Shown: piece by piece, positions 1-64,000 of the stretch
Numbering within the stretch: position 1 is the first letter of the stretch
Layout of the letters: each line of letters begins with the position of its first letter
DNA from: Candidatus Latescibacterota bacterium
Lineage (GTDB): Bacteria > Latescibacterota > UBA2968 > UBA8231
Assembly: GCA_965261395.1 (NCBI GenBank)
Contig: OZ253462.1
Location: forward strand, 1,216,001 to 1,280,000
Reading direction: 5' to 3'
Length of the DNA stretch: 64,000 nucleotides
Notes under the pieces: generated by a model
Seen by the model: only the letters and a program-made list of their open reading frames with translations
Database searches by the model: none
What the model was told of the DNA's origin: nothing
Program-made: the position numbers and the translations under genes

Positions 1-759
1 ATCACCGCCGAAGCGATAAGCGATGCCCGCGAGCAACTCATTCTGCGACGCGAGACCCACCTCGACCAACTCACCGACAAGCTGCAAGAGGAGCGCGTAC
101 GGCGCGTGGTCGAGCCGCTGCTGAGCGGGGCCGCATCCACCGAGGCCATTCCCCTAGACGACGTGGAATACGTCCGCGATTTGGGCCTGATCGCCCGACG
201 CGCTCCCATCGCCATTGCCAACCCGATCTATCAAGAGGTTATCCCCCGCGACCTGACCTACACCACGCAGGAATACCTCGCGCAAGACCCGACTTGGTAC
301 GTGGATGCGGCCGGGTGGTTGCGCCTTGACGACTTGCTGACCGCATTCCAAGCGTTCTTCCGCGAACATTCGGAACACTGGGTCGAGCGATTCCAGTACA
401 AGGAAGCCGGTCCCCAATTGCTATTGCAGGCGTTCCTCCAGCGCATCGTCAACAGCGGCGGGCGGATTGAGCGCGAGTATGGCTTGGGTCGGATGCGCAC
501 GGATCTGCTGATCGTGTGGCCGGTGCCCGGCGACGCTCCGGTGCAGCGAGTGGTGATCGAGTGCAAACTGCTGTACAAGGGCTTAGAGCAGACCATCATT
601 GCAGGTCTCGACCAGACCCGTGCCTATATGGATCGCTGCGATGCGGTCGAAGGCCACCTCGTGATCTTTGACCGCACCGTCGGGGTGTCGTGGGACGATA
701 AGATATTCCGCCGCGAGGAGGGCATGGGCGCGGCGAAAGTCACCGTGTGGGGAATGTGA
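1..759 (+). CDS. ATP-binding (AAA-like family) protein, C-terminal part with PD-(D/E)XK-like tail; 5'-truncated by window edge
   Basis: Frame is open from base 1 (ITAEAISDAREQLILRRETHLDQL...) to TGA 759. The segments PQLLLQAFLQRIVNSGGRIEREYGLGRMRTDL and VVIECK are typical of this family. Confidence 0.7.
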   Translation: MTAEAISDAREQLILRRETHLDQLTDKLQEERVRRVVEPLLSGAASTEAIPLDDVEYVRDLGLIARRAPIAIANPIYQEVIPRDLTYTTQEYLAQDPTWYVDAAGWLRLDDLLTAFQAFFREHSEHWVERFQYKEAGPQLLLQAFLQRIVNSGGRIEREYGLGRMRTDLLIVWPVPGDAPVQRVVIECKLLYKGLEQTIIAGLDQTRAYMDRCDAVEGHLVIFDRTVGVSWDDKIFRREEGMGAAKVTVWGM

Positions 760-827
760 AGGTTCGGCGGATAGGTCTAAAAAAGCCCAAAATAGACGTG
801 CTTGATAAACTCTAGGAGACATAACGT

Positions 828-1613
828 ATGAACGGTAGTACGGGGTTTGAGCAGTACGTAACCATAGAAGAATACCTCAAGGGTCGGCGTTGCATTATCA
901 CCGGCTCTAGTGGGACGATTGGCAAAATCTTTGCGACCTTTATCGCCTCGCGCGGCGGAATCCCCATTCTGGTAGATGTTGTCCCGCAGGACGACACCGT
1001 GGAGGCGGTTGCGTCCTACGGTGGCGAGTACAGCGCCCATCGCGTGGATCTCAGCGATGTTGCCCAGATCAAATCCTTCTACGCTGAAATAGCCGAACGG
1101 TACGACGGCGTCGATCTGCTCATCAATAACGCCGGGCTCCTCAGCGAGGTAACGTTGCTCGACATGACCGAGGACAACTGGGACCGCGTCCTCAATGTAA
1201 ATGCAAAAGGCGCGGCCTTTATGAGCCAGGGCGCGGTCGGCCTGATGCAGCATGGCAGCGACGACCGGCAAATTATCAATATCGTGTCGCTGGCCGCACT
1301 GGTGGGCGGGCTATACGTGGGGGCGCCCTATGTTTGCAGCAAGGCGGCCCTGCTCGGTCTCAGCCGCAACTATGCGGTGCAAGCAGGTAAGGAATTCGGG
1401 ATCCGCGTCAATTCCATCAGCCCGGTCATTGTCAGTGGCCAGATGATTTCCAACACGCCGCGCGAAGCCATTGACGGGGTCAAAAACCTAATGAAGGTGT
1501 GGAAGCAGGAAGTCCCTCCTATGCATCTGCTCTACGTTTTTGAAATGCTGTGTAGAACCCCGTCGATGACGGGTAAAAACATCGTCCTCGATGGCGGCAT
1601 TCTGCTGGAGTAG
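828..1613 (+). CDS. SDR family NAD(P)-dependent oxidoreductase
   Basis: TGSSGTIG Rossmann motif, NNAG, YVCSK (YxxxK); AGGAG RBS upstream. Confidence 0.9.
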   Translation: MNGSTGFEQYVTIEEYLKGRRCIITGSSGTIGKIFATFIASRGGIPILVDVVPQDDTVEAVASYGGEYSAHRVDLSDVAQIKSFYAEIAERYDGVDLLINNAGLLSEVTLLDMTEDNWDRVLNVNAKGAAFMSQGAVGLMQHGSDDRQIINIVSLAALVGGLYVGAPYVCSKAALLGLSRNYAVQAGKEFGIRVNSISPVIVSGQMISNTPREAIDGVKNLMKVWKQEVPPMHLLYVFEMLCRTPSMTGKNIVLDGGILLE

Positions 1614-1722
1614 GCATCTTCCAACCGCGCGCCGACCCCGTCGCCGCGCCAATTTCGCGGCGGCCTAACTGCTTGTGGCGGCGCGGCAAATGGCGTTACA
1701 TTGGGATTAGGCGGAGTTACCC

Positions 1723-2370
1723 ATGCACAGTTCAAAACTCGGCGACAGCGACTTTGAGATGATTGCCCGCGGCCACCCGGTCGCGCTGGCGGAGTACTTT
1801 CGCGGCTTTACCAATACCAAAAGGCTGGGGCTGCTAGCGCCCAATGGCCTTGAGGGCGTCGGGGCCGTCAGTTTGGTCATGGCCCACGTAACCGCCTTTT
1901 ACAATACCTACCGCGCCACGGGCGAGGATTTCTTCGCGTATCCCGATTACTTCACCTTCCAATCGCGCACACCCAAAGCGGCCTACGGGATGTTCGACAT
2001 CTGGCCGGAGCACAAAGACGTGTTGGTCGGCACTGATGCCGCCGAGCGGCTCAACGCGATCACCGACCGCGGCGTCAACATCCTGCTCGTGCCCGACGGC
2101 CCTCCAGCCCCGCGCGAGTACCAGCGGCAGCAGCTAGCCTCAGCCGAGCGGCTCATTGAAACCTGCTATGCGTATTCGGCCACCGGTGCGGTCGTTGACC
2201 CCGACTTGGTCATCCGCGGTCCGGTAGATCCGCTCGCCGCTTGGTGCCAAAGCGTCTGCGACTCCGTGCCCGACAGCGAGCGCGGGGAGGGCTGGCATGG
2301 CCAGGGGCCCGTCCTCGAACAATCCTTCCGCCGCATCAGCCGGCAAGACGCGCTCGCTCGCCTCGCTTAA
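1723..2370 (+). CDS. Hypothetical protein
   Basis: 215-aa ORF with GGAG RBS and host-like codon usage, 17 bp upstream of the PhyH gene; no motif recognised. Confidence 0.75.
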   Translation: MHSSKLGDSDFEMIARGHPVALAEYFRGFTNTKRLGLLAPNGLEGVGAVSLVMAHVTAFYNTYRATGEDFFAYPDYFTFQSRTPKAAYGMFDIWPEHKDVLVGTDAAERLNAITDRGVNILLVPDGPPAPREYQRQQLASAERLIETCYAYSATGAVVDPDLVIRGPVDPLAAWCQSVCDSVPDSERGEGWHGQGPVLEQSFRRISRQDALARLA

Positions 2371-2387
2371 GACCAAAGGAACTTGCC

Positions 2388-3176
2388 ATGACCGTTCTCC
2401 ACGCCCCCGAGCTAAGTGCCGCTGAACTAGACCAGTTTCGCCAGCAGGGCTACGTGCGCTTCGGCCACGTGGCTCCCCGCGCGGAAATCGACGCCCTCTG
2501 CGACCGCATCGACCAGATCATGCTCGGTGAAGTGCGCTACGACGACATGCTCATGCAGCTATGCCCTTCGGCCGGCAATCTCGATCTTTCGCGGCAGACC
2601 AAGGAATTTAAGGGCTCCACGCTCAAGTACCGCAAAATTCAGGATCTGGAGCAGGATCCGCTGTTCTTGGGTTATTTGCAAAAGCCGCTCTTCCGCGACC
2701 TAACCGCCAAGATCGTCGGCGCGGAAATCTCGATCTTTCGCGCGATGTTTTTCAACAAGCCGGCCGAGCAGGGCGTTATGATCAACTGGCACCAAGACGG
2801 CGCTGGCGGCTGGCAACTGAGCATTCCCCCCCAAGTCACGGTGTGGACCGCGCTCGACGACACGTGCGTTGCCAACGGCTGCCTGCAAATTATCCCCAGC
2901 TCGCACCACACCATGATCCCCGAAACGGGCGACCAGCTTTCGGCGGACGAGCGCGCGCTGCACGCACCGGATGAGAAGCGGCTCTATTTGGAAATGGAAA
3001 GAGGCGAGGTGGTGCTTTTGCACAACTGGACCTTGCACCGCTCGGAGACGAATAGTACCAACCGCCCGCGCCGTGCGTTCAGCGTCTGCTACATCGACGC
3101 GGCTACCCGCCAAAAGACCACGGGCCACGCCTTTCCTCGCGTCTTCCCGACCTACCAGCCTATCAGTGGTAATTGA
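2388..3176 (+). CDS. Phytanoyl-CoA dioxygenase (PhyH) family Fe(II)/2OG oxygenase
   Basis: WHQD, NGCLQIIPSSH, LHRS..N...RR motifs. Start moved to ATG 2388, which follows an AAGGA RBS. Confidence 0.9.
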   Translation: MTVLHAPELSAAELDQFRQQGYVRFGHVAPRAEIDALCDRIDQIMLGEVRYDDMLMQLCPSAGNLDLSRQTKEFKGSTLKYRKIQDLEQDPLFLGYLQKPLFRDLTAKIVGAEISIFRAMFFNKPAEQGVMINWHQDGAGGWQLSIPPQVTVWTALDDTCVANGCLQIIPSSHHTMIPETGDQLSADERALHAPDEKRLYLEMERGEVVLLHNWTLHRSETNSTNRPRRAFSVCYIDAATRQKTTGHAFPRVFPTYQPISGN

Positions 3177-4611
3177 TAAAGGCGACCTTGTGCTCGGTGA
3201 AAAACTCGATCCCGGTGTTGCCCGATTCCGGGATCCCGTGCCCGGAAGCCTTGACCCCGCCGAATGAGAGCTGGGGTTCGCGGTAGGCCGTCATCATGTT
3301 CACGTGCGTCAGCCCCACGTCGGTCTTTTCCAAGAACTGGAAAGCTTGCCCAATGTCGCGCGTGAAAATGGACGACGCCAGCCCAAACTCCACGCCATTG
3401 GCGATCGCTAGAGCCTCGGAGAAATCCTCTGCAACTATTAGGCACAAAACCGGACCGAAGATCTCCTCCTGCGCGATGCGCATCTGCGGCTGGACATTGG
3501 TGAAAACCGTCGGCGCAATAAAACACCCTTTGTCTAGTCCGTTGGCGGTCAGGCGCTCGCCCCCATGCGCGATGCGGCCCCCTTCTGCTTTACCGATTTC
3601 GATGTAACCCTCGATCGTTGCGAGTTGGTCCGTGCCGCACACCGGCCCCATATCCACCCCGGCCTCCGTCCCATTGCCCACGCGGATTTGCTTGACGCGC
3701 TCTAGTACCTTGTCGGTGAAGGCTGCGGCGGCCTCGCGCACGACGATTGCCCGGCTCGTCGAAGTACACCACTGCCCGGCGCAGGCGTAGGCCGCCTTGA
3801 CGACCGCATCCGCCGCCATGTCGAGGTCGGCGTCTGCCAAGATAACCGCGGGATTTTTGCCGCCCATTTCCAGTTGCGTGCGGATTAGTCCTTGGGCGGC
3901 GCGCTGCTGAATGCCCCTGCCTACTTGGGTCGAGCCGGTGAAGGAAATCGACTGTACCAACGGATGCGTGATCATGGTTTCCCCGACCGTCCTGCCCCCG
4001 CCGCAGACAAAGTTCAGCACGCCTGCGGGCAGCCCCGCCTCGGCAAAAATATCGACGAAAGCCCGCCCGGCTCCAGGCGTCAGGCTCGCCGGCTTGAAGA
4101 CGATGGTATTGCCGCTGATCAGCGCCGGCGTACACTTGCGCCCCGGCACGTTGAACGGAAAGTTCCACGGGCTGATGATCGACGCCACTCCGAGGGGCCG
4201 CCGCACGCTGTAGGCAAACACCCCAGCTTGCGCCGAGGGCGCGGTCTGGCCGCACATGGAGATCCCTTGGGCGATCTGGAACTCCATCTCGCGCACCGCC
4301 GACCCCACCTCGGTGCGCGCTTCGTCGAGCGTCTTGCCGTTTTCTGCGGTAAGGACTGCGGCGATTTCTTCGCTCCGTCCCTTTAGCACCGCGACTGCCC
4401 GTGACAAGTACTCTGCCCGCTGGTACACTCCCATCTCGGCCCACGCCGGAAACGCCGCGTGCGCCGCTTCAATGGCCTGCTCGGCGTCGGCGCAGGTGCC
4501 TTGGGGCCACTCCCCGGTTACGCATTCTAGGTCGGCTGGATTGCGCTGGGCAAAGGTCTGCCCGTCCGAGGCCCCAACCCACTGGCCGTCGATGTAGTTT
4601 TGAGATTTCAT
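3163..4611 (-). CDS. Aldehyde dehydrogenase (2,5-dioxovalerate/alpha-KG semialdehyde DH-like)
   Basis: PWNFP, FTGS, LEMGGKNP, catalytic AGQWCT, EEIFGP. Confidence 0.92.
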   Translation of the reverse strand: MKSQNYIDGQWVGASDGQTFAQRNPADLECVTGEWPQGTCADAEQAIEAAHAAFPAWAEMGVYQRAEYLSRAVAVLKGRSEEIAAVLTAENGKTLDEARTEVGSAVREMEFQIAQGISMCGQTAPSAQAGVFAYSVRRPLGVASIISPWNFPFNVPGRKCTPALISGNTIVFKPASLTPGAGRAFVDIFAEAGLPAGVLNFVCGGGRTVGETMITHPLVQSISFTGSTQVGRGIQQRAAQGLIRTQLEMGGKNPAVILADADLDMAADAVVKAAYACAGQWCTSTSRAIVVREAAAAFTDKVLERVKQIRVGNGTEAGVDMGPVCGTDQLATIEGYIEIGKAEGGRIAHGGERLTANGLDKGCFIAPTVFTNVQPQMRIAQEEIFGPVLCLIVAEDFSEALAIANGVEFGLASSIFTRDIGQAFQFLEKTDVGLTHVNMMTAYREPQLSFGGVKASGHGIPESGNTGIEFFTEHKVAFINYH

Positions 4612-4651
4612 AATAGCTCCAGTTAAAAGTGATTCATGGATGCGCTGCGGC

Positions 4652-5812
4652 TCAGGACCACAGCGGCACTCCGGCAGGTAGCGCGGCGGCGATGGCTTCT
4701 TCGTCTAGATCGATGCCCAAGCCAGGGCCGTCGGGCACGGCGATATAACCCTGCTGAATGGGGTTCTTGATGTCGAGCATGGTGCTCCACAGCGGGATGT
4801 TGCGCGAGTGATGCTCTAGGGCGAGGAAATTGGGCAGGGTGGCGCAGATATGCACCGCGGCTATGCCCGTAATTGCGCTCCGCATGTAGTGGGGGGCTAC
4901 CGACATGTGGTACATCTCGGCTAGTTCGGCGATGCGGCGGATTTCAATGGCCCCGCCGCTGTGGGGGATGTCCGGCTCTAGCAGGTCACAGGCCTGTTGT
5001 TCCATCAGCTCGCGGAACATCTTGGCTCCGTAAAAAATCTCGCCGGTGCAGATCGGCGTCTCGGTCTGCTGGCAGATCTTGGCCAAGGCGGCGACATTGC
5101 CCCACTCCCAGCGGATGGGATCCTCCAACCACAGCAGGTCGAGGTGCTCCACGTCTTTGCAGATGCGCAGGGCGTCGGCCAGGTTGAAGGAACCGTGCAA
5201 GTCGATGGATAAGTCGATGTAAGGGCCTATCGCTTGGCGCAGGTTTTCGATGGTGGTGACGATGTGATGGTGCTGCCGGCGGCTGATGGAGCGGTCGTAG
5301 GTGTCGAGCTTATAGGGGTTGGGTACGTCGAGATCGAACTTGATCGCGGTGTACCCTTCGGCCACCACCTCTTTGGCCATGGACACATAGGCGCTGGTTT
5401 CGTACACCGGGTCCAATTGCCCGCTGGCCCGCGTCTCGCGCCAGCGCCGCTCGTAGTCTTCCCGCGTCCAGTGCGCGCCCGAGTGGCAGTCGCAGTACAC
5501 GCGGATGCGGTCGCGCAGTTTGCCGCCTAGCAGCTCGTGCATGGGTGCGTTTAGCTGCTTGCCCCGAATGTCCCACAGGGCGATTTCCACGCCAGCACCG
5601 CGACCCTGCATCTGCCACAGGTGGTCGTAGTGCAGCCGATTGATGTTGGTCGGGTCGCGGCCGATGAGCATTTGTTTGAGCTGCTCGATGGGGCCCCCAG
5701 CGGTCCACTCGCCGAGGCCGACAATGCCTTCGTCGGTAAAGATTTTCAGCAAGGACCAGTGGCGATGTTCCGCGCCGAGGGAGGGCGTAACCTTAATGTC
5801 GGTGATCTTCAT
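4652..5812 (-). CDS. Mandelate racemase/muconate lactonizing enzyme family (acid-sugar dehydratase-like)
   Basis: MKITDIK start, GEW, ALWDIRGK, DLHG, WLEDP, TGE and GPGLGIDLD motifs. Confidence 0.9.
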   Translation of the reverse strand: MKITDIKVTPSLGAEHRHWSLLKIFTDEGIVGLGEWTAGGPIEQLKQMLIGRDPTNINRLHYDHLWQMQGRGAGVEIALWDIRGKQLNAPMHELLGGKLRDRIRVYCDCHSGAHWTREDYERRWRETRASGQLDPVYETSAYVSMAKEVVAEGYTAIKFDLDVPNPYKLDTYDRSISRRQHHHIVTTIENLRQAIGPYIDLSIDLHGSFNLADALRICKDVEHLDLLWLEDPIRWEWGNVAALAKICQQTETPICTGEIFYGAKMFRELMEQQACDLLEPDIPHSGGAIEIRRIAELAEMYHMSVAPHYMRSAITGIAAVHICATLPNFLALEHHSRNIPLWSTMLDIKNPIQQGYIAVPDGPGLGIDLDEEAIAAALPAGVPLWS

Positions 5813-5886
5813 GGTCTCTCTTTCGCAGGCAAACATAGAAAGCGCGACTTCGGATGTGCAGAAGTCGCGCTTAAAGATGGTGGAGG
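5755..5886. repeat. Direct repeat copy A (attR-like): last 9 nt of tmRNA, terminator and first 19 codons of the MR/MLE gene
   Basis: Aligns by eye to 15928-16058 with about 10 substitutions and 1 indel. Confidence 0.9.
5839..5872 (-). terminator. Rho-independent terminator (displaced copy of the ssrA terminator)
   Basis: Stem AAGCGCGACTTC/GAAGTCGCGCTT followed by a T-rich tail on the minus strand. Confidence 0.7.
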
Positions 5887-6216
5887 ACTTGCAGTCTTTC
5901 CAAAATCCGCGCTCTCCTTATTCGGACGAGCGTAATTCGTTGATTTACGGATCGTTACAAACATCAGTGTATGACTCTTCGAGGTACCGATCACGGAAGT
6001 CTTTCTGACCTCGATTTCCACACTGATCGAGATATCGTAGTTGTTGGCATTTGACGCCGATTTCTGCCTTCTAGGGTCAAAATAGGCTCCGTTGAGGCAT
6101 GGAGTCAAGGATGTCCAGAGCGTGTTCCGGACGCTGTTCACTTTGGTACTGACAGCCTGCCTCTCGTGCGGGCCAGCATTGGGTTCATGCACGGACCGCG
6201 CCCCAAGATTGCGCGA

Positions 6217-6912
6217 TTACGACCTTTTCGAGCCACGGCCTAGGGTCAGGTCGTCTAGTTCATCTTCCTCGAAGGTGGCTGGGGTCCATCCACGCAAATG
6301 TGGAGTATATAGTTCGTCTAGCTGGAGTGCGTCACGGTACTCCTTGGGCATACCCGCTGTTGGTGATTTGTCAGGATCGTAAATGGGTTGGCCCCATTTG
6401 GGCATACCCACTGTTGGCCAATAGTCGCCGTCGCGCTTCATGAGGTATACCCACCAAAGATCGATGCCGGTTTCCACCAAGTAAATCTCATCCGGCGCAT
6501 CCGTGCACTCCGCCAACAACTTGGGAAGCAGATTGCCAATGAGGTCAAATCTCGTGAGAGCGATGTCGCCGCTTTCCAGCACCAGGACGGTTCGCCCCCC
6601 CTCTTTCTTGCACTTCTGCAGCTTGGGAGACTTTTTGGAAAATGCCCGCCTCAGCCTGTCAATACGACGATCTTCCAAATCGCTGAAATCGTTGGGACAA
6701 TAAAGCCTCATTCCAAGAGAACCCGGTTTTCGCCTTATGGGAGCCGCATCCGGCCAGCGCAGTAATTCGATTGCGCAATTGAAACCCGTTGGTGTGTCCT
6801 GCATGCAATCCTTTTCGGGATGACGAATGCCCACGCGTGTCTCGCCTGTCCATTTTTCAAGGAGCCTCACAATGGCATCGCAGGCCTTGCCCTCATTGTC
6901 TGGGATGTGCAT
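6217..6912 (-). CDS. Hypothetical protein (island cargo)
   Basis: Long ORF, with a likely start at MHIPDNEG after a GAGGGG RBS; lower GC than the flanks. Confidence 0.6.
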   Translation of the reverse strand: MHIPDNEGKACDAIVRLLEKWTGETRVGIRHPEKDCMQDTPTGFNCAIELLRWPDAAPIRRKPGSLGMRLYCPNDFSDLEDRRIDRLRRAFSKKSPKLQKCKKEGGRTVLVLESGDIALTRFDLIGNLLPKLLAECTDAPDEIYLVETGIDLWWVYLMKRDGDYWPTVGMPKWGQPIYDPDKSPTAGMPKEYRDALQLDELYTPHLRGWTPATFEEDELDDLTLGRGSKRS

Positions 6913-7149
6913 AGGCGATGCTCCCCTCAGCCCTTTCTTTTGCTCACGTCGACGCGATCTATGAGTTCCCAAAGGTCCTCCACTCGGACCGAGAACGATC
7001 GGCGGGGTCCATATTGAAAAGCGTGCGTCTCTGGAATCAGGGGGAAACGGTGTCAGTGAATTCTCGTTCCAGTAGTACCTTCGTCGGGTTGTATACTCTC
7101 ATGCACGACGTACGCCAATAGACTCGACGCTATATCGCGCACGCTCACC

Positions 7150-8250
7150 TCATTCGCCAAAGATTGCACCCACCTCCAGGGTCAGGTCCCTTTCGGCATT
7201 GCCACCGCGCTCGCGCAGCACCAGCCGACTGTCGGCATAAGTGATGTTAGCTACGCCCTTGTAATCTGCGGGGATTTTCAATAGAAAATTGGTAAAGGAT
7301 CGGCTCGCACTTTGACCGGCGTCTAGATACGCAAAGAGCGGGCGACCGAAAATCTGCCCCTTTTCGACTAGAAACGAAACGGGCTGATGCAAGCCGGTTG
7401 TGCCAAATTCCAGACCGCGGGCGACGGGCTTGCCGTCCGTGACGTGGCGCCAGGCATCGAACCAGGGATAGTCCTCGCTCTTCCAGATATAGCCGATGAG
7501 CAGCCCCTTGGCGGCATTGCTCGCCGTAGTCCAACCATACTCCTGGTCGATCGTGTAGGAGACTACGTTGGGAAACATATCATCGGAGAGATGGCGCATA
7601 TTCACCGGCTGCCCCGTGTCTTTGAGAGCCTGGGGCCAAACGACGCTCGGCACTTCGGGATTGGGCAGAGGGCTGCTCTGCATAAAGCCCCTGCGCGCAT
7701 TGGCGTCCACTACCGTAGTCTCGTCGAGGAAGGGCGGACCGATACTGGGGTGTTGCACCATATTGTAGATACGGCCCAGCTTGTTGGTGTTGGTGACCTC
7801 TTCGGTGACAGTAAGTACAGCCTCCCCGGCAGCAAACTCGAGCCAACGCTTTACCGACAAGCCGGCCATGGGCAAAACAGCACTCATCTCGGCGAAGATC
7901 GCCTCGCCTTTCTTCTTGGGTTGGCGATCGATTTGCCACTCGACGCGTGCAGCTTCGCCGTGGAAGGGCATGCCATTGGCTGCCTCGGCTTCAGAGGGTG
8001 CACCCCAGCGGTCCAGGCAGAGAAAATGGCCCATGGGACGAGGTGCAGTCAGCGGGCCTTCTTCTTCCCAGGCCAGGGGATTGAGATCTTGGTCTTTGAA
8101 ATGGAAGTCGACGATGGATCCGCCGGAGATATCGATTACCACCTGGGCCATCTTGCCGTCGAGCACGATGGAGCGGCGACCATTGACGTTGGTTTCGGGC
8201 CAGGCCGTAGTCGTGGCGAAGACAAGTATGACCATCAGTATCTCTCGCAT
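7150..8250 (-). CDS. Secreted hypothetical protein, probable galactose-mutarotase/aldose epimerase-like fold
   Basis: Signal-peptide-like MREILMVILVFATTTAW, FHGEA motif and QHPSIG; GAGG RBS. Confidence 0.65.
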   Translation of the reverse strand: MREILMVILVFATTTAWPETNVNGRRSIVLDGKMAQVVIDISGGSIVDFHFKDQDLNPLAWEEEGPLTAPRPMGHFLCLDRWGAPSEAEAANGMPFHGEAARVEWQIDRQPKKKGEAIFAEMSAVLPMAGLSVKRWLEFAAGEAVLTVTEEVTNTNKLGRIYNMVQHPSIGPPFLDETTVVDANARRGFMQSSPLPNPEVPSVVWPQALKDTGQPVNMRHLSDDMFPNVVSYTIDQEYGWTTASNAAKGLLIGYIWKSEDYPWFDAWRHVTDGKPVARGLEFGTTGLHQPVSFLVEKGQIFGRPLFAYLDAGQSASRSFTNFLLKIPADYKGVANITYADSRLVLRERGGNAERDLTLEVGAIFGE

Positions 8251-8310
8251 GGAAGAGCCTCCTCTACCTAAGAATGATTGGATCACGGTCTCACATACTC
8301 TCCGGCCGAG

Positions 8311-9474
8311 TTAATCCGCAACGCGGTAACGTTCAATCGCATCTTCATCCAGGTCCAGACCCAGCCCCGGGCCTTGTGGAATGTGAATGTATCCATCCTC
8401 AAACTTGTACACATAGGGCTGATTCAAGATCTTCAGGGCAGGCGACCATTGCTCATCCACCAGCAATGGAGGCGCCATGACGCACATTTCCATCCAGTCT
8501 GAGTTCGGGAGCGCTCCGCATGCATGGAGAAAACCGGCAAGACCCAGGCTGCTGGTTCCATGCAGGATACACCTCTTCCCGAAGCCCTGCGCTAGTGTAC
8601 CTACCTTGCGGCTGTTGAGAATCCCGCCGCCGATGACGCCGTCCGGCTGGACGATGTCAAAGACATCATTGGCCAGATAGCCGGCGAAACGTTCGATGCC
8701 CTGGTCCGCTTCCCCACCGGTGATGGGAATATCCACCGAGGCGGCGAGCCGGGCGTGCTTGATGTCATCGGCGTGGGTATGACCGAATGGTTCTTCGAGC
8801 CAGTAAACGCCCGCTTCCTGCATCCCTCTCGCCACCTTCAGTCCAATGTCGTAGTCCCAGACCCACCTGTCGCGATCCGCCGTCCGGTCCACCATCAACT
8901 CGAAATCATCCCCGACCGCTTCCTTAATTACTCTGGCAGCCACCACGTCCTCCAGTGGATCAGGATTCCAGATACGAATCTTCATGGCGAGGTAGCCGTT
9001 CTCCTTCAGTTTGACGCCGTAGGCAGCTCGTTTATCGTGGGGAACATCTGATTGGTCCATCTTGTAATCCCACCAGAGGCTGGTGAAGTATGCCTTGACT
9101 TTGTCCCGGTATCCCCCCAGCAACCTGTACACCGGCGCCTTGAGGGCCTTACCGATCAGATCCCATACGGCATGTTCCGTGCCGCCATAGGATTCCAGTC
9201 CGACCTCCAGATGGCGCTCCACGGCGAAAGCGTCCTGTCCCATCAGAATCGGCTTGATTGCTGCCAGAACTTTCTCGGCGGAACGTTGTCTCGACGCAAA
9301 GGAGTATCCTCGCAGGTCGGACTCACTGGTAAGTCGCACGACCATAAAATCGTTTACGAGGCGAGCCTTCTGTTCCGCCTCCGTCACGGGAATCCTGATG
9401 CGGAAAGCCTCCACATCTTTGATAATCAGTCCTTCCGCGTTTGAAAGCGACGCGCTTTGAGTTGTCTGAGCCAT
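8311..9474 (-). CDS. Mandelate racemase/muconate lactonizing enzyme family protein
   Basis: AVWDLIGK, KIR, MVD, WLEEP, GGE, DIVQPD, GPGLGLDLD; AGGAGG RBS. Confidence 0.9.
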   Translation of the reverse strand: MAQTTQSASLSNAEGLIIKDVEAFRIRIPVTEAEQKARLVNDFMVVRLTSESDLRGYSFASRQRSAEKVLAAIKPILMGQDAFAVERHLEVGLESYGGTEHAVWDLIGKALKAPVYRLLGGYRDKVKAYFTSLWWDYKMDQSDVPHDKRAAYGVKLKENGYLAMKIRIWNPDPLEDVVAARVIKEAVGDDFELMVDRTADRDRWVWDYDIGLKVARGMQEAGVYWLEEPFGHTHADDIKHARLAASVDIPITGGEADQGIERFAGYLANDVFDIVQPDGVIGGGILNSRKVGTLAQGFGKRCILHGTSSLGLAGFLHACGALPNSDWMEMCVMAPPLLVDEQWSPALKILNQPYVYKFEDGYIHIPQGPGLGLDLDEDAIERYRVAD

Positions 9475-9545
9475 CCCTGCCCTCCTGATCTCGTCGACGA
9501 GATTATTAATTTCATAAGGATCATTTACCAGATCGTATAATTCAT

Positions 9546-9809
9546 CTATTGCTGTTTGTCGAGGATGTCCTGCCAGTTGAGCGCGTCCGCCGAGTCGCGG
9601 ATGACGCGCGTCATGTCATGCAGCGCCAGATCAGCTTCCTGTGTATCCGTGCCGTGACATCGGTAGCAGTGCTTTTTCAGAAACGGCCCGATGCTTTTCG
9701 GCGCGGCGACACCCTGGGGATCCTGCGCTTCCGCTACCCTAATGGTCAGCGTACTCAAAAGGAGAACCGCAATTAGAAAAGCGGCTCCAGATCTTTGAAT
9801 TGCAGTCAT
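9546..9809 (-). pseudogene. N-terminal fragment of a planctomycete-type cytochrome c domain protein
   Basis: Signal peptide plus FLKKHCYRCHG (CxxCH) and W..ILDK, then an abrupt stop after 87 aa. Confidence 0.65.
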
Positions 9810-9836
9810 GTTATCGCGTCTTCGTTTGAACTCTCT

Positions 9837-10124
9837 TGGCGAGGCGTGCTGCACGCCCCTTACCGGCAGGGAGAAATCGAAATACTGCTGGTGCACCTTG
9901 CCGCTCTCGCCGTAGACCTTGATCAGCCTTTCGGCAAAGGGCAAATCGGCGTAGGCCGATTGGATCTGGCCGGCCTCATGCAGTTCACGCGCCAGACTGT
10001 CGAGCACGCCCTCGTACTCGCGCACGACCGGTTCGATCACCTCCTGCACATCGAGCAGGCCGCGGACGAGGAGATAGCCCTCCTCCTGAAAATGATCCAG
10101 TTGTTGCTGAGAGATTACTGCCAT
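9837..10124 (-). pseudogene. N-terminal fragment of a PhyH-family dioxygenase, fused in frame to the cytochrome fragment
   Basis: ISQQQLDHFQEEGYLLVRGLLD is a typical PhyH N-terminus; no HxD or distal His follows. Confidence 0.7.
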
Positions 10125-10262
10125 AATCGTTCTCCGTTTCCCTTCTGTTTATTCGTTGAAGCTGGCTTTGATGCGGGCTCAATTGGTTGGTGGGATTGCC
10201 GTGGAGATTGAGTCTATGGAGAGACTATCCTCGGGGTCACAACAGTTACTAAAAATTCCGCA

Positions 10263-11075
10263 TTATAGCGTATCCATAACCGCACGCAATTGCCGCACGC
10301 CTTTGAGCATAAACTCGGGTGAGCCCCAGTGCTCAATACTCACGTTGCCGGTATAACCATCTGCAATGACCATCTTGAGCAAATCGGCATGCATCAGATC
10401 GCTGTCGCGAATCGGATCCAGTTCTTTATCGTGATTGGGCTTTACATGCAGATGTGTAATACGCCCCTTTATCTGTCCATACCCATCAGGCACAGCCTTT
10501 TCACCACATCCAATCCCACTGTTTACATCCCAGCAGAAGCTGAAACCCGACGTATCACCCAAAGCATCAGCAACCATGCGTGCTTCGGCACAACTGCCTG
10601 CGATTGTTGCGGCCTCATTTTCAAGAGAAAGCGTCACCCCTTCGCGCTCAGCCGTTTTTACGATAGGGCCTAAAAACGACACGATGGTATCCAGATAATT
10701 TTCAACACCGGGTCGTTTTTCTCGATCACCTGTTTTGCGATTCGGATTCCACAGCGAAAACCCACGAATCACAGTGGTATCAAAAGCATGCGCCAACTCA
10801 ACCATGCGATCAAACATGTGCTGATGCTTAGCCTTTTGCTCTTCGCTATCATGATCGCATTTGCCAACAGGCGATCCCACAGACATCACAGTCACATCGT
10901 ATTTGGCCAGCACATCCTGAACACGCTTGAGTTCATCATTGTCGATTTGCTGCACGCTCTTCCCCCATATGCCACTTCGCAATTCAATTCCTGTTGCACC
11001 GGCTTCAACACCCAGACGCACGGCCTCGTCAAAATCTTCTTTATCAACTTCATCAGCAAAATAGCAAAGTTCCAT
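10263..11075 (-). CDS. Sugar phosphate isomerase/epimerase (xylose-isomerase-like TIM barrel)
   Basis: GIELR, SPVGK, LENE, WDVN, HLHVK, SIEH; visibly lower GC. Confidence 0.85.
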   Translation of the reverse strand: MELCYFADEVDKEDFDEAVRLGVEAGATGIELRSGIWGKSVQQIDNDELKRVQDVLAKYDVTVMSVGSPVGKCDHDSEEQKAKHQHMFDRMVELAHAFDTTVIRGFSLWNPNRKTGDREKRPGVENYLDTIVSFLGPIVKTAEREGVTLSLENEAATIAGSCAEARMVADALGDTSGFSFCWDVNSGIGCGEKAVPDGYGQIKGRITHLHVKPNHDKELDPIRDSDLMHADLLKMVIADGYTGNVSIEHWGSPEFMLKGVRQLRAVMDTL

Positions 11076-11147
11076 CCGTTCCTCTTGTAGGTTATCAAAA
11101 TGTTCACGCGCATGGTTGATATCGCTGTTGTCGGTGCTGTAGCACCT

Positions 11148-12593
11148 TCATTCGTCCACGATCTCCAGTATAGAGCCGTCGGGCTGAATCCGCCGCCTTT
11201 CCGCCTCGACCCCCTCAAACCACCCCTCCAACGCCCCGAGCATCCGGCTCGCGCGCTCCGACTCATCCGTCGCCATGTTGTTCTGTTCCAGCGGGTCGTC
11301 GTCAATATTGTAGAGCTCCAACTCGGCCGGCGGCGGGACAATCAACTCGGGATCCGGCTCGCTCATCAGCTCCGTCACCTCGTCGGGGTGGTATTTGTAT
11401 TGGATATCCACTTCCACGTAGCGCTCCATCACGCGCTTATCCGCATCGGTCTTGGGCTTTTGCGCCATTTGGGGACGGACCAGCTTCCACGGCCCCTCGC
11501 GCATCGCCGCGTTGATCCAGCCGACGGGCTGAAATTGGTTGAGCTGCCAAAATCGCGCCGGAGCGTCATCGCCGGCGCCGCGCAACACCGCCGCCGCGTC
11601 GCGCCCGTCCAGGGGCCGCCTGCCGGGCCGCTCGATACCGCACAACCCGGCCAAGGTCGGCAACCAGTCCATACCGTGCACCAACTCGTCGATCTGCCGC
11701 CCCCCCTCCAACCCGCCGCGCCAGCGCACGATCATCGGCACCCGGATGCCGCCCTCGTAAACCGACCCTTTCTGCCCGTTAAAGCCGCAATTGTAGCGCC
11801 GTGTATCCGTGCTCATCCCCTCGGGCACTTGGTCGGGCCGCAACCCGAACGCCGGTCCGTTGTCGCTGGTGAACATCAGGATCGTATCGTCCGCCAGCCC
11901 CAGCGCATCCAAGGTTTCCGCGATCCGCCCGACGCCCCGATCCATGATCTCGTTCATCGCGTAGGTAATCGCCACACCCGGGCTCATCCCCGCGTCGAGA
12001 TAGGGCTGCACCGTTTCGTCGGGGGCCTGCAACGGCGAATGCGGCGCATTGTACATCATGCAGAGCAGAAAGGGGTCCTGCCGGTGCCGCGTGATAAAAT
12101 CCACCGCCTCGTCGGTAAACACATCGGTCAAATAGCGCCCGTCCGCGGTCTCGCGTCTTCCGTTGCGGTTGACCCACCAGTCGAAATAATCCATCCACCC
12201 GCCGTCAAAACCAAAAAACTCATCGAAGCCGCGTGCGTTGGGATGATAGCGATCGTCGAACGCGCCATTGTGCCACTTGCCGATCAGCCCCGTCGCATAA
12301 CCCGCGTGTTTGTACGCATCGCCGAGGGTCACCTCGTCGAGCGCGATGCGGTCCATCCCGCGCACCTCCATCGGCGTCAACGCGCCGGTGCGGTGCGGGT
12401 AACGACCCGTAAGAAGCGCCGCCCGCGACGGCGAGCACGCCGGCGACCCGGCGTAGTGTTGGGTCAGACAGACCCCCTCGCCAACCAGCGCGTCGAGATG
12501 GGGCGTTTTGGCCGGGCCGTCGTTAAAAACGCCGAAATCGCCATAGCCCATGTCGTCGGCGACGATAAGAATCACATTGGGTCGTTTTGGCAT
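11148..12593 (-). CDS. Sulfatase (arylsulfatase-like, formylglycine-dependent)
   Basis: PNVILIVADDMG, CSPSRAALLTGRY (CxPxR), GKWH, SDNG, KGSVYEGGIRVP. Confidence 0.95.
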   Translation of the reverse strand: MPKRPNVILIVADDMGYGDFGVFNDGPAKTPHLDALVGEGVCLTQHYAGSPACSPSRAALLTGRYPHRTGALTPMEVRGMDRIALDEVTLGDAYKHAGYATGLIGKWHNGAFDDRYHPNARGFDEFFGFDGGWMDYFDWWVNRNGRRETADGRYLTDVFTDEAVDFITRHRQDPFLLCMMYNAPHSPLQAPDETVQPYLDAGMSPGVAITYAMNEIMDRGVGRIAETLDALGLADDTILMFTSDNGPAFGLRPDQVPEGMSTDTRRYNCGFNGQKGSVYEGGIRVPMIVRWRGGLEGGRQIDELVHGMDWLPTLAGLCGIERPGRRPLDGRDAAAVLRGAGDDAPARFWQLNQFQPVGWINAAMREGPWKLVRPQMAQKPKTDADKRVMERYVEVDIQYKYHPDEVTELMSEPDPELIVPPPAELELYNIDDDPLEQNNMATDESERASRMLGALEGWFEGVEAERRRIQPDGSILEIVDE

Positions 12594-12893
12594 TACAATT
12601 ATCCTTAGTCGTAGAGAAATTTCAAGAGGGTCTCATGTGCTCTCGCGTGCTTATTGATAGGCCATGCGCCCTTCCGGAGTAGGTGCGATGAAGGAAACGC
12701 CCCCGTCGGAGGGCGTTGAGATTCCGACGTCGCCGTGCGCTACCGCTCGCTCTGTCGCAGCAGCCTCCGCGGCAGCCTTGGCTGCTATCGCGGCCTCGCC
12801 GCCAGGGATGGTTGAGTTGGATAGGAATTATAAACCCTTCAACAAAACTTTTTCCACGATCTTATAAATGCACAGGGTGTTTTCTAGAACGAC

Positions 12894-13270
12894 TTAGTCA
12901 ACATCGAGGATATAGCGGGCCAAGGGCGAGAGGCGTTCGGCGGTTTCAGGGCGCAAATACTCGCGCTGGTTGATCTGCTGGTCGAATTCGCGCGCTATAA
13001 AGGCGCAGTGCAACGTGCGGCGGAGCCGGCCCGAGCGGTTGATGTATGAGCCGTGCCATATGCTGCCGTTGAAGACGGCGACGGAGCCGGCCGAACCCTG
13101 CAGATGGATTTGCTCGGGGTGATCGACCATGCGGTCCTCAATATAATCGTCGATCTTGCCGAGTTTGCGGTGACTGCCAGGGATGATGCGGGTGGCACCA
13201 TTCTCTATGGTGAAGTCGTCGAGTATCCACATCGAGTTGACGGCGGTGAAAGGGCCCTCGGGGGTTGCGG
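12894..13270 (-). pseudogene. C-terminal fragment of a PhyH-family dioxygenase
   Basis: NSMWILDDFTIENGATRIIPGSH and WHG..N...RR are present; the N-terminal half with HxD is missing and the upstream frame is non-homologous. Confidence 0.7.
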
Positions 13271-13352
13271 GGGCGGGCCGTCCGAGTGCAGGGCCAAGGG
13301 GCTTCCTTAGGGTTAGCTCCAAAAAAGGCCGGCCGTCGTTTATTTAGTAGAC

Positions 13353-15719
13353 CTAGTAGACCACCGAAATGATTTCCTGCGCCCTTTCGTCGCCGACATC
13401 GCCTTCGACCAAAATCTCGAGAATATAGAGGCCCGGCGCGACGCGAGACCCCGCGCTGTCGCGACCATCCCAACTGAATTGGTGCTGGCCGGCGCGGCCG
13501 TTCTCGCCGCGGTCGTAGACGGGGCGACCGGCCAGATCGTAGAGGCGCAACCGCAAGGGGCGCGGTTCGAGCACGTTGATCAGGTCGACCGAGAGCTGCA
13601 ATGCGTCGTTGACCCCGTCGCCATTGGGGGTAATCACCGGCGAAGAGAGCGCCACGGTGGCGAAGAGATTGGGGCTGACGGGCAGGCTGACGACGTTGGT
13701 GTTGCTCTCGATTAGTTCGGAGGCGTCGCCCGGGTCGACGCGCTGGCGCACGCTGTCGTCTTGGTTGCTGTCCTGGAGAAAGACGTCGAAGCGGGTCGAT
13801 TGCCGGAATACGGAAGATTCGAACTTCAACTCGATGAGTTGGTCGGTGCGGATGCGATTGGGCAAGTGGATCAGAAAGCCATTGGCGGTGGTGTCCATCC
13901 GCACGTCGAGGTCGGTGCCATTACGCGAAACGCTCATAAAATGCACCGACGCGACCGACTCGACGGCGAGGCGGTCGAAGCCGCTGGTGTTTTCGGGTTT
14001 TAAGTAATAGGTGAATTCGGTCGGCACGCCCGATTGGGCCTGCTGGGGAAAGATCTCGCCCAGCACGCGGGCGGCCAGCGGTTCGGTGAAGTTGGCGGCG
14101 AGGAAGTCGAGGGTGGCGGCTCGGTCGGGCGAGTCGGAGGTCATGCGAACGTCGATCTCCATAAAGCGGCGCGGCGAGGGCGAGAGGAAGGCCTCGCCAG
14201 AGAAGCTGTAGATCCGGCTCCAGGCGCTCCAGTCGCCGCCGGCGGTGAGGGTGGTGTCGATGGGGCCTCTGAAGCTGGGGATCAGCTTGTCGTACTTCCT
14301 CTCGGTGACTTCCTTGCCGTTTTTGTCGTAGTAGGTCAAGATCTCGGTGACCTCGTTGCCGGTGCGGGTGCGGATTTCAATGAGAGTGCCCGGCGGCTGC
14401 TCGCCGTCCCACTCTATCGAGTTGAGATTCTTGCCCTCGCCCAGGTCGATCAGCGGCGATTGGAAACCGACGTCTTGGGGGAAGCCCTGGCCGAAGATCT
14501 GGATCTCGTCGGTGGCTCCGCCGGCGCTGCAGCCGGGCACTCTGAAGCTGCCGCCCCTCACGCCCAGGCTCTGGAAGGAGAAGCAGCTAGTGTCCCAGAA
14601 TTTCCAGAAGATGCGCATGTAGCGGGTAGGCTGCAGGTCGAAATGGTGGTCTACCAGCCCTTTGGACCGCTGGTGGACGGGCGCTTCGCCCGAGAAGTGC
14701 TTGGTCCACAGGCGCGAGCCGTCGGGTGAGAGCGAGCCATCGGAGGTCATCAACTCGTAGAAGCGAAAGCCCCAGCGCCGCCGGGAGACAATGTGTCTGC
14801 TGACGATGGCACCGCCAAAAAACGACTTCTCAACCACGCCGCCGATGACCCGGATCTGGTCGACCCAGTAGACAGCGCCTAGGTCGAGGACCATGTGCGA
14901 GAGAATATCATTGAGGCCTCGCCCGGCGCTGCCGGCTCTCCAGCCTAAGTAGAGGTTGCCGTCGAAAAGGGCTCTGGCCTTGCCGAGGGGTTGCTGGTCA
15001 ATCTGGGCGAGGTTGGTATTGATGTCGACGGCTCCCCCCCGTTCCATCAGACCGAGAGCGATATTGTCGCCGACGGTCTCGACTTCGACCTCGACTAGGC
15101 GGGCGTCGGGCACCAGTAGTAAGGGTTCGAAGCGGATAAACTGCAGCGGCTCGGCGTCGATTTCCGCTATTTCGTAAGTCGCCCGGTGGCGGGTGTTTTC
15201 CTTGAAGCGCGCCTTGGTGCGGTAGACGAGCGACCCATCAATGGGCGCGGCGATAAAGTCGGTTTCGGGCTCGCCGGTCGAAATCAGCAGATCGAAGAGT
15301 TCGAAGGGCGGGGCGGCGGCGGCGAAAACCAAAGTGACGCTGTGGGCCGAGACGGCGCGGCCGAGGTCGACTTCGAGAAACCAATTCTCGGGTTCGGCTT
15401 CCGGGTCGGGTGCCCAGCCGGTCGCCGGGTCGCCATCGATGGCGAAGCGGGCCAGGTTGAGGTTGGAGCCGGCGTTGCGGATGCCGCCGTCGAAGGCGTC
15501 CAGGTCGCGCACGGCGTCGGTCAGCCTTTCGATACGGGTGGGCTGGATCACGCCCAGCGCCGTCAGGTCCACCGCGCCCAGGGGCAACTCCCACTGCCGC
15601 CAGTCGCGCGCCGAGTCGTAGCGCAACTGCTCGGCCGACAGGGTGGACCCGCACCAGAGCGCCAGAGCGGCAGTCGAAACAAATGCGGTGTAACGGATAG
15701 AGTTGAGGTGCTGTTTCAT
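13353..15719 (-). CDS. Large secreted protein with discoidin-like modules and a C-terminal FlgD-Ig (TPNGDGxND) domain
   Basis: Signal peptide; AIDGDPATGW and LDLG discoidin-like motifs; C-terminal ITPNGDGVND...LYDLAGR...WDGRD...PGLY. Paralog of 62390-64000. Confidence 0.75.
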   Translation of the reverse strand: MKQHLNSIRYTAFVSTAALALWCGSTLSAEQLRYDSARDWRQWELPLGAVDLTALGVIQPTRIERLTDAVRDLDAFDGGIRNAGSNLNLARFAIDGDPATGWAPDPEAEPENWFLEVDLGRAVSAHSVTLVFAAAAPPFELFDLLISTGEPETDFIAAPIDGSLVYRTKARFKENTRHRATYEIAEIDAEPLQFIRFEPLLLVPDARLVEVEVETVGDNIALGLMERGGAVDINTNLAQIDQQPLGKARALFDGNLYLGWRAGSAGRGLNDILSHMVLDLGAVYWVDQIRVIGGVVEKSFFGGAIVSRHIVSRRRWGFRFYELMTSDGSLSPDGSRLWTKHFSGEAPVHQRSKGLVDHHFDLQPTRYMRIFWKFWDTSCFSFQSLGVRGGSFRVPGCSAGGATDEIQIFGQGFPQDVGFQSPLIDLGEGKNLNSIEWDGEQPPGTLIEIRTRTGNEVTEILTYYDKNGKEVTERKYDKLIPSFRGPIDTTLTAGGDWSAWSRIYSFSGEAFLSPSPRRFMEIDVRMTSDSPDRAATLDFLAANFTEPLAARVLGEIFPQQAQSGVPTEFTYYLKPENTSGFDRLAVESVASVHFMSVSRNGTDLDVRMDTTANGFLIHLPNRIRTDQLIELKFESSVFRQSTRFDVFLQDSNQDDSVRQRVDPGDASELIESNTNVVSLPVSPNLFATVALSSPVITPNGDGVNDALQLSVDLINVLEPRPLRLRLYDLAGRPVYDRGENGRAGQHQFSWDGRDSAGSRVAPGLYILEILVEGDVGDERAQEIISVVY

Positions 15720-15729
15720 TAGCTGGTCC

Positions 15730-15792
15730 ACCGGCTTGGCCTTCGTCGATTACGACCTGGACGGGGATCTCGACCTCTACGTCGCCAATTAG
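15730..15792 (+). pseudogene. Isolated FG-GAP/VCBS repeat fragment
   Basis: Translates TGLAFVDYDLDGDLDLYVAN*, a canonical FG-GAP (CRTAC1/ASPIC-type) repeat with no start or context. Confidence 0.65.
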
Positions 15793-15927
15793 AGATAGAA
15801 CCAATAAAGGGGCCTCTTAGGGATGACACAACAAAACTTCATATTTCTGACAAGGGCGAGGGATACAAGATGTAGTTCCAGGCGGGGAGCGTGTCATGTC
15901 GGCACAGAGCGAGTGCGACTAGCGGAT

Positions 15928-16058
15928 ACCAGTGGCGATTTGCCGCGCCGAGGGAAGGCGTAATCTTAATGTCGGTGATCTTCATGTTCTAGCTTTCGCA
16001 GCCAAACATAGAAAGCGCGACCTCGGTGTGCAGAGGTCGCGCTTAAAGATGGTGGAGG
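15928..16058. repeat. Direct repeat copy B (attL-like) overlapping the tmRNA 3' end
   Basis: Matches 5755-5886 and contains a truncated MKITDIKITPSLGAANRHW gene start. Confidence 0.9.
16012..16044 (-). terminator. ssrA rho-independent terminator
   Basis: Stem AAGCGCGACCTC/GAGGTCGCGCTT just after the tmRNA CCA, with a T-rich tail. Confidence 0.8.
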
Positions 16059-16408
16059 CGGCGGGAATCGAACCCGCGTCCGAGACCGGTTCTACCTAAA
16101 TATGCTACGTGCGTAGTCGGCCTTAGTTATCTCGCCTGTTGCGCTGCTGGCCGACGAGCCACGCAACGAGCCAGCCCGAAAAATCTCGTCCCATTCCCTC
16201 GGGCGCGGGTTTGGGACCAGCCTGCTAAGAGATGTCATTGGGGCCTGCCGCGCAGGCTCAACAGACCCCAATGGGCTGCGCTAAATTTAGGCAGCCAGAG
16301 CGTACGTGTTAGTTTCGTCGCTTAATTGTTTCCCGAGGATTTACGAGGTGTCGGGACCTCGGCACGCAATTCGGGCTTCTCCGACCCCGTCGAAGCCAAG
16401 TCGCCCCC
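16050..16408 (-). ncRNA. ssrA: tmRNA (transfer-messenger RNA)
   Basis: 5' GGGGGCGA..GGCTTCGACGGGG; 3' GGACGCGGGTTCGATTCCCGCCGCCTCCACCA; G3-U wobble in the acceptor stem; internal tag GAC GAA ACT AAC ACG TAC GCT CTG GCT GCC TAA = (A)DETNTYALAA. Confidence 0.97.
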
Positions 16409-16415
16409 TTGGAGC

Positions 16416-16445
16416 ATAATAACCGAAAATCGCGCGCAATGTCAA
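16416..16445 (-). promoter_or_regulatory. Sigma70-type promoter of ssrA
   Basis: TTGACA-18 bp-TATTAT ending 7 bp upstream of the mature 5' end. Confidence 0.7.
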
Positions 16446-16452
16446 CGCCCGC

Positions 16453-17409
16453 TCAGTTCACCACGTTGATCGGCGCGCCGTCCAGAAAGGCCCGTACGTT
16501 CTCTGCCGTCATCTGCATCAGTCGCTTGCGCGCCTCTAGCGTGGCCCAAGCCATGTGCGGCGTGATGAGCAGATTCGGTGCCTGCAAGAGCGGGTTGCCG
16601 CTGGCGATCGGTTCGGCGGAAGCCACGTCCGTTGCCGCCGCTCGGGGCTTGCCGGCGCGTAGGGCTTCCAAAAGGGCCTGCTCATTGACGAGTGCCCCGC
16701 GCGCTGTGTTGATGAAAAGCGATCCTTCCTTCATGGTCGCCAATAACTCGGCGTTGACAAAGCCCGTGTTGTCCGGCGTCTGCGGGCAGTGCAAGCTGAC
16801 CACGTCGGCTCCGGCGAAAATCTCCGCTGTGCTCTTGAGGGCAAACGGCGCGTACCCCGGCGGGTCCTTGGGCGACGGCGCATACGCCCAGACTTCCATG
16901 CCAAAAGCGTGGGCCAGCTCGCCGACGCGCTGGCCGATGCGCCCAAAGCCCACTAGTCCGATAATTTTCCCCGCTAGCTCCATCAGCGGCGTATCCCAAA
17001 AACACCAATAGCCCGATTCAGCCCAGCCTCCGCGATGCACCGCGGCGTCGTGATGCCCTATTCGATGGCACAGCTCCAGCAGCAGCGCCATGGTGTATTG
17101 GGCGACCGAGTCGGTGCCGTACACTGGAATGTTTGACACCGAGATGGCGCGGGCGCGCGCAGCCTCCACATCGACGACGTTGTACCCGGTGGCCGTAACC
17201 GACACGAAGCGCAGGTTGGGTAGCTGGGCAAAGGTCTCAGCCGTCAGCGGCACCTTGTTGGTCAAGATTACGTCGGCGTCCGCAGCCCGCTCCACGATCA
17301 GGTCGTCCGGAGTTTTGTCGTACACTGCAAAATCGCCCAAGGCCGAGACCGGATCCCAGGGGTTGTCGCCGGGGTTTAGGGTGTGTCCGTCTAGTACTGT
17401 GATTTTCAT
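16453..17409 (-). CDS. D-2-hydroxyacid dehydrogenase (glycerate dehydrogenase/hydroxypyruvate reductase-like)
   Basis: ATGYNVVD, GFGRIG, LHCP, INTARG, TPHMAW. Confidence 0.92.
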   Translation of the reverse strand: MKITVLDGHTLNPGDNPWDPVSALGDFAVYDKTPDDLIVERAADADVILTNKVPLTAETFAQLPNLRFVSVTATGYNVVDVEAARARAISVSNIPVYGTDSVAQYTMALLLELCHRIGHHDAAVHRGGWAESGYWCFWDTPLMELAGKIIGLVGFGRIGQRVGELAHAFGMEVWAYAPSPKDPPGYAPFALKSTAEIFAGADVVSLHCPQTPDNTGFVNAELLATMKEGSLFINTARGALVNEQALLEALRAGKPRAAATDVASAEPIASGNPLLQAPNLLITPHMAWATLEARKRLMQMTAENVRAFLDGAPINVVN

Positions 17410-17426
17410 AGAATTCCTTTTGTTGT

Positions 17427-17456
17427 CGTAGGGGCGACCGGCCGGTCGCCCCTACG
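17427..17456. repeat. GTAG-type REP-like perfect palindrome
   Basis: CGTAGGGGCGACCGGCCGGTCGCCCCTACG is a perfect 30-bp palindrome, located between genes. Confidence 0.75.
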
Positions 17457-17467
17457 GATTGATCGCC

Positions 17468-18949
17468 CTATTTCTGTAGCTGTCCCACGTCCCGCACGGC
17501 CCCATGCGCTGCGCTCGTTGTTAGCACGGCGTACGCCTGTAGCGATTGGGGGACGTGGCGTTGGCGGTTGCGGGGCCGATAGGCGTCTATTTTTTGCCGT
17601 CGCGCGGACAGCTCGGCGTCTGCGATTAGCACGTCGATTTTGCGATTGGGAATGTCGATGCGAATCCGGTCGCCGCTTTCCACTAGAGCTAGTGCTCCAC
17701 CCTCAGCCGCTTCCGGCGAGACGTGGCCAATCGACAGCCCGGAGGTGCCGCCGGAAAAGCGGCCGTCGGTCAGCAGCGCACAGGTCTTGCCCAGCCCCAT
17801 GGACTTGATATACGACGTTGGATAGAGCATCTCCTGCATCCCCGGCCCGCCCTTAGGGCCCTCGTAGCGGATTACTACCACGTCGCCGTCGCCGACCTTG
17901 CCGCCGAGGATGCCCTCGCATGCTTCGTCCTGCGACTCGAAGATCCGAGCCGTGCCCTCAAAGACCCAGATCGACTCATCGACGCCAGCCGTCTTCACGA
18001 TGCCGCCGTCTTCGGCGATGTTGCCGAAAAGCACTGCCAGCCCGCCGTCCTGCGAATAAGCGTGCGCGACCGAGCGGATGCAGCCCGTTTGAGCGTCGGT
18101 ATCCGACTCAGAGTAAAAGTTGTTCTGGGAGAAGGCGGTTTTCGTCCGCACGTTGCCCGGGGCCGCCAACGCCCGCTGCACGGCCAGTACAGAGGTGTCG
18201 CCCTCTAGGTAAAATGCCTTGGCCATTTCGACAATCCGCTTGCCGGCCGCGGCAAACAGCTCCCAGCGCAGCGCATGGGTGGCGAGGATGGTGCCGTTGC
18301 CCGGCAGGGCTAGGCCGATGGCTTCGTTGAGGCAGTTCATGGAGTTGGCAGTGAACATGCCGGAGCACGAGCCACAAGTCGGGCAGGCTTGTTCCTCCAT
18401 CTTGGCCACGTCTTCGTCGCTCAAGTTAGGGTCAGCCGCGGCGACCATGGAGTCGACCAAATCGAGCTTGGCGTGGCCCGTTGACAGCTCGGTTTTGCCG
18501 GCCTCCATCGGCCCGCCCGAGACGAAGATCGCCGGGATGTTGAGCCTGAGCGCGGCCAGCAACATGCCCGGAGTGATCTTGTCGCAATTGGAAATGCAGA
18601 CGAGGGCGTCGGCCTTGTGGGCCTGCACCATGTACTCGACGCTGTCGGCGATTAGCTCGCGGCTTGGCAGGGAGTAGAGCATGCCGTCGTGGCCCATGGC
18701 AATGCCGTCGTCCACGGCAATGGTATTGAACTCTACGCCGTAGCCGCCGTGCTGGTCGATCACTTCCTTAACCTGTTGGCCGATGGGCTGCAAATGCACG
18801 TGCCCGGGCACGAACTGGGTAAAGGAGTTGGCGATGGCGACGATGGGTTTTTGGAAGTCCTCGGTCTTCATGCCGGTGGCACGCCACAGGGCACGCGCTC
18901 CGGCCATGCGCCGCCCCTGTGTGGTGGTACTGCTGCGAAACGATTGCAT
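17468..18949 (-). pseudogene. ilvD: Dihydroxy-acid dehydratase with a ~120-aa in-frame internal deletion (probably inactive)
   Basis: Strong IlvD motifs ([63 protein letters not shown]), but only 493 aa. The AMGGSTN and HMEDVHRAGG block is absent at the junction GDTSVL|[10 protein letters not shown]. Confidence 0.85.
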
Positions 18950-18987
18950 AAAAGCCCTTTCAAGAAGCTGCCGTCTGGCGGCGGATT

Positions 18988-19848
18988 TCAGGTAGCGAAA
19001 TCAAATTCTAGCGCATCCCCCCAAGGCACGTAGCCGATTTTCGCATAGATGTTGTTGGAGGTTGGATTGGATAAATCGGCAAATAGGCTGCAAAACGAAT
19101 AGCGCTCGGAGAGCAGTTTCTTGGTCAACGCCGCGACGCATGAGGTGGCATATCCCTTGTTGCGCTGCTCGGGCGGCGTGTACACCGCGTTGACTGTTAC
19201 GCCGTTTCGCATCGGGCGCGCCGATTTGGCCATAGAGACCGGCCCATTGCAATCCCAAATGTGCAGGTGCCCATCGGCGATGAATCGCGCGGCGCTTTTC
19301 TTGGCTCCGTCGAGATCGGCTGGCTCCCCTAACGCCTCTTGCGAAAAGGCGGCCGTCCACTGCGCCATGATCGGGTGGTCGTCCATGCTGGCCAAGCGCA
19401 ACGCCCCCGCAGCAAAGGGCACATCGGCGACCGTTCGCGCCTCAAATACGCGCATCCGCATGGTCTCCCTAGGCGCGGCGCTAGGCACGGCCTCGGCCCA
19501 ACAAGCGGAAAAGGCTTACGCTGCGGACGCTGGCCCGACAACGCCAGGGACGGGCGCATCCGTTGCAAGCAGGTAGCGCACGAGATGGGCCATAGCCTCT
19601 TTGGTATTCGCAATGAACTTGCTGAGGATGATTCGCCTCGGCGGCGTCATTACGGCCACGCCGACCACTTCACCTTGCTCTAAGACACTCAATAATAGCG
19701 GTGGCTCGGGCCCGTAGCGCAGGGGATCTTTGGCGAGTGCGTACGCGAGGCCGATCGGCAAGTTGTTTTCGCTCTCATGTGATTCGAGGCAAGTACCTGC
19801 AAGCTCAATCAGCTCGCTGGCGTCGGCGTGATGTATTATTTCGACCAT
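18988..19848 (-). pseudogene. GNAT family N-acetyltransferase interrupted by an in-frame TAA
   Basis: ORFs 19516-19848 and 18988-19488 are in the same frame, separated by one TAA (19516-19518); VYTPPEQRNKGYA and NPTSNNIYAKIGY motifs. Confidence 0.85.
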
Positions 19849-21978
19849 TCAAAAAGCCGGACCAATAGAAAAATAAAACTGCCTCCGCTGATAAAACCGC
19901 TGTTTCTCGTCAGATTCGTTGTCGAGGGATCCATCGTTGAAGGCTATGTCGAGCCGGAGGGGAAAGCCCAAAACGTAGCGCAGCCCCACCCCATAGCCAT
20001 CGACCATGCCCCGCAAGGTCGATTGGCTTGGCTTGCGCCAGACCTGCGCCCGATCCCAAAAGCCAACGAGGCCGAAGCTGTTCCGCTGATAGCGCAATTC
20101 CCCGCGCATATTTAGGCCGAGGCGTCCGCCGCCCGGCACGTGTATGGCGTCGCGTTCGACTCCACGCACAGATCCCTCGCCTCCGTACGCCTTCCAGTAC
20201 TTCTGTGGCAGCCGCCGTCCCTCGCGCAACGAGGCCGCCCCTCCCCCTTGCAGGGCTAGGGCCAACATCAGGCCGCGTTTAAGTGGCTGGTAATATATGA
20301 ATTCGGCCTCGCCATCGATCACATAGGTCTGATGCTGCCCCAGAATGAACGAGGAGGCGTAGAGCCCGGTTAACCGCAAGAGCGCGCCGCGCGTGGGAGC
20401 AAAGGGGTCGTCGCGCGAATCGCGCAAAAACTCGGTCCTCAATTCGACCGACCGAGTGCGCTCGGTCAGAATCTGTAGCCAATCCGCAGTCACGGGGATC
20501 TTGCCGTCGCTGTAGTCTATGGCCTCGTCTTGGGCGGAGAAATTGTCTTTGCCAGAGAAATCGAAGTCGCTATCGTCAAACGGATCGTCCGCGTCGGTCG
20601 TCTCATCGCTTTCGGTTGGCTCATCACTTTCGGTCCCTCCCTCGTTTATGGGACTGGGTGAGTAGGCGATGCGCTCGCTTGGGTCGGGCCGGATGCGCGA
20701 GTCTTCTCCGCTAAGGGATACTTGGGCTTGGTAGATCTCGCGCCAGCCCTTGGTGAGCGCTGCTTCAGCTTTCCACAGGTGCTCGACCGAGAGGTACTCG
20801 TAGGAGGCCGTACGTATGTACTCCCGTATGATTGCTTCCCCGCCGAAGGGAAAGGACAAAAAGCCGTTGAGCACCGAATCGTTGGCTGTCAAAAGCTCGA
20901 ATTGCCGCTGGTCGTTCGAGTTACCCAACACCGTTGTTTTGTCCCATTCGTCGGTGACCCCTGCCGACAGCACCAAGTCAGCGCCCGTGCCTAGCAAGTT
21001 GCGCTCGGTAAAGGATGCGGTGACGCCCTGTTCCGGCTGCCCCCAACCGGCGTCGAGGCTTAGCCGAGCACCGCGCCCCAGCCAGTTTTTGTGCTGCACG
21101 ACCCCGGCCACGCGCGGTTCAATGTTGCTGAAGAGGACTTCGGTACTTAGGGCGATGCGCTTTTTTTCTTTTAGGCGAACCACGACTGGTTGCAAGCTGT
21201 CGCCCGTCTCGGGGGTGAGCAAAAAGACCGAGCGGAACAGGCCGGTCCTCGCCAGTTGTTCGCGGCTTTTGGCTAGCTGTTCGGGATTGTACAAGTCCCC
21301 CTGCTCAAAGTGCAGATAGCGCTCGATCACCTCCTTGCGCGTGTATAGCTGGTCGAGGTTTTCGACCTCGACGGCACCGAAGTACATCTTGCGCCCGGGA
21401 TCGATGTGGAAGACAACCTCGGTGCTGCGGCTAGCGCGGTCGTCCCCCACCCACTCGTTGCGCACTGCGGCGTGAGGGTAGCCGCGCTGATTGAGGAAGA
21501 CCTGTAGTTGGCGCTCGCCTTCGAGCACCTTGCCGTAGTCGAGGGGCGTGCCGGCGCGCAAGCCGATCTGAGCGCGCAGGGTGTCGGCTGCAAAGGGGGC
21601 ACCCCCTACGAGGGTTAGGGCGCGCACCGTCCACAGCGCACCACTGTCGATTTCAATGTGAATGTGGACCCGGTTTTTGGCGTCCAAGCGCAGGTCCTTG
21701 CGGACGATCTCGGCGTCGCGATAGCCCTTGCTGTAATAGAGGTTGACCAGTCCGCTCAGGTCGTTTTTGAAGAAGCGGCGTTGGAAGCGCTTGCCTTCTT
21801 GGGTCAGCATGGCCGAGCGCAAGGTCTCGCCTTTGATGCGCTTTGCGCCTCGGTGAACGAAGCGTATCTGATCCACCTTGTGATCATCAGCTTCGCGGGC
21901 CGATATTTCGCGCAGATCCTCTTGGGCCAAGGCCGTCCCGGCAAGAGCCAGACAGAGCGCGGCGGCGAACACGCTCAT
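19849..21978 (-). CDS. BamA/TamA-family (Omp85) outer membrane protein with POTRA domains
   Basis: Signal peptide, POTRA repeats (YYSKGY, LNQRGY, TGLFRSV), GGEGSVRG, GVGLRY..GFPLRLD, C-terminal FSIGPAF. Confidence 0.88.
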   Translation of the reverse strand: MSVFAAALCLALAGTALAQEDLREISAREADDHKVDQIRFVHRGAKRIKGETLRSAMLTQEGKRFQRRFFKNDLSGLVNLYYSKGYRDAEIVRKDLRLDAKNRVHIHIEIDSGALWTVRALTLVGGAPFAADTLRAQIGLRAGTPLDYGKVLEGERQLQVFLNQRGYPHAAVRNEWVGDDRASRSTEVVFHIDPGRKMYFGAVEVENLDQLYTRKEVIERYLHFEQGDLYNPEQLAKSREQLARTGLFRSVFLLTPETGDSLQPVVVRLKEKKRIALSTEVLFSNIEPRVAGVVQHKNWLGRGARLSLDAGWGQPEQGVTASFTERNLLGTGADLVLSAGVTDEWDKTTVLGNSNDQRQFELLTANDSVLNGFLSFPFGGEAIIREYIRTASYEYLSVEHLWKAEAALTKGWREIYQAQVSLSGEDSRIRPDPSERIAYSPSPINEGGTESDEPTESDETTDADDPFDDSDFDFSGKDNFSAQDEAIDYSDGKIPVTADWLQILTERTRSVELRTEFLRDSRDDPFAPTRGALLRLTGLYASSFILGQHQTYVIDGEAEFIYYQPLKRGLMLALALQGGGAASLREGRRLPQKYWKAYGGEGSVRGVERDAIHVPGGGRLGLNMRGELRYQRNSFGLVGFWDRAQVWRKPSQSTLRGMVDGYGVGLRYVLGFPLRLDIAFNDGSLDNESDEKQRFYQRRQFYFSIGPAF

Positions 21979-24900
21979 CGGAATTCTCGCTTCAGGCCGA
22001 TGCCTAGCCCATAGTGATCGTACTCGCTTTGGGCCAGGCCGAAGATGGTGAGAAAGGACTTAATTTTGTGCTCGACTCGCACCTCGCCCTTGGCCATCTC
22101 TTTTAGCAGGGCCTCGTAGCGCACCCAGAGGGGTAGGGGCAACCCACCAAGGTACTTGCCCGCCCGCAGGGCGGCCCCAGGCTCGGCCCCGGCGATCTCA
22201 CTCGACGGCAGGACCGTGAATTCATTAAGACCCACCTTCTCGACCTGCTTGCTCAAGAGCTGGCCGGCGGTGGTGCCAAAGACTGCGGCGGCTGTGCTAA
22301 AGGCATCGCTAGTCGAGCCAAAGGCAACAGCGTAGTCGGGGTTGGCCGTTCTAAAGGCCAGCAGGTTGACGGTACCCCCAGTACCTAGCGGGTCCCCGAT
22401 TTCGCCCTCACTTGGTTTTGCAGAAAGCTGCGGCACGACTTTTTGAGCTGGCCCTTGCAGCGTCAAAGTCGCAACGTATTTCTCATCGTCTTGGATGTCT
22501 ATGATTTCCTCGGTCTTGGCCTCCACGTCGAGTGTGGGATTCAGTTGGAGGGGATCGTACATCACGTCGAGAATCGATTTAGTCGGCGCTAGGCGGTTGA
22601 AGACGACGCGCCCCTGTGTGATATCGAATCGTTGATTGAGTACGAAAACCTGCCCTTGGTCTATTGTTATATCGCCTTGAAAGAGCGGCTTGTAGAAGGT
22701 GCCGCCGACCTCGACCGCACCCGATGCTTCGACCTCGGCTAGTTCGCTGTCGAGGGTGAGGCCGCGGATATCGACCTCCACGGCGAGGGCCATGTTCTCC
22801 AAAAACTCGTCGCGCAACGCCGACGGTGGCGGTGGCACGGGAAGCGCGAGGACCACGAGGCTCGCCTCGGAATGCGGCCGGTCGAGGCGGACGCGCCCCG
22901 CCAACTTGGACGCGCTGAGCGAGCCAGCGAAAGACAGATCCATATCGATGTCGTCCGCCTTAAACGACTGTCCGACGGCCTCGTAGTAGGAGGTCATTCG
23001 CTCGGCTTGGAGCCGCAAGTCAAAACTAGGGTCGTCGAGCCGCGATAGGTCGAGTTGCCCAGTGAGCGACGCGCTGTGAAACCCTCGCTTAGGTTCTTTC
23101 TCGACAGAGAAACCCACCAGCTCGACCTGCCGGCCGTTGAATTGCAACTGCCCGTCGGGTAGCGCGTAAATCGGCTCTAAGTCGAGGAGGGCAAATTCGA
23201 GACCCGCAACCCCTATTTGGCCTTGCAATGAGAGTGTTGAGTCCAATCCCTCGGCCCGGAGATCCGCGCTAATCCGGCCGTCGAGATGATCCAGTTCGGC
23301 TATTAGGTCGCCGAGGAAGAGGAGTCCGATGCCGTCAGAATGCGCCTCTAGCCAGCTCTCGTCTAAGGAAAGTGTGCCGGCCTGCAAATCCCAGGGCACG
23401 CGACCGATCACGGTGAGGCTGTCGTTGAGCAAGGTCGTCCAGTTCAAATGCCAATCGCCGCCGTGCCGGTCGCCGTCGAGCCTCCCGTACAGCTCTCCCA
23501 AGTCCGCGGTCTCCACGGCCAGATCAACGGCAACTTGAGGAGCGGATGCCGTGCCGCTGACCTCGGCGTCGAGCTGGACCAGCCCCTTGGGGCCGCCGAA
23601 GAAAGCCAAGTCCACGTCTTCGAGGGCCAGCTCCACCTTTGAGGGCTTGGTGCCCTCCAGTTGGCCCGCCAGTCTCAAGGTGCCGGCCGGCTGCAGGGCG
23701 AGGCGGTCGCGGTCGTACCGTCGCAAGCCAATCGCCACTGAGTCTAGCGCCACGCGGCCCTCGCCGAGCGCGAATCGTCCTCCAGACAGGAGATCCAGAC
23801 GTAGCGAATCGGCTGAAGCTTGGCTCTCGATGGCCAAGCCGTGCACGTCGATATGCCCGAACAAGTCTCGCCAGCTCGGCATGGAATCCCCTAAGGCCGC
23901 TTCTAAGTGCCCGTCTAGGTCGAGCCGCCCGTACAGCGGGCGTCCCAAAGCATAGCTGAGCACCGGCCCCAAGTCGGCTGCCATCGCCTCGATTGCGAGC
24001 TGCGCGGGGGCTTCCCCCGGCCCGAAAAGCGGCGCGGCTGGGCAGGTGAGCGCGAGGCGCACGCCGGCATCGGCAGTGAACTCGGCAAGGAGCGAATCCG
24101 CCAGCGCGAGGCGCAGCCGGGCATTGCCGAGGGCGAGGGTGTCGAGGCGCATCTCCGCCAGCGTCACCACGCCCTGTGCCTCTGGCCTCGCTAGGGTGCC
24201 GCCGACCCGCAAATGCCCGCCGCCCGCCGCGCTGAGGTCGGGCACGAGGTTGGACAGTTCAAGGACTGGCAACTCCGCTGCAACCGCGAGCGAATCCCTC
24301 CCGACCCAACCCGAAAGGCCCACTAGGCCGACGGGCGTTTGCAGGTGTACCGCGGTGAGGTCCATGCGCCCGTCGCCATAGTCGGCTTGGAGGGGACCGT
24401 AGTTTTGCAGCGCCCATTCCCCCTGCCGCAGCAAGAGTGAGTCGAGCGCGAGGGCCGCTTGAGCCGCGTCTAAGTCCTCCAGCGGCCCCTCCCAACGCAA
24501 AGTCCCGTCCAACGCAACCACTGAGCCATCTACCCTCCGCAACAAGGTATCGGCAAAATCCGCTTGGGCCGTTAAGTGCTCGTCCACGTCCAGTTTCGCT
24601 AGCACGCTCACGCCCGCCCCCCCGCCGGATACCCGTGCCGCACCTTGGTCCCAGCCCACGTCCAGCGCGAGTTCGCCGGTCTGCCACCCCGCGTACTCTA
24701 GCCGCGAGGTCGCAATGCGCCCACCCAGCCGCAGCGCGTCGAGCGTCAGCCCGCCCCCCCCGCGCAAATCCGCGTCGAGTCGCCCGCTCAACCCGGGCAT
24801 GACCCGTTCCACTGCCAGTCCGTCCACGTCCGCCACCAGCGTATCGATCTCGCTATCCTTTAGGTCAATGTCCGCCCGCGCTATTAGGAGATCGCGCTCT

Positions 24901-26276
24901 AAGCGCAGATCGGCCGCGAGATAGCGGTTGGCGAACAGGTGTAGATCTGCCGCGAGCGGCCCGAACTCCTCGCCCAATTCGCCGGGGAGATGGCTGGCTG
25001 TTAGCTGCAACGCCAGCGTATCGGGTTTGGCCTGCCCGGCGATAGCTATGGGTGCTGCGCCGCGCAAAAAGGATGCCGCCTGCAGCGTGCCCTTTAGCGC
25101 GAGGTCGTAGCTCCCCTCTAAGTCGGAAGAGCCGGTGGCCACCAACTCCAGCAGGGGCGATTGCAAGTCGAGACGAGTCGCCCCATCGGGCCGGTGCCAA
25201 GCCGTTATCTCGGCGTCGAATAGCTGATTGGGAATTAGATCCACATCGCGCAGGAGGGCGGCAAAGTCCGCGGCATAGCGCTGGTGCTGCAAATGCACTC
25301 CAGCCGCTAGATCGAATTCCACCCGTCCCGCAAAAGGGGCCGCTAGCGCGAGGTCAAGTCCCTCGCCCCGCAGTTGGGTCTGCAAGCTGTCGCGCGTAAA
25401 GAAATAAGTCGCCTCGCCCGTCAGGGTGCCGTCGAACAAAGAGACGAGCAGAGAATCTAGCACTAAGTGCGTGCCGTTGGCGCGCATGTCCCCTCGTAGA
25501 TCCACTGCGGAGACCACCGGCGCGCTGCCTTGGCCCCTGAGCGTCCCGCGCAGTTGCAGCGGCGTCAGCGCTCCGTCTATCTCCGCTGCTAGGGAACCCT
25601 GCGCGGAATCGGCTTCTACCGTCGCCGTGGCTTCCACCTGCAAAGGCCGCGGCAACTTCAGTCCCAAGGTAAACGAGGCGTGCAGGGCGACCCTTAGACT
25701 GTCGCTAATGCCCTCGGCCCGTACCTCCCCGCGGTCAATGCGGTGCGGACTGAGCGCGAGATCCAGTGTTAGCGAGCGCAAGGGCACTCCCTGCAAGTCG
25801 GACAAGGTCAGCTTTAAGTGCGCCGAGGTGTCTGCTATTGCGCGATACACGCCGTGCCAGTCCTGCGCCACGATCTGCGTCTTGCCCAACTGCCAATTGA
25901 GTGTACCGGCTGTCGCGCTGAGGTTGGGGTAGAAGGCGATAGGTAGCTCGATATCCGCGGCTACGACGGTCGTATTGACCGAGGTACGTGGCTCAATCCG
26001 CACCTTGGGTGCCTGCACTTCGATAGCCCAAGACCACGGCCGCACGGCGAGGTGCTCGACATCGACAACCACTCCCAACGCGGGGTTTTGGCAGCGCACG
26101 TCGGAAAAGGAAAACCCGTAGAGCAAGCCCCCCTCGCGACCACCGATGGAGACCTGCCATCTCCCAACTCCGCGCTCTAGCAGGTGCGCGAGCGCGGCAG
26201 GCCCTATGGGCGCGAGCGCGACGAGGCCGAGGACGGCACCTAAAACGGCCGCCGCCCCGAGCAGCTTTCTCTTCAT
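21975..26276 (-). CDS. tamB: Translocation and assembly module TamB-domain protein
   Basis: 1433 aa with an N-terminal anchor, beta-taco-like GTLARPEAQG/GTASAPQV repeats and a DUF490-like C-terminus; 4-bp overlap with the Omp85 gene. Confidence 0.75.
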   Translation of the reverse strand: MKRKLLGAAAVLGAVLGLVALAPIGPAALAHLLERGVGRWQVSIGGREGGLLYGFSFSDVRCQNPALGVVVDVEHLAVRPWSWAIEVQAPKVRIEPRTSVNTTVVAADIELPIAFYPNLSATAGTLNWQLGKTQIVAQDWHGVYRAIADTSAHLKLTLSDLQGVPLRSLTLDLALSPHRIDRGEVRAEGISDSLRVALHASFTLGLKLPRPLQVEATATVEADSAQGSLAAEIDGALTPLQLRGTLRGQGSAPVVSAVDLRGDMRANGTHLVLDSLLVSLFDGTLTGEATYFFTRDSLQTQLRGEGLDLALAAPFAGRVEFDLAAGVHLQHQRYAADFAALLRDVDLIPNQLFDAEITAWHRPDGATRLDLQSPLLELVATGSSDLEGSYDLALKGTLQAASFLRGAAPIAIAGQAKPDTLALQLTASHLPGELGEEFGPLAADLHLFANRYLAADLRLERDLLIARADIDLKDSEIDTLVADVDGLAVERVMPGLSGRLDADLRGGGGLTLDALRLGGRIATSRLEYAGWQTGELALDVGWDQGAARVSGGGAGVSVLAKLDVDEHLTAQADFADTLLRRVDGSVVALDGTLRWEGPLEDLDAAQAALALDSLLLRQGEWALQNYGPLQADYGDGRMDLTAVHLQTPVGLVGLSGWVGRDSLAVAAELPVLELSNLVPDLSAAGGGHLRVGGTLARPEAQGVVTLAEMRLDTLALGNARLRLALADSLLAEFTADAGVRLALTCPAAPLFGPGEAPAQLAIEAMAADLGPVLSYALGRPLYGRLDLDGHLEAALGDSMPSWRDLFGHIDVHGLAIESQASADSLRLDLLSGGRFALGEGRVALDSVAIGLRRYDRDRLALQPAGTLRLAGQLEGTKPSKVELALEDVDLAFFGGPKGLVQLDAEVSGTASAPQVAVDLAVETADLGELYGRLDGDRHGGDWHLNWTTLLNDSLTVIGRVPWDLQAGTLSLDESWLEAHSDGIGLLFLGDLIAELDHLDGRISADLRAEGLDSTLSLQGQIGVAGLEFALLDLEPIYALPDGQLQFNGRQVELVGFSVEKEPKRGFHSASLTGQLDLSRLDDPSFDLRLQAERMTSYYEAVGQSFKADDIDMDLSFAGSLSASKLAGRVRLDRPHSEASLVVLALPVPPPPSALRDEFLENMALAVEVDIRGLTLDSELAEVEASGAVEVGGTFYKPLFQGDITIDQGQVFVLNQRFDITQGRVVFNRLAPTKSILDVMYDPLQLNPTLDVEAKTEEIIDIQDDEKYVATLTLQGPAQKVVPQLSAKPSEGEIGDPLGTGGTVNLLAFRTANPDYAVAFGSTSDAFSTAAAVFGTTAGQLLSKQVEKVGLNEFTVLPSSEIAGAEPGAALRAGKYLGGLPLPLWVRYEALLKEMAKGEVRVEHKIKSFLTIFGLAQSEYDHYGLGIGLKREFR

Positions 26277-27100
26277 TCGGATTTGAGGCGGGTCAGGGCC
26301 TTGGACACGTGGAAGAGCGAGTCGGGCAACGGCGCGTACGCCATGGTCTTGATCTTGCGCTCTAGGCGGAACACTTGGCTGGACTTCTCTTGTCCGGGAA
26401 GCTTGACTGAAGCCGTCAAGGTCGAGCGCAGCGCGAAGCCTTTGAGTTCCTCGGCGTTTTCCAACTCATCGCTCAGGGCTTCGTGGTCTTCCAGCCCTTC
26501 TAGCCCTCCGCCGATTAGCGACGGATAGGACGTACTAGCATCCTGCAAGTCCAGAAACGCTGCGATTTTCTTAAAGCCGGGGAATTGCTTGGCAATGCAG
26601 GCATCGTACGTGTAGCGGTTTTCGCGACGGAGCTCTTGGGTTTTGGGGTCGAGGTAGCGGGCGCGCATCTGCGCGACGACCCGACGGCAGGGAATTCCAG
26701 CGATGCGCTCCGTTTCTCCCGGTACCTTGACCGCCAGGGCCATCTGCGCCCCACCGGGGGCAGCCTGCGGCTTGGCAACGGCCTTGCGCGCCGGGGCTTT
26801 CTGCTGGACGAAGGTCTGTGCCGTCAGGTCGATTTCGTACACTTGCGCTTGGTCCAGCCGCAAGATGGTGCTGGTGTTGAGGGACTGGCCCTGGTGCCGG
26901 AGGGCCTTTGCCGTTTTCGCGTCGGCCTCAATTAGCTGCTCGACCCGCTGGCTCTTGCCCTTGATGTAAATTTTGTTGGTCGTTTTACGCGCTCCAGTTT
27001 TGTCTTTGCCAAAGCCTCGATTGACGACCTCTTCCTCGAAATACACATCGGCACCGGCGCTCGCCGCGCTGGCGAGCAATGCACATAACAGCAAAATCAT
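26273..27100 (-). CDS. Secreted hypothetical protein (DUF4412-like)
   Basis: Signal peptide MILLLCALLASAASAGA after a CAGGAG RBS; GETERIAGIPC and LPDSLF motifs. Confidence 0.65.
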   Translation of the reverse strand: MILLLCALLASAASAGADVYFEEEVVNRGFGKDKTGARKTTNKIYIKGKSQRVEQLIEADAKTAKALRHQGQSLNTSTILRLDQAQVYEIDLTAQTFVQQKAPARKAVAKPQAAPGGAQMALAVKVPGETERIAGIPCRRVVAQMRARYLDPKTQELRRENRYTYDACIAKQFPGFKKIAAFLDLQDASTSYPSLIGGGLEGLEDHEALSDELENAEELKGFALRSTLTASVKLPGQEKSSQVFRLERKIKTMAYAPLPDSLFHVSKALTRLKSE

Positions 27101-27161
27101 GCTCGCACTCTCCTGTGGTAAGGTGGAAGAATAATATAGCGAAACGCAGTTGCTATCCCAT

Positions 27162-27197
27162 AAACAAAAGGCCCCTGCCCGCAAGGGCGAGGGGCCT
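27162..27197 (-). terminator. Rho-independent terminator
   Basis: AGGCCCCT-GCCC-GCAA-GGGC-G-AGGGGCCT hairpin with a T-tract on the minus strand, downstream of 27222-27896. Confidence 0.75.
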
Positions 27198-27221
27198 CGG
27201 AGCTTCTTGCCGCGCCTGTTG

Positions 27222-27896
27222 TTATTCGTCCGAGCCGCGCATGAGCAACAGACCCACTAGGTTTAGCACGGCGGTCGCAGCCGCGGCTACATAGGTCATG
27301 GCTGCTGCATTGAGCACCCGCCGGGCCGAGCGCACCTCGTCGTTGGCTAGGTAGCCTTGAGAGAGGATGGCCATGGCCCGCGAGCTGGCGTTGAATTCCA
27401 CCGGCAGGGTGACGATTTGGAACAGTACCGCGCCGGCGAAGAACATGATGCCGATATTCATCAGGCCGGTGGCCCCGAAGAACATCCCCGCCAGAATCAG
27501 GGGGAAGCCCAGCGTCGAGCCCAAGTTGGCGACGGGCAGGATCGCGTGCCGAAAGTTGAGCGGCACGTAGCCGTGGGCGTGTTGGATCGCGTGGCCGACC
27601 TCGTGCGCCGCCACGGCCAAGCCGGCTAGATGGTGACCGTGGAAGTTGTCCGAAGAAAGGCGCACGGCTTTGGCGCGGGGGTCGTAGTGATCGGAAAGCA
27701 TCCCGCCCGTCTCCTCGACCGACACGTCGTAGATGCGTTGCTGGTGCAGGATGCGCCGCGCGGTCTCAGCGCCCGAAAGCTGCGCGGCCGAAGCCACTTG
27801 GCTGTACTTTTTGAAGGCGCTGCGGACCCGCATCTGGGCCCAAGCGACCAAGATCATCGGCAGAATGAAAAACGGATTGAAAAGAAACGAAAACAT
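27222..27896 (-). CDS. Membrane zinc metallopeptidase (YugP/Zn_peptidase_2 family)
   Basis: LSDHYDP, AAHEVGHAIQH (HExxH), TLPVEFNASSRA, VLNAAAMTYVAA. Confidence 0.92.
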   Translation of the reverse strand: MFSFLFNPFFILPMILVAWAQMRVRSAFKKYSQVASAAQLSGAETARRILHQQRIYDVSVEETGGMLSDHYDPRAKAVRLSSDNFHGHHLAGLAVAAHEVGHAIQHAHGYVPLNFRHAILPVANLGSTLGFPLILAGMFFGATGLMNIGIMFFAGAVLFQIVTLPVEFNASSRAMAILSQGYLANDEVRSARRVLNAAAMTYVAAAATAVLNLVGLLLMRGSDE

Positions 27897-28002
27897 CTCC
27901 TCATCTCCTCAGTATACGAAGGGCTTCTATTGGGACGCGAAAGGGGCGCTCCGAGTTTCTAGCGAGAATAACGAAAGCACCTGAAAATCGCAAGAAAAGG
28001 GC

Positions 28003-28665
28003 CTAAACCTTCTCTTCAGCTTCAGCAGGCAGGAAAAGGGCCGGGGGTACGACGACGCCGGCCGAGACGATCATCTTTAGGGCTTCTTCGACGCCGAGGT
28101 CGGTGGGACGCAATTGTTCGGGCGGCACGATGAGCATAAAGCCGGTGGTGGGATTGGGGGCCGTGGGCACGAAGATGCTGTGCGCCGGCGCTGCTGCGGC
28201 CTCGCGGGGGACGTTGCCGGCCAGAAAGCCCAAGGTCCACAGCCCGGTGCGCGGATATTCGACGAGTACGACTTTCTCGAAGCCAGCCTTGCCCGGGGAG
28301 GTGAGCGTTTCCATGAGCTGCTGCACGGGCGCGTAGATCGTGCGCACCAACGGCAGACCCTCTAGCGCTTCGCGTGCGTATTGCCACAGGCTGCGGCCAA
28401 CCACGTTGGCGGCGAATGCGCCGACGACCCACAGAATGATAAAGGTCAGCACAAAGCCCAAGCCGGGAATGTGGAACTCGGGATAGCCGAACGGCTTAGC
28501 CACTTGGCGAATCAACGGTGCGGAGAAGCCGTCGGCCCAGTTGAACAGCGTCTTGAGCACCCAGCCGGTAACCCACAGGGGCGCGATAATCGTCAGGCCG
28601 GCCATTATCGTGCGCCGAAGCCGCTGTAGCCGAGTGGGGCTTTTGCGCGGAGGCGTCTCACTCAT
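28003..28665 (-). CDS. DUF502 domain membrane protein
   Basis: LPLVRTIY, VVLVEYPR.G, FVPTAPNPTTGF, ALKMIVSAG. Confidence 0.9.
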   Translation of the reverse strand: MSETPPRKSPTRLQRLRRTIMAGLTIIAPLWVTGWVLKTLFNWADGFSAPLIRQVAKPFGYPEFHIPGLGFVLTFIILWVVGAFAANVVGRSLWQYAREALEGLPLVRTIYAPVQQLMETLTSPGKAGFEKVVLVEYPRTGLWTLGFLAGNVPREAAAAPAHSIFVPTAPNPTTGFMLIVPPEQLRPTDLGVEEALKMIVSAGVVVPPALFLPAEAEEKV

Positions 28666-28790
28666 AGCATAAATACCTCATATAAATTGACATTTTTTGA
28701 ATATCCAACTGAGTCAAATTACTGTCAATACAAGGGATGCGCCTGTGCGCAAGGCTTACGTTTTTTGCGCGGTAGCCTATTTTATCTTTT

Positions 28791-29459
28791 ATGACGGCCA
28801 TTCTACTCAGCGGCGGCATGGACTCGACCACCTTGCTCTGGTGGCTGAAAGCGCGACAACAAGGCCCCATCCACGCCATTAGCATTGACTACGGCCAGCG
28901 CCATCGCATCGAGTTGGAATGCGCCGCCCGCCTCGCCCGCCGCGCCGAGGTTGCGGCCCACGAGACGCTGGCGTTGGATTTGGCAGCCCTAGGGGGCAAC
29001 CCGCTGACCGATCCCACGTTGGATGTGCCCGCCGCTGAGTCCAAACGCCAACGCGACACCGTCGTCCCCTTCCGCAACATGCTCTTTGCAACGCTAGCGG
29101 CGGCGTATTGCGCAACAAAGGGCATTTCCGATCTGTATATGGCACCGGTCAAAGACGACTACGCGGCTTACCGAGACTGCCGTCGCCCCTTTTACGACAG
29201 CCTCGCACAGAGCCTGCGCTTGGGGGCTGCCGACGACGCGCCTTGGGCGATCCACACGCCCTTTGTCAAACTGTGGAAACGGGACATCGTTGCCATCGGG
29301 CTCAAACTCGGCGTTCCCTACGGGGAAACCCACACCTGCTATGAGGGCTTGCGGCCGGCCTGCGGCTTGTGCGACGCCTGCTGCGAGCGGCGCGCGGCTT
29401 TTGCGGCGAACCGAGCTTGTGACCCTTTGGCGTATGCCGCTGGTGAGAGGACGCTGTGA
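28791..29459 (+). CDS. queC: 7-cyano-7-deazaguanine synthase
   Basis: LLSGGMDS, DYGQRH..E, VPFRN, YRDCR, TCY..G...CGLCDAC..R. Confidence 0.93.
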   Translation: MTAILLSGGMDSTTLLWWLKARQQGPIHAISIDYGQRHRIELECAARLARRAEVAAHETLALDLAALGGNPLTDPTLDVPAAESKRQRDTVVPFRNMLFATLAAAYCATKGISDLYMAPVKDDYAAYRDCRRPFYDSLAQSLRLGAADDAPWAIHTPFVKLWKRDIVAIGLKLGVPYGETHTCYEGLRPACGLCDACCERRAAFAANRACDPLAYAAGERTL

Positions 29460-30106
29460 CTGCCCGCGAGACAACGCTGCAGATGCCAGCCGAAGAGCGC
29501 GCCGAGCGCCTGCCGGTATGGAACGACTCGGGATGTGTCCTACAGATCAACGAGATTTTCTACTCGATTGAGGGCGAGGGACTGCGCGTCGGCGAGCCTA
29601 CGATCTTTGTGCGCTTGGCGCGCTGCAATTTGCGCTGTCCGTTCTGCGACACGGAGTTTGACCGCTTCACGCCAATGGACATCGAGGACATTGCCGCCGA
29701 GGTGGCGCGCCACCCGGCCGAATGGGTGTGCTTGACCGGCGGCGAGCCGTTGGGCCAAAATCTCGTGGCGCTGGCTGGCCGGCTCAAAGAAGCGGGCTAC
29801 AAGCTCCACATTGAGACCAACGGCACGATCGCACCCGAACCGGTGCTATTCGAGCTGATTGACCATTGGACCGTGTCGCCGAAATGCTATCCGGTCGTCG
29901 CTGGTTTTGCGCGCATTACCGAGCTCAAATACGTCGTCGGCAGGGCTTTTCGCGAGGAGCGCGTCGAGGAGCATCGCGCCGACTTCGTCTATTTGCAGCC
30001 CGAATCCTCCGAGCCGCGCTACGTGCAGAAGGCCCTTGAGATCCTCAAGCGCCATCCGCGCTGGCGGCTCTCCACTCGCATCCACAAGACGCTCGGCCTG
30101 CCTTGA
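29456..30106 (+). CDS. queE: 7-carboxy-7-deazaguanine synthase (radical SAM)
   Basis: EIFYSIEGEG, FVRLARCNLRCPFCDT (CxxxCxxC), TGGEP, IETNGT, VSPK; coupled to queC. Confidence 0.92.
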   Translation: MTARETTLQMPAEERAERLPVWNDSGCVLQINEIFYSIEGEGLRVGEPTIFVRLARCNLRCPFCDTEFDRFTPMDIEDIAAEVARHPAEWVCLTGGEPLGQNLVALAGRLKEAGYKLHIETNGTIAPEPVLFELIDHWTVSPKCYPVVAGFARITELKYVVGRAFREERVEEHRADFVYLQPESSEPRYVQKALEILKRHPRWRLSTRIHKTLGLP

Positions 30107-30118
30107 GCAAACGCGATC

Positions 30119-30154
30119 CGCAGATGGACGCAGATGGACGCAGATGGACGCAGA
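30119..30154. repeat. Tandem 10-bp repeat (CGCAGATGGA)x3.6
   Basis: Directly visible after the queE stop; related to the arms of the element at 53283-53368. Confidence 0.85.
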
Positions 30155-30220
30155 ATAGTCTTCAGAGAATACATGGCGCGAGTTTTTCAAATCATTCACC
30201 ATTGCTAAAAAGGAGATCCC

Positions 30221-31084
30221 ATGCCCGACGTAGCTGAAATTTACAAGTTCGACGAGCTTACTTGGCCCGAAGTCAACCAAGCCGTAGCCATGGGCAAAAT
30301 TCCCATCATACCCACTGGCTCGGTTGAACAACACGGCCACCACCTCCCACTCAAGGTGGATCACCTCTGCGCCAATGCGGTGGCAACGGAAGCCGCGCGC
30401 CTAAAGCCCGAGCTCGCCCTCGTCCTGCCGCCCGTGAGCTACGGCTATGTCCACCACGTGATGGACTTTCCGGGTTCACTCAACATTCACTACGAGCACT
30501 TCATCCAATACGTGCTCGACATCACCAAGAGCTTGGCCTATCACGGCTTCAAGAAGATGATCCTCGTCAATGGCCACGGCTCCAACCACAACCTCGTGGA
30601 CATGGTCGCTCGGCGCACCATAGTCGAGACCGACGCGAGCTGCACGTTTTGCTCGTGGTGGCATTTGCTCCGGGTCCATCCCGGCTTTGACGAAAAGTGG
30701 CGCGAGAGCGTGTTCCCGGGCGGTTGTTCGCACGCGGGCGAGCTGGAGACTTCGATGCTGCTGTATCTCGCGCCGGAGAGCGTGCGCCAGGACAAGATCA
30801 AGAGCGAGATCGCCAAGACGAACAAGCTCGGCTCAAAGTTCTTGTACACCGACCTTTTTGGGCACGGGCCGATGGGCTTGATCGAGTGGACGAGTCAGTA
30901 TTCGGATAGCGGGGTGATGGGCGAGGCGGAGAAGGCCACGGCCGAAAAGGGCAAAATCGTCTTTGAGGAGGCGAGCCGGAACTTGGCCGAATTTGTCGAG
31001 GAATACCACGCGATGAAGATTGAGCCGCGCACTCGGAGACAGGACGAAGAGCCGACCTTTCCGCTGTCGTTTCCGACGGATTAG
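30221..31084 (+). CDS. Creatininase/creatinine amidohydrolase family protein
   Basis: GSVEQHGHHLP..D, HH.DFPGS, NGHGSN, HAGELETS; AAGGAG RBS. Confidence 0.93.
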   Translation: MPDVAEIYKFDELTWPEVNQAVAMGKIPIIPTGSVEQHGHHLPLKVDHLCANAVATEAARLKPELALVLPPVSYGYVHHVMDFPGSLNIHYEHFIQYVLDITKSLAYHGFKKMILVNGHGSNHNLVDMVARRTIVETDASCTFCSWWHLLRVHPGFDEKWRESVFPGGCSHAGELETSMLLYLAPESVRQDKIKSEIAKTNKLGSKFLYTDLFGHGPMGLIEWTSQYSDSGVMGEAEKATAEKGKIVFEEASRNLAEFVEEYHAMKIEPRTRRQDEEPTFPLSFPTD

Positions 31085-31156
31085 ACGGCGGAGGAAATAG
31101 CAGTGTAGCTACTGCTGATCTGTTACCTTCGATGTCGAGACATCCTAAGCCGCAGC

Positions 31157-31633
31157 CTATGCGCCGGGCCAACCCAAAGCGAGGGCCCTTCTATAAAAGA
31201 GAATACCCCCTATAAGAGCGCCTGCGATCACATAGTCTATAATCCGCTTGCCCCCTCCGTTACCTTGGTGGTCCATTCTCGGAGAAGACACTTCTGGCCG
31301 CACTGGGAGGTCCGGGACCATGGTTTGCCCGGCGTTACTGCTAGCACGGTCCTTACTCGGCACCGAGTTGGCATCCCCCGATGGCCTATGCTCTGTAACC
31401 GAGGAAACGCGCTTCCTAAGAGAGTCGCCGAGCAACGGGCCGGGCTGGTCGGCCGGGCTGGCAGCAGGCGTCTGTGTGAAAAGGCCAAGATCGCGGTCGA
31501 AAGAGGAATGGACTGGCGGTTTCAGATCGTGCAGCGGCAACACATAAGGTCTCAACGAAAGTCCGGCGTAGCGGGTCGTATCTGCCTCTGTCTCGCCGAT
31601 CAGGATTATAGCTAACAACGCCACTATGACCAT
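31157..31633 (-). CDS. Hypothetical protein with N- and C-terminal hydrophobic segments
   Basis: 158-aa ORF with a signal-like N-terminus and a C-terminal TM (YVIAGALIGGILFYRR). Confidence 0.5.
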   Translation of the reverse strand: MVIVALLAIILIGETEADTTRYAGLSLRPYVLPLHDLKPPVHSSFDRDLGLFTQTPAASPADQPGPLLGDSLRKRVSSVTEHRPSGDANSVPSKDRASSNAGQTMVPDLPVRPEVSSPRMDHQGNGGGKRIIDYVIAGALIGGILFYRRALALGWPGA

Positions 31634-31754
31634 TCTATACGTCTCATTTTTGAGCCCTTCATCGGTAGGAGCTTGTTGTGCCCCTGCGGGGCTGGCGTAG
31701 TTATAGCTCTGCTTGGGTCGCAGCCTGCCCGCTTTCTTCTCATAGCCCGCGCAC

Positions 31755-32369
31755 CTATTGCGCCTCTTTTGGTCCTTCGGTAGCAGTGAGAATTTCTTTC
31801 CGTAGCTCCCAAGCCCAGTGGGGAGCGTCCGGTTGGAGTGTGAAGCTCCCGCGCTCCTTGCTGCCTATCGCTCTCGGTTTCGCCCGGCTGTTGTCGAGTA
31901 CCAAGACGTCGTCTAGGGTGTTCCAAGTTCGTGCAAGGTTGCGCTGGCAAGCATACCAGCGCCGTTTGATTTCCTCTTCGGGTACGTGGTGACCAACCCG
32001 GCTCACCACCCGCTTGGCGACCCTTTCAACATTGATCCCTACATCGCGGGTGCCGATAAAGATCGCGGAGGTCCGGTACCCGAGCGTTTTCGCCTTACGG
32101 ACGATGGCGGGTCTCGACGCTCCCGAATAGGTACTCTCAAAGCCGAAGTCATCTCTACGATCTAAGTGGGTCTGGATTCGCTCGTCAACCAGCGCCCGGG
32201 CTGCACGCTGTAACTCCGGGTCGTTGTAGCTTCCGAGCCCTTGGGCGATGCTGTCCGCATCATAGAAGTATCGTGGCAACGTTTGGGCATAAAGGCGACA
32301 CCAAGTCGATTTCCCGACTCCATTCGCCCCGATCACAAGGGTCAGTTCAGCCATCGGCCCCGTTTGCAT
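31755..32369 (-). CDS. Zeta-toxin-like P-loop kinase/ATPase (COG4185-type)
   Basis: GANGVGKST Walker A, DADSIA, FGFESTYSG, RVAKRV...GHHVPEEEIKRR, DNS. Confidence 0.85.
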   Translation of the reverse strand: MQTGPMAELTLVIGANGVGKSTWCRLYAQTLPRYFYDADSIAQGLGSYNDPELQRAARALVDERIQTHLDRRDDFGFESTYSGASRPAIVRKAKTLGYRTSAIFIGTRDVGINVERVAKRVVSRVGHHVPEEEIKRRWYACQRNLARTWNTLDDVLVLDNSRAKPRAIGSKERGSFTLQPDAPHWAWELRKEILTATEGPKEAQ

Positions 32370-32568
32370 CCATCGGTTGGAACGGCTTTTTCTCGATTCG
32401 GCCGTCGGGCCATTCGGTTACTATAAATTGATCGTCATCGCTGAGATAGACGAACGCCTTGCCCTGTTCGAGCACCATGCGTCGGGTCGCTCCGGGGTCG
32501 GCCAAAGTCCGCTTTATCGCGGCGATTAACGGGTGTTCGCGGTTATTCATTGTCTTGATTACCTCCAT
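32347..32568 (-). CDS. Small protein overlapping the zeta-toxin-like gene (putative antitoxin)
   Basis: 67-73 aa with a GGAGGT RBS before MNNRE; IVTEWPDGRIE motif; overlaps the toxin-like ORF. Confidence 0.6.
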   Translation of the reverse strand: MEVIKTMNNREHPLIAAIKRTLADPGATRRMVLEQGKAFVYLSDDDQFIVTEWPDGRIEKKPFQPMDANGADG

Positions 32569-32641
32569 GCGAAGCCTTTTAAGACCCGCGTTGGGCCGTG
32601 TTGAGTTTTCTTTTTTACGCCTTCAGGGCCGTCGGCTCGCC

Positions 32642-33208
32642 TCAAGGTAGCGGTCGCAGCCGCCCCGCTTCCTCCTCGTAGCCCGCGCCGCACTCCGCAC
32701 AAACCAGATCACCGCTCAGCGTGATGCCGCAGCGGCAGGCCCAGCCCGTCTGCCGCCCCGGTACGCCGGTTATCAGCGCATAGGCCGGCACGTCGCGGGT
32801 TACGACCGCTCCGGCACCAACGAGGGCATAAGCGCCGATTTCGACGCCGCAGACGATGGTTGAGTTGGCCCCCAGCGAAGCTCCCTTGCGCACCCGCGTC
32901 TCTTGGAATTCGCGTCGGCGGTCGATAAAGGAGCGGGGGTTGACGACGTTGGTGAACACCATCGACGGGCCGCAGAAGACCCCGTCTTCGAGCGTAACTC
33001 CCTTGTAGATCGAGACGTTGTTCTGTATTTTGCAGCCGTCGCCGATCACCACTCCGCGGTCGATATAGACGTTTTGGCCGAGATTGCAGTTTTGGCCGAT
33101 CTGTGCGTCGGGCATCAGGTGGCAGAAATGCCATATATGGGTTCCCGCGCCAATGGCGACTGGCTCATCAACGCAAGTGCTGGGATGGACGAAGTATTCT
33201 TTTGTCAT
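32642..33208 (-). CDS. Hexapeptide-repeat N-acetyltransferase (WbpD-like)
   Basis: IWHFCH, CNLGQNV, KIQNNVSIY, FCGPSMVFTNV.NPRS, C-terminal CxC..C..C. Confidence 0.9.
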   Translation of the reverse strand: MTKEYFVHPSTCVDEPVAIGAGTHIWHFCHLMPDAQIGQNCNLGQNVYIDRGVVIGDGCKIQNNVSIYKGVTLEDGVFCGPSMVFTNVVNPRSFIDRRREFQETRVRKGASLGANSTIVCGVEIGAYALVGAGAVVTRDVPAYALITGVPGRQTGWACRCGITLSGDLVCAECGAGYEEEAGRLRPLP

Positions 33209-33295
33209 GACGACCGAATATAAATTGTCCTTGTCTATTTACCAATGCACGACCATCCGGTCGGCGCATAAACCCTTACTCATACGGAGGAAACC

Positions 33296-34255
33296 GTGAA
33301 ACTGGTCACGTACTCTGCCGCTGGCGAACAATCCGTCGGTGCCGTCGTAGCCGACGACTCTGTGGTCGTCGATCTCAAAGCTGCCGATCAAGTCTTAGCC
33401 CGCCGCGAAAAGCGCAAAGCACACCCCTTCTTCACCGATATGCTGGCCCTGCTCTCCGCTGGTGCCAAGGGCCTGCGCGCCGCCAAACAGGCCGCGGCGA
33501 GCGCCGAAGATAAAGAACCCAATGGCAAGACCATCCACGCCCTCAGCAAGGTCCGCCTCCGCGCTCCCATGCCCAACCCGCGCAAGGTCTTCTGCTTGGC
33601 CGGCAACTACCAGGACCACATCGAAGAGGGCGGCGGCAAAATGGCTGCCCAAGACAAGGAAACCCCGCGCGTCTTTATGAAGCCACCGACGACCACCGTT
33701 ATTGGCCCCGGTGACCGCATTCTCATTCCCCCGATTGCCAATAGCATCGATTGGGAAGGCGAACTGGCCGTAGTCATCGGCCGCAATACCAAGGGCGTCA
33801 AAGCCAAGGACGCGCTCAAACACGTGGCCGGTTACACCGTTATGAACGACGTATCCGAGCGCGAGTTGGTCATCAAGAAGCGCACTGACAGCCGCCCGCG
33901 CGACGAGTGGTTCGACTGGCTCAACGGCAAATGGCTCGACACCTTTGCCCCGCAGGGACCGTGGATCGTCACTTCGGACGAAATCAAGGACCCCCAAGTC
34001 CTCGACATCAGCACCTTCATCAACGGCGAGCGCAAGCAACACAACAACACCGGCCAAATGCTCTACCCGGTTAATAAGATCATCGAGTACATCTCGGCGA
34101 TTATCACCCTAGAACCGGGCGACCTGATCAGCACCGGCACCATATCGGGCGTCGGCGCGACCACTGGCACCTTTATGAAAAAGGGCGACAAGGTCGAAAT
34201 CGAGATCTCCGGGATCGGCGTGCTCAAAAACTCGGTCGCCGCCAGCAAGAAATAA
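33296..34255 (+). CDS. Fumarylacetoacetate hydrolase family protein
   Basis: GNY.DH, FMKP, DWEGELAVVIG, NDVSER, GKWLDTFAPQGP, LEPGDLISTGT. Confidence 0.93.
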   Translation: MKLVTYSAAGEQSVGAVVADDSVVVDLKAADQVLARREKRKAHPFFTDMLALLSAGAKGLRAAKQAAASAEDKEPNGKTIHALSKVRLRAPMPNPRKVFCLAGNYQDHIEEGGGKMAAQDKETPRVFMKPPTTTVIGPGDRILIPPIANSIDWEGELAVVIGRNTKGVKAKDALKHVAGYTVMNDVSERELVIKKRTDSRPRDEWFDWLNGKWLDTFAPQGPWIVTSDEIKDPQVLDISTFINGERKQHNNTGQMLYPVNKIIEYISAIITLEPGDLISTGTISGVGATTGTFMKKGDKVEIEISGIGVLKNSVAASKK

Positions 34256-34258
34256 CCC

Positions 34259-35479
34259 TTGGACTCAGCATCCGCGACCACGGGCCAGGAAGGTGGGCTG
34301 CTCAGCCGCGCCTTCTTGGCCCTTTGTCTTCTTTACTTTCTCGACAGCTTCCTCTCCGCCCCCTTCCAAGCGCTCTTTCCCGTCTATATCGAAGCCGACT
34401 TGGCGCAGCCCCCGTGGTTTACCGGCTATCTGCGCGGGCTGATGCTGCTCCTAGGCGGCATATTTGCCGTGGTCGCCGGTCGGCTCTGCGACCGCTTTGG
34501 CCGCAAGACGACCCTGATGATCGGCCTCGTCGGCAGCGCGCTCACCGGCTTGGTCTTTCGCACCGCAGATCCTTGGGGGCTGTCGTGCCTGCTCTTGGCG
34601 ATGGGCGCGGCCAGCGGCCCTTGGTCCACCGCCGGGCAGAGCATCCTCATCACCGCGGTCACCCCCGCTCGACTCGGTTTGGGCGGTGCCCTCTACTTTC
34701 TCAGTAATACGCTCGGCAGCTCGCTCGGCAGCCTCTGTACTGGCTTGGTCAAAACCACCTATTCCTTCGCCCAGATCGGTGCCACTATGAGCATCGGCGT
34801 GGTCGCGGTAATCGCCCTAGCTTTTGTGCTGTTGCCCGGTGACGCGCCCTCCCCCACCACTACTGCGCAGGCGGCGCGCCTCAATACGTGGACGGCCTAC
34901 CGCCCGCTTTTGGGCCGCGGTGATGTGCACCTGCTGCTCAGCCTACGCCTGACCATCACCACCTTCTGGGGCATGGCGACGCTGGCGCTGCCTCTGTTGA
35001 TCTACCGAGTCGGCGAAAGCGAGTCCCTGCCCGCGTACTTTGCCTCCCTCTCGCTGGTGGTGGCGGCCTGCTGCCAGCTCAGCGTCGGCTATCTCAACGA
35101 CCGCTTTGGCCGCACTGCACCGCTTATCGGCTCGGCCGTGGGCATCTTCCTCAGTGCCTTGGGACTTGCCCTCTGGCACGATACCCTCGTCGGCCTCTTT
35201 GCCTGCGGCACCGCCCTCACCGCTACTGCTTGGGCCGTCTCGACGCTGATTCCCCGACTTATTAACGACGTCGCCGCGGCCGATGAAAAAAACCGCCTCG
35301 TCGGCTTGGGCCACCTCGCTTGGAGCGGCTCGATGGTGGTCGGCAGTCTGCTCGGCGGCTACCTAATCGAGATAAATGCCGCCCTACCCTTCTACATCGG
35401 CACGGCCCTCAGTGCCCTCGGTGCGCTCGGCGCTTTTGGCCTCTGCCGCCGTCTGGACGGCGCAGGGGTTACGGCTTAG
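34259..35479 (+). CDS. MFS transporter
   Basis: About 12 hydrophobic segments; GRLCDRFGRK and GYLNDRFGR MFS motif A. Confidence 0.9.
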   Translation: MDSASATTGQEGGLLSRAFLALCLLYFLDSFLSAPFQALFPVYIEADLAQPPWFTGYLRGLMLLLGGIFAVVAGRLCDRFGRKTTLMIGLVGSALTGLVFRTADPWGLSCLLLAMGAASGPWSTAGQSILITAVTPARLGLGGALYFLSNTLGSSLGSLCTGLVKTTYSFAQIGATMSIGVVAVIALAFVLLPGDAPSPTTTAQAARLNTWTAYRPLLGRGDVHLLLSLRLTITTFWGMATLALPLLIYRVGESESLPAYFASLSLVVAACCQLSVGYLNDRFGRTAPLIGSAVGIFLSALGLALWHDTLVGLFACGTALTATAWAVSTLIPRLINDVAAADEKNRLVGLGHLAWSGSMVVGSLLGGYLIEINAALPFYIGTALSALGALGAFGLCRRLDGAGVTA

Positions 35480-35488
35480 ACTAGGCGA

Positions 35489-36643
35489 ATGCAAAAACTC
35501 CGCCTGTTCCTCATTACGCTCTCACACTTTTGCGTCGATAGCTACGCCACGATGTTGGCCCCGCTGTTGCCCCTGCTCAAGGCCAACTTGGGGCTGAGCT
35601 TGGCGCAGGTCGGGTTTTTGGGTTCCATCGTCTCTATATGCAATATCAGCCAGCCTCTCATGGGCTTGTGGGCCGACCGCATGGCCTGGCGCTGGCTGAT
35701 CGTCGGTGGCTTGGCCGTGACGACCATTTTCTCGCCGCTCATGGGGCTGGCATCCAATTACCTAACCCTCGTCGGCATCCTGATGCTGGGTGGGATTGGG
35801 GTCGCCGCTTTCCATCCCCAAGTCTTTTCGCTGGCCGGCGAACTCAGCGGTCCGCGCCGCTCCTTCGGCTTGGCGCTCTTTATTTTTGGCGGGACGCTGG
35901 GGCTGGGCCTAACGCCGCTGTGGGCCCCGGCGTACACCAACTCCTTTGGGCTTGCCGCCATGCCCTATCTCTCCATTCCTGGCCTGTTGTTCCTCCTGCT
36001 CATGTGCCGCGCGGTGCCGCTCGGCAACCCCAACTTCGCCCACGGCAGAAGCACGGCCCAATGGCGCAGTCTCGGCGACCAAGCTGGTCCCCTCGTGCTG
36101 ATCACCGCCATCGTCATTTTGCGTTCTGTAACGGGACTGGGCTTTGGCACGTTTTTGACGCTCATGGCGCAGGAGCGCGGTCTCGGTCTCGTCGCAGGCG
36201 GCATTCCCTTGGGAATCTACAATATTGCCGGCGTGGTCGGCGCGCTCGTTGTTGGCTACCTAGCCGACCGCGTCGATCCTAAACCGCTGGTCTGGGGATC
36301 GCTGCTGTGCTCGGTGCCGCCGCTCTATGCCTTTATCTATGTCGAGGGAATGCTGGCCAGCTACGTCCTGCTTTTTGTGGGCGGCGGTCTGTTGCTGTCT
36401 TCCAACTCGATTATGGTCGCCTTGGCCCAGGAGTTTTCGCCGGAAAATACCGGTTTGGTCTCCAGCCTGCCGCTGGGTTTTAGCTGGGGTTTAGCCAGCC
36501 TCGCGCTGCCGTTGATCGGCCATTTCGGCGACCAGATCGGCGTCGCTGAAACCTTGAAATACCTAGCCTTGTTGCCGATATTGCCCGCCGGCTTGGCCTT
36601 CTTCCTGCCAAGCCGGCCAATCGCAAAGGACGCCGCATTATGA
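35489..36643 (+). CDS. MFS transporter (Fsr/fosmidomycin-resistance-like)
   Basis: SHFCVDSY, QPLMGLWADR, GVAAFHP, GYLADR. Confidence 0.88.
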   Translation: MQKLRLFLITLSHFCVDSYATMLAPLLPLLKANLGLSLAQVGFLGSIVSICNISQPLMGLWADRMAWRWLIVGGLAVTTIFSPLMGLASNYLTLVGILMLGGIGVAAFHPQVFSLAGELSGPRRSFGLALFIFGGTLGLGLTPLWAPAYTNSFGLAAMPYLSIPGLLFLLLMCRAVPLGNPNFAHGRSTAQWRSLGDQAGPLVLITAIVILRSVTGLGFGTFLTLMAQERGLGLVAGGIPLGIYNIAGVVGALVVGYLADRVDPKPLVWGSLLCSVPPLYAFIYVEGMLASYVLLFVGGGLLLSSNSIMVALAQEFSPENTGLVSSLPLGFSWGLASLALPLIGHFGDQIGVAETLKYLALLPILPAGLAFFLPSRPIAKDAAL

Positions 36644-37422
36644 GCTTGCTCATTTTAGATCCCGAGCAGAAGCAGTTCTTCGACGACAACGGCTATCTGC
36701 TGCTCAAGGGCTTCTATGGCCCTGCGGAGATGGAGCAGATGCGCTGCGAGTTGCACCGCTTGGTGACCGAGATCGAAAATCGGCCCAAGAACGTCAAGTA
36801 CTCCTTCATGGACGCGCCGGGAGGCTACGCGCCCGACCCCTTCAACCCGCACAATATCGTCGGCATGATGGATCAGACGTTGGCTGGTGACTACTGGTTC
36901 GATCAGTTCACCGAGCCGCGCATTGTCTCGGTCATGGTCGATCTCTTAGGCCCCGACCTCGATTTCCACAACGGCAAGATCCGCAACAAACCCCCTGGCT
37001 TTGTCTGCAGCCAAAGCTGGCACCAAGACTGGCCGTACGAGCGCCACACCGAGCCAGATTTGGCTGCGGTCATTACGTACCTCGATCCGAGTGCATTTGA
37101 AGCCGGGGCCACCGAGGTCCTGCCCGGCAGCCACTTAAAGGGCGAGTACCCCACCCTAGAAAACAGCCACACCATCCCCGACGAGCACATCCCCGCGGCC
37201 GAATGCGTCGTCTTGGAAGCCGAGCCGGGCGACGTGGCGATCATCCACGTCCTCGTCGTCCACCGCGCTGGCCACAACTATACGCCGCGCACGCGCCACG
37301 CCATCATCAACGAGTACAAAACCGCGGCCACCATCGACCAATGGGGCAATTCCTGCGCCTTTGCCGGCTTGCCTCTGGCCCGCAACGGACAACTTCTGAT
37401 GCCGCGCGTTTATCAGGGATAA
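36640..37422 (+). CDS. PhyH-family Fe(II)/2OG dioxygenase
   Basis: FFDDNGYLLL, WHQDW, GATEVLPGSH, VHRAGHN...R. Confidence 0.9.
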   Translation: MSLLILDPEQKQFFDDNGYLLLKGFYGPAEMEQMRCELHRLVTEIENRPKNVKYSFMDAPGGYAPDPFNPHNIVGMMDQTLAGDYWFDQFTEPRIVSVMVDLLGPDLDFHNGKIRNKPPGFVCSQSWHQDWPYERHTEPDLAAVITYLDPSAFEAGATEVLPGSHLKGEYPTLENSHTIPDEHIPAAECVVLEAEPGDVAIIHVLVVHRAGHNYTPRTRHAIINEYKTAATIDQWGNSCAFAGLPLARNGQLLMPRVYQG

Positions 37423-37447
37423 ATGCGGCCTCAACGTGCGCCCCGCC

Positions 37448-39421
<1,974 letters not shown>

Positions 39422-39462
39422 TCACCGACGACCCCTTCAACCAAAACGGAAAAGAGAAAAAG

Positions 39463-40455
39463 ATGGGTAAAATTCGCGTGGGATTTATCGGCTGTGGTGG
39501 AAATGCCAGCGGGCACCTAGGGCGGATGCTCGGCATCCCCGAGGCCCAAGTGGTGGCTTTGTGCGATGTGGATCAGGCCAGTCTGCAGCGGGCCAAGGAG
39601 CGCAACCCGCAGGCCGCGGAGTTGCCGGAGTTTACCCACTACCAAGAGATGCTGGAGCAAGTCGAACTGGACGCGGTAGAAATTTCCACGCCACACACAT
39701 TGCACTTCGAGCAGATTATGGCCGCGCTGGACAAAGGGCTGCACGTGCTGACCGAAAAGCCGATGGTCTGTACTGTCGATCACGCGCACCAAGTTATCGC
39801 CAAAGCAGAGGCGACCGGCAAGGTCCTGATGATCTCCTATCAACGGCACTTGGGGGCGCAGTACCGCTATGTGCGCAATCAGATCGCGGCCGGGGAATTG
39901 GGGGATATCCAGTTTATAGCGGCGCTCCAAGACCAGAAGTGGTATCAGGGGACGATAGGGCTGTGGCGGCAGCAAATGGCGCTGTCGGGCGGCGGGCAGC
40001 TCAACGACTCGGGAAGCCACCTACTGGACATTGTGTTGTGGATGGCCGGGCTGGAGGTGGCCGAGGTGCAGGCCTACATGGAACACTTCGACTCCGAGGT
40101 GGATATCAACTCGGCGCTGTCGCTGCGCTTTGGCAACGGCGCGCTAGGGACTATTGCGGTGGTGGGCAACTCGCCGACTGGCGGGATGTGGGAGGACATC
40201 ACCATCTGGGGGACCAAGGCGGTGGTCTATATCCGTCAAGGACAGGTCTTCTACAAGACGCAGCACAGCGGTGAGGTGTACCAGGTCAATAACTTGCCCG
40301 GCTCGGCGACGCCCGACCAGAATTTCATCGACGCGATTCTCGGCCGCGACCAAGTGCAGGTGCCCCCCGAATGCGGTTTGCGGGTCATTGAGCTGACCGA
40401 AGCGGCATGGGCCTCGGCCGCCAGTGGGCAGCCGGTCAAAGTCGAGCGGAAATAG
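39463..40455 (+). CDS. Gfo/Idh/MocA family oxidoreductase
   Basis: GFIGCGG, HVLTEKPM, GGGQLNDSGSHLLD. Confidence 0.92.
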   Translation: MGKIRVGFIGCGGNASGHLGRMLGIPEAQVVALCDVDQASLQRAKERNPQAAELPEFTHYQEMLEQVELDAVEISTPHTLHFEQIMAALDKGLHVLTEKPMVCTVDHAHQVIAKAEATGKVLMISYQRHLGAQYRYVRNQIAAGELGDIQFIAALQDQKWYQGTIGLWRQQMALSGGGQLNDSGSHLLDIVLWMAGLEVAEVQAYMEHFDSEVDINSALSLRFGNGALGTIAVVGNSPTGGMWEDITIWGTKAVVYIRQGQVFYKTQHSGEVYQVNNLPGSATPDQNFIDAILGRDQVQVPPECGLRVIELTEAAWASAASGQPVKVERK

Positions 40456-40459
40456 ACGA

Positions 40460-40488
40460 TTGACCCGGTTCACTAGCTCTTGTATATT
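40460..40488 (+). promoter_or_regulatory. Sigma70-type promoter driving an intergenic transcript
   Basis: TTGACC (40460-65), a 17-bp spacer and TATATT (40483-88), followed by an AT-rich start region. Confidence 0.75.
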
Positions 40489-40494
40489 AAAAAT

Positions 40495-40799
40495 TAAGTC
40501 GAGTTCGGGGGCCACAAACCCTTGTTGCCGCTACGCTGAGGCTCGAGGCTACGCGAGCGAGCCAACCCGGCTTTGTCACTGGCCGCAACGACGCGCAGAG
40601 TTGGAGTATGGATTATGAGGCGCGCACTAGCGAAAGGAGGTGGTTCATTGAGTAGTAATTGTACCGCAGCAGGGAGGTTGATCACTTGATCAACTCCAGG
40701 TGATCGACTACCTGGTCAGAAGCACAGTCGCTTCGGCGACATAGCTTCTGAGAGTACAGCCGGGCGCACCCCACCTTAGTGGGTGCGCCCGGTTTTTTT
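40495..40799 (+). ncRNA. Putative structured non-coding RNA (or small-peptide mRNA) of unrecognised family
   Basis: Own promoter and terminator, no long sense ORF within the transcript, several hairpins including GTCGC-TTCG-GCGAC, and three motifs complementary to the 16S 3' end. Confidence 0.6.
40759..40799 (+). terminator. Rho-independent terminator
   Basis: GCCGGGCGCACCCCAC-CTTA-GTGGGTGCGCCCGG followed by T7. Confidence 0.9.
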
Positions 40800-40864
40800 G
40801 TCCGCGTTGCCCTAGTTGGTTCCCACGCGGTATTTTTGCCATATTGTCCGCGAGGAGGCCGTCT

Positions 40865-41857
40865 ATGAAACGCATCGCCAAGCCCGCAGGGGCCTATAAC
40901 ATCGTGGTAGAAGAGGTCGAGGTTCCGGCCATTGCCCCGACCGAGATTTTGATTCGCGCCGAATGTTCGCTAATCAGCCGAGGCTCGGAGATATGGCGGC
41001 GCTACGTGCGCGAAGAGGCGATCGATCACCGCGCCATGGGCTACTCGCTGGTGGGCCGAGTCGCAGAGGTCGGCGCAGAGGTTGAAGAGTTCAAAACCGG
41101 CGATCTGGTCGCGGCCCTCGCGCCGCACGCCGAATACGTAGCGGTCGAAGTAGTAGCCGGCCAGCACAGGCCTGCGGCCGTGCGCCTGCCAGCGGGCCTA
41201 GCGCCCGAGGCGGGCACCTTCTGGCCGCTGGGAGCCAGCTCGGTCCTGTGGATGTGGGAGACCGAGGCCGGCCCAGATGATGTCATGGTCATCCAAGGGC
41301 AGGGCTTGGTAGGTAGCGGTTGTATGCAGGCGGCCAAGGCACAAGGCGCGGGGCGCGTCATCGGGATCGATGCCTTGCCCCTGCGCTGCGAACTGGCGCG
41401 TGAGTTAGGGGCCGACGTGGTGGTAGACGCTAGCGCCGGTGACTCTGTCGCACAGGTTTTGGAACTGACGGACGGAGAGGGTGCAGACGTGGTGGTCGAA
41501 GCTGTGGGCGGGCGGGCCGGAGCGCAGGCTTTTGCCGAGGCGCAGGACATGCTCAAGCGCGGCGGCCTCTTGCAGGTGCTGGGGCTATACGAAAACGAAC
41601 CCCTGCCGCTCTACTCAGAAAAAATCATGGGCAAGCGCCTCATAGGCAGCTACCTCGACGCCGACCGGCGGCCCGAAGGATCAGCACGTGCCCTAGAGCT
41701 ATTGACGACGGGCCAGATCCAGTTCGCCAAGATGATCACCCACCGCTTCCCCTACACCGAAGCGGCAGCGGCCTTCGACCTGCTCTACAATCGGTTGGGC
41801 GAGACGATGGCGGTATTGCTGATGTGGGAAACTGACTTAGGAGACGACGATGAGTAG
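40865..41857 (+). CDS. Zinc-binding (MDR) alcohol dehydrogenase family protein
   Basis: SLISRGSE, GYSLVG, GQGLVG, GADVVVEAVG, MITHRFP; GAGGAGG RBS before ATG 40865. Confidence 0.88.
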   Translation: MKRIAKPAGAYNIVVEEVEVPAIAPTEILIRAECSLISRGSEIWRRYVREEAIDHRAMGYSLVGRVAEVGAEVEEFKTGDLVAALAPHAEYVAVEVVAGQHRPAAVRLPAGLAPEAGTFWPLGASSVLWMWETEAGPDDVMVIQGQGLVGSGCMQAAKAQGAGRVIGIDALPLRCELARELGADVVVDASAGDSVAQVLELTDGEGADVVVEAVGGRAGAQAFAEAQDMLKRGGLLQVLGLYENEPLPLYSEKIMGKRLIGSYLDADRRPEGSARALELLTTGQIQFAKMITHRFPYTEAAAAFDLLYNRLGETMAVLLMWETDLGDDDE

Positions 41858-42551
41858 GACCATAGAGAAGCTGTTCCGCGCCCCCTACGGGGTGCCCAAC
41901 GCGCTGCAAGTAGTAGAAGAAGGACTGTGGATTACCGATCAAATTACCGACCGGGTGGCACTGATTGAAATCGCCGAGCCGTCTGAATACGGCGTCACCC
42001 GCTTGACCCGCGATATACCTAGCGAGTCGTCCAATACCAGCGGCATGGCTTGGGGCGGCGGTTCGCTGTGGTTGGCGGCCAACGGGGCGGGTACGCTCTG
42101 GCGGCCCGCACGGCCGACGGACGCCGCGCAAGGGACGGGCGAAATTTTCGAGGTTGATCCAGATACCGGCGCGACCCGCAACCGCTATCCAGTGCCCGGC
42201 GGAGGCGGGGTTCACGGGATGGAGTACGATCCGTTTGAGGAGGGCTACGTGTGGATCACCACCCTCAAGAGCCAGACGCTGAGCAAAGTCAAGATCGCTG
42301 GCTGGTCGGTTGAGCACGTACTGGATCTGCCCTACGGGCGCGCGCACGGTGTGGTGCGGGTCGCCGACGGCATCTGGGTGGTGCATACAGCCGACCGCGT
42401 GATCGTCAAGCTCGATGTGGAGAGCGGGGCCGAGTTGGATCGAGTTATGGTGCCCGATAGCGACCCTGAACCGCATGGCCTGTCGATTTTTGGCGAGGAT
42501 TTGGTCTATTGCGACGCCACCTCTGGGTGGGTCGTCAAAATCAGCCTGTGA
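41850..42551 (+). CDS. Hypothetical protein, probable beta-propeller
   Basis: Repeating PNAL/TSGM/VHGM/AHGV/PHGL blades with GLW/SLW/GIW motifs; overlaps the upstream gene. Confidence 0.7.
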   Translation: MSRTIEKLFRAPYGVPNALQVVEEGLWITDQITDRVALIEIAEPSEYGVTRLTRDIPSESSNTSGMAWGGGSLWLAANGAGTLWRPARPTDAAQGTGEIFEVDPDTGATRNRYPVPGGGGVHGMEYDPFEEGYVWITTLKSQTLSKVKIAGWSVEHVLDLPYGRAHGVVRVADGIWVVHTADRVIVKLDVESGAELDRVMVPDSDPEPHGLSIFGEDLVYCDATSGWVVKISL

Positions 42552-42561
42552 GGATGGTGTG

Positions 42562-43377
42562 ATGACGCGGATAGCAACGTCGTCTTGGAGCTTGCACAGG
42601 ACGTTAGGGTCGTCGATGTACCAGTGGCCCGACCCCAAGGGCGAGCCGGTGCTGGAAGGGGCAGGGCAGGGAGAACTCACCTTGTTGGAGCTACCGGCAC
42701 AGCTTGCCGCACGCGGCATCGGCCTGTTGGAGATTTGCCACTTCCACTTCCCTCAGCTCGACGATGGCTATATCAGCCAGTTGCGTCAGGCACTTGCCGA
42801 CAGCGGCGTCGAACTCTTCAGCGTGCTGATTGACGCTGGGGACATTGCGCATCCCGATGAGGCCCAACGCGCAAAGGAAGTGGCTTGGATACGCGAGTGG
42901 ATGGAGATTGCCGCTCGCTGCGGCGCACAGTGTGTGCGGGTGATTGCCGGAGGGGCAGACGACGATGAAGCCGTGCAGGTAAGCGCGGCGAATTTGCGTG
43001 CGCTCGCCAGCTTTGGTCGCACCTTAGGTATTGGGGTCCTGACGGAGAATTTCCGGGCGCTGGGCACGTCTGTCGGGGCGCTCAATACGGTCCTCGACTT
43101 GTGCGAGGGCGAGGTGGGGCTGTGCGCCGACTTCGGCAACTTCAAGGGGCCGGACAAATACCGCGATCTGGCGGCGATTCTGCCGCGGGCGACTTCCGTA
43201 CACGCCAAAGCCGACTTTCCCGCAGTGGGCCAGATGGACCGCGAGGATTTTGTGCACTGTCTGCGGCTGGCCAGTGATGCGGGATTCGCCGGGCCGTACT
43301 CGCTGATTTTTTCTAGCCGAGGCGACGAGTGGGAGGGCATAGAAAAGACGCGGGAAGTGGTCGAGGAATGGATGTGA
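42562..43377 (+). CDS. Sugar phosphate isomerase/epimerase (TIM barrel)
   Basis: LEICHFH, RVIAG, TEN, CADFGNF, HAK motifs. Confidence 0.82.
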   Translation: MTRIATSSWSLHRTLGSSMYQWPDPKGEPVLEGAGQGELTLLELPAQLAARGIGLLEICHFHFPQLDDGYISQLRQALADSGVELFSVLIDAGDIAHPDEAQRAKEVAWIREWMEIAARCGAQCVRVIAGGADDDEAVQVSAANLRALASFGRTLGIGVLTENFRALGTSVGALNTVLDLCEGEVGLCADFGNFKGPDKYRDLAAILPRATSVHAKADFPAVGQMDREDFVHCLRLASDAGFAGPYSLIFSSRGDEWEGIEKTREVVEEWM

Positions 43378-43393
43378 AAGTGAAGGGAAAGGC

Positions 43394-43873
43394 ATGGCTG
43401 GACAGTACTGGCTCGTCAAGTGCGAATTCGACGAGTGCTCCTTTGACGAGTTGAAGCAGCGTCCGCAAAGCACGGGCTACTGGCGGGGCGTGCGCAACTA
43501 CCAAGCGCGCAATCTCATCCGCGACAGCATGGACGCGGGGGATCTGGCGTTCTTTTATCACTCCAACTGCGACGAGCCGGGGATCGCCGGAATCGCGAAG
43601 ATCACAAGAGCAGGCTACCCCGACCCCAGCCAATTCGACGACCAGCACCGCTACTACGACGAGAAATCCACCGAGGATGAGCCGCGCTGGTTTTCCTTCG
43701 ACGTGAAGTGGAAGTGCAAATTCAAAAAGTTTGTCCACCTCGCCGACCTCAAGGCCAACGATAAGCTCGCCGACATGCGGGTGGTGCAGCGGGGTCAGCG
43801 GCTCTCGATTCAGCCGGTCGCCGAGCAGGAGTGGAAGGAAGTCTGCAAGATGGGAGGCGTCCGTCCGGCGTGA
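43394..43873 (+). CDS. EVE domain-containing protein
   Basis: YWLVK.E, W.GVRNYQARN, GDLAFFYHSNC, YPDP.QFD, RLSIQPV...EW. Confidence 0.93.
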   Translation: MAGQYWLVKCEFDECSFDELKQRPQSTGYWRGVRNYQARNLIRDSMDAGDLAFFYHSNCDEPGIAGIAKITRAGYPDPSQFDDQHRYYDEKSTEDEPRWFSFDVKWKCKFKKFVHLADLKANDKLADMRVVQRGQRLSIQPVAEQEWKEVCKMGGVRPA

Positions 43874-43887
43874 TGATTTATGAATAA

Positions 43888-43990
43888 CTGACGTTACGCA
43901 GTTTTCCAGAAAATTCTCAATTTCGCCCCAATATCTTGGGTCAACAGGCTTCGATAAACCACAAGATAGGGAGCTACTGCGTAAGGTCAG
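43888..43990. mobile_element. MITE-like element (103 bp) with 15-bp TIRs and a 7-bp target duplication
   Basis: TIRs CTGACGTTACGCAGT and ACTGCGTAAGGTCAG (14/15 match); TGAATAA directly repeated at 43881-87 and 43991-97. Confidence 0.8.
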
Positions 43991-44001
43991 TGAATAATTT
44001 G

Positions 44002-44097
44002 CCCCTCGTCGTCCTAATCGGCGACTCAATCCGCATGGGTTATCAGGACCATGTCGCCAGCCAGTTGGCAGGCCGAGCCGAGGTTTGGGCACCCGAA
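44002..44097 (+). repeat. Direct repeat copy 1: truncated 5' end of the SGNH hydrolase gene
   Basis: 96 bp with 2 mismatches versus 50834-50929; encodes PLVVLIGDSIRMGYQDHVASQLAGRAEVWAPE, then diverges. Confidence 0.93.
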
Positions 44098-44129
44098 GAA
44101 AGGTTTAAAAAACAAAGGAAGGGCTCACT

Positions 44130-45116
44130 ATGAATCACTTACGTGGGTGGGCTATCGTCGTTGTGTGCGTCAGTCTATTGGGGGGCTGCTCCAACCAGAA
44201 GGCTCGCGAACAGCTCGTCCTAGACGTAGAGCGGCTTGTTTTGGAACACGAACGGTTTGTCCAAGACCTTGAGCGATACCACCAAGAGCGTGAACGGCTT
44301 GAGGAGCGAACGGTTGGGTTGGTTGCTGGTGTCTTTCTATCTGCGTGGCTCACCGATGGCGCGGCGGGACTGACCGGGGAAGCCGAGCAGATTTCCGAAG
44401 ATGCCAAACAGTTCGCCCCGGAAGCCGAGCGACTCTATCAAGAAGGCGAGCGACTGGCGTGGGAATTGAGACGCGCTTACGAAAAGCGCGACTGGTTTGT
44501 GCCAGAAGCCGAGCGACTCACCCAAGAGCGCAACCGGCTTGCCCAAGAATTAGATCAGATGTACCAAACTGTCGATTTGATAGAACAAGAATTCTTGCAG
44601 GCTGCCCAAGCATACACTGACACTTACCAAGAATACGACCAAGCCAAGAAAGCATTCGATCTGTGGAAACAAGAAAACCGGCACCTTGAGCAGACATTCC
44701 GTAAAGCGGAGGAGGACCTAATTCGAGCTTACGAAAAATACAACCAAGCCAAGCAAAACGACGACCAAGCTTGGAACATGTATAACGAATATAAAGATCT
44801 CGGATATAAATGGGGCGACGGTGTTCTCGAAGCAGCTAGCCAATCCTGGGAGCGGACCGGCGAAGCCCGTAAGCGAGCTTCCCAATCTTGGGAGCAGGCC
44901 AGCGAAGTATATCGCCAGGTGTCCGATGGATATTATCCATCCTACGAAGCATTTACACAGACATCTCAAGCCCATACTCAAGCGTCCGAAACTTACGATC
45001 AGATCCGCAAACGGCTTGAAGAAGACTTAGAGCGTGCGTACTTGAACTGGAATTGGCTAGATCCGTACTTGGATCGGCTTGTTCGAGATATGGGCTTACG
45101 CGTACGTGTGGACTGA
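44130..45116 (+). CDS. Putative lipoprotein with long coiled-coil repeats
   Basis: Lipobox LLGGC; E/Q/R/A-rich helical repeats (FAPEAERLYQE and FVPEAERLTQE; ASQSWE x2). Confidence 0.75.
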   Translation: MNHLRGWAIVVVCVSLLGGCSNQKAREQLVLDVERLVLEHERFVQDLERYHQERERLEERTVGLVAGVFLSAWLTDGAAGLTGEAEQISEDAKQFAPEAERLYQEGERLAWELRRAYEKRDWFVPEAERLTQERNRLAQELDQMYQTVDLIEQEFLQAAQAYTDTYQEYDQAKKAFDLWKQENRHLEQTFRKAEEDLIRAYEKYNQAKQNDDQAWNMYNEYKDLGYKWGDGVLEAASQSWERTGEARKRASQSWEQASEVYRQVSDGYYPSYEAFTQTSQAHTQASETYDQIRKRLEEDLERAYLNWNWLDPYLDRLVRDMGLRVRVD

Positions 45117-45274
45117 ATCAGGGGAATTCGTACACACGAAGATTGCAAAGGTCCCCTCGGGTCCTAAATTTCAAACGGAACCACCCAAAAATCTACCCAC
45201 GCATTGCTGAACTGCGAAAAATTCGCGGAATACGGTATCTTTTTGAGCGAGGAATTTACTGAGGAGGCTTGAAC

Positions 45275-45496
45275 ATGGCGACCAGAAGAACTATTTATAA
45301 ATACCACTTCAAGTTGGGTAATAAAATTGTCCACATGGGGATCACTAGGGACATCGATCGCCGCGAGGCCGAGCATCGGCGAAAATCTGGCTGGGGAAGG
45401 GGCCACATTGTGTAGATTGGTAGGCGCACCACCCAAGAAGCTGCGCTGCAGTGGGAAGCGGAACAGCGACGACAGGGCAAGCCCACAGGACCGTAA
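45275..45496 (+). pseudogene. Minimal GIY-YIG-like micro-protein with a premature TAG
   Basis: GAGGAGG RBS, then [72 protein letters not shown]; TAG at 45413-15. Not in the ORF track. Confidence 0.65.
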
Positions 45497-45507
45497 TACC
45501 CGAGGAT

Positions 45508-45822
45508 ATGGACATGGATAACCCAATTACACCTGGCGAGATTCTGCTAGAGGAATACCTCAAGCCCATAGGAATTTCGCAGAATGCCATGGCCCGCGCT
45601 ATGGGTGTCGCCCCAGGGGTAATCAATGAAATCGTCCACGATAGACGTTCGATTACTCCTGCGATGTCCATCCGCTTTGGCGCGTTCTTCGGCCAGTCCG
45701 ACGAATTTTGGTACAGGCTCCAAGTCGAGTGCGACTTTCGCAAACTGGCTCACGAAAAGAAGAGGTTTACTGACAGCATCCGCCCAGCTTCGACGCTAGG
45801 CCGGATCAAAGATACGTCGTAA
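45508..45822 (+). CDS. higA: HigA-family addiction module antidote (HTH)
   Basis: [28 protein letters not shown]....INEIV...[10 protein letters not shown]...FFGQS.EFW..LQ. Confidence 0.9.
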
Positions 45823-45855
45823 TTAAACTGGGGTTAGGACGCAGAAAGCTGTTAA

Positions 45856-46787
45856 GAAGCCGTCTGAAAACTATATTTTTTCTATTTGATCCGTTTGAGC
45901 AGCAAGTGGATCATAGCAATCTGGATCAAGGCTTCGCTATGGTGGGTCAACACCTCATAATCTCGGGCATGTCGGCGAAAATTCATCAACCACGCAAACG
46001 TGCGCTCGACGACCCAACGGCGTGGTAACACCTCAAAGCCGGGGCCTTGTTTGGCGACGACTTCCAAGTCTATTTTGTGCGTCTTTTTTACGTTAGCCAC
46101 CCACGTTCGGATCGGATCGCCTCGATAGCCGCCATCGCCCCACAGTTTGCGTAACCGGGCTACGCCGGAGGCCCCCAAGCGGGTCAACACCTGCTTGAGG
46201 CCGTCCCGATCCTCTACATCGGCGGCGGTGACCACCACCTGTCTAAGCAAGCCCGAGGTGTCGACCAACAGATGACGCTTGCGCCCCTTGACCTTTTTTC
46301 CGGCGTCATAACCGGTTGTTTTACCATGGGTTGCCGTCTTGATCGTCTGACTATCGACTACGCCAGCCGACGGCGTTGGAGCCCGTCCGTTGAGGCGGCG
46401 TTCCCGCTGGGTGAGTCGATCCAATACCTGCGGCCAGACCCCTTGTAGACTCCAGCGACGAAAGTAATCATACACCGTTTTCCACGGTCCAAAACAAGAA
46501 GGCAACAAAGCCCAAGGACAACCGGTCTTGGTCAGATACAAAAGGCCGTTGACGATCTGGCGTCGATCCCGCGGTGGCCGACCCGGACCGTTCGGCTGCC
46601 ATGTCGAAGCCGGCAGCAACGGTTCGATCCGACGCCATTGCACATCGGTTACATCGGTGGCATATTGCCTACTAGGCGTACTCATCATACGAGCCTTTCT
46701 GTTCAGATTTTGTCGCGAAACCTGAATATGGCTCGATGAGTACGCCGATTCAAATACCGGCTACAGCAAGGGTTTTCAGACGGCTTC
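45856..46787. mobile_element. IS5-family (IS1031-group-like) insertion sequence, 932 bp
   Basis: Perfect 16-bp TIR GAAGCCGTCTGAAAAC (45856-71 and 46772-87); TAA target duplication on both sides. Confidence 0.92.
45882..46688 (-). CDS. IS5 family transposase
   Basis: YATDVTD.QW, TGCPW..LP..FGPWKTVY, VDSQTIK, GYDAGKKVKGRKRH, DGGY, RWVVERTFAW. Confidence 0.95.
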   Translation of the reverse strand: MMSTPSRQYATDVTDVQWRRIEPLLPASTWQPNGPGRPPRDRRQIVNGLLYLTKTGCPWALLPSCFGPWKTVYDYFRRWSLQGVWPQVLDRLTQRERRLNGRAPTPSAGVVDSQTIKTATHGKTTGYDAGKKVKGRKRHLLVDTSGLLRQVVVTAADVEDRDGLKQVLTRLGASGVARLRKLWGDGGYRGDPIRTWVANVKKTHKIDLEVVAKQGPGFEVLPRRWVVERTFAWLMNFRRHARDYEVLTHHSEALIQIAMIHLLLKRIK

Positions 46788-46826
46788 TAAGGAATAGCTG
46801 AAAAACGCGGCGGTATAGGAAAGAGA

Positions 46827-49361
46827 ATGAGCGAACCATTAAAAATATTCATTACTTATTCGCATAAGGATACAAAGGCTATGGAAGAATTGCGAATACG
46901 CCTTGCTGTAATGGAACAACAAGGCAAAATAACACTTTGGGATGATAATAAAATTCTTCCAGGCGACGAATGGTATAAAGATATTTCCGACAACCTTGCC
47001 GATTCGGATGTTCTGCTCTACCTCGTCTCCGCTTGGAGTCTTGCCTCTAAAAACTGCAACAAAGAATTGGGCGATGCGTTAGACTCTAAGATAAGAGTCA
47101 TCCCCATTATCCTTGAGAGTTGCGATTGGCAAAATCATCGACTAAGCGGATACGAAGTCCTGCCTGATAAAGGCAAGCCTATTAACGAATGGACGCCTAA
47201 GAGCAAAGCCTGGCAAAATGTGGTAGAGGGTGTCCAAAAAGTGATTGATAAAATGCAAACTCAGATATCTGATAGTGCCCAAAAAGAAGCATTACCTAAG
47301 TGGGCATTTCTACAGGGTAACTTTCTGATAACGATAGGGCAAATTGACAGGGCGATAGAAGCCTACTCACATGTGATTGAGTTTGATTCAAATAGTGCCG
47401 TGGCATATGGTAATCGCGGTGTTGCTTACGACATCAAAGGTTATGCTGACCAGGCCATCGCAGACTTGAATAAGGCGATAGAGCTGAAGTCGGATGATGC
47501 CGTGGCCTACTACAATCGCGGCATCGTTTACCAAGGTAAAGAAGATATTGACAGTGCTATCGAAGACTATACTAAAGCGATAGAGATGAGTTTGGATTAC
47601 GCCGTGGCCTATTATAACCGTGGCAACGCTTACCACATGAAAGGCGCGTATGATCATGCTATCGAAGATTACAGCCAAGCAATAGAATTGAAGCCAAATT
47701 ATGTCGAAGCCTATAGCAATCGCGGCACCGTTTACCGTAGTAAAGGCGCGTATGATCGCGCTATTGCAGATTATACCAAAGTGATAGAACTAAACCCAAA
47801 TCTTGCTAAAGCCTATTACAATCGCGGCGTTGCTTACGGTATTAAAGGTGATTTTGACCACGCTATCGAAGATTGCAGCCAAGCGATAGCGCTGAGACCA
47901 GATTATGACGAAGCCTATAGTAATCGCGGCAACGCTTACCACATGAAAGGCGCGTATGATCGTGCTATTGCAGATTATACCAAAGCGGTAGAACTAAACC
48001 CAAGTGGTGCTGTGGCTTATTACAATCGCGGCATCGTTTACCGTAGTAAAGGCGCGTATGATCGTGCTATTGCAGATTATACCAAAGTGATAGAACTAAA
48101 CCCAAATCTTGCTAAAGCCTATTTTAATCGTGGTACGTGTTGGCTATATTTGCAAAACTGGCAAGAAGCCAAATCAGATCTGATAATTGCCAAGAGAATA
48201 GGTACGGATATTATCATGGAATTTCGTGACTATTACAGAAACATTAAGGCATTTGAAAGGAGGAGTGGTATCCAGTTGCCGAAAGACATTGCGGCCATGC
48301 TGACACAACGGCGACGGAGCCGTTTTCCCAAGACGGAAAAATTCTTGGATGCCGATGGCAGGTCCCTTGAATCGTCTGATGTAGTGAATTTGCGCGAGAG
48401 ACTCCGCAACGCCGGCATTCCTTTGGCACAATACGTCAAGACGAGGTCCTATTTTGGCATTAGGACAGGTAAGGACGAAGCGTTTGTCGTAGATAGCGCG
48501 ACGCGGGATGAACTCATTGTAGAGCATCCTTCATCCGCTGATATTTTGAAGCCGTTTTTGCACGGGCGCGGCATAAGACGCTGGCAAGTAGAAGCACAGG
48601 GTTTGTGGTTGATATTTGCCTACCGAGGAATAGAGATGAATAGTTATCCCGCTATCCAGAAACACTTAGAAAAATACAGGGATTCCCTGAGCAAAAGGGC
48701 AGGTAAACAGAAATGGTGCGAACTACAAGCAACCCTCAGCGACTCTAAGCGTTCTACGCAAACGAAGCTTGTCTGTCCAAATCTCTACAACCACCAGACC
48801 TTCGCCATTGAGACTGATGGTTTTTACTGTGGTCATACATGCTACATCATCCCGACAGAGGAAACGTGGTTATGTGGTGTTCTCAATTCCCGCGTCGTGG
48901 AGTGGTTTTATTCACAGGTGTCGAATCAATTAACAGGTGATGAACTTCGGGCACTCAGTGGCTATATGCAGCAGATTCCTATTCCTAATGTTACGTCAAC
49001 GCAGAAGGGGCTGATCGGCAAGATCGTCGATTACCTCGTCTATCTCCAGAAACAGCCAACTACAAATAGCAAGGACTTGGCATACGCCCGTGATTACGTA
49101 ATGCTCAAATATTTTGAGCGTATAATCGACGGACTGGTTTATGAGTCCTATCTGTCTGAGGAACTTCATCAGGGTGGCAAACATTTTTTCAACCCGTTGT
49201 TGGACGAACAGTTGCCTCAACCTGAAGAGATTCAGGGTGATAAAATGTCTGCGTTTCGGGATATATTTGAGCACCTGTATGAAAAAACGCATCCGGTTCG
49301 GAAGAACCTCTTCTTTCTCGATAGTTTGAAACCTATCCGCATCATTGAGGGCAAAGTATGA
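46827..49361 (+). CDS. TIR domain - 9x TPR - TaqI_C/Eco57I-like target-recognition-domain fusion protein
   Basis: TIR motifs IFITYSHKD, LWDD..ILPGDEW and SLASKNCNKEL; TPRs of the form AYYNRG...AIEDY..AIEL; C-terminal GIRTGKDEAFVVD, LKPFLHGRGIRRW, LCGVLNS, QIPIP and IIDGLVYE as in type IIG R-M C-termini. No NPPY or GxG methylase motifs. Confidence 0.85.
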   Translation: MSEPLKIFITYSHKDTKAMEELRIRLAVMEQQGKITLWDDNKILPGDEWYKDISDNLADSDVLLYLVSAWSLASKNCNKELGDALDSKIRVIPIILESCDWQNHRLSGYEVLPDKGKPINEWTPKSKAWQNVVEGVQKVIDKMQTQISDSAQKEALPKWAFLQGNFLITIGQIDRAIEAYSHVIEFDSNSAVAYGNRGVAYDIKGYADQAIADLNKAIELKSDDAVAYYNRGIVYQGKEDIDSAIEDYTKAIEMSLDYAVAYYNRGNAYHMKGAYDHAIEDYSQAIELKPNYVEAYSNRGTVYRSKGAYDRAIADYTKVIELNPNLAKAYYNRGVAYGIKGDFDHAIEDCSQAIALRPDYDEAYSNRGNAYHMKGAYDRAIADYTKAVELNPSGAVAYYNRGIVYRSKGAYDRAIADYTKVIELNPNLAKAYFNRGTCWLYLQNWQEAKSDLIIAKRIGTDIIMEFRDYYRNIKAFERRSGIQLPKDIAAMLTQRRRSRFPKTEKFLDADGRSLESSDVVNLRERLRNAGIPLAQYVKTRSYFGIRTGKDEAFVVDSATRDELIVEHPSSADILKPFLHGRGIRRWQVEAQGLWLIFAYRGIEMNSYPAIQKHLEKYRDSLSKRAGKQKWCELQATLSDSKRSTQTKLVCPNLYNHQTFAIETDGFYCGHTCYIIPTEETWLCGVLNSRVVEWFYSQVSNQLTGDELRALSGYMQQIPIPNVTSTQKGLIGKIVDYLVYLQKQPTTNSKDLAYARDYVMLKYFERIIDGLVYESYLSEELHQGGKHFFNPLLDEQLPQPEEIQGDKMSAFRDIFEHLYEKTHPVRKNLFFLDSLKPIRIIEGKV

Positions 49362-50788
49362 GAATCACCAAAATTGAGATTAAAAACTTCAGAGCCTTTC
49401 GTGGAACCTTAATCAATTTAAAGAAAGGGGAAAATCTGCTGATCCATGGCGAAAATGGAAGCGGAAAATCATCGTTATACCTCGCACTAAAATTTTTTCT
49501 TGAATCTGGTGAAGATGATTCCTATATGTCTAAAAGTCATCAGAACATTTTTACCGAGGGAGATGATCGATACATCAAACTGCATCTCCGTACAGACCAA
49601 CAGTCAGAGGAGGACATTTACGAATGGTCACAGAGTGCTAAGGAGGCAAATAACTCTTTGATTATTGAAGCATCAAAAACAAAAGGTTTTCTCGACTATA
49701 AGGCACTTCTGGAAACACACTATGTCCATCGCGAAAGCGATACTGTGAATGTATTCGAGTTGCTGATTAAAAATCTATTGGCAAATACTGTCAGCGTTAT
49801 AACAGGTCGAAGCCTTGCCGAAGACTGGGATGATATACAGCCACAGTCTCCACACCCAAATGCAATAGACCAAATTGCAATTCTTGAGGAACAGATAGAG
49901 AATTTTAATCAAGAATTAGCAAGTAGATTAAAAGAATTACAAAAAAAGGCATCTAAAATCCTCGACAAATTTGGGTACCATGTTGATCTTGAATTCGGCT
50001 TCCATAGGATTACATACAATCGCGAAAAAAAGATACTTGACGGTAAGCAGATTCTCTTGAAAATCAAATTCTTTGGAAGAGAGATTCTCATACATCAAAA
50101 CTTCCTAAACGAGGCAAAACTATCGGCGATCGCTATTTCTATCTACTTTTCGTCAATTCTGCTCCAGCCAGATAGCGAGTTGAAGATTCTCGCACTAGAT
50201 GACGTATTGATTGGCTTGGATATGTCAAATCGTATGCCAGTAATCGACATTCTAAAAGAATACTTCTCAGATTATCAGATATTCTTTATGACTTATGATC
50301 GTGCTTGGTATGAAATTGTCAAACAACGGACAGCGGATAGCGAATGGAAATACGCTGAATTCTACTTGAAAACTGACGAATACGAGATTCCGATCTATGT
50401 AGAAGATCGAGCGTATCTCGAAAAGGCGAAAGAGTATTTCAACATCAACGACTACAAAGCCTGTGCAATTTATCTTCGCACAGCCTTTGAAGTAGCGATC
50501 AAGAGATTCTGTGATAAGAAGAATCTCAAAGTCAGATACCGCGAAAATCCGAAAGACCTGACAAGCGACGATTTCTGGCAGGCAATAAAAGGAGAAAAGA
50601 CGAGAAATGGAGATCCCTTATTGGAACAGATACTCACTGACGAGATCGAACTGTACCGAAGTATTATCCTAAACCCGCTTAGCCACTCTCGCATTGTCTC
50701 CGTCGTCAAGAAAGAGATTTCCGAGGCAATAGAAGCAGTGGAAAATCTCGAAGTTAAGTTGGAGAAGTTAAGAAATACAAAGATATGA
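49358..50788 (+). CDS. ABC/SMC-like AAA ATPase with a HEPN-like C-terminus (RloC/PrrC-like architecture)
   Basis: ITKIEIKNFRAF, Walker A GENGSGKSS, FLNEAKLSA, Walker B LALDDVLIGLD; tail YLRTAFE...RSIILNPLSH; ATGA overlap with the upstream gene. Confidence 0.8.
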   Translation: MRITKIEIKNFRAFRGTLINLKKGENLLIHGENGSGKSSLYLALKFFLESGEDDSYMSKSHQNIFTEGDDRYIKLHLRTDQQSEEDIYEWSQSAKEANNSLIIEASKTKGFLDYKALLETHYVHRESDTVNVFELLIKNLLANTVSVITGRSLAEDWDDIQPQSPHPNAIDQIAILEEQIENFNQELASRLKELQKKASKILDKFGYHVDLEFGFHRITYNREKKILDGKQILLKIKFFGREILIHQNFLNEAKLSAIAISIYFSSILLQPDSELKILALDDVLIGLDMSNRMPVIDILKEYFSDYQIFFMTYDRAWYEIVKQRTADSEWKYAEFYLKTDEYEIPIYVEDRAYLEKAKEYFNINDYKACAIYLRTAFEVAIKRFCDKKNLKVRYRENPKDLTSDDFWQAIKGEKTRNGDPLLEQILTDEIELYRSIILNPLSHSRIVSVVKKEISEAIEAVENLEVKLEKLRNTKI

Positions 50789-50821
50789 TTATGACGTTGC
50801 CTCGTCACTAGAGATTGCTCT

Positions 50822-51406
50822 ATGGCTAATACACCCCTCGTCGTCCTAATCGGCGACTCAATCCGCATGGGTTATCAAGACCATGTCGCCAGCCAGTTGG
50901 CAGGCCGAGCCGAGGTCTGGGCACCCGAACCAAACGGCGGCGATAGCCGCAATGTCCTCGCACATCTGGACCAGTGGGCTCTCGTACGCCAGCCGGATTT
51001 GGTACACGTCAATTGTGGGCTGCACGATTTGAAAAGGGCCTTTGGCGCAGAATCCGAGGTCTCTTTGGCCGAATACGAGCGCAACGTGCGCCAGATACTA
51101 CAAAGGCTGCAACGCGAATTAAACGGGGCCGTCGTCTGGGCCACCACCACGCCGGTGGACGAGACTTGGCACCACCAGAATAAGGGCTTCGACCGCCTAG
51201 AGGCCGATGTAGAAGCCTACAACGCGGCTGCCCGCGCCGTGGCGGAGGATTTGGGCGTGCCGATTGACGACCTCTTTGCCGTTGTCCAACGTGCAGGGAA
51301 GGCGCGGCTTTTGACCCAAGACGGGGTGCATTTTACCGCAGAGGGATCGCAGCTATTGGGACGGGCGGTGGCCGAGTGCATCTGGGAGCATCTGTCAAAC
51401 CGCTAA
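50822..51406 (+). CDS. SGNH/GDSL hydrolase family protein
   Basis: LIGDSI, NGGDS, VNCGLHD, WATTTP, DGVH. Confidence 0.92.
   Translation: MANTPLVVLIGDSIRMGYQDHVASQLAGRAEVWAPEPNGGDSRNVLAHLDQWALVRQPDLVHVNCGLHDLKRAFGAESEVSLAEYERNVRQILQRLQRELNGAVVWATTTPVDETWHHQNKGFDRLEADVEAYNAAARAVAEDLGVPIDDLFAVVQRAGKARLLTQDGVHFTAEGSQLLGRAVAECIWEHLSNR
50834..50929 (+). repeat. Direct repeat copy 2 (within the intact SGNH gene)
   Basis: Matches 44002-44097 at 94/96 positions. Confidence 0.93.
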
Positions 51407-51408
51407 CT

Positions 51409-53283
51409 ATGGAAGCAACCGTAGCGCAATTAGCACAGACGCGGCAGGCGCGAGCGCAGCAAATCGCCGCCGCTGGAGATATTGAGGTGCTGGGCCGCCG
51501 CATCGACACTACGGTATCCGAGGCGCTAGTCCTGGGGCTTTGGTTGCAAGGCGTCAGGACCTTTTTTTGCGTCTTCGGTCACGGCTCGACCGAGATCGGC
51601 GAGGTGTTGCGGATTTATCAGGAAGCGGGGCTGGTGCGCGTCTGTGGGGTGCGCAGTGAGATTGAAGCGTCACACGCGGCTGCGGCCCTGCGCTGGGTGC
51701 GCGGAGAAAAGGCCGCGGTCGTCACCTCGATCGGCCCAGGTGCATTGCAAGCGTTGGCGGCCTCCATTGTCCCGCGCTCGGACGGGTTGGGCGTCTGGTA
51801 TCTGCTCGGGGACGAGACGACCCAAGACGAAGGGCCGAACATGCAGCAGATCCCCGGGACCGAACAAAACGCTTTCCTGCGGCTGTTTGGCACCATGAGC
51901 CGGGCGTACTCGCTGCACACGCCGCTGGCGCTTGCCACCGCGCTCCGGCGCGGACTCAACGCGGTGGATCATCCACATCAAGCCGAGCCGTTTTTCTTGC
52001 TCTTGCCGCTCAACGTGCAACCGGCGGAGCTGGCACAATTCAATTTGGACGAGCTGCCCGTGGGCGCACCGCCGCCGTTGGGTGCGGCCGCTGATGAGGG
52101 TCGCTACGCAGAGGCGGCCGTCGCCATTGCCGCGGCCGAGCGCGTCGTCGTCAAGGTCGGCGGTGGAGCGCGTGGGGCCGGCCCTGAGCTAGCCGAGCTG
52201 TTAGAGCTAGCCGACGCGGTGGCTGTGACCAGCCCCTTAGTTTCCGGCGTCTTGCCGTACGACCATCCGCGCAACATGACCGTCGGCGGCAGCAAAGGGT
52301 CAATCTGCGGCAACTATGCGATGGAAGAAGCCGATTTTTTGATCGCCGTAGGCTCGCGCTTTGTCTGCCAGTCCGATTCGTCGCGCACGGGCTATCCGCG
52401 CGTGCAGGGAGTCGTCAATATCAACGCCGATCCAGAAACCGCCACCCACTACGGCAAGACCATGGCCTTCGTCGGCGATGCCGCGGGGACGCTGCGAAGA
52501 TTGAATCACGCACTGACGGCTAGCGGCGCACAAAACGGCTCCCCTTCAGCTTGGTTGCGGGCCTGTAGCGACAAGAAGCGGGAGTGGGCGGCGTTTAAGG
52601 CCGTGCGCTATCGGAAGTCAGTGCTGTACGACGAGATGTGGGACGAGGAGGTGCTGACGCAACCGACGGCCATCAAGGTGGCCACGGATTGGGCACGCGC
52701 CCGCGACGGGGTGTGTTTTTTTGACGCCGGCGATGTGCAGGCCAACGGTTTCCAAGTAGTAGAGGACGATCGCTTGGGGCGCACCTTTACCGAGACCGGG
52801 GCCAGCTATATGGGCTTTGCGGTCTCGGCGCTGTTGGCCACGGCGGTAGCTACCGAGCCGTTTTACGGGTTGGCCATTAGCGGCGATGGCTCTTTCACCA
52901 TGAACCCGCAGGTGCTCATCGACGGCGTAGAGCACGGCGCGACCGGCTGCATCCTGCTGTTGGACAACCGGCGGATGGGCGCGATCACGGGTCTGCAACT
53001 GGCCCAGTACGGGGCCGAGTGCGGCACCCGCGACGGCGTGGCCGTTGACTACGTGGCTTGGGCGCGGGCAGTGGAGGGCGTGGTCGCGTTGAGCGGCGGG
53101 TATTCGCCCGAGTCGCTGGAGAGGGCATTGGACCAGGCGCGGGCGCACGACGGCTTGTCGCTGATACACCTTCCCGTTTACTTCGGGCCGGACGAGCGCG
53201 GGGGCTTGGGGGCCTTTGGCCGCTGGAATGTCGGCAACTGGTGTGCCGATATTGAGGCGCTGCGCCACGAGATTGGACTTTGA
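51409..53283 (+). CDS. Thiamine-pyrophosphate-dependent enzyme (IolD-like)
   Basis: FGHGS, VTSIGPGA, VGGSKG, SYMGF, GDGSF...N TPP motif. Confidence 0.85.
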   Translation: MEATVAQLAQTRQARAQQIAAAGDIEVLGRRIDTTVSEALVLGLWLQGVRTFFCVFGHGSTEIGEVLRIYQEAGLVRVCGVRSEIEASHAAAALRWVRGEKAAVVTSIGPGALQALAASIVPRSDGLGVWYLLGDETTQDEGPNMQQIPGTEQNAFLRLFGTMSRAYSLHTPLALATALRRGLNAVDHPHQAEPFFLLLPLNVQPAELAQFNLDELPVGAPPPLGAAADEGRYAEAAVAIAAAERVVVKVGGGARGAGPELAELLELADAVAVTSPLVSGVLPYDHPRNMTVGGSKGSICGNYAMEEADFLIAVGSRFVCQSDSSRTGYPRVQGVVNINADPETATHYGKTMAFVGDAAGTLRRLNHALTASGAQNGSPSAWLRACSDKKREWAAFKAVRYRKSVLYDEMWDEEVLTQPTAIKVATDWARARDGVCFFDAGDVQANGFQVVEDDRLGRTFTETGASYMGFAVSALLATAVATEPFYGLAISGDGSFTMNPQVLIDGVEHGATGCILLLDNRRMGAITGLQLAQYGAECGTRDGVAVDYVAWARAVEGVVALSGGYSPESLERALDQARAHDGLSLIHLPVYFGPDERGGLGAFGRWNVGNWCADIEALRHEIGL

Positions 53284-53368
53284 ATCCGCAGATGTACGCA
53301 GATGAGCGCAGATGCGAATCGTCTTGTAAATACTATATCTGCGTCATATCTGCGTACATCTGCGGATT
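53283..53368. repeat. Inverted-repeat element built from CGCAGATG units (REP/MITE-like)
   Basis: 21-bp perfect inverted arms AATCCGCAGATGTACGCAGAT and ATCTGCGTACATCTGCGGATT, plus a third imperfect unit. Confidence 0.85.
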
Positions 53369-53410
53369 ATCTAATGTTAAGACAGGACTTTGAGAAGAGG
53401 AGGAAATCGC

Positions 53411-54424
53411 ATGAAAATTGCCATATTGCACGGTCCGCGCGACTTGCGGATTGAGGATCTGACGCTGGACACGGAGAACTTAGAGGACGACCAAATTTGG
53501 GTGGAGACGGAGATTACTGGATTTAAGATCGGCACCGACCGCGGCAACTACGAAGGGGCCGAACAGGTGCCCGGAGCACCGGATTTTCCGCGCTGGGTGG
53601 GCGACAGCAACCTAGGCGTGGTGCGAGGGGTCGGCAGCAAGGTAGCCAAGTTCGCGGTGGGGGATCGGGTGGTGTCGCGGCATCCCCATCAGTCGGCGTA
53701 CGTGGCGCGGGACAGCGAGAGCATCGTCGTGGTGCCGGACGGGGTCGCGGCCGAAGACGCGGTATTCGCCCATTTGTACGCCTTGAGCATGCATTGCTAC
53801 AGCAAGGCTTTTTTCGCGCCCGGCGAGACCGTGGCCGTCGTGGGGTTGGGCGTCTTGGGGCTGGGGGCGGTGGCGCTAGGCCCGCTTTTTGGCGCGCGGG
53901 TAGTGGGGCTGGGCAACAGCTCAGTGCGGCTGGATATGGCGCGCGAGATGGGGGCGCACGAGGCTCTGTTGTCGGATGACCCCGAGCTAGCGGCCAAGCT
54001 GGACGAATTCACCCACGGGCAGGGGATCGACTTGGTGATCCTGACGGCCAACCCTTGGCCGGCGTATCGCACGGCGATGGAAGTAGTCCGAATCAACGGA
54101 CGGGTGTCCATCGTCAGCTTGCCTGGGCGGGGTGAAGAGCCGCTGGATTTTAACCCGCTGGACATGCGCTGGTTTTACTTCAAAGGCGTTTCGCTCTGCG
54201 CGGTCAACGACCGGGCCGGGTCGCTTTTTCCGCTGCCGGACGGAGATCGCTTTGACAACGACAGCCGCTGCGCCCACGTGCTCTCGCTGATGCAGGAGGG
54301 CAAGCTCCAGCCGAGCCGCTTGGTCACCCACCGGCTGCACTACTCGGACATGGTGCAAGCCTACGAAATGGCGTACCATCGCGAGAAAAACATGCTCAAC
54401 GTGGTATTCAATTGGAAGGACTGA
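53411..54424 (+). CDS. Zinc-binding (MDR) dehydrogenase family protein
   Basis: GDRVV..HPHQS, GLGVLG, GIDLVI, LVTHR; AGAGGAGG RBS. Confidence 0.88.
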   Translation: MKIAILHGPRDLRIEDLTLDTENLEDDQIWVETEITGFKIGTDRGNYEGAEQVPGAPDFPRWVGDSNLGVVRGVGSKVAKFAVGDRVVSRHPHQSAYVARDSESIVVVPDGVAAEDAVFAHLYALSMHCYSKAFFAPGETVAVVGLGVLGLGAVALGPLFGARVVGLGNSSVRLDMAREMGAHEALLSDDPELAAKLDEFTHGQGIDLVILTANPWPAYRTAMEVVRINGRVSIVSLPGRGEEPLDFNPLDMRWFYFKGVSLCAVNDRAGSLFPLPDGDRFDNDSRCAHVLSLMQEGKLQPSRLVTHRLHYSDMVQAYEMAYHREKNMLNVVFNWKD

Positions 54425-54430
54425 GGCGTT

Positions 54431-55261
54431 ATGGAGCTACTGCCGACGACCAATGCCGACGGGCGGGACGTCGTCCCAATGACCCCGGCCCAGAAGTACC
54501 TCTTCGACCTCAAGGGGTTTATCCTCTTACCCGCGCTGTTGAGCGAAGAAGAGCTGGTGCAGATTCGCGCCCATCAGCATAAGTTCCTCTACGAGCGCGA
54601 GTCCCTGCCGCCGCACGAGCGCGACAATCACGGCGGCCCGTCGCAGATCTTGCTCGACCACCCGGCGGTCGTGGGCGTGCTCAACGAAGTGCTCTCGCAT
54701 CAGGCGCTGGCCAGCGAAGACTGCTATGGGTTTCGCTACGATCACACCTATACCAGCCATCGCCAAGCTGGGCACGACAACTTCGGCCCGCACGGCGGCG
54801 GCGGGTACTTCAACTTTCGCGGCAACTCGCACATCTACCAGATGCAGCAGGGCAAGGTGCATTCCGGGCTGACGCGAGTGGTGTGGGAGCTCAACGAGGT
54901 CGACGGAGGCACGCTTTTTTTGCCGGGCAGCCACAAAGCCGCCTTCCCCCGGTCCGAGGAGCTGAGCGAGCGCGACAGCCCGCTGTGGGAGAGCTATATC
55001 TGCCCGGCCGGTTCGGCGGTGATTTTCACCGAGGCCCTGTGCCATTCGGGTACGCGCTGGACCAACCAGCAGTGGGACCGGCTGACCTTGTTTACCTGCT
55101 ACGACACGGTCAATTCCAAGTGGGGCAAAGGGTGCCCTGCGCCCGAAGTTGTCGCCTCGTTCCCAGAGAAGCGCCGCACCCTCTTCCGGGGCGTGTGGCA
55201 CGGGATGAGCGACGTGCCCGGCATCAACAAATACTACGAAGCAGCCAACCAAGCCGTTTGA
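54431..55261 (+). CDS. PhyH-family dioxygenase-like protein (HGG variant)
   Basis: QKYLFDLKGF, PHGG, GGTLFLPGSHKA, FTEALCHSG. Confidence 0.85.
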   Translation: MELLPTTNADGRDVVPMTPAQKYLFDLKGFILLPALLSEEELVQIRAHQHKFLYERESLPPHERDNHGGPSQILLDHPAVVGVLNEVLSHQALASEDCYGFRYDHTYTSHRQAGHDNFGPHGGGGYFNFRGNSHIYQMQQGKVHSGLTRVVWELNEVDGGTLFLPGSHKAAFPRSEELSERDSPLWESYICPAGSAVIFTEALCHSGTRWTNQQWDRLTLFTCYDTVNSKWGKGCPAPEVVASFPEKRRTLFRGVWHGMSDVPGINKYYEAANQAV

Positions 55262-55281
55262 GCGCGACGAAAGAATTCTGC

Positions 55282-58008
55282 ATGAGCGAAAAAGTTCTCT
55301 TCCTGCTCGATGGCATGGCGTTGGCCTATCGGGGCCACTTCGCGCTGATCCGCGACCCGCGCCTGACCTCGAAGGGCATGAACACTTCAGCCGTTTTTGC
55401 CTTTGCCAACACCTTGCTCTCCATTATCGAAAAAGGCGCGCCAACGCATATCGCCGTCGTCTTCGACACACCGGAGCCTACCCACCGACACCACAAATAC
55501 GAAGAGTACAAAGCCCAGCGCGAGGCCATGCCCGAGGATCTGAGCCAAGCACTGCCGTACGTATTCCGGCTCTGCGAGGCGTTTAATATCCCGGTCTTGC
55601 GCGAGCCGGGGTGGGAGGCCGACGACGTGATCGGCACGTTAGCCAAAAAGGCCGAGGCTGAGGAGTTTGCGACGTACATGGTCACGCCCGACAAGGACTA
55701 CGGCCAGCTTGTTTCCGAGCGGAGCTTTATGTACAAGCCGGGCCGCGGCGGCGACGAGGCCGAGGTTTTGGGGGTGCCGGAAATCCTCGCACAATGGCAG
55801 ATCGAGCGGATCGACCAAGTGGTCGACGTGCTGGGGCTGATGGGCGATTCTTCGGACAATGTGCCCGGCGTACCTGGGATCGGCCCCAAGACGGCGCAAA
55901 AGCTCATCGCCCAGTACGGCAGCGTCGAAGAATTGCTGGCGCACACCGACCAGCTCAAGGGCAAGCAGAAACAGAACGTAGAGGAATACCGGGAACAGGC
56001 TCTGCTCTCCAAGGAACTGGTCACCATCGAGTGCAATGTGCCGCTGGACGTGGAACTGGTGGATTTGGCCAAGGCCGACTGGGACCGCCAGAAGCTGGAG
56101 GCCCTCTTCTCCGAGCTCGAATTCAATACGCTGGGTCGGCGGCTTCTCGGCGACGAGTTTAGCGTCGAAAAGGAGCAGGCCCACGGCCCGCTCAAAGGGG
56201 TGGCCGATGTAGAGCACGACTATCAATTCGTTGATATGCCCGACAAGCGGCGGGCGTTGATCGCGGCGCTGTTGGAGCAGCCGGCGTTTTGCTTTGACTG
56301 CGAGACCAACGGTCTCGACGTCCGGCAATGCGACTTGATTGGCTTGGCCTTTTCGTGGGTACCGGGTACGGGCCACTACGTACAGTTGCCTAGGGAGCGA
56401 GCCGAGGTGCTGGCTGTTTTGGAGGAATTCCGCCCGGTCTTTGAAAGTGGGGCGAGCGAAAAGATCGGCCACAACCTCAAGTACGATCTCAGCGTCCTCC
56501 GCTGGCACGGCATGAGAGTGGAAGGGCCTTTCTTCGACACGATGCTGGCGGCGACCTTGGCTGAGCCAGAGTTGAGACGCAGCATGGACGAGCTGGCCAA
56601 GAGCCTGCTCTCCTACTCGCCCAAACCCATATCCGAACTGATCGGCGAGCGCGGCGGTGAACAGCTAACGCTGTTGCAGGTGCCGGTGGAGCAAGTGGCC
56701 GAGTACGCCTGTGAGGATGCGGACATCACCTTCCAGCTTGCTGCGGCGCTGCGGCCGAAAATCGAGGACATGGAGCAGCACCAAGTCTTCTACGAGATCG
56801 AAGCTCCGCTGCTACCGGTGCTGGTGGACATGGAATTCGAGGGCATCCGCATGGAAACGGCGGCCCTCTCCGCGCTCTCGCGGCAGTTTGAGGAGGCCAT
56901 GGAGCAGGCTGCCGAGCGCGTCTTTGAATTGGCCGGGGAGCGCTTCAACCTCAATTCAGGCAATCAGCTAGGCACTATTCTCTTTGAGAAGATGGAGTTG
57001 GACTCCAATGCCCGGCGGACGCAAAAGACCGGCCAGTACCAAACCAGCGAACAGATCTTGCGTCGGCTGGCCAATCGCCACGAGATCGCGCGGCAGGTGC
57101 TCGACTACCGACTGCATACCAAGCTCAAGTCAACGTATGTCGATCAGCTCCCCGGCGCGGTCTATAAGGCCACCGGGCGCGTCCACACCAACTACGAGCA
57201 GCTAATGACCGCCACCGGGCGGATGAAGTCCGATCGCCCGAACCTCCAGAACATCCCCATCCGCAGCGAGCAGGGGCGGGAAATCCGCCGCGCCTTTGTG
57301 CCGCGCAGCAGCGAATACCTGCTCTTTTCGGCCGACTACTCGCAAATCGAGCTGCGGATTGCCGCCGCGCTCAGCAGTGACGAGGGGATGCTGGACACTT
57401 TCAAAAGCGGCGGCGATATCCACGTTACCACGGCGGTAAAGATCTATCAAGTCGGCGAGGAGCAGGTGACCGACCAGATGCGTCGTCAAGCCAAGACGGT
57501 CAACTTCGGCATCATCTACGGGATCTCGCCCTTTGGACTGGCCGAGCGGCTCGACATTCCGCGCTGGCAGGCCGCCGAGCTGATCAATCAGTACTTTGCC
57601 CAGTATCCAGGGGTGCGGCGCTATCTCGACGAGACCGTGGAGTTCGCCCGCGACAAGGGGTACGTCGAGACGGTGACCGGGCGGCGGCGCTATCTGCGCG
57701 ACATCAACTCGCGCAATGCCACCACCCGCAAAGGAGCCGAGCGCAATGCAATCAACACCCGCATTCAGGGCACGGCTGCGGATATGATTAAGCTGGCGAT
57801 GAGCCGCATCCACCGGCTGCTGCGCGAGGAAGGGTTCCGCTCGGCGATGCTGTTGCAGGTCCACGACGAGTTGGTCTTTGACCTGCACCGGGACGAGATG
57901 GAGACCCTACCACCGCTAGTCGCGCGCGAGATGCGCGAGGCCCTGCCGATGGAGGTGCCGATAGAAATCGAGATGGGCACCGGCGAGAATTGGCTGGAGG
58001 CGCACTGA
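55282..58008 (+). CDS. polA: DNA polymerase I
   Basis: 5'-3' exonuclease (LLDG, EADDVIGT, DKD, GDSSDNVPGVPGIGPKTA); 3'-5' exonuclease (FDCET, HNLKYD, YACEDAD); polymerase motifs ADYSQIELR, AKTVNFGIIYG, LQVHDEL. Confidence 0.97.
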   Translation: MSEKVLFLLDGMALAYRGHFALIRDPRLTSKGMNTSAVFAFANTLLSIIEKGAPTHIAVVFDTPEPTHRHHKYEEYKAQREAMPEDLSQALPYVFRLCEAFNIPVLREPGWEADDVIGTLAKKAEAEEFATYMVTPDKDYGQLVSERSFMYKPGRGGDEAEVLGVPEILAQWQIERIDQVVDVLGLMGDSSDNVPGVPGIGPKTAQKLIAQYGSVEELLAHTDQLKGKQKQNVEEYREQALLSKELVTIECNVPLDVELVDLAKADWDRQKLEALFSELEFNTLGRRLLGDEFSVEKEQAHGPLKGVADVEHDYQFVDMPDKRRALIAALLEQPAFCFDCETNGLDVRQCDLIGLAFSWVPGTGHYVQLPRERAEVLAVLEEFRPVFESGASEKIGHNLKYDLSVLRWHGMRVEGPFFDTMLAATLAEPELRRSMDELAKSLLSYSPKPISELIGERGGEQLTLLQVPVEQVAEYACEDADITFQLAAALRPKIEDMEQHQVFYEIEAPLLPVLVDMEFEGIRMETAALSALSRQFEEAMEQAAERVFELAGERFNLNSGNQLGTILFEKMELDSNARRTQKTGQYQTSEQILRRLANRHEIARQVLDYRLHTKLKSTYVDQLPGAVYKATGRVHTNYEQLMTATGRMKSDRPNLQNIPIRSEQGREIRRAFVPRSSEYLLFSADYSQIELRIAAALSSDEGMLDTFKSGGDIHVTTAVKIYQVGEEQVTDQMRRQAKTVNFGIIYGISPFGLAERLDIPRWQAAELINQYFAQYPGVRRYLDETVEFARDKGYVETVTGRRRYLRDINSRNATTRKGAERNAINTRIQGTAADMIKLAMSRIHRLLREEGFRSAMLLQVHDELVFDLHRDEMETLPPLVAREMREALPMEVPIEIEMGTGENWLEAH

Positions 58009-58135
58009 AGTACCCGTGCGGATACCGGGAAGCGGTGGCGCGGAACGACGCGGTCCCAAAGCTGACGTTTTCTCAACGCAGTCCATTTAGCTGAGACATA
58101 GTCATAACGCGGGTTGCCTTGAGAAAGCTTCGAGG

Positions 58136-59155
58136 CTATTTGCCGGAGGTGAAGGCTTGGAGGTCAATCACCGAGCCGCCGTTTTCCGCCGCCGCGTTGG
58201 CCCCCAATACTGCCGCCAAGCTGTTGAGACTAGGGCCGTAGGGAGACCGCATCATCTGCGGGTCTTCCGCCCGCACGGCGTCGATAAAGGCCCGTGCTTG
58301 GAAAGTGAAGGCGCTCCGATAGGCCCCATCTTCCGCCTTCCACACGCTCTCGCCATTATCTAGCACCTCGCCGGTGGACCATTCGATCAGGGAGTCGTCG
58401 CTTATGATTAGCACCTCACTCCGCGACGCCTCAACATTGGTCAGTACCCGCGAGGTCGTAGCATTGCCTACTACGCCCGAAGCGAAGCGATAATTCACGC
58501 AGTACGCGTAGGGCATATTGATTGGTTCAGGTCCCGCACCGGGCTGGCGTTCAAAATAGAAGGCCGACGCTTTGGCGATGTCTCCGAGAAAATACCGCAG
58601 CAGATCGACGGTGTGGATCGTGTTTTCGACAAAGGATCCGCCGCAGAGTTCGTAGCGGCTCGTCCAGTAGCGGATGTGCTTACCGCTGTAGAACTTGAGG
58701 ATCTGGGCATGCCGCGGCTGGCGTGCCGCCAGCAGTTCCTTCACTGCTTCAGCAGAGGGGTAATAGCGACTCATAAAACCCACCTGTGAGACGACACCGG
58801 CCTTTTCTATCGCTTGGGAAAACTCCGCCGCCTGTCCCATGTCCAGACTCACCGGCTTCTCCACGAAAACGTGGATCCCCTTGTCGACCGCTGTGGTGAT
58901 CTCGTCTTGGTGCAATGTCGGCGGCAGACACACATATACTGCGTCCAATTCTTCCTTTTCGAGCATCTCTTCGTGGGACGCATAGACCGCTTGCGCCCCG
59001 AATACTTTGGCCTGTTCCCGGGCCGCCTCCGCGTTGATGTCGCAAAATGCCTGCAGCACCACCTCTCCCGTCTCCACCAGCGGTGCCAACGCCGGCAGAT
59101 GGGCATGCACGGGAATGTGCCCCATGCCGATAAATCCCAGTCGAATCGCTTTCAT
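58136..59155 (-). CDS. Gfo/Idh/MocA family oxidoreductase
   Basis: GFIGMG, HVFVEKP, GGSFVENTIHTVD; start at MKAIRLG. Confidence 0.9.
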   Translation of the reverse strand: MKAIRLGFIGMGHIPVHAHLPALAPLVETGEVVLQAFCDINAEAAREQAKVFGAQAVYASHEEMLEKEELDAVYVCLPPTLHQDEITTAVDKGIHVFVEKPVSLDMGQAAEFSQAIEKAGVVSQVGFMSRYYPSAEAVKELLAARQPRHAQILKFYSGKHIRYWTSRYELCGGSFVENTIHTVDLLRYFLGDIAKASAFYFERQPGAGPEPINMPYAYCVNYRFASGVVGNATTSRVLTNVEASRSEVLIISDDSLIEWSTGEVLDNGESVWKAEDGAYRSAFTFQARAFIDAVRAEDPQMMRSPYGPSLNSLAAVLGANAAAENGGSVIDLQAFTSGK

Positions 59156-59165
59156 CTCTTTTTCC

Positions 59166-60584
59166 TTATTCTGAAGCTTGGATGACAATGCCTCTGACCA
59201 GCTCGTTATAGCCGCGCTCCTCGTCCCAAACCCCCTCGTTGGCGATCCGATATGCATAGCGCGGGTCGTCCCTAAGCCTAGAGCTGGGATCGGGCAAATG
59301 CAAGTAAGCGGTATACTCGCCCGGTGCCATAGTGGAGGATAGCGGAACCACCGCGGAAACTACATGGGACGCCCCTGGCTTCCAAGTGCGCGGATCGACG
59401 TCGAGGACAAAGGCCTGGCTTGATCTGTTCGCCTCGTTTTCTAAGACGATCTCCACATCGCGCCTATTGTAAAGTGGGGCGAAACCGCGATTGTCTAGGT
59501 CAATCTCCACTGCGAGTTGTCCGCCGGGACTGGCAGTAGCCGCGATGCGGCTCTGGGTCAGGGCAAACCGTGCGCCCAGTCTCCGCATCACCTCGTCAAA
59601 ACAACCCTGTGCGGCCCACTTATCGAGTACTTCGGGGTGATAGCTGCTATTGAGGTAGCTGCCTTTGAGGGTTTCCAGTTCGGTGATGGTGCGCTCGCAA
59701 TCGTTGAGTGCATGCGGCTGGCAGGTCTCCCCGCCAAATGCGGTGTAGAGGGTCTCACTCGCGAGATAGGCTACTTCCTCCTCGCGTGTCATCTCTCCCC
59801 GCTCGTAAGTGCCGACGTCGATCGGCGAGGAGAGGAAACAGTCGTTGTGGTGGCCGACGCGGGCGACGCGCTCGCCGCTATAGGCATTATTGACATCCAC
59901 TATGGCGAAATCGCCGCCAGATATTTTGAAAATCTGCTGTTTTAGGTAGGGATAACGGACCAAGACTAAGCGGTCGGTAGGGGTGTGGTCGAGGATATGG
60001 AACAGCATATCTCGGCCCTGGTCGTAGTCTTTTGCGACCTCTGTCGTGTGCCACTCTCCCCACGGGCCGATAAATCCCGCCTCAAAGAGGGCGATGACAT
60101 CTACATTGGCGGCGAAGATGGGGGATAGCTGCGCGATGTGGTTTTTGACGTTCGGCGTTGGCGGGTCCTCGTACGATGTGTAGTCGCCGCCTGGACCTTT
60201 GAAACCGTAAGATCCCCGGACGATGACTTTCATTCCCTGGTCCCGGGCGATGGCGAACCCGTTTTCTACTGCGGTGAGGAACGACTCCGGCAAGAACGGG
60301 ACCTCGCGATAGGTCTCCATGAAGATCCGCCCCCAGACCAACGTATGTCCCTCGCCTCGCCTCTTGCCGATGGCGGGATCGAGTTCGTGCAAGTTGGTAT
60401 ATATGTAAAATCCTCGTTCGGGGTTGGGAAAGAGGCTTGCGTCGGGCTCGTAGTGAGTCGCGATGACACCGGTGCGAGCTTCATTCATAGTTACTCCCGT
60501 TTGCGCGTCGGCCGTTTTCTCTTTCCCACAGGATAGGGCGCCTATCACAATTGACGCAACGCATGCTGTCATAGCTTTGAACAT
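59166..60584 (-). CDS. DUF4874/DUF4832-type lipoprotein (glycoside-hydrolase-like)
   Basis: Lipobox ALSC, NPERGF, AGFIGPWGEWH, GHHNDCFL, GGET, RRLG.RF. Confidence 0.8.
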   Translation of the reverse strand: MFKAMTACVASIVIGALSCGKEKTADAQTGVTMNEARTGVIATHYEPDASLFPNPERGFYIYTNLHELDPAIGKRRGEGHTLVWGRIFMETYREVPFLPESFLTAVENGFAIARDQGMKVIVRGSYGFKGPGGDYTSYEDPPTPNVKNHIAQLSPIFAANVDVIALFEAGFIGPWGEWHTTEVAKDYDQGRDMLFHILDHTPTDRLVLVRYPYLKQQIFKISGGDFAIVDVNNAYSGERVARVGHHNDCFLSSPIDVGTYERGEMTREEEVAYLASETLYTAFGGETCQPHALNDCERTITELETLKGSYLNSSYHPEVLDKWAAQGCFDEVMRRLGARFALTQSRIAATASPGGQLAVEIDLDNRGFAPLYNRRDVEIVLENEANRSSQAFVLDVDPRTWKPGASHVVSAVVPLSSTMAPGEYTAYLHLPDPSSRLRDDPRYAYRIANEGVWDEERGYNELVRGIVIQASE

Positions 60585-60591
60585 CCAAACC

Positions 60592-62322
60592 TCATTGTGT
60601 GGGTTCTAAGTTGAGTAAGACGAGCAGCCAAGTGCGGTGCCAGTAGGCGCTGTTGACATAGGGATTTTCAGCCGTGGGCCAGTTTTTCCAATAGGTCTCG
60701 TTGTGGGGAATCCGGTGATACCACTGGATCAGCGGGATCGAAGGCAGTTCGCGCAACCAGATATCCATCGCTCGGCGGAAGAGCGCGACCAACTCCGGGT
60801 CGTCCGGCGCGACCTCGGCCATGCGATCGACGATCGCGTCGAATTCTTCATTTTTCCAACGCCAGAAGTACTCGGCTGAGGTGCCCGTCGGCTGCACGAA
60901 GCGACTGTGGTAGAGGCGCAAGGTGAAGTAAGGATCCCGCACCGAAGCCGCGTGCCCCATCACAAAGGCGCGGGCCGTGCCTTGGGTCATGCGGGTATAG
61001 GCGTCGTTGGTGGCGCGGAAGCTGGCCTCAAAACCGGCTTGGCGCAATTGTTCGATCAGCACCGGCGTGAAGTCCTGGAAGAGGTTGGGGAAGACATCTA
61101 CCACTATCTTGAGGCGCGTCCCGTTCTTACTCCAGAACCCGTCCTCGTCCTTGTGCCATCCCTTGCGCTGCATGATCTCCGCCGTGCGGGCCGGGTCGTA
61201 GGTATTTAATTGGTATTGGGCGAAAAGATCTTGGATCTGGTCGATATAGCGCATCAGTGGGGGAAATTCGGGATAGGGATGGAGCGTGAACTTGCCTGCC
61301 CCCTGCCAACCTACGTCAATTATTTGGGCGCGATTGATTGCGTAGTTGACGGCCCAGCGAATCTCTGGGTCGCTGAAGGGCTCTTCAAGATTGTTGAAAC
61401 CCAGCGACAGCGGCCACCAATCCAGATAGCCGTACGGTGCTTCCCGGCCGGTCCAAGTGGAGATATTGGGGTTTTGCTCGAGAACGGTTTTGATATTGAC
61501 GGGGCGCAAGTCCACGCTCGAATCGATTTCGTTGGCCAAGAGTTGCTGGGACCACTTGGCTTCACTGCCGAAGGGCAGATAGATGATGCGCTCCACCTTG
61601 GGTAGTCTCTGGAACCCCAAGCCAACCGCCCACCAGTCCGGCCGCAGATCCCAAACGCGCTGTTCGGGCGCGGCAATCGCTAGGCGATAAGGCCCGCTGA
61701 CCACCGGCCAGCCCTTGGCTAGGTCGAGGTTTTTGAAGGTCGTGGCGTCTTGGTCTTTCCAGATGTGCTCGGGGACGATGCGGACCCCATTGACGAAACA
61801 ATCGGTGAAGTACGAAAACAGAAATCTTGGATTGGGTGCCCTCAGCGCGATGCGCGCCGTCCACTCGTCCACGGCCACCGCTTCGGCGACCCAGGTTTGC
61901 ATATCGGTGGACAGCAGCAACTCCGGCGCGTTGGCCTTGAGCATATTGATGGTGAAGACCAAGTCGCGCGCCGTCCACGGCATGCCGTCGCTCCACTGGA
62001 CCCCAGCGCGGATTTTGATAGTGACTTCGGTATAATCCTCGTTGTATTGGTGGCTCTCCGCGATCCAGGGGATGAGATTGTTTTCTTGGCTATAGGCATT
62101 GTAATAGTAGAGCGGCTCGAAGAGGAAATTAGATCCTGTCGAAGACACGACGCCGGGGATAAAGGGGTTGAAGGCGTCGTAGTCCAGCATCTGGGTTAGT
62201 CCGAGGATCAGCGTCCGATCGCGAGGTACTTGCCCCGCTTGGTCTTCGGCACCACCGCACGCTAAGAGCAAAGCGCAACAAAGCAAAGAGTACCAAATCC
62301 GCGTTTGGTTTCCATATCGCAT
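60592..62322 (-). CDS. ABC transporter substrate-binding lipoprotein (family 5)
   Basis: Lipobox LLAC, PWIAES, WSDGMPWTARDLVFT, GPY, IRWAVNYAINR. Confidence 0.92.
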   Translation of the reverse strand: MRYGNQTRIWYSLLCCALLLACGGAEDQAGQVPRDRTLILGLTQMLDYDAFNPFIPGVVSSTGSNFLFEPLYYYNAYSQENNLIPWIAESHQYNEDYTEVTIKIRAGVQWSDGMPWTARDLVFTINMLKANAPELLLSTDMQTWVAEAVAVDEWTARIALRAPNPRFLFSYFTDCFVNGVRIVPEHIWKDQDATTFKNLDLAKGWPVVSGPYRLAIAAPEQRVWDLRPDWWAVGLGFQRLPKVERIIYLPFGSEAKWSQQLLANEIDSSVDLRPVNIKTVLEQNPNISTWTGREAPYGYLDWWPLSLGFNNLEEPFSDPEIRWAVNYAINRAQIIDVGWQGAGKFTLHPYPEFPPLMRYIDQIQDLFAQYQLNTYDPARTAEIMQRKGWHKDEDGFWSKNGTRLKIVVDVFPNLFQDFTPVLIEQLRQAGFEASFRATNDAYTRMTQGTARAFVMGHAASVRDPYFTLRLYHSRFVQPTGTSAEYFWRWKNEEFDAIVDRMAEVAPDDPELVALFRRAMDIWLRELPSIPLIQWYHRIPHNETYWKNWPTAENPYVNSAYWHRTWLLVLLNLEPTQ

Positions 62323-62389
62323 GTGAAATTCCTTTTATAATGGCCTACGACCAGATGACGACTACATCTATTAGGTACTGAGATTGGTC

Positions 62390-64000
62390 TTAGTAGGCTA
62401 TGGCGAAGGAGCCGACTTGGCGCTCTTGGTCTTTGGTCTCCAGGGTTAGTTCGTAGAGATAAGTGCCCGGCGGCAGGAGCTGTCCTTGTGCATTGCGACC
62501 GTTCCACGCCTGCTCGAACGCCCCGCTTTTGGCGCTGGTCGCCGGCAAGATATGCACCACCCGACCCGCCAGATCGTAGATCCGCAACGACACCGGCCGC
62601 GCCGTGGCCACCTCCCGCAGCTTATAGGAGAAGACTACTTTGTCGTTGACCCCATCGCCATTGGGCGTGAAGACCCCCGGCCCGGCCTCCACCTGGATCA
62701 GCAGATCGCCCCCCAAAGGCGTCTTCACCGAGAGCGCGTCGCCTGAAAAGCGAAAGGTTGCGTTGCCCGGCTGGATCTGCTGCCGCACTTGGTCGGCATC
62801 GGTGCTATTGAATACCCAGCCCGAAAACTCCGTGCCGAAACGCAACACCGTCGCGTCGAAAATCACCTCAATTTGCTTGAAGCTATCCTCTTGCTCGTCG
62901 CGTAACGGGGGGAAGCCGACGATCAGGCGGTCGTCCTCCAGCACCGGCGGGAAAAGCGCGAAATCCACGGCCTGGTCATTGATTAGGACCGATCGCACGG
63001 AATCGACGCGAGTAGGGGTGCGAATTTCCAGATGGTCGAAACCCACATCTCCCACCCCGAAAATCGGGCGTACTACGTAGGTGAAAGTGGTCGGCGTGAA
63101 GTCCTCTACAATGATCGGCCAGATCTCGCCGACCACCTCCTGCGCCGAAGGCACTTCGGCAAACTGCAAACTCAACTGCTCCAGCCGTGGTGCCGCGGTG
63201 AACGTCGAATAGAGCTTGATCTCCACCTGGATATACTGGCTCGGACCCGGCGACAATAGCGCCGTCCCGTCCGCCCAGGCTGCCGCCACCGTCCCCACGT
63301 CCCGCAGGCCCGACGCAAACTCATACGGCGTTGACCAGAAACTCCAGTGCGCCGTGTCGTACACCGGGGCCAGCCGCGCGCCCACGTCGATTTTGAGATA
63401 GTCCTTCAACGCGATCTGGTCGAGGTCTCCGTTGGTGTTCTCGGCAAAGTAGAGGCTGGGGTCGGGCGTCTGCCCGGTGCGGGTGCGGATCTCAATGCGG
63501 GTGCCCTCTGGCACGTCGGCGCTCCAGCGGATTTTGCCCCAGTTGATCGGCTGCCCGAAGTCGAGGATTTGCGTCAGGTAGGTGGTCTCCTCGACAAAGC
63601 CCTCCCCATACACCTCAAACTCCGCGATCTCCCAATTGCGCCGAGGAAAGGGTTGCAGGGTGATCCAGCGGATCGACTGGGTGGGGAAGCGCAGGTCAAC
63701 CACCACGTCCAGGTTTTCGGTGGTGGTCTTGAGTACCTTGAGCTGGGGGTCCCAAGGCTGAACCCATCTCAGCCCCTTGGCGAAACCGGCGACATCGCAA
63801 GTTCCCGAAGCGAAAGCGGCCGTATCGTCCCCTGTGCGGATCTCGTACCACTCGAGTAGATTATCTACGAAGCTATCTTGGCCGAACGCTTCGAGCGCCG
63901 GTTTGGGCGCGGTGAACTCTTCGATCAGCAAGCGATCGTCCACCCGGCTCAGCCGCGGATAAAAGCGAATGCGGTTGACCGGCACCGCGGCACCCAAGTC
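62390..64000 (-). CDS. Secreted FlgD-Ig-domain protein (paralog of 13353-15719), 5'-truncated by the window edge
   Basis: IEIRTRTG, WSFWS, LSPGPSQY, C-terminal FTPNGDGVND...IYDLAGR...WNGRN...PGTY. Confidence 0.75.
   Translation of the reverse strand, partial: DLGAAVPVNRIRFYPRLSRVDDRLLIEEFTAPKPALEAFGQDSFVDNLLEWYEIRTGDDTAAFASGTCDVAGFAKGLRWVQPWDPQLKVLKTTTENLDVVVDLRFPTQSIRWITLQPFPRRNWEIAEFEVYGEGFVEETTYLTQILDFGQPINWGKIRWSADVPEGTRIEIRTRTGQTPDPSLYFAENTNGDLDQIALKDYLKIDVGARLAPVYDTAHWSFWSTPYEFASGLRDVGTVAAAWADGTALLSPGPSQYIQVEIKLYSTFTAAPRLEQLSLQFAEVPSAQEVVGEIWPIIVEDFTPTTFTYVVRPIFGVGDVGFDHLEIRTPTRVDSVRSVLINDQAVDFALFPPVLEDDRLIVGFPPLRDEQEDSFKQIEVIFDATVLRFGTEFSGWVFNSTDADQVRQQIQPGNATFRFSGDALSVKTPLGGDLLIQVEAGPGVFTPNGDGVNDKVVFSYKLREVATARPVSLRIYDLAGRVVHILPATSAKSGAFEQAWNGRNAQGQLLPPGTYLYELTLETKDQERQVGSFAIAY

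Follow-up and report, generated by a model that had tools for sequence, protein, structure and literature searches.

A stand-alone small RNA of Latescibacterota with an extended Shine-Dalgarno sequence and a mini-ORF, a candidate enlarged variant of the rre/Ms_IGR-5 class

Introduction

Small mRNAs with an extended Shine-Dalgarno (SD) sequence have been reported twice before, as rre in Alphaproteobacteria and as Ms_IGR-5 in Actinobacteria, and both are functionally unsolved. The alphaproteobacterial small mRNAs rreB and rreR were described by Hahn et al. (2016, RNA Biol, PMC5711450). According to that report, rreB binds the 30S subunit and is weakly translated owing to its 17-nt SD and GTG start, removal of the start codon stabilizes the RNA, and over-production has no effect on growth; the authors call its function elusive. 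Ms_IGR-5 is an actinobacterial sRNA, homologs of which have ribosome footprints (PMC4974804). Its Rfam consensus (RF02471; gathering score 45 bits) opens with GGAAGGAGGUGGUC; a frame of ~12 codons then begins at UUG and carries GAGGUG ~11 nt before UAG, and a helix joins GGUGGU to the 3' end of the frame. A literature search on Ms_IGR-5/RF02471 and anti-SD small RNAs turned up no functional study of the class beyond PMC5711450, and a search on Latescibacteria and non-coding RNA found none.

Here we analyze a locus in a 64,000-nt stretch of DNA (hereafter the window) from a Candidatus Latescibacterota bacterium. An initial annotation, made from the sequence, had called it a stand-alone structured non-coding RNA of unrecognised family. 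Judged from its sequence features and by analogy, the RNA is a new, enlarged variant of the known rre/Ms_IGR-5 small-mRNA class. A related principle is known from STAB-SD, the stabilizer of Bacillus cry mRNA, in which an SD-like sequence binds the 16S 3' end and affects RNA stability rather than protein output; STAB-SD differs from the RNA described here in acting in cis, from the leader of a long mRNA, and in lacking a mini-ORF of its own.

Results

The locus is a conserved, single-copy transcription unit

The unit spans ~305 nt with its own promoter and terminator, is present in one copy and is conserved better than the upstream gene (Table 1), bearing out the earlier description of it as stand-alone. 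A promoter scan of 39400-42000 returned TTGACC-17-TATATT as the sole sigma-70-like site (chance expectation 0.9), which places the predicted transcription start near 40495. The TTGAC. and TATATT-like boxes are retained in 23/23 same-genus copies, with a variable spacer between them, and a regular expression for TTGxxx-N17-TATATT-type boxes found them upstream of the other-genus homologs in 17 of 18 representatives. A simple terminator scan of 39400-42000 gave none on the + strand, but folding did show a 16-bp hairpin followed by T7, the pairing of which is kept in all 23 same-genus copies; nearly all homologs end in a hairpin and a T-run. Column identity is 0.88-0.99 over 40500-40800, compared to 0.68-0.80 in the upstream gene. 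The bacterium's own genome holds one copy of the RNA, and 22 of 24 other same-genus genomes have a match, at 81-96% identity. Using a covariance model of the RNA core (R1, which covers 153 positions and not the whole length), we found one match each in 67 of the 75 genomes of the bacterium's own family (f1), in 15 of 18 genera.

Table 1 Positions of the features of the RNA unit within the window
Feature	Position	Strand	Details
Sigma-70-like promoter	40460..40488	+	TTGACC 40460-40465, 17-nt spacer, TATATT 40483-40488; 10/12 consensus matches
Structured 5' domain, ~137 nt	40495..40631	+	hairpins 40506-40511/40519-40524 and 40540-40545/40558-40563; long helix 40565-40576/40595-40607
Extended Shine-Dalgarno SD1	40632..40646	+	GAAAGGAGGTGGTTC
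Mini-ORF	40648..40689	+	TTG start, 13 sense codons, TGA stop; (M)SSNCTAAGRLIT
Long imperfect hairpin over the last 6 codons and stop	40670..40715	+	CAGG 40670-40673:CCTG 40711-40714; X 40677-40688:Y 40697-40708
SD2, internal SD-like GGGAGGT	40672..40678	+	9 nt before the stop codon
Alternative small hairpin Y:Z	40696-40701 with 40710-40715	+	competes with X:Y
Variable hairpin	40716..40751	+	TCAGAAGC...GCTTCTGA around GTCGC-TTCG-GCGAC
Intrinsic terminator	40759..40799	+	GC-rich hairpin 40759-40792 and T7 at 40793-40799

The folding energy z-score was -4.04 on the + strand and -4.23 on the - strand; because these values are alike, energy alone leaves the strand undecided, and it is the promoter, the T-run and the mini-ORF that fix it. 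As had been noted initially, long sense ORFs are absent from the unit. Two of at least 30 aa lie inside it, at 40424..40618 (64 aa) and at 40573..40689 (38 aa), and the upstream part of the 38-aa frame is disrupted in relatives by a 1-nt indel and a TAA. A longer ORF from ATG 40615 was rejected, given a TAA in two relatives and the upstream 1-nt indel.

Metatranscriptome contigs, which are unstranded and do not give true transcript ends, fell on the unit. Coverage in X8 and X9, which probably form a single data set, was confined to 40529-40786, at a word depth of ~320, with the flanks uncovered. In run X4, a contig at 40614-40766 had a depth of 1136 versus 22 for a contig at 40804-41000. Run X1 yielded a single 2195-nt contig across the whole region and is uninformative on a discrete RNA, as it may reflect read-through or DNA carry-over.

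An extended Shine-Dalgarno sequence precedes a mini-ORF

The initial annotation had overlooked 40632-40689, where the central feature of the RNA lies. The 16S rRNA of the same genome ends ...GGATCACCTCCTTTCT, and, taking the mature 3' end as it stands in the genome sequence, SD1 offers 15 consecutive bases that could pair with this tail (13 Watson-Crick and 2 G-U; 11 uninterrupted Watson-Crick); the motif GAAAGGAGGTGGT(Y)C is complementary to about 15 of the last 16 bases. The core GAAAGGAGGTGGT is unchanged in 23/23 same-genus copies and 41/42 other-genus copies, the lone exception having GGAAGG. Most relatives carry AGAAAGGAGGTGGTCC, which would form 16 pairs including one G-U if their 16S tails are identical to that of this genome. 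The SD1 13-mer pattern occurs at exactly 3 places in the 6.55-Mb genome: antisense in the 16S gene, in the RNA described here and in the SD of one ordinary gene. In 39/39 predicted transcripts, folding leaves AAAGGA more open (mean unpaired probability 0.66) than GUGGUY (0.17). An 'anti-SD' in the 5' domain that would mask SD1 was considered and rejected, since duplex energies did not improve on those of shuffled domains (15 representatives, mean z +0.22; 1/15 below 0.05).

The mini-ORF begins 7 nt downstream of GGAGG, and its start codon is weak, being either TTG or GTG in the majority of copies. The start and stop codons differ in identity but stay at fixed places. Among 62 distinct sequences, the start is TTG in 47, GTG in 10 and ATG in 5, the stop is TGA in 57, TAA in 4 and TAG in 1, and the length is 9-13 codons. 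The frame is retained in 42/42 complete homologs, which were collected without an ORF filter, with the start 2-7 nt past GGTGGT (2-3 nt in 57 of the 62 sequences) and the stop inside X; the remaining two frames carry stops in 57/62 and 48/62 sequences. The distance from SD1 to the stop falls into 7 length classes that cover all three residues modulo 3, and a start offset of 3, 2 or 7 compensates each exactly. Same-genus copies show two indels inside the ORF, each of 3 nt, and those outside are 1-2 nt, with the exception of the terminator loop, which differs by 4-5 nt in 4 of 23 copies. Because the start is kept through TTG/GTG/ATG, the stop is kept through TGA/TAA/TAG and shifts are compensated, we infer that the mini-ORF is translated. 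The invariant extended SD and a mini-ORF whose start, stop and frame persist through substitutions and indels contradict the label 'non-coding'. On this comparative evidence, a frame of 9-13 codons is held open by selection and the peptide is poorly constrained.

The distance from SD2 to the stop is 9 nt in 52 of the 62 distinct family sequences and 10 nt in the other 10, and the motif is found in the sister families and in the Ms_IGR-5 consensus as well. Since the conserved CAGG(G)AGGT is read in differing frames among genera, so that the encoded residues differ, the constraint, as judged from these alignments, is on the RNA rather than on the peptide.

Competing helices surround the stop codon

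The initial annotation had proposed a structured RNA, and covarying structure is indeed present. The structure of the 5' domain was derived from RNAalifold (23 copies) together with pair counts. Its long helix shows two-sided changes at all 12 pairs across genera, with 86.9% of cells paired, as counted on a model-fitted alignment. The domain measures 70-183 nt in other genera and is missing from sister families f2 and f4. Several of the hairpins proposed earlier held up in the 23 same-genus copies: GGCTCG/CGAGCC is 100% paired with one two-sided change, and in the variable hairpin TCAGAAGC/GCTTCTGA is 100% and the inner GTCGC/GCGAC 98% paired, with two-sided changes. TTGTTGC/GCAACGA is weak, being only 78% paired (one of its pairs is GC in 14 copies, AU in 4 and broken in 5). 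The variable hairpin changes in sequence and length between genera and some genera do not have it; the UUCG tetraloop singled out in the annotation is not conserved, and relatives have other loops at that place.

Around the stop codon the picture differs from the earlier one. The two hairpins drawn there, GGAGgTTGATC/GATCAACTCC and CCAGGT/ACCTGG, are invariant and thus uninformative, and they overlap by 2 nt as written. They compete with the longer X:Y helix, which is the one kept across genera and is ~10 kcal/mol more stable locally (-25.0 versus -15.1). The 51-nt segment has a predicted minimum free energy of -25.0 kcal/mol, and with the ORF masked the best predicted fold is Y:Z. X:Y has 94.2% standard pairs (13 positions, 62 sequences) with two-sided changes at 4 positions, whereas a slid register gives 23-52%; the tool count, taken on the model-fitted alignment, found two-sided changes in 7 of 13 pairs. 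Y:Z is 91.9% paired and nearly invariant, and SD1 could also pair with X (98.4% standard pairs; 8 positions, 62 sequences) and with Z (92.1%); with SD1, Y and Z nearly invariant, SD1:X, SD1:Z and Y:Z lie beyond covariation testing, and X has Y as a further partner. RNAalifold also predicted a long-range GTAC/GTAC helix that would close the 3' domain; this helix was rejected because it did not outperform shuffles across the 31 scored sequences.

The RNA matches no Rfam family above threshold and replaces an Ms_IGR-5-like RNA

In an Rfam scan of the window, tmRNA alone scored above threshold, and it lies elsewhere; its position, 24 kb upstream of the RNA, is taken as coincidence. The best match in the region was CC2171 (RF01867), a Caulobacter sRNA, at 20.6 bits versus a threshold of 75 (E 0.036), so membership of a known Rfam family was rejected, as the annotation had anticipated. 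The aligned part of CC2171 is an extended SD (GAAAGGAGGUG...) followed by GUG, and beyond it only the terminator aligns; CC2171 is presumably the Caulobacterales rre analogue named in PMC5711450. The annotation had also set aside SRP RNA, RNase P RNA, tmRNA and a 6S-like rod. Divergent forms of the first three are rejected, since each is located elsewhere in the genome, and 6S RNA is rejected because RF00013 has no match in the genome and the fold is multi-domain rather than a rod. A CsrB/RsmY-type sponge that titrates CsrA through GGA motifs is rejected as well: PF02599 was not found in the genome, a single contig of 6.55 Mb that is 95% complete by marker genes. With smpB 2.9 Mb away in this genome, so is a link to trans-translation genes.

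RF02471 gave no row with E <=10 in 40300-40950 and none with E <=0.1 in the bacterium's own genome. In sister families of the same class, RF02471 matched 30/31 genomes of f2 and 21/22 of f4, once each, at 23-46.6 bits, mostly just below the Rfam threshold. In f1 it matched 2/75 genomes, as spurious partial matches at other loci. R1, which finds the RNA in f1, matched 0/31 genomes of f2 and 0/22 of f4. The common pattern, SD1...GGAGGT, was present in 64/75 genomes of f1, 31/31 of f2, 3/3 of f3 and 21/22 of f4, nearly always once per genome. By these sequence searches, the RNA of f1 takes the place of the Ms_IGR-5-like RNA of the sister lineages, at one copy per genome. Contrary to the initial annotation, the family is therefore not unrecognised: in architecture the RNA matches the rre small mRNAs (PMC5711450) and Ms_IGR-5, and the sister families carry near-threshold Ms_IGR-5 matches.

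The likeness to Ms_IGR-5 consists of the extended SD and a short frame with an internal SD before the stop (40632-40689 in the window, with a spacing of 9-10 nt). The early letters of the ORF grade between the window and Ms_IGR-5 types: ...ACCAGTGGAGGT, ...ACCACAAGGAGGT, ...ACCACAGGGAGGT. However, SD1 is 138 nt from the predicted 5' end whereas the SD of Ms_IGR-5 is at the 5' end, and the two are unlike downstream of the stop, where X, Y, Z and the variable hairpin lie in the RNA described here. The RNA shares with rre (PMC5711450) a stand-alone small transcript with a sigma-70-type promoter and a terminator; an SD extended on both sides that is complementary to nearly the whole 16S 3' tail; a start codon right after the complementary stretch, mostly non-ATG, opening a very short ORF; an SD whose 5' part is predicted to be single-stranded and whose 3' part is in a helix; and a single, lineage-conserved copy in a variable genomic context. 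Compared with rre, the RNA is longer (~305 nt versus 165), a structured domain of 70-183 nt precedes its SD, its family's ORF has 9-13 rather than 14-18 codons, and complementarity to 16S rRNA spans 15-16 bp with 1-2 G-U rather than 16-17 perfect pairs, where at least 16 nt is the rre criterion. The RNA also belongs to another phylum and has no detectable sequence similarity to rre outside the SD. Possible further differences from rre are a second SD-like motif, SD2, at 9-10 nt from the stop codon, and the covarying hairpin that covers this codon.

Discussion

We favor, with moderate confidence, the reading that the locus encodes a stand-alone small mRNA of ~305 nt of the extended-SD type, the same kind as rreB/rreR and Ms_IGR-5; the docking and the translation-driven switch set out here are drawn from sequence and analogy. 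The unpaired GAAAGGA would act as a seed for the 30S subunit, from which pairing could spread to 14-16 bp and give very tight docking, and translation would be infrequent. When it does occur, the elongating ribosome would melt the -25 kcal/mol hairpin, freeing Y to fold with Z and exposing SD2, with which the anti-SD may pair anew as long as the ribosome remains on the stop codon. The RNA would thus toggle between a closed form and a ribosome-held form. The most likely output would be control over how long the RNA itself persists at the ribosome, as reported for rreB, or a read-out or retention of free ribosomes, and a peptide is an unlikely output.

The corresponding alternative, in which the peptide of 9-13 residues is the effector and the RNA features merely tune its synthesis, seems to us improbable. 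The frame is open in all homologs, a Ser/Thr-rich N-terminal start and a C-terminal Ile/Thr-Thr recur in many genera, and the rre authors, too, consider RreB and RreR to be small proteins that are conserved (PMC5711450). Yet the nucleotides near SD2 stay while the frame, and hence the residues, change among genera. Within the genus, invariant stretches of the ORF are free of synonymous third-position drift, and codons 4-5 vary at all three positions (Cys/Arg, Asn/Lys/Thr). The peptide ranges from 9 to 13 residues in length, and its action would leave the 140-nt structured leader and the -25 kcal/mol stop-codon hairpin unexplained. At the other extreme, we give very little weight to a purely structural non-coding RNA in which the SD- and ORF-like features are by-products of GGAGG/CCUCC-like helices. 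Such an RNA would account for the strong covarying structure; SD1-like and anti-SD-like words occur five times in the RNA, and the resemblance to a ribosome-binding site could be structural. However, retention of the start through TTG/GTG/ATG changes, retention of the stop although TAA and TAG break an X:Y pair (5 A-C mismatches at k=0) and the downstream compensation of 1-nt start shifts all argue against it.

The RNA might instead act in trans by base-pairing: the C-rich, anti-SD-like X and Z (CACCUG) would mask the SDs of mRNA targets, and the mini-ORF, by being translated, would only time their exposure. We consider this scheme distinctly improbable. Both elements show complementarity to ribosome-binding sites of the AGGUGG type and, in the competing predicted folds, are by turns sequestered and released, but both are paired in every predicted fold, and what is constant in the class is SD1, the mini-ORF and SD2 rather than X and Z, the 3' part being different in f2 and f4. 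It is very unlikely that the unit serves in cis as a leader or attenuator for the zinc-dehydrogenase gene downstream (40866..41857), its mini-ORF encoding a leader peptide. The layout of a small ORF, alternative hairpins, a terminator and a same-strand gene does resemble a leader, and in Chloroflexota-titled MAGs a pattern scan found a similar element 164-223 nt before smpB at 14 of 15 loci. Against this, folding revealed no alternative structure in which the terminator takes part, the interval between terminator and gene holds a conserved promoter-like TTGGTT-18-CATATT (40816-40845), and the downstream ORFs of 14 loci in different genera belong to different Pfam families, 9 of the 14 being on the opposite strand (by a crude largest-ORF call that is probably wrong for locus L056).

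Beyond the docking and switching small mRNA that we prefer stands a broader proposal, which we regard as doubtful: that rre, Ms_IGR-5, the RNA in the window and the smpB-linked Chloroflexota element form one ancient, near-universal, single-copy class of 'ribosome gauge'. If so, a gauge RNA would dock the 30S subunit through the entire anti-SD tail and translation of ~12 codons would carry the subunit into a hairpin concealing the stop. There the terminating ribosome would be held by a second SD. The occupied or trapped state would signal the supply of free ribosomes, or stalling, either to pathways of RNA decay and rescue or to a gene downstream. In Latescibacterota, the 5' domain and the X/Y/Z toggle would be additions that give the gauge two stable states. 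Throughout a whole class of an uncultured phylum, genomes keep the same design in a single copy; this, combined with the element upstream of smpB in Chloroflexota, points to a widespread ribosome-centred RNA device. Its testable features are the seed, the weak start, the SD2 spacing and the stop-codon hairpin. The Rfam threshold for Ms_IGR-5 misses most of the non-actinobacterial members.

A conserved, independently transcribed unit

The sequence at 40460-40799 matches its initial annotation as a stand-alone, structured RNA gene: promoter and terminator are both present, and the element is conserved and structured. TTGACC-17-TATATT is the sole promoter-like site within 39400-42000, and the terminator hairpin was not among the calls of a simple terminator scan.

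Features of the RNA unit and its surroundings (window positions)
Feature	Position	Strand	Location	Basis
Methionyl-tRNA synthetase	37493-39421		upstream of RNA unit	
GFO/IDH/MocA oxidoreductase	39463-40455		upstream of RNA unit	
Extended Shine-Dalgarno, SD1	40632-40646			
Mini-ORF	40648-40689		after SD1	translation
Internal SD-like GGGAGGT, SD2	40672-40678			
Helix X:Y	X 40677-40688, Y 40697-40708			conserved across genera
Z, alternative partner of Y	40710-40715			
Terminator, GC-rich hairpin then T7	hairpin 40759-40792, T7 40793-40799	+		folding; pairs kept in 23/23 same-genus copies
Promoter-like TTGGTT-18-CATATT	40816-40845		between terminator and zinc-dehydrogenase gene	conserved
Zinc-type dehydrogenase	ends 41857		downstream of RNA unit	

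The element is single-copy in the 6.55-Mb genome, and a DNA search recovered it from 22 of the 24 other same-genus genomes (81-96% identity) and from 0 of 16 genomes of three other families. Mean column identity was 0.88-0.99 over 40500-40800 compared to 0.68-0.80 in the upstream gene and 0.46 in the gap between stop codon and promoter. A covariance model of the element core only (R1, 153 positions) matched 67 of 75 family genomes once each, in 15 of 18 genera; most of the eight genomes lacking a match are incomplete (58-92% by marker genes). Among sister families, R1 matched 0/31, 0/22 and, marginally, 1/3 genomes. Public records with a match are titled Candidatus Latescibacterota, or Gemmatimonadota in some older cases.

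The only Rfam match at gathering thresholds in the window was tmRNA (16050-16408, minus strand, 194.2 bits). Over 40300-40950 the best permissive match was CC2171 (20.6 bits; threshold 75); as the initial annotation had led us to expect, no Rfam family reached threshold over the element. CC2171, which matches weakly, is probably the Caulobacter analogue of the rre genes. The element had also been judged distinct from SRP RNA, RNase P and tmRNA, and RNase P RNA and SRP RNA were indeed found elsewhere in the genome. No Rfam 6S model matched at E <= 0.001 anywhere in the single-contig source genome, in which 6S RNA is either too diverged or absent.

We considered whether the element is the leader of a downstream gene. 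In a comparison of 14 loci drawn from different genera, the adjacent ORFs represent many Pfam families; a GFO/IDH/MocA gene is kept upstream in 4, and in 9 the ORF downstream runs on the opposite strand, as called by a crude largest-ORF rule that is probably wrong for locus L056. Both boxes of the downstream promoter-like site are kept in more distant same-genus copies, with a different spacer, and a search for a fold competing with the terminator found none. Because of this separate promoter-like site, the varied neighbors and the lack of a terminator-competing fold, the element is a unit of its own and not a leader in the window's family.

RNA runs containing the element were mapped over 40300-41000. 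In runs X8 and X9 contigs were confined to 40529-40786 at a word depth of ~320 with the flanks uncovered. Contigs and depths of X8 and X9 are identical to the decimal, though filed under different studies, so we count them as what is probably one data set. Run X4, from another study, had a 180-nt contig over 40614-40766 (depth 1136), a contig over 40804-41000 (depth 22) and a 3147-nt contig (depth 564) that enters from upstream and stops at 40643. A single contig spans everything in X1, which is uninformative on a discrete RNA. These contigs, which give neither strand nor true ends, support, short of proof, an abundant discrete RNA from this locus.

An extended ribosome-binding site precedes a selected mini-ORF

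Every homolog carries an invariant GAAAGGAGGTGGT(Y)C with a start codon and a very short reading frame after it. The 16S rRNA gene of the same genome ends in ...GGATCACCTCCTTTCT, and SD1, read by eye, forms 15 consecutive pairs with this tail (13 Watson-Crick and 2 G-U). With AGAAAGGAGGTGGTCC, the more common form in the family, there would be 16 pairs including one G-U if the relatives' 16S tails are the same. Sites of this kind are rare, the genome containing the SD1 13-mer pattern at exactly three places: in this RNA, antisense in the 16S gene, and as the SD of one ordinary gene. Thermodynamic predictions for 39 transcripts gave the first six SD1 bases a mean unpaired probability of 0.66 and the last six 0.17, the first six being less paired in 39/39. 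Masking of SD1 by the 5' domain was tested and dropped, as was a CsrA sponge.

The RNA had been proposed to be non-coding, a view that the mini-ORF contradicts. Among 43 sequences found by R1 with no ORF filter, the frame is present in 42/42 complete ones, the 43rd being truncated by a contig end. We also assembled 62 distinct sequences whose selection demanded the ORF, Y, Z and the T-run (dropping, for example, two g20 copies); that 62 of 62 have the ORF is thus by construction. In this set the start codon is TTG (47), GTG (10) or ATG (5), the stop is TGA (57), TAA (4) or TAG (1), and the mini-ORF has 9-13 codons. SD1 and the stop are separated by seven different distances, among which all residues modulo 3 are represented (42, 15 and 5 sequences). 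The start codon lies 3, 2 or 7 nt past GGTGGT in exactly the corresponding length classes, so that start-to-stop is always a multiple of three. Within the genus, the frame has two indels, each of 3 nt (two copies have lost AGT, and the window has gained GCA); outside it indels are of 1-2 nt, apart from the terminator loop, whose length differs by 4-5 nt in four copies. TAA and TAG stops disrupt one base pair of the X:Y hairpin (five A-C mismatches at k=0), indicating that the codon is kept as a stop and not as a pairing partner. We conclude from these comparisons that the mini-ORF is probably translated, or at least read by ribosomes, and that this is under selection.

The peptide itself is probably not what matters. 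The reading frame of the conserved CAGG(G)AGGT is shifted in some genera relative to others, so the encoded residues change although the RNA motif is retained. Within the genus, invariant stretches of the ORF lack synonymous drift, and codons 4-5 vary at all positions. The second GGAGG, SD2, lies 9 nt before the stop in 52 and 10 nt in 10 of the 62 sequences.

A covarying hairpin at the stop codon

Of the hairpins initially drawn, those at 40540-40563, 40716-40751 and 40727-40740 stood, with two-sided changes within the genus; TTGTTGC/GCAACGA was weak (78% paired). The two drawn within 40673-40715 are invariant and overlap by two bases, and the fold conserved across genera is instead the longer helix X:Y, in which X spans the final codons plus two bases, the first and second, of the stop. 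Across 62 sequences its 13 positions form 94.2% standard pairs, compared to 23-52% in slid register. Pair types at four positions are TA/CG/TG, GC/GT/TA, TG/CG/TA/AT/GC and TA/GC. Two-sided changes occur at 7/13 pairs in a model-fitted alignment that is biased towards the model and counts 6 weak reverse-strand rows among its 49. A GTAC closing helix was tested and dropped.

In the window, X:Y with a CAGG:CCTG extension gives a hairpin of -25.0 kcal/mol versus -15.1 for the originally proposed pair; with the ORF masked, Y pairs with Z instead (-9.8). Of 18 representatives folded as single sequences, with dot-brackets read by eye, 13 had X:Y and 5 had the Y:Z form. Because the AGGTGRTC of SD1 recurs in Y, and both X and Z are complementary to it, SD1 could also pair with X (98.4%) or Z (92.1%), pairings that are beyond covariation testing.

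A diverged counterpart of Ms_IGR-5

The family had been called unrecognised, yet Ms_IGR-5-like relatives occur in its sister families. The Rfam RF02471 Ms_IGR-5 consensus resembles the window RNA in having GGAAGGAGGUGGUC, a UUG-started frame of ~12 codons and GAGGUG ~11 nt before UAG. RF02471 matched 30/31 genomes of sister family f2 and 21/22 of f4, almost always once each, at 23-46.6 bits, and 2/75 in the window's own family, both partial and at other loci; this distribution is the mirror image of that of R1. Only 1/132 genomes scored above the 45-bit threshold, and the near-threshold matches in f2 and f4 indicate that this threshold hides a non-actinobacterial range of Ms_IGR-5. A plain SD1...GGAGGT pattern was present in 64/75 genomes of the window's family, 31/31 of f2, 3/3 of f3 and 21/22 of f4, and in only 5/36 from other classes of the phylum. 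At loci of f2 and f4 (L199-L210, L095, L122 and others) the promoter is TTGACT-N17-TATATT, and the mini-ORF has 11 codons and an ATG start. Unlike the window RNA, the sister-family type has SD1 ~8 nt past the predicted start and lacks the 5' domain; the letters preceding SD2 grade between the two. We take the window RNA, which Rfam's own criterion does not place in Ms_IGR-5, to be a diverged, 5'-extended counterpart of an Ms_IGR-5-like RNA. The initial interpretation thus holds for a stand-alone, structured, conserved and expressed RNA, and not for one that is non-coding or without relatives.

In f3 (L094, L225-L227), SD1 is followed by a 10-codon ATG-started frame and a single long hairpin, where a CCCACCTC-like arm is the direct pairing partner of the SD2 region. 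This form looks intermediate between the two main types.

The kind of RNA is known but unexplained, and the existing Rfam model misses the window RNA. Ms_IGR-5 is described as validated but uncharacterised, and as NAD-capped in M. smegmatis (bioRxiv 10.1101/2021.12.14.472595); it was detected by Rfam in Streptomyces (PMC8079986, PMC8780764) and carries ribosome footprints in both M. abscessus and M. smegmatis (PMC4974804). Hahn et al. (PMC5711450) describe rreB as a 165-nt stand-alone mRNA with a 17-nt SD and a 14-codon ORF that starts at GTG, whose stability rises on start-codon replacement and whose function they call "elusive". Our literature search, covering main texts, turned up no report of such RNAs from Latescibacterota and no functional study of the class beyond PMC5711450 and the Ms_IGR-5 reports. 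Compared to the known rre/Ms_IGR-5 kind, the window RNA is of greater size, with an extra 5' domain and an X/Y/Z toggle, and it occurs in a phylum new to this kind.

Beside the observed unit, its conservation, extended complementarity, selected mini-ORF, SD2 spacing and covarying stop-codon hairpin, we set a model built by analogy and from energetics. A 30S subunit would dock tightly, seeded at GAAAGGA, and the weak start would make translation infrequent. An elongating ribosome would melt the stop-codon hairpin, Y might then refold with Z, and the anti-SD could re-pair with SD2 at termination. Candidate outputs are turnover of the RNA itself, a signal of ribosome supply and a connection to ribosome rescue.

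Related elements in other lineages

We scanned one genome per species for SD1, gap, GGAGGT, gap, CCRGGTG, and obtained 103 stretches, in which SD2 is forced by the pattern and a few chance matches are expected. Among the matches listed (80 of 103) were, besides the window's own family, a second type in Latescibacterota-titled records, which scored 27-31 bits on RF02471 (threshold 45), at least about 15 Chloroflexia/Limnocylindrales-titled MAGs, at least two Armatimonadota-titled records, and a few Acidimicrobiia-titled and other records. Further stand-alone-looking elements with an extended SD and mini-ORF were seen at L102 and L139 (Armatimonadota-titled; adjoining a tRNA gene), at L116, L126, L183 and L193 (Acidimicrobiia-titled; 22-23 bits on Ms_IGR-5) and at L153; L222/L223, from another family of the phylum, have extended-SD elements with two tandem SD-like sites. 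Some of these may be chance matches.

In the source genome, a link between the element and smpB was rejected, smpB lying far off (G000:C1:4158546-4158971). Elements linked to smpB were seen at L101, L105, L107, L109, L110, L115, L118, L127, L136, L144, L160, L166, L170 and L191, at about 401 in most. In the Chloroflexia/Limnocylindrales-titled MAGs, a promoter-proximal GAAAGGAGGTGGT is followed by a mini-ORF of 15 codons that starts with ATG and has GGAGGT 8 nt ahead of its TAG. This element and a terminator-like hairpin lie 164-223 nt upstream of the SmpB gene at 14/15 loci, and the downstream gene matched Pfam SmpB in 5/5 tested. This element looks like a ribosome-sensing leader of the rescue factor gene.

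Follow-up and report, generated by a model that had tools for sequence, protein, structure and literature searches.

The analyzed window, a 64,000-nucleotide stretch of contig OZ253462.1 from a Candidatus Latescibacterota bacterium (assembly GCA_965261395.1), encodes a stand-alone RNA of approximately 305 nt on the forward strand (40495–40799), which has its own promoter and terminator and is a class-wide, single-copy gene in uncultured Latescibacterota. The RNA is present in RNA libraries and harbors an invariant, extended Shine–Dalgarno (SD) sequence complementary to the 16S rRNA tail, a mini-ORF with conserved start, stop, and frame, and a second SD at a near-constant distance from the stop codon within covarying helices. 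These features favor, with moderate confidence, a ribosome-engaging small mRNA in which selection maintains ribosome binding and its position rather than the peptide. The preliminary description had considered a ribosome-binding or ribosome-sequestering RNA, a translation-coupled switch, and a type I toxin-like small-peptide mRNA; that interpretation is partly supported.

Transcription unit and distribution

A sigma-70-type promoter is located at 40460–40488 (+) and comprises TTGACC (40460–65), a 17-nt spacer, and TATATT (40483–88). It matches the consensus at 10 of 12 positions (one site found versus 0.3 expected) and is the single promoter-like site within 40300–41000. A regular-expression search recovers a TTGnn-N15-19-TATATT/TACATT-like promoter at the equivalent relative position in 19 of the 24 family representatives. 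The boundaries of the RNA are predicted, with the −10 box setting the 5′ end and a T-run (40793–99) setting the 3′ end. This T-run belongs to an intrinsic terminator at 40759–40799 (+), the stem of which occupies 40759–92. Six of the 12 pairs of this covarying stem are changed on both sides across homologs, with 97.2% paired; the terminator is missing from the output of a simple terminator scanner. The whole RNA is predicted to fold with a minimum free energy of −129.4 (z = −4.27).

Metatranscriptome contigs are confined to the RNA, extending over 40529–40786 in X8 and X9 with the flanks uncovered; the tables of these two are identical, perhaps one data set filed twice, and are counted once. 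The X4 contigs span 40614–40766 at a depth of 1136, which drops to 22 past the terminator. The loose ends of the X4 contigs (40643 and 40766), like the uncovered parts in X8 and X9, are of uncertain meaning in assembled contigs. In total, the RNA is present in 14 RNA runs from four studies, as assembled contigs that give no ends, strand, or level and in libraries where DNA can occur. It appears to be abundantly transcribed.

The genome of origin (6.55 Mb, single contig) carries one copy, at 1.2566 Mb, and BLAST identifies homologs in 22 of the 24 other genomes of the genus. The RNA is found in 70 of the 76 genomes of the family, covering 17 of its 18 genera, and in 98 of the 132 genomes of the class, in one copy per genome. 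A single weak match was obtained among 36 genomes from other classes of Latescibacterota. Neighboring genes vary from genus to genus, and those downstream are often convergent.

Extended Shine–Dalgarno sequence, mini-ORF, and covarying helices

The three motifs and two mini-ORFs of the preliminary description are found where it placed them. Motif 1, AAAGGAGGTGGTTC (40633–46), is lengthened to 15 complementary nucleotides by G40632 and lies within the extended SD GAAAGGAGGTGGTTCA (40632–40647, +), the complement of the 16S tail GGATCACCTCCTTTC. The 16S tail reads GGAUCACCUCCUUUCU in, for example, Bacillus subtilis, and the 16S rRNA of the organism itself ends in ...GGCTGGATCACCTCCTTTCTAAGG. With this native end, motif 1 (40632–46) forms 15 consecutive pairs, slightly more than the approximately 14 proposed earlier, including two G-U pairs and an 11-nt Watson–Crick run, and the complementarity stops 1 nt short of the TTG at 40648.

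The complementarity of motif 1 exceeds chance. Across both strands of the 6.55-Mb genome, only seven sites, one of them the rDNA itself, can form at least 15 consecutive pairs with the 16S tail. The predicted duplex of −26.4 kcal/mol ranks fourth among 14,263 GGAGG-containing sites (median −12.5), the first being the rDNA antisense, and compares with −17.9 predicted for motif 2, −13.2 for motif 3, and −14.8 for the ordinary ribosome-binding site of the next gene. Motif 1 is strong but not unique, in that two other genomic sites offer 14 consecutive Watson–Crick pairs. The sequence GAAAGGAGGTGGT is identical in 23/23 sequences of the same genus and in 23 of the 24 family representatives, whereas L058 has GGAAGGAGGTGGT, which differs by a single base at its 5′ end. 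As read by eye from the alignment, the majority of the genus has GGTGGTCCA, which forms 16 pairs with one G-U fewer.

In thermodynamic folds of most homologs, the 3′ half of the SD (GGTGGT) is predicted to be base-paired inside the RNA, which may leave only the 5′ AAAGG accessible. RNAalifold pairs GGTGGT with GCCGCY (40527–32 in the window), single-sequence folds give differing partners, and covariation is uninformative for this pairing because the SD side never varies.

Mini-ORF1, MSSNCTAAGRLIT (40648–40689, +), has 13 codons and extends from TTG 40648 to TGA 40687–89. Its frame, start, and stop are retained without exception in the 24 family representatives, and 84 of the 86 loci compared also retain them, corresponding to 43 distinct sequences. 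Among the latter, the start is TTG (27), ATG (9), or GTG (7), the stop is TGA (40) or TAG (3), and the length ranges from 9 to 13 codons; a TAA stop is found in L094 and L165. Other families of the class use an ATG start, and the weak start codon is thus not universal. All indels are multiples of three (3 or 6 nt). Neither of the additional frames proposed earlier is retained. Mini-ORF2 (MINSR; 40686–40703, +; TTG 40686, TGA 40701–03) is genus-specific, as most other genera have CTG at this position without a matching stop, and a 24-residue extension of mini-ORF1 from ATG 40615–17 is disrupted in L024 by a 1-nt deletion that leads to a stop after four codons.

Motif 2, GGGAGGTTGATC (40672–83, +), contains the internal second SD, GGGAGG (40672–40677, +), which ends 9 nt upstream of the stop. 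A GGAGG precedes the stop codon at this distance (33) or at 10 nt (7) in 40 of the 43 distinct sequences. Across homologs, it occupies three different reading frames, being read as G-R, R-R, or G-G, which indicates that the nucleotides and not the residues are kept. Motif 3, AGGTGATC (40698–40705, +), belongs to the 3′ side of helix b and covaries with the segment it pairs with inside the RNA (GATCAC/GTGATC to GACCAC/GTGGTC), which argues for selection on the helix and not on 16S pairing. The idea of three tandem 16S-complementary motifs therefore stands for motif 1, a conserved long complement, but not for motif 2, which keeps GGAGG(T) only, or for motif 3.

Helix b (40670–40714, +) is formed by 40670–73 with 40711–14 and 40676–88 with 40697–709, with a loop at 40689–96. 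It buries motif 2, the last codons of mini-ORF1, the stop codon, and motif 3, consistent with the earlier suggestion that motifs 2 and 3 lie in hairpins that a ribosome on the first ORF would open; the helix is located within mini-ORF1 and immediately downstream of it. Four of its 17–18 pairs are changed on both sides, and 94–96% are paired, versus 31–47% and 34–41% in slid-partner controls from two alignments. A long-range helix connects TGTAC (40660–40664, +), within codons 5–6 of mini-ORF1, to GTACA (40754–40758, +), directly 5′ of the terminator; four of its five pairs are changed on both sides, and 89% are paired in the MAFFT alignment. Most of mini-ORF1 is thus base-paired in covarying helices. 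Hairpin c (40717–40750, +) is variable in sequence and length.

Upstream of the SD lies a structured 5′ domain (40495–40631, +), which is genus-variable, extends 72–183 nt to the SD, and has a partly resolved fold. It includes hairpin 1 (40592–40624, +), in which CGCGC (40592–96) pairs with GCGCG (40620–24) and the loop holds the non-conserved ATG 40615. All five pairs of this hairpin are changed on both sides, with 95.9% of cells paired in an alignment fitted to the model. Loop sequences are not kept between genera. A hammerhead-like CTGATGAG occurs in some 5′ domains, but it is inconsistent across homologs and has no Rfam match. A 6S RNA was also considered and rejected: there is no RF00013 match in the region or genome with a model that detects 5 of 14 controls. 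The present fold lacks the rod shape of 6S RNA, in which the two ends pair and enclose a central bubble; its helices backed by covariation are local, and a terminator forms the 3′ end.

The peptide encoded by mini-ORF1 is hydrophilic, 9–13 residues long, and rich in Ser, Thr, Gly, and Arg. It is alike within the family, roughly M-S-S-x-x-T/P-x-G-R-x-I/T-T, whereas comparison across the four families of the class shows little in common (MSSNCTAGRLIT, MSEMTSGGGCR, MIATTRRWVV, and MKEITTRRATA). Homologs thus keep the extended motif 1 and, at the level of the class, do not keep the peptide, the distinction on which the preliminary description had proposed that homologs be compared. Within the genus, approximately six amino-acid-changing versus three silent substitution types are counted by eye, and silent changes are thus not overrepresented. 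An ordinary gene for a functional peptide of 12–13 residues, the expression of which is tuned by the long SD and the RNA structure, would explain the conserved start, stop, and frame as well as the similarity within the family, and the RreB and RreR peptides are likewise conserved inside their own clades (PMC5711450). This alternative is unlikely in light of the divergence among the four families, the differing frames in which GGAGG is kept, the substitution pattern, and the location of the ORF mostly inside covarying helices. In addition, none of the flanking genes examined is a conserved neighbor able to modify or export the peptide.

Proposed ribosome engagement and alternative readings

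For the favored ribosome-engaging mRNA, we infer a sequence of events that starts with 30S binding and proceeds through actual translation. The 15–16-nt extended SD (40632–47), the single-stranded element conserved most strongly in the RNA, would capture a 30S subunit by docking on its whole single-stranded 16S 3′ tail and would place it on the weak TTG/GTG start 6–7 nt downstream. Translation of the 9–13-codon mini-ORF would then unzip the long-range helix at codons 5–6 and helix b at the last four codons and the stop. With the stop codon in the A site, the internal GGAGG would be positioned 6–7 nt from the P-site codon, a geometry equivalent to that of an initiation complex, such that the terminating ribosome, judging from the spacing alone, could be held again through its anti-SD. 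By analogy with rreB, ribosome engagement probably sets the lifetime of the RNA, which may also have a physiological role further downstream.

A trans-acting regulatory RNA or sponge, with an incidental ORF and SD-like motifs that bind a CsrA-like protein or C-rich, anti-SD-like RNA stretches, is distinctly improbable. It would be in keeping with the strong promoter, the structured body, and several GGA/GGAGG motifs spaced approximately 37 nt apart, and ACAGGGAGG, which we take to resemble the CsrA SELEX consensus, is counted in its favor. However, a search of the single-contig genome yields no CsrA gene (PF02599, with a model that detects 3 of 14 controls), and there are two full GGAGG motifs only, both outside hairpin loops; on these grounds, a sponge of the CsrB/RsmY type was rejected. 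Loop sequences that differ between genera also speak against a sponge, and the start/stop/frame signature is unexpected for a non-translated RNA.

The order of ORF, hairpins, and terminator resembles an attenuator, and the downstream gene in the genome of origin, a zinc-dehydrogenase gene with its ATG at 40865, is on the same strand and begins 65 nt past the terminator. A cis-acting leader of this gene, whether a leader-peptide attenuator or a riboswitch, is nonetheless very improbable and was rejected. No conserved, co-oriented downstream gene is found: in ten loci, the downstream genes differ (ADH_zinc_N, URO-D, DAP epimerase, BFN nuclease, epimerase, sigma-54 activator, Reg_prop, and three without a family), and in L058, L060, L062, and L064 the gene lies on the opposite strand. 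The terminator is self-contained, with no conserved anti-terminator partner by inspection, and the contig depth in X4 is 1136 ahead of it but 22 beyond it.

The slightest probability is assigned to a small-RNA or small-peptide toxin, which was rejected. It could be a type I toxin mRNA, as suggested in the preliminary description, or resemble CreT, in which tandem AGG codons trap a rare tRNA. The mini-ORF with its strong SD, the stem-loop, and AGG AGG read in some homologs are in line with a toxin. However, the peptide is 9–13 residues long and hydrophilic instead of a hydrophobic one of approximately 20–60 residues, and the lone promoter-like site in 40300–41000 is on the + strand, with none for an antisense RNA. 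GGAGG varies in frame and is often read as GGG AGG or GGA GGT, such that tandem rare codons are not conserved. CreTA is located beside a CRISPR-Cas locus and includes a CreA guide, whereas the nearest Cas1 genes (0.31, 2.77, and 2.97 Mb versus 1.2566 Mb for the RNA) are more than 900 kb away. A near-consensus, constitutive-looking promoter in a class-wide, single-copy gene is also a misfit for an unguarded toxin.

Comparison with known systems

In translational-coupling junctions and at the prfB frameshift site, an internal SD is found upstream of a stop codon. The present RNA shares with both a GGAGG inside the ORF at a fixed short distance from the stop, and the stop overlaps a TTG (CTTGA) in the genus to which the window belongs. 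It differs in having no conserved downstream cistron, as mini-ORF2 is not kept, no slippery codon, and an SD-to-P-site spacing of 6–7 nt, not 3 nt.

A pattern scan of genome contigs reveals look-alike RNAs in Solirubrobacterales/Acidimicrobiia, a Chloroflexi MAG, and an Oligoflexales MAG. These have GAAAGGAGGTGGT(C/G)(C), a TTG, GTG, or ATG start, a 10–15-codon ORF, and an internal GGAGG 8–11 nt before the stop, although the search pattern required both the SD and GGAGG, and the sharing of these two features is partly due to the search. The Actinomycetota and Chloroflexi look-alikes end in a GC-rich hairpin followed by T residues. None of the look-alikes matches Rfam at gathering score, and their sequences outside the SD cannot be aligned to the RNA of the window; in the Actinomycetota look-alike, the SD is close to the 5′ end and the C-terminus of the peptide reads ...GTLEV(R/A)(G/E)R. 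At least 120 stretches matched the pattern, many of which are coding sequence and were discarded by eye. Among them, matches spanning 84 nt in Verrucomicrobiota and Geobacter lie inside an ORF that translates as GELGKEVVIE..., and several Streptomyces matches are also coding.

A broader proposal is that the RNAs of Latescibacterota, Actinomycetota, Chloroflexota, and Alphaproteobacteria constitute a widespread, unrecognized ribosome-directed class. Rather than serving as peptide genes, they would dock on the full length of the 16S 3′ tail and support a minimal 30S cycle, in which a start is followed by approximately 12 codons and then by a stop whose accompanying second SD recaptures the anti-SD, as a test drive or quality check for new 30S subunits, a gauge of free 30S, or a cap for the 16S tail of idle subunits. 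This proposal is quite unlikely, a little more so than the peptide gene. RNase R begins on the single-stranded 16S 3′ end, according to one report (PMC10901742). The role of a cap against RNase R is weakened, as no RNB-domain gene was found in the genome and an HPF-type factor is present, although other exonucleases are possible.

The closest known relatives are the small mRNAs with an extended SD, rreB, rreR, and CC2171, of which the present RNA is a variant outside Proteobacteria. An Rfam search of the region returns nothing at gathering score. The best sub-threshold match is RF01867 (CC2171) with 20.6 bits (E = 0.028) against a gathering score of 75, and membership in this family was rejected. 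The CC2171 consensus, from Caulobacter and other Alphaproteobacteria, opens with GAAAGGAGGUGAUCCA followed by GUG and ends in a terminator, and the alphaproteobacterial matches retrieved carry GAAAGGAGGTGATCC with GTG or ATG and an ORF that starts with M-S. In contrast, the alphaproteobacterial ORFs have 22–32 codons, and a GGAGG lies within approximately 11 nt of the stop in one of 15 (L211).

In the report of Hahn et al. (RNA Biol 2017; PMC5711450), rreB contains 17 nt complementary to the 16S tail and a 14-residue sORF that begins with GTG; it co-sediments with 30S subunits and is stabilized by removal of the start codon, and its translation is weak. Its overexpression has no growth phenotype, and its function is unknown, such that the analogy supplies a binding mode and not a role. 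Like rreB and rreR, the present RNA is a stand-alone small mRNA with its own promoter and terminator, its SD is extended on both sides into a long 16S-tail complement with the 3′ part predicted to be paired and the 5′ bases free, its ORF is very short with a mostly non-ATG start, and its genomic context is not conserved over larger distances (PMC5711450). A ribosome-directed RNA is the best reading, and it matches rreB, the one analog that has been studied.

Several differences separate the two. The present RNA belongs to Latescibacterota, whereas rreB and rreR belong to Alphaproteobacteria. It is approximately 305 nt long with a structured 5′ domain of 72–183 nt before the SD, compared with 165 nt for rreB, and its ORF has 9–13 codons, compared with 14 in rreB and 18 in rreR. 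[quoted passage not shown] The conserved GGAGG 9–10 nt before the stop in a covarying helix is not described for rreB in the available portion of the report (PMC5711450). Furthermore, 30S binding has been demonstrated for rreB only.

Small mRNAs with an extended SD (rreB, rreR, CC2171) have been reported from Alphaproteobacteria only, according to the same available text (PMC5711450), and a search of the available literature on rreB and Shine–Dalgarno returned no report beyond it. The present analysis extends the design of an extended SD and a mini-ORF to a single-copy, class-wide, expressed gene in a distant uncultured phylum, with look-alikes in at least two further phyla. It also places new constraints on functional models, namely, preservation of the start, stop, and frame alongside a drifting peptide, a second SD fixed 9–10 nt before the stop, and a mini-ORF mostly locked in covarying helices, which make the role of such RNAs at the ribosome more testable.

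Transcription unit and distribution

The motifs lie in a 410-nt gap separating a GFO/IDH/MocA oxidoreductase gene (39463-40455) from a zinc-dehydrogenase gene (ATG at 40865). The gap harbors a promoter-like site, TTGACC-17-TATATT (40460-88), and a GC-rich terminator hairpin of 12-13 bp (40759-92) followed by seven T residues (40793-99); the two elements together delimit an RNA of about 305 nt, whose predicted fold has an energy of -129.4 kcal/mol (z = -4.27); no Rfam family matches the region at the gathering score. The sole Rfam match at the gathering score in the window is a full-length tmRNA (RF00023, 16050-16408 on the reverse strand, 194.2 bits). A 6S RNA identity was rejected, there being no Rfam match to it anywhere in the genome and the fold being unlike that of 6S RNA.

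Parts of the stretch are present in 14 RNA runs from four studies as assembled contigs, which are not to be read as giving transcript ends, strand, or level. In X8 and X9, which are possibly one data set deposited twice, the contigs are limited to 40529-40786, with a word depth of ~320 in a run of 33 million letters and the flanks without cover. In X4, the depth is 1136 for the contig at 40614-40766 versus 22 for a contig starting past the terminator, while in X1 a single 2195-nt contig spans the whole stretch. Two X4 contigs exit the stretch, one at 40766 and the other at 40643, midway through the long Shine-Dalgarno (SD) motif; the latter continues into tRNA-like sequence, which the contigs cannot distinguish from an assembly or ligation chimera.

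The RNA is encoded once in its own genome. Of the 24 other genomes of the genus, 22 contain it by BLAST, as do none of 16 genomes from other families. A covariance model built on the RNA core (R1) finds one copy each in 69 of the family's 76 genomes; a second model, built from the family-wide matches (R2), finds 70 of 76 and covers 17 of 18 genera. Across the class, R2 matches 98 of 132 genomes, distributed over families f1 (69/75), f3 (3/3), f4 (8/22), and f2 (17/31, with scores of only about 26 bits). The 36 genomes sampled from other classes of the phylum give one weak match. Among the genus's more distant species, identity is 87-90% over the core versus 73-81% over the flanking genes. At four f2 loci (L081-L084), the RNA has an additional hairpin inserted 3′ of the stop codon, and the upstream gene encodes a product ending in YWGDYDN...-type repeats, beta-propeller-like by eye.

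The long Shine-Dalgarno motif and the mini-ORF

The preliminary description proposed three SD-like motifs, the first pairing with the 16S 3′ end far beyond a normal ribosome-binding site (RBS). Motif 1, AAAGGAGGTGGTTC, is present at 40633-46 and preceded by G40632. The single 16S gene of the genome ends in GGCTGGATCACCTCCTTTCTAAGG, such that motif 1 makes 15 consecutive pairs with the tail, two of them G-U, bearing out the long pairing. The predicted duplex energy is -26.4 kcal/mol, ranking 4th among 14,263 GGAGG sites (median -12.5), as compared with -14.8 kcal/mol at the RBS of the gene that follows. On both strands of the 6.55-Mb genome, seven sites reach at least 15 pairs, one being the rDNA itself. 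Since two other genomic sites form 14 consecutive Watson-Crick pairs, motif 1 is extreme but not unique.

Among homologues, GAAAGGAGGTGGT is unchanged in 23/23 genus sequences and intact in 23/24 family representatives, the exception being L058 with GGAAGGAGGTGGT. AAAGGAGGTGGT is present in f2, f3, and most f4 members inspected, and genus g5 carries AAAGGAGGCGA. In the single-sequence folds predicted for most homologues, AAAGG is free and the 3′ half of the SD is paired, as likewise proposed for the alphaproteobacterial small mRNA rreB (PMC5711450).

The mini-ORF downstream of motif 1 (ORF1) runs from TTG at 40648 to TGA at 40687-89, as originally described. It begins 6-7 nt downstream of the motif in 24/24 representatives (11 nt in one lineage), and a simple rule detects it at 84 of the 86 loci from L002 to L087; of the two misses, one is truncated by a contig end, and the other has a variant SD outside the regular expression, with the ORF seen on inspection. 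The 43 distinct sequences start with TTG (27), ATG (9), or GTG (7) and stop with TGA (40) or TAG (3), TAA occurring in two further records. The ORF comprises 9-13 codons, and its length differences are always multiples of three (-AGT, +GCA, +6, -6). Judged from the sequences, the conserved start, stop, and frame are the signature of a recognized reading frame. The window ORF1 has an additional GCA codon (Ala) at 40666-68, which is absent from the 22 other sequences of the genus alignment and from the X1 and X4 RNA contigs.

Two further frames of the preliminary description are present but not maintained among homologues. The ATG at 40615, from which a longer ORF1 was proposed, exists, and the extension is broken in locus L024. 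ORF2 (TTG at 40686 to TGA at 40701-03) is absent from most other genera, where CTG occurs without a matching stop.

Internal motifs and conserved helices

Motif 2, GGGAGGTTGATC, is found at 40672-83, of which only GGAGG(T) is general among homologues. In 40 of the 43 distinct sequences, 9 nt (33) or 10 nt (7) separate this internal GGAGG (SD2) from the stop; the remaining three carry GGAAGG, GTAGGGG, or AAGGGGG. Because the codon reading varies (GGG-AGG, AGG-AGG, or GGA-GGT) while the stop distance is fixed, motif 2 is a nucleotide motif rather than a codon pair. Motif 3, AGGTGATC, also exists (40698-705) and forms the 3′ strand of a hairpin at 40670-714 (helix b). A GATCAC-to-GACCAC change in the 5′ strand of this hairpin is accompanied by GTGATC-to-GTGGTC in motif 3, which preserves the internal helix and weakens the would-be 16S pair. 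The 5′ strand itself, GATCAC(T/C)T or, in other genera, GACCACCT, resembles ATCACCT of the 16S tail.

Hairpin 1 (40592-624) and helix b reach 96% pairing in a model-fitted alignment, nine of their pairs having changed on both sides; 0/500 shuffles match this, and slid partners are 31-47% paired. In a plain MAFFT alignment that spans the SD through the terminator in 15 sequences, both sides change in 4/5 pairs of a long-range helix (40660-64 with 40754-58) and in 6/12 pairs of the terminator helix; these two helices and helix b are 94.2% paired versus 34-41% when slid. Most of ORF1 is consequently base-paired, codons 5-6 contributing to the long-range helix and helix b containing the last four codons and the stop. 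No supported helix includes the SD or the first four codons.

The RNA is probably a ribosome-engaging small mRNA. By analogy with rreB, the long SD would catch the 30S subunit via the full 16S tail, and translation of the mini-ORF would unzip the long-range helix and helix b. At the stop, SD2 would be 6-7 nt from the P-site codon, a spacing suggesting that it can re-pair with the anti-SD. The original observation is real and its interpretation partly right. A gene acting through its peptide is an unlikely alternative, the peptide differing widely between families (MSSNCTAGRLIT, MSEMTSGGGCR, MIATTRRWVV, MKEITTRRATA). A trans-acting RNA or sponge is less likely still, no CsrA gene having been found in the genome. 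A cis leader of the downstream gene is very improbable and was rejected because neighbor genes change between loci: of the ten loci examined, four have the oxidoreductase upstream (the window, L055, L058, and L059) and others MetRS, HEAT-repeat, ParA-like, or amine-oxidase genes, and the downstream genes are all different and often convergent. Least probable is a toxin, the Cas1 genes being >900 kb away. Separately, the genome has an HPF/RaiA-type gene at 266266-266529, and an RNB-domain exoribonuclease (RNase R/II family) was not found in its single contig (controls match in 11/14).

Look-alikes and known small mRNAs

Among the pattern-scan matches listed is a second, unrelated-looking RNA family in Solirubrobacterales and Acidimicrobiia (L091, L092, L095, L122, L124, L128, L129, L136, L137, L149, L154, L161, L167, and L173). 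Its members combine GAGAAAGGAGGTGGTCC with a TTG/GTG/ATG start and an ORF of 13-14 codons that ends in ...LEV(R/A)(G/E)R; GGAGG lies 11 nt upstream of the stop, and the total length to the terminator is ~290 nt. None of the members checked (L091, L095, L149, and L161) matches Rfam at the gathering score. A BLAST search started from a single copy recovers the SD-ORF part in 14 of the 101 genomes sampled from its class, query genome included. Single examples of a long SD with a 10-15-codon ORF include L152/L209 (Chloroflexi MAG), L104 (Armatimonadota MAG), L193, and L110 (Oligoflexales MAG). In L152 and L110, the internal GGAGG precedes the stop by 8 or 11 nt; in L104 and L193, it abuts the stop (distance 0). 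The SD and GGAGG common to all these look-alikes derive partly from the search, as the scan pattern required both. Downstream, L110 carries CTCACCTCCTTTCTTTGA, which replicates the 16S tail.

In Bradyrhizobiaceae, rreB is a 165-nt mRNA comprising a GTG start, a 14-aa ORF, and 17 nt perfectly complementary to the 16S 3′ end; it co-sediments with 30S, is weakly translated, and is stabilized by start codon replacement, while rreR of Rhodobacterales has an ORF of 18 aa (Hahn et al., PMC5711450). In the available text of that paper, rre analogues are reported only from four alphaproteobacterial orders, with no role assigned. A literature search on rreB and Shine-Dalgarno returned this paper alone, and further searches turned up no later work on such RNAs. 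The Caulobacter analogue, Rfam CC2171, has a consensus beginning GAAAGGAGGUGAUCCA-GUG and matches in 16 of 101 alphaproteobacterial genomes sampled, four of them above the cut-off; in contrast to the window RNA, the ORFs of its matches span 22-32 codons, and only 1/15 has GGAGG near the stop.

The window RNA appears to resemble the rre RNAs in its front half and is not a member by sequence; its pairing also falls short of the at least 16 perfect pairs, extending to the start codon, that characterize them. It further differs in its additional long 5′ domain, second SD, helices, and shorter ORF. It is a new variant of a known though obscure type of RNA, found in a phylum new for this type and carrying new conserved features.
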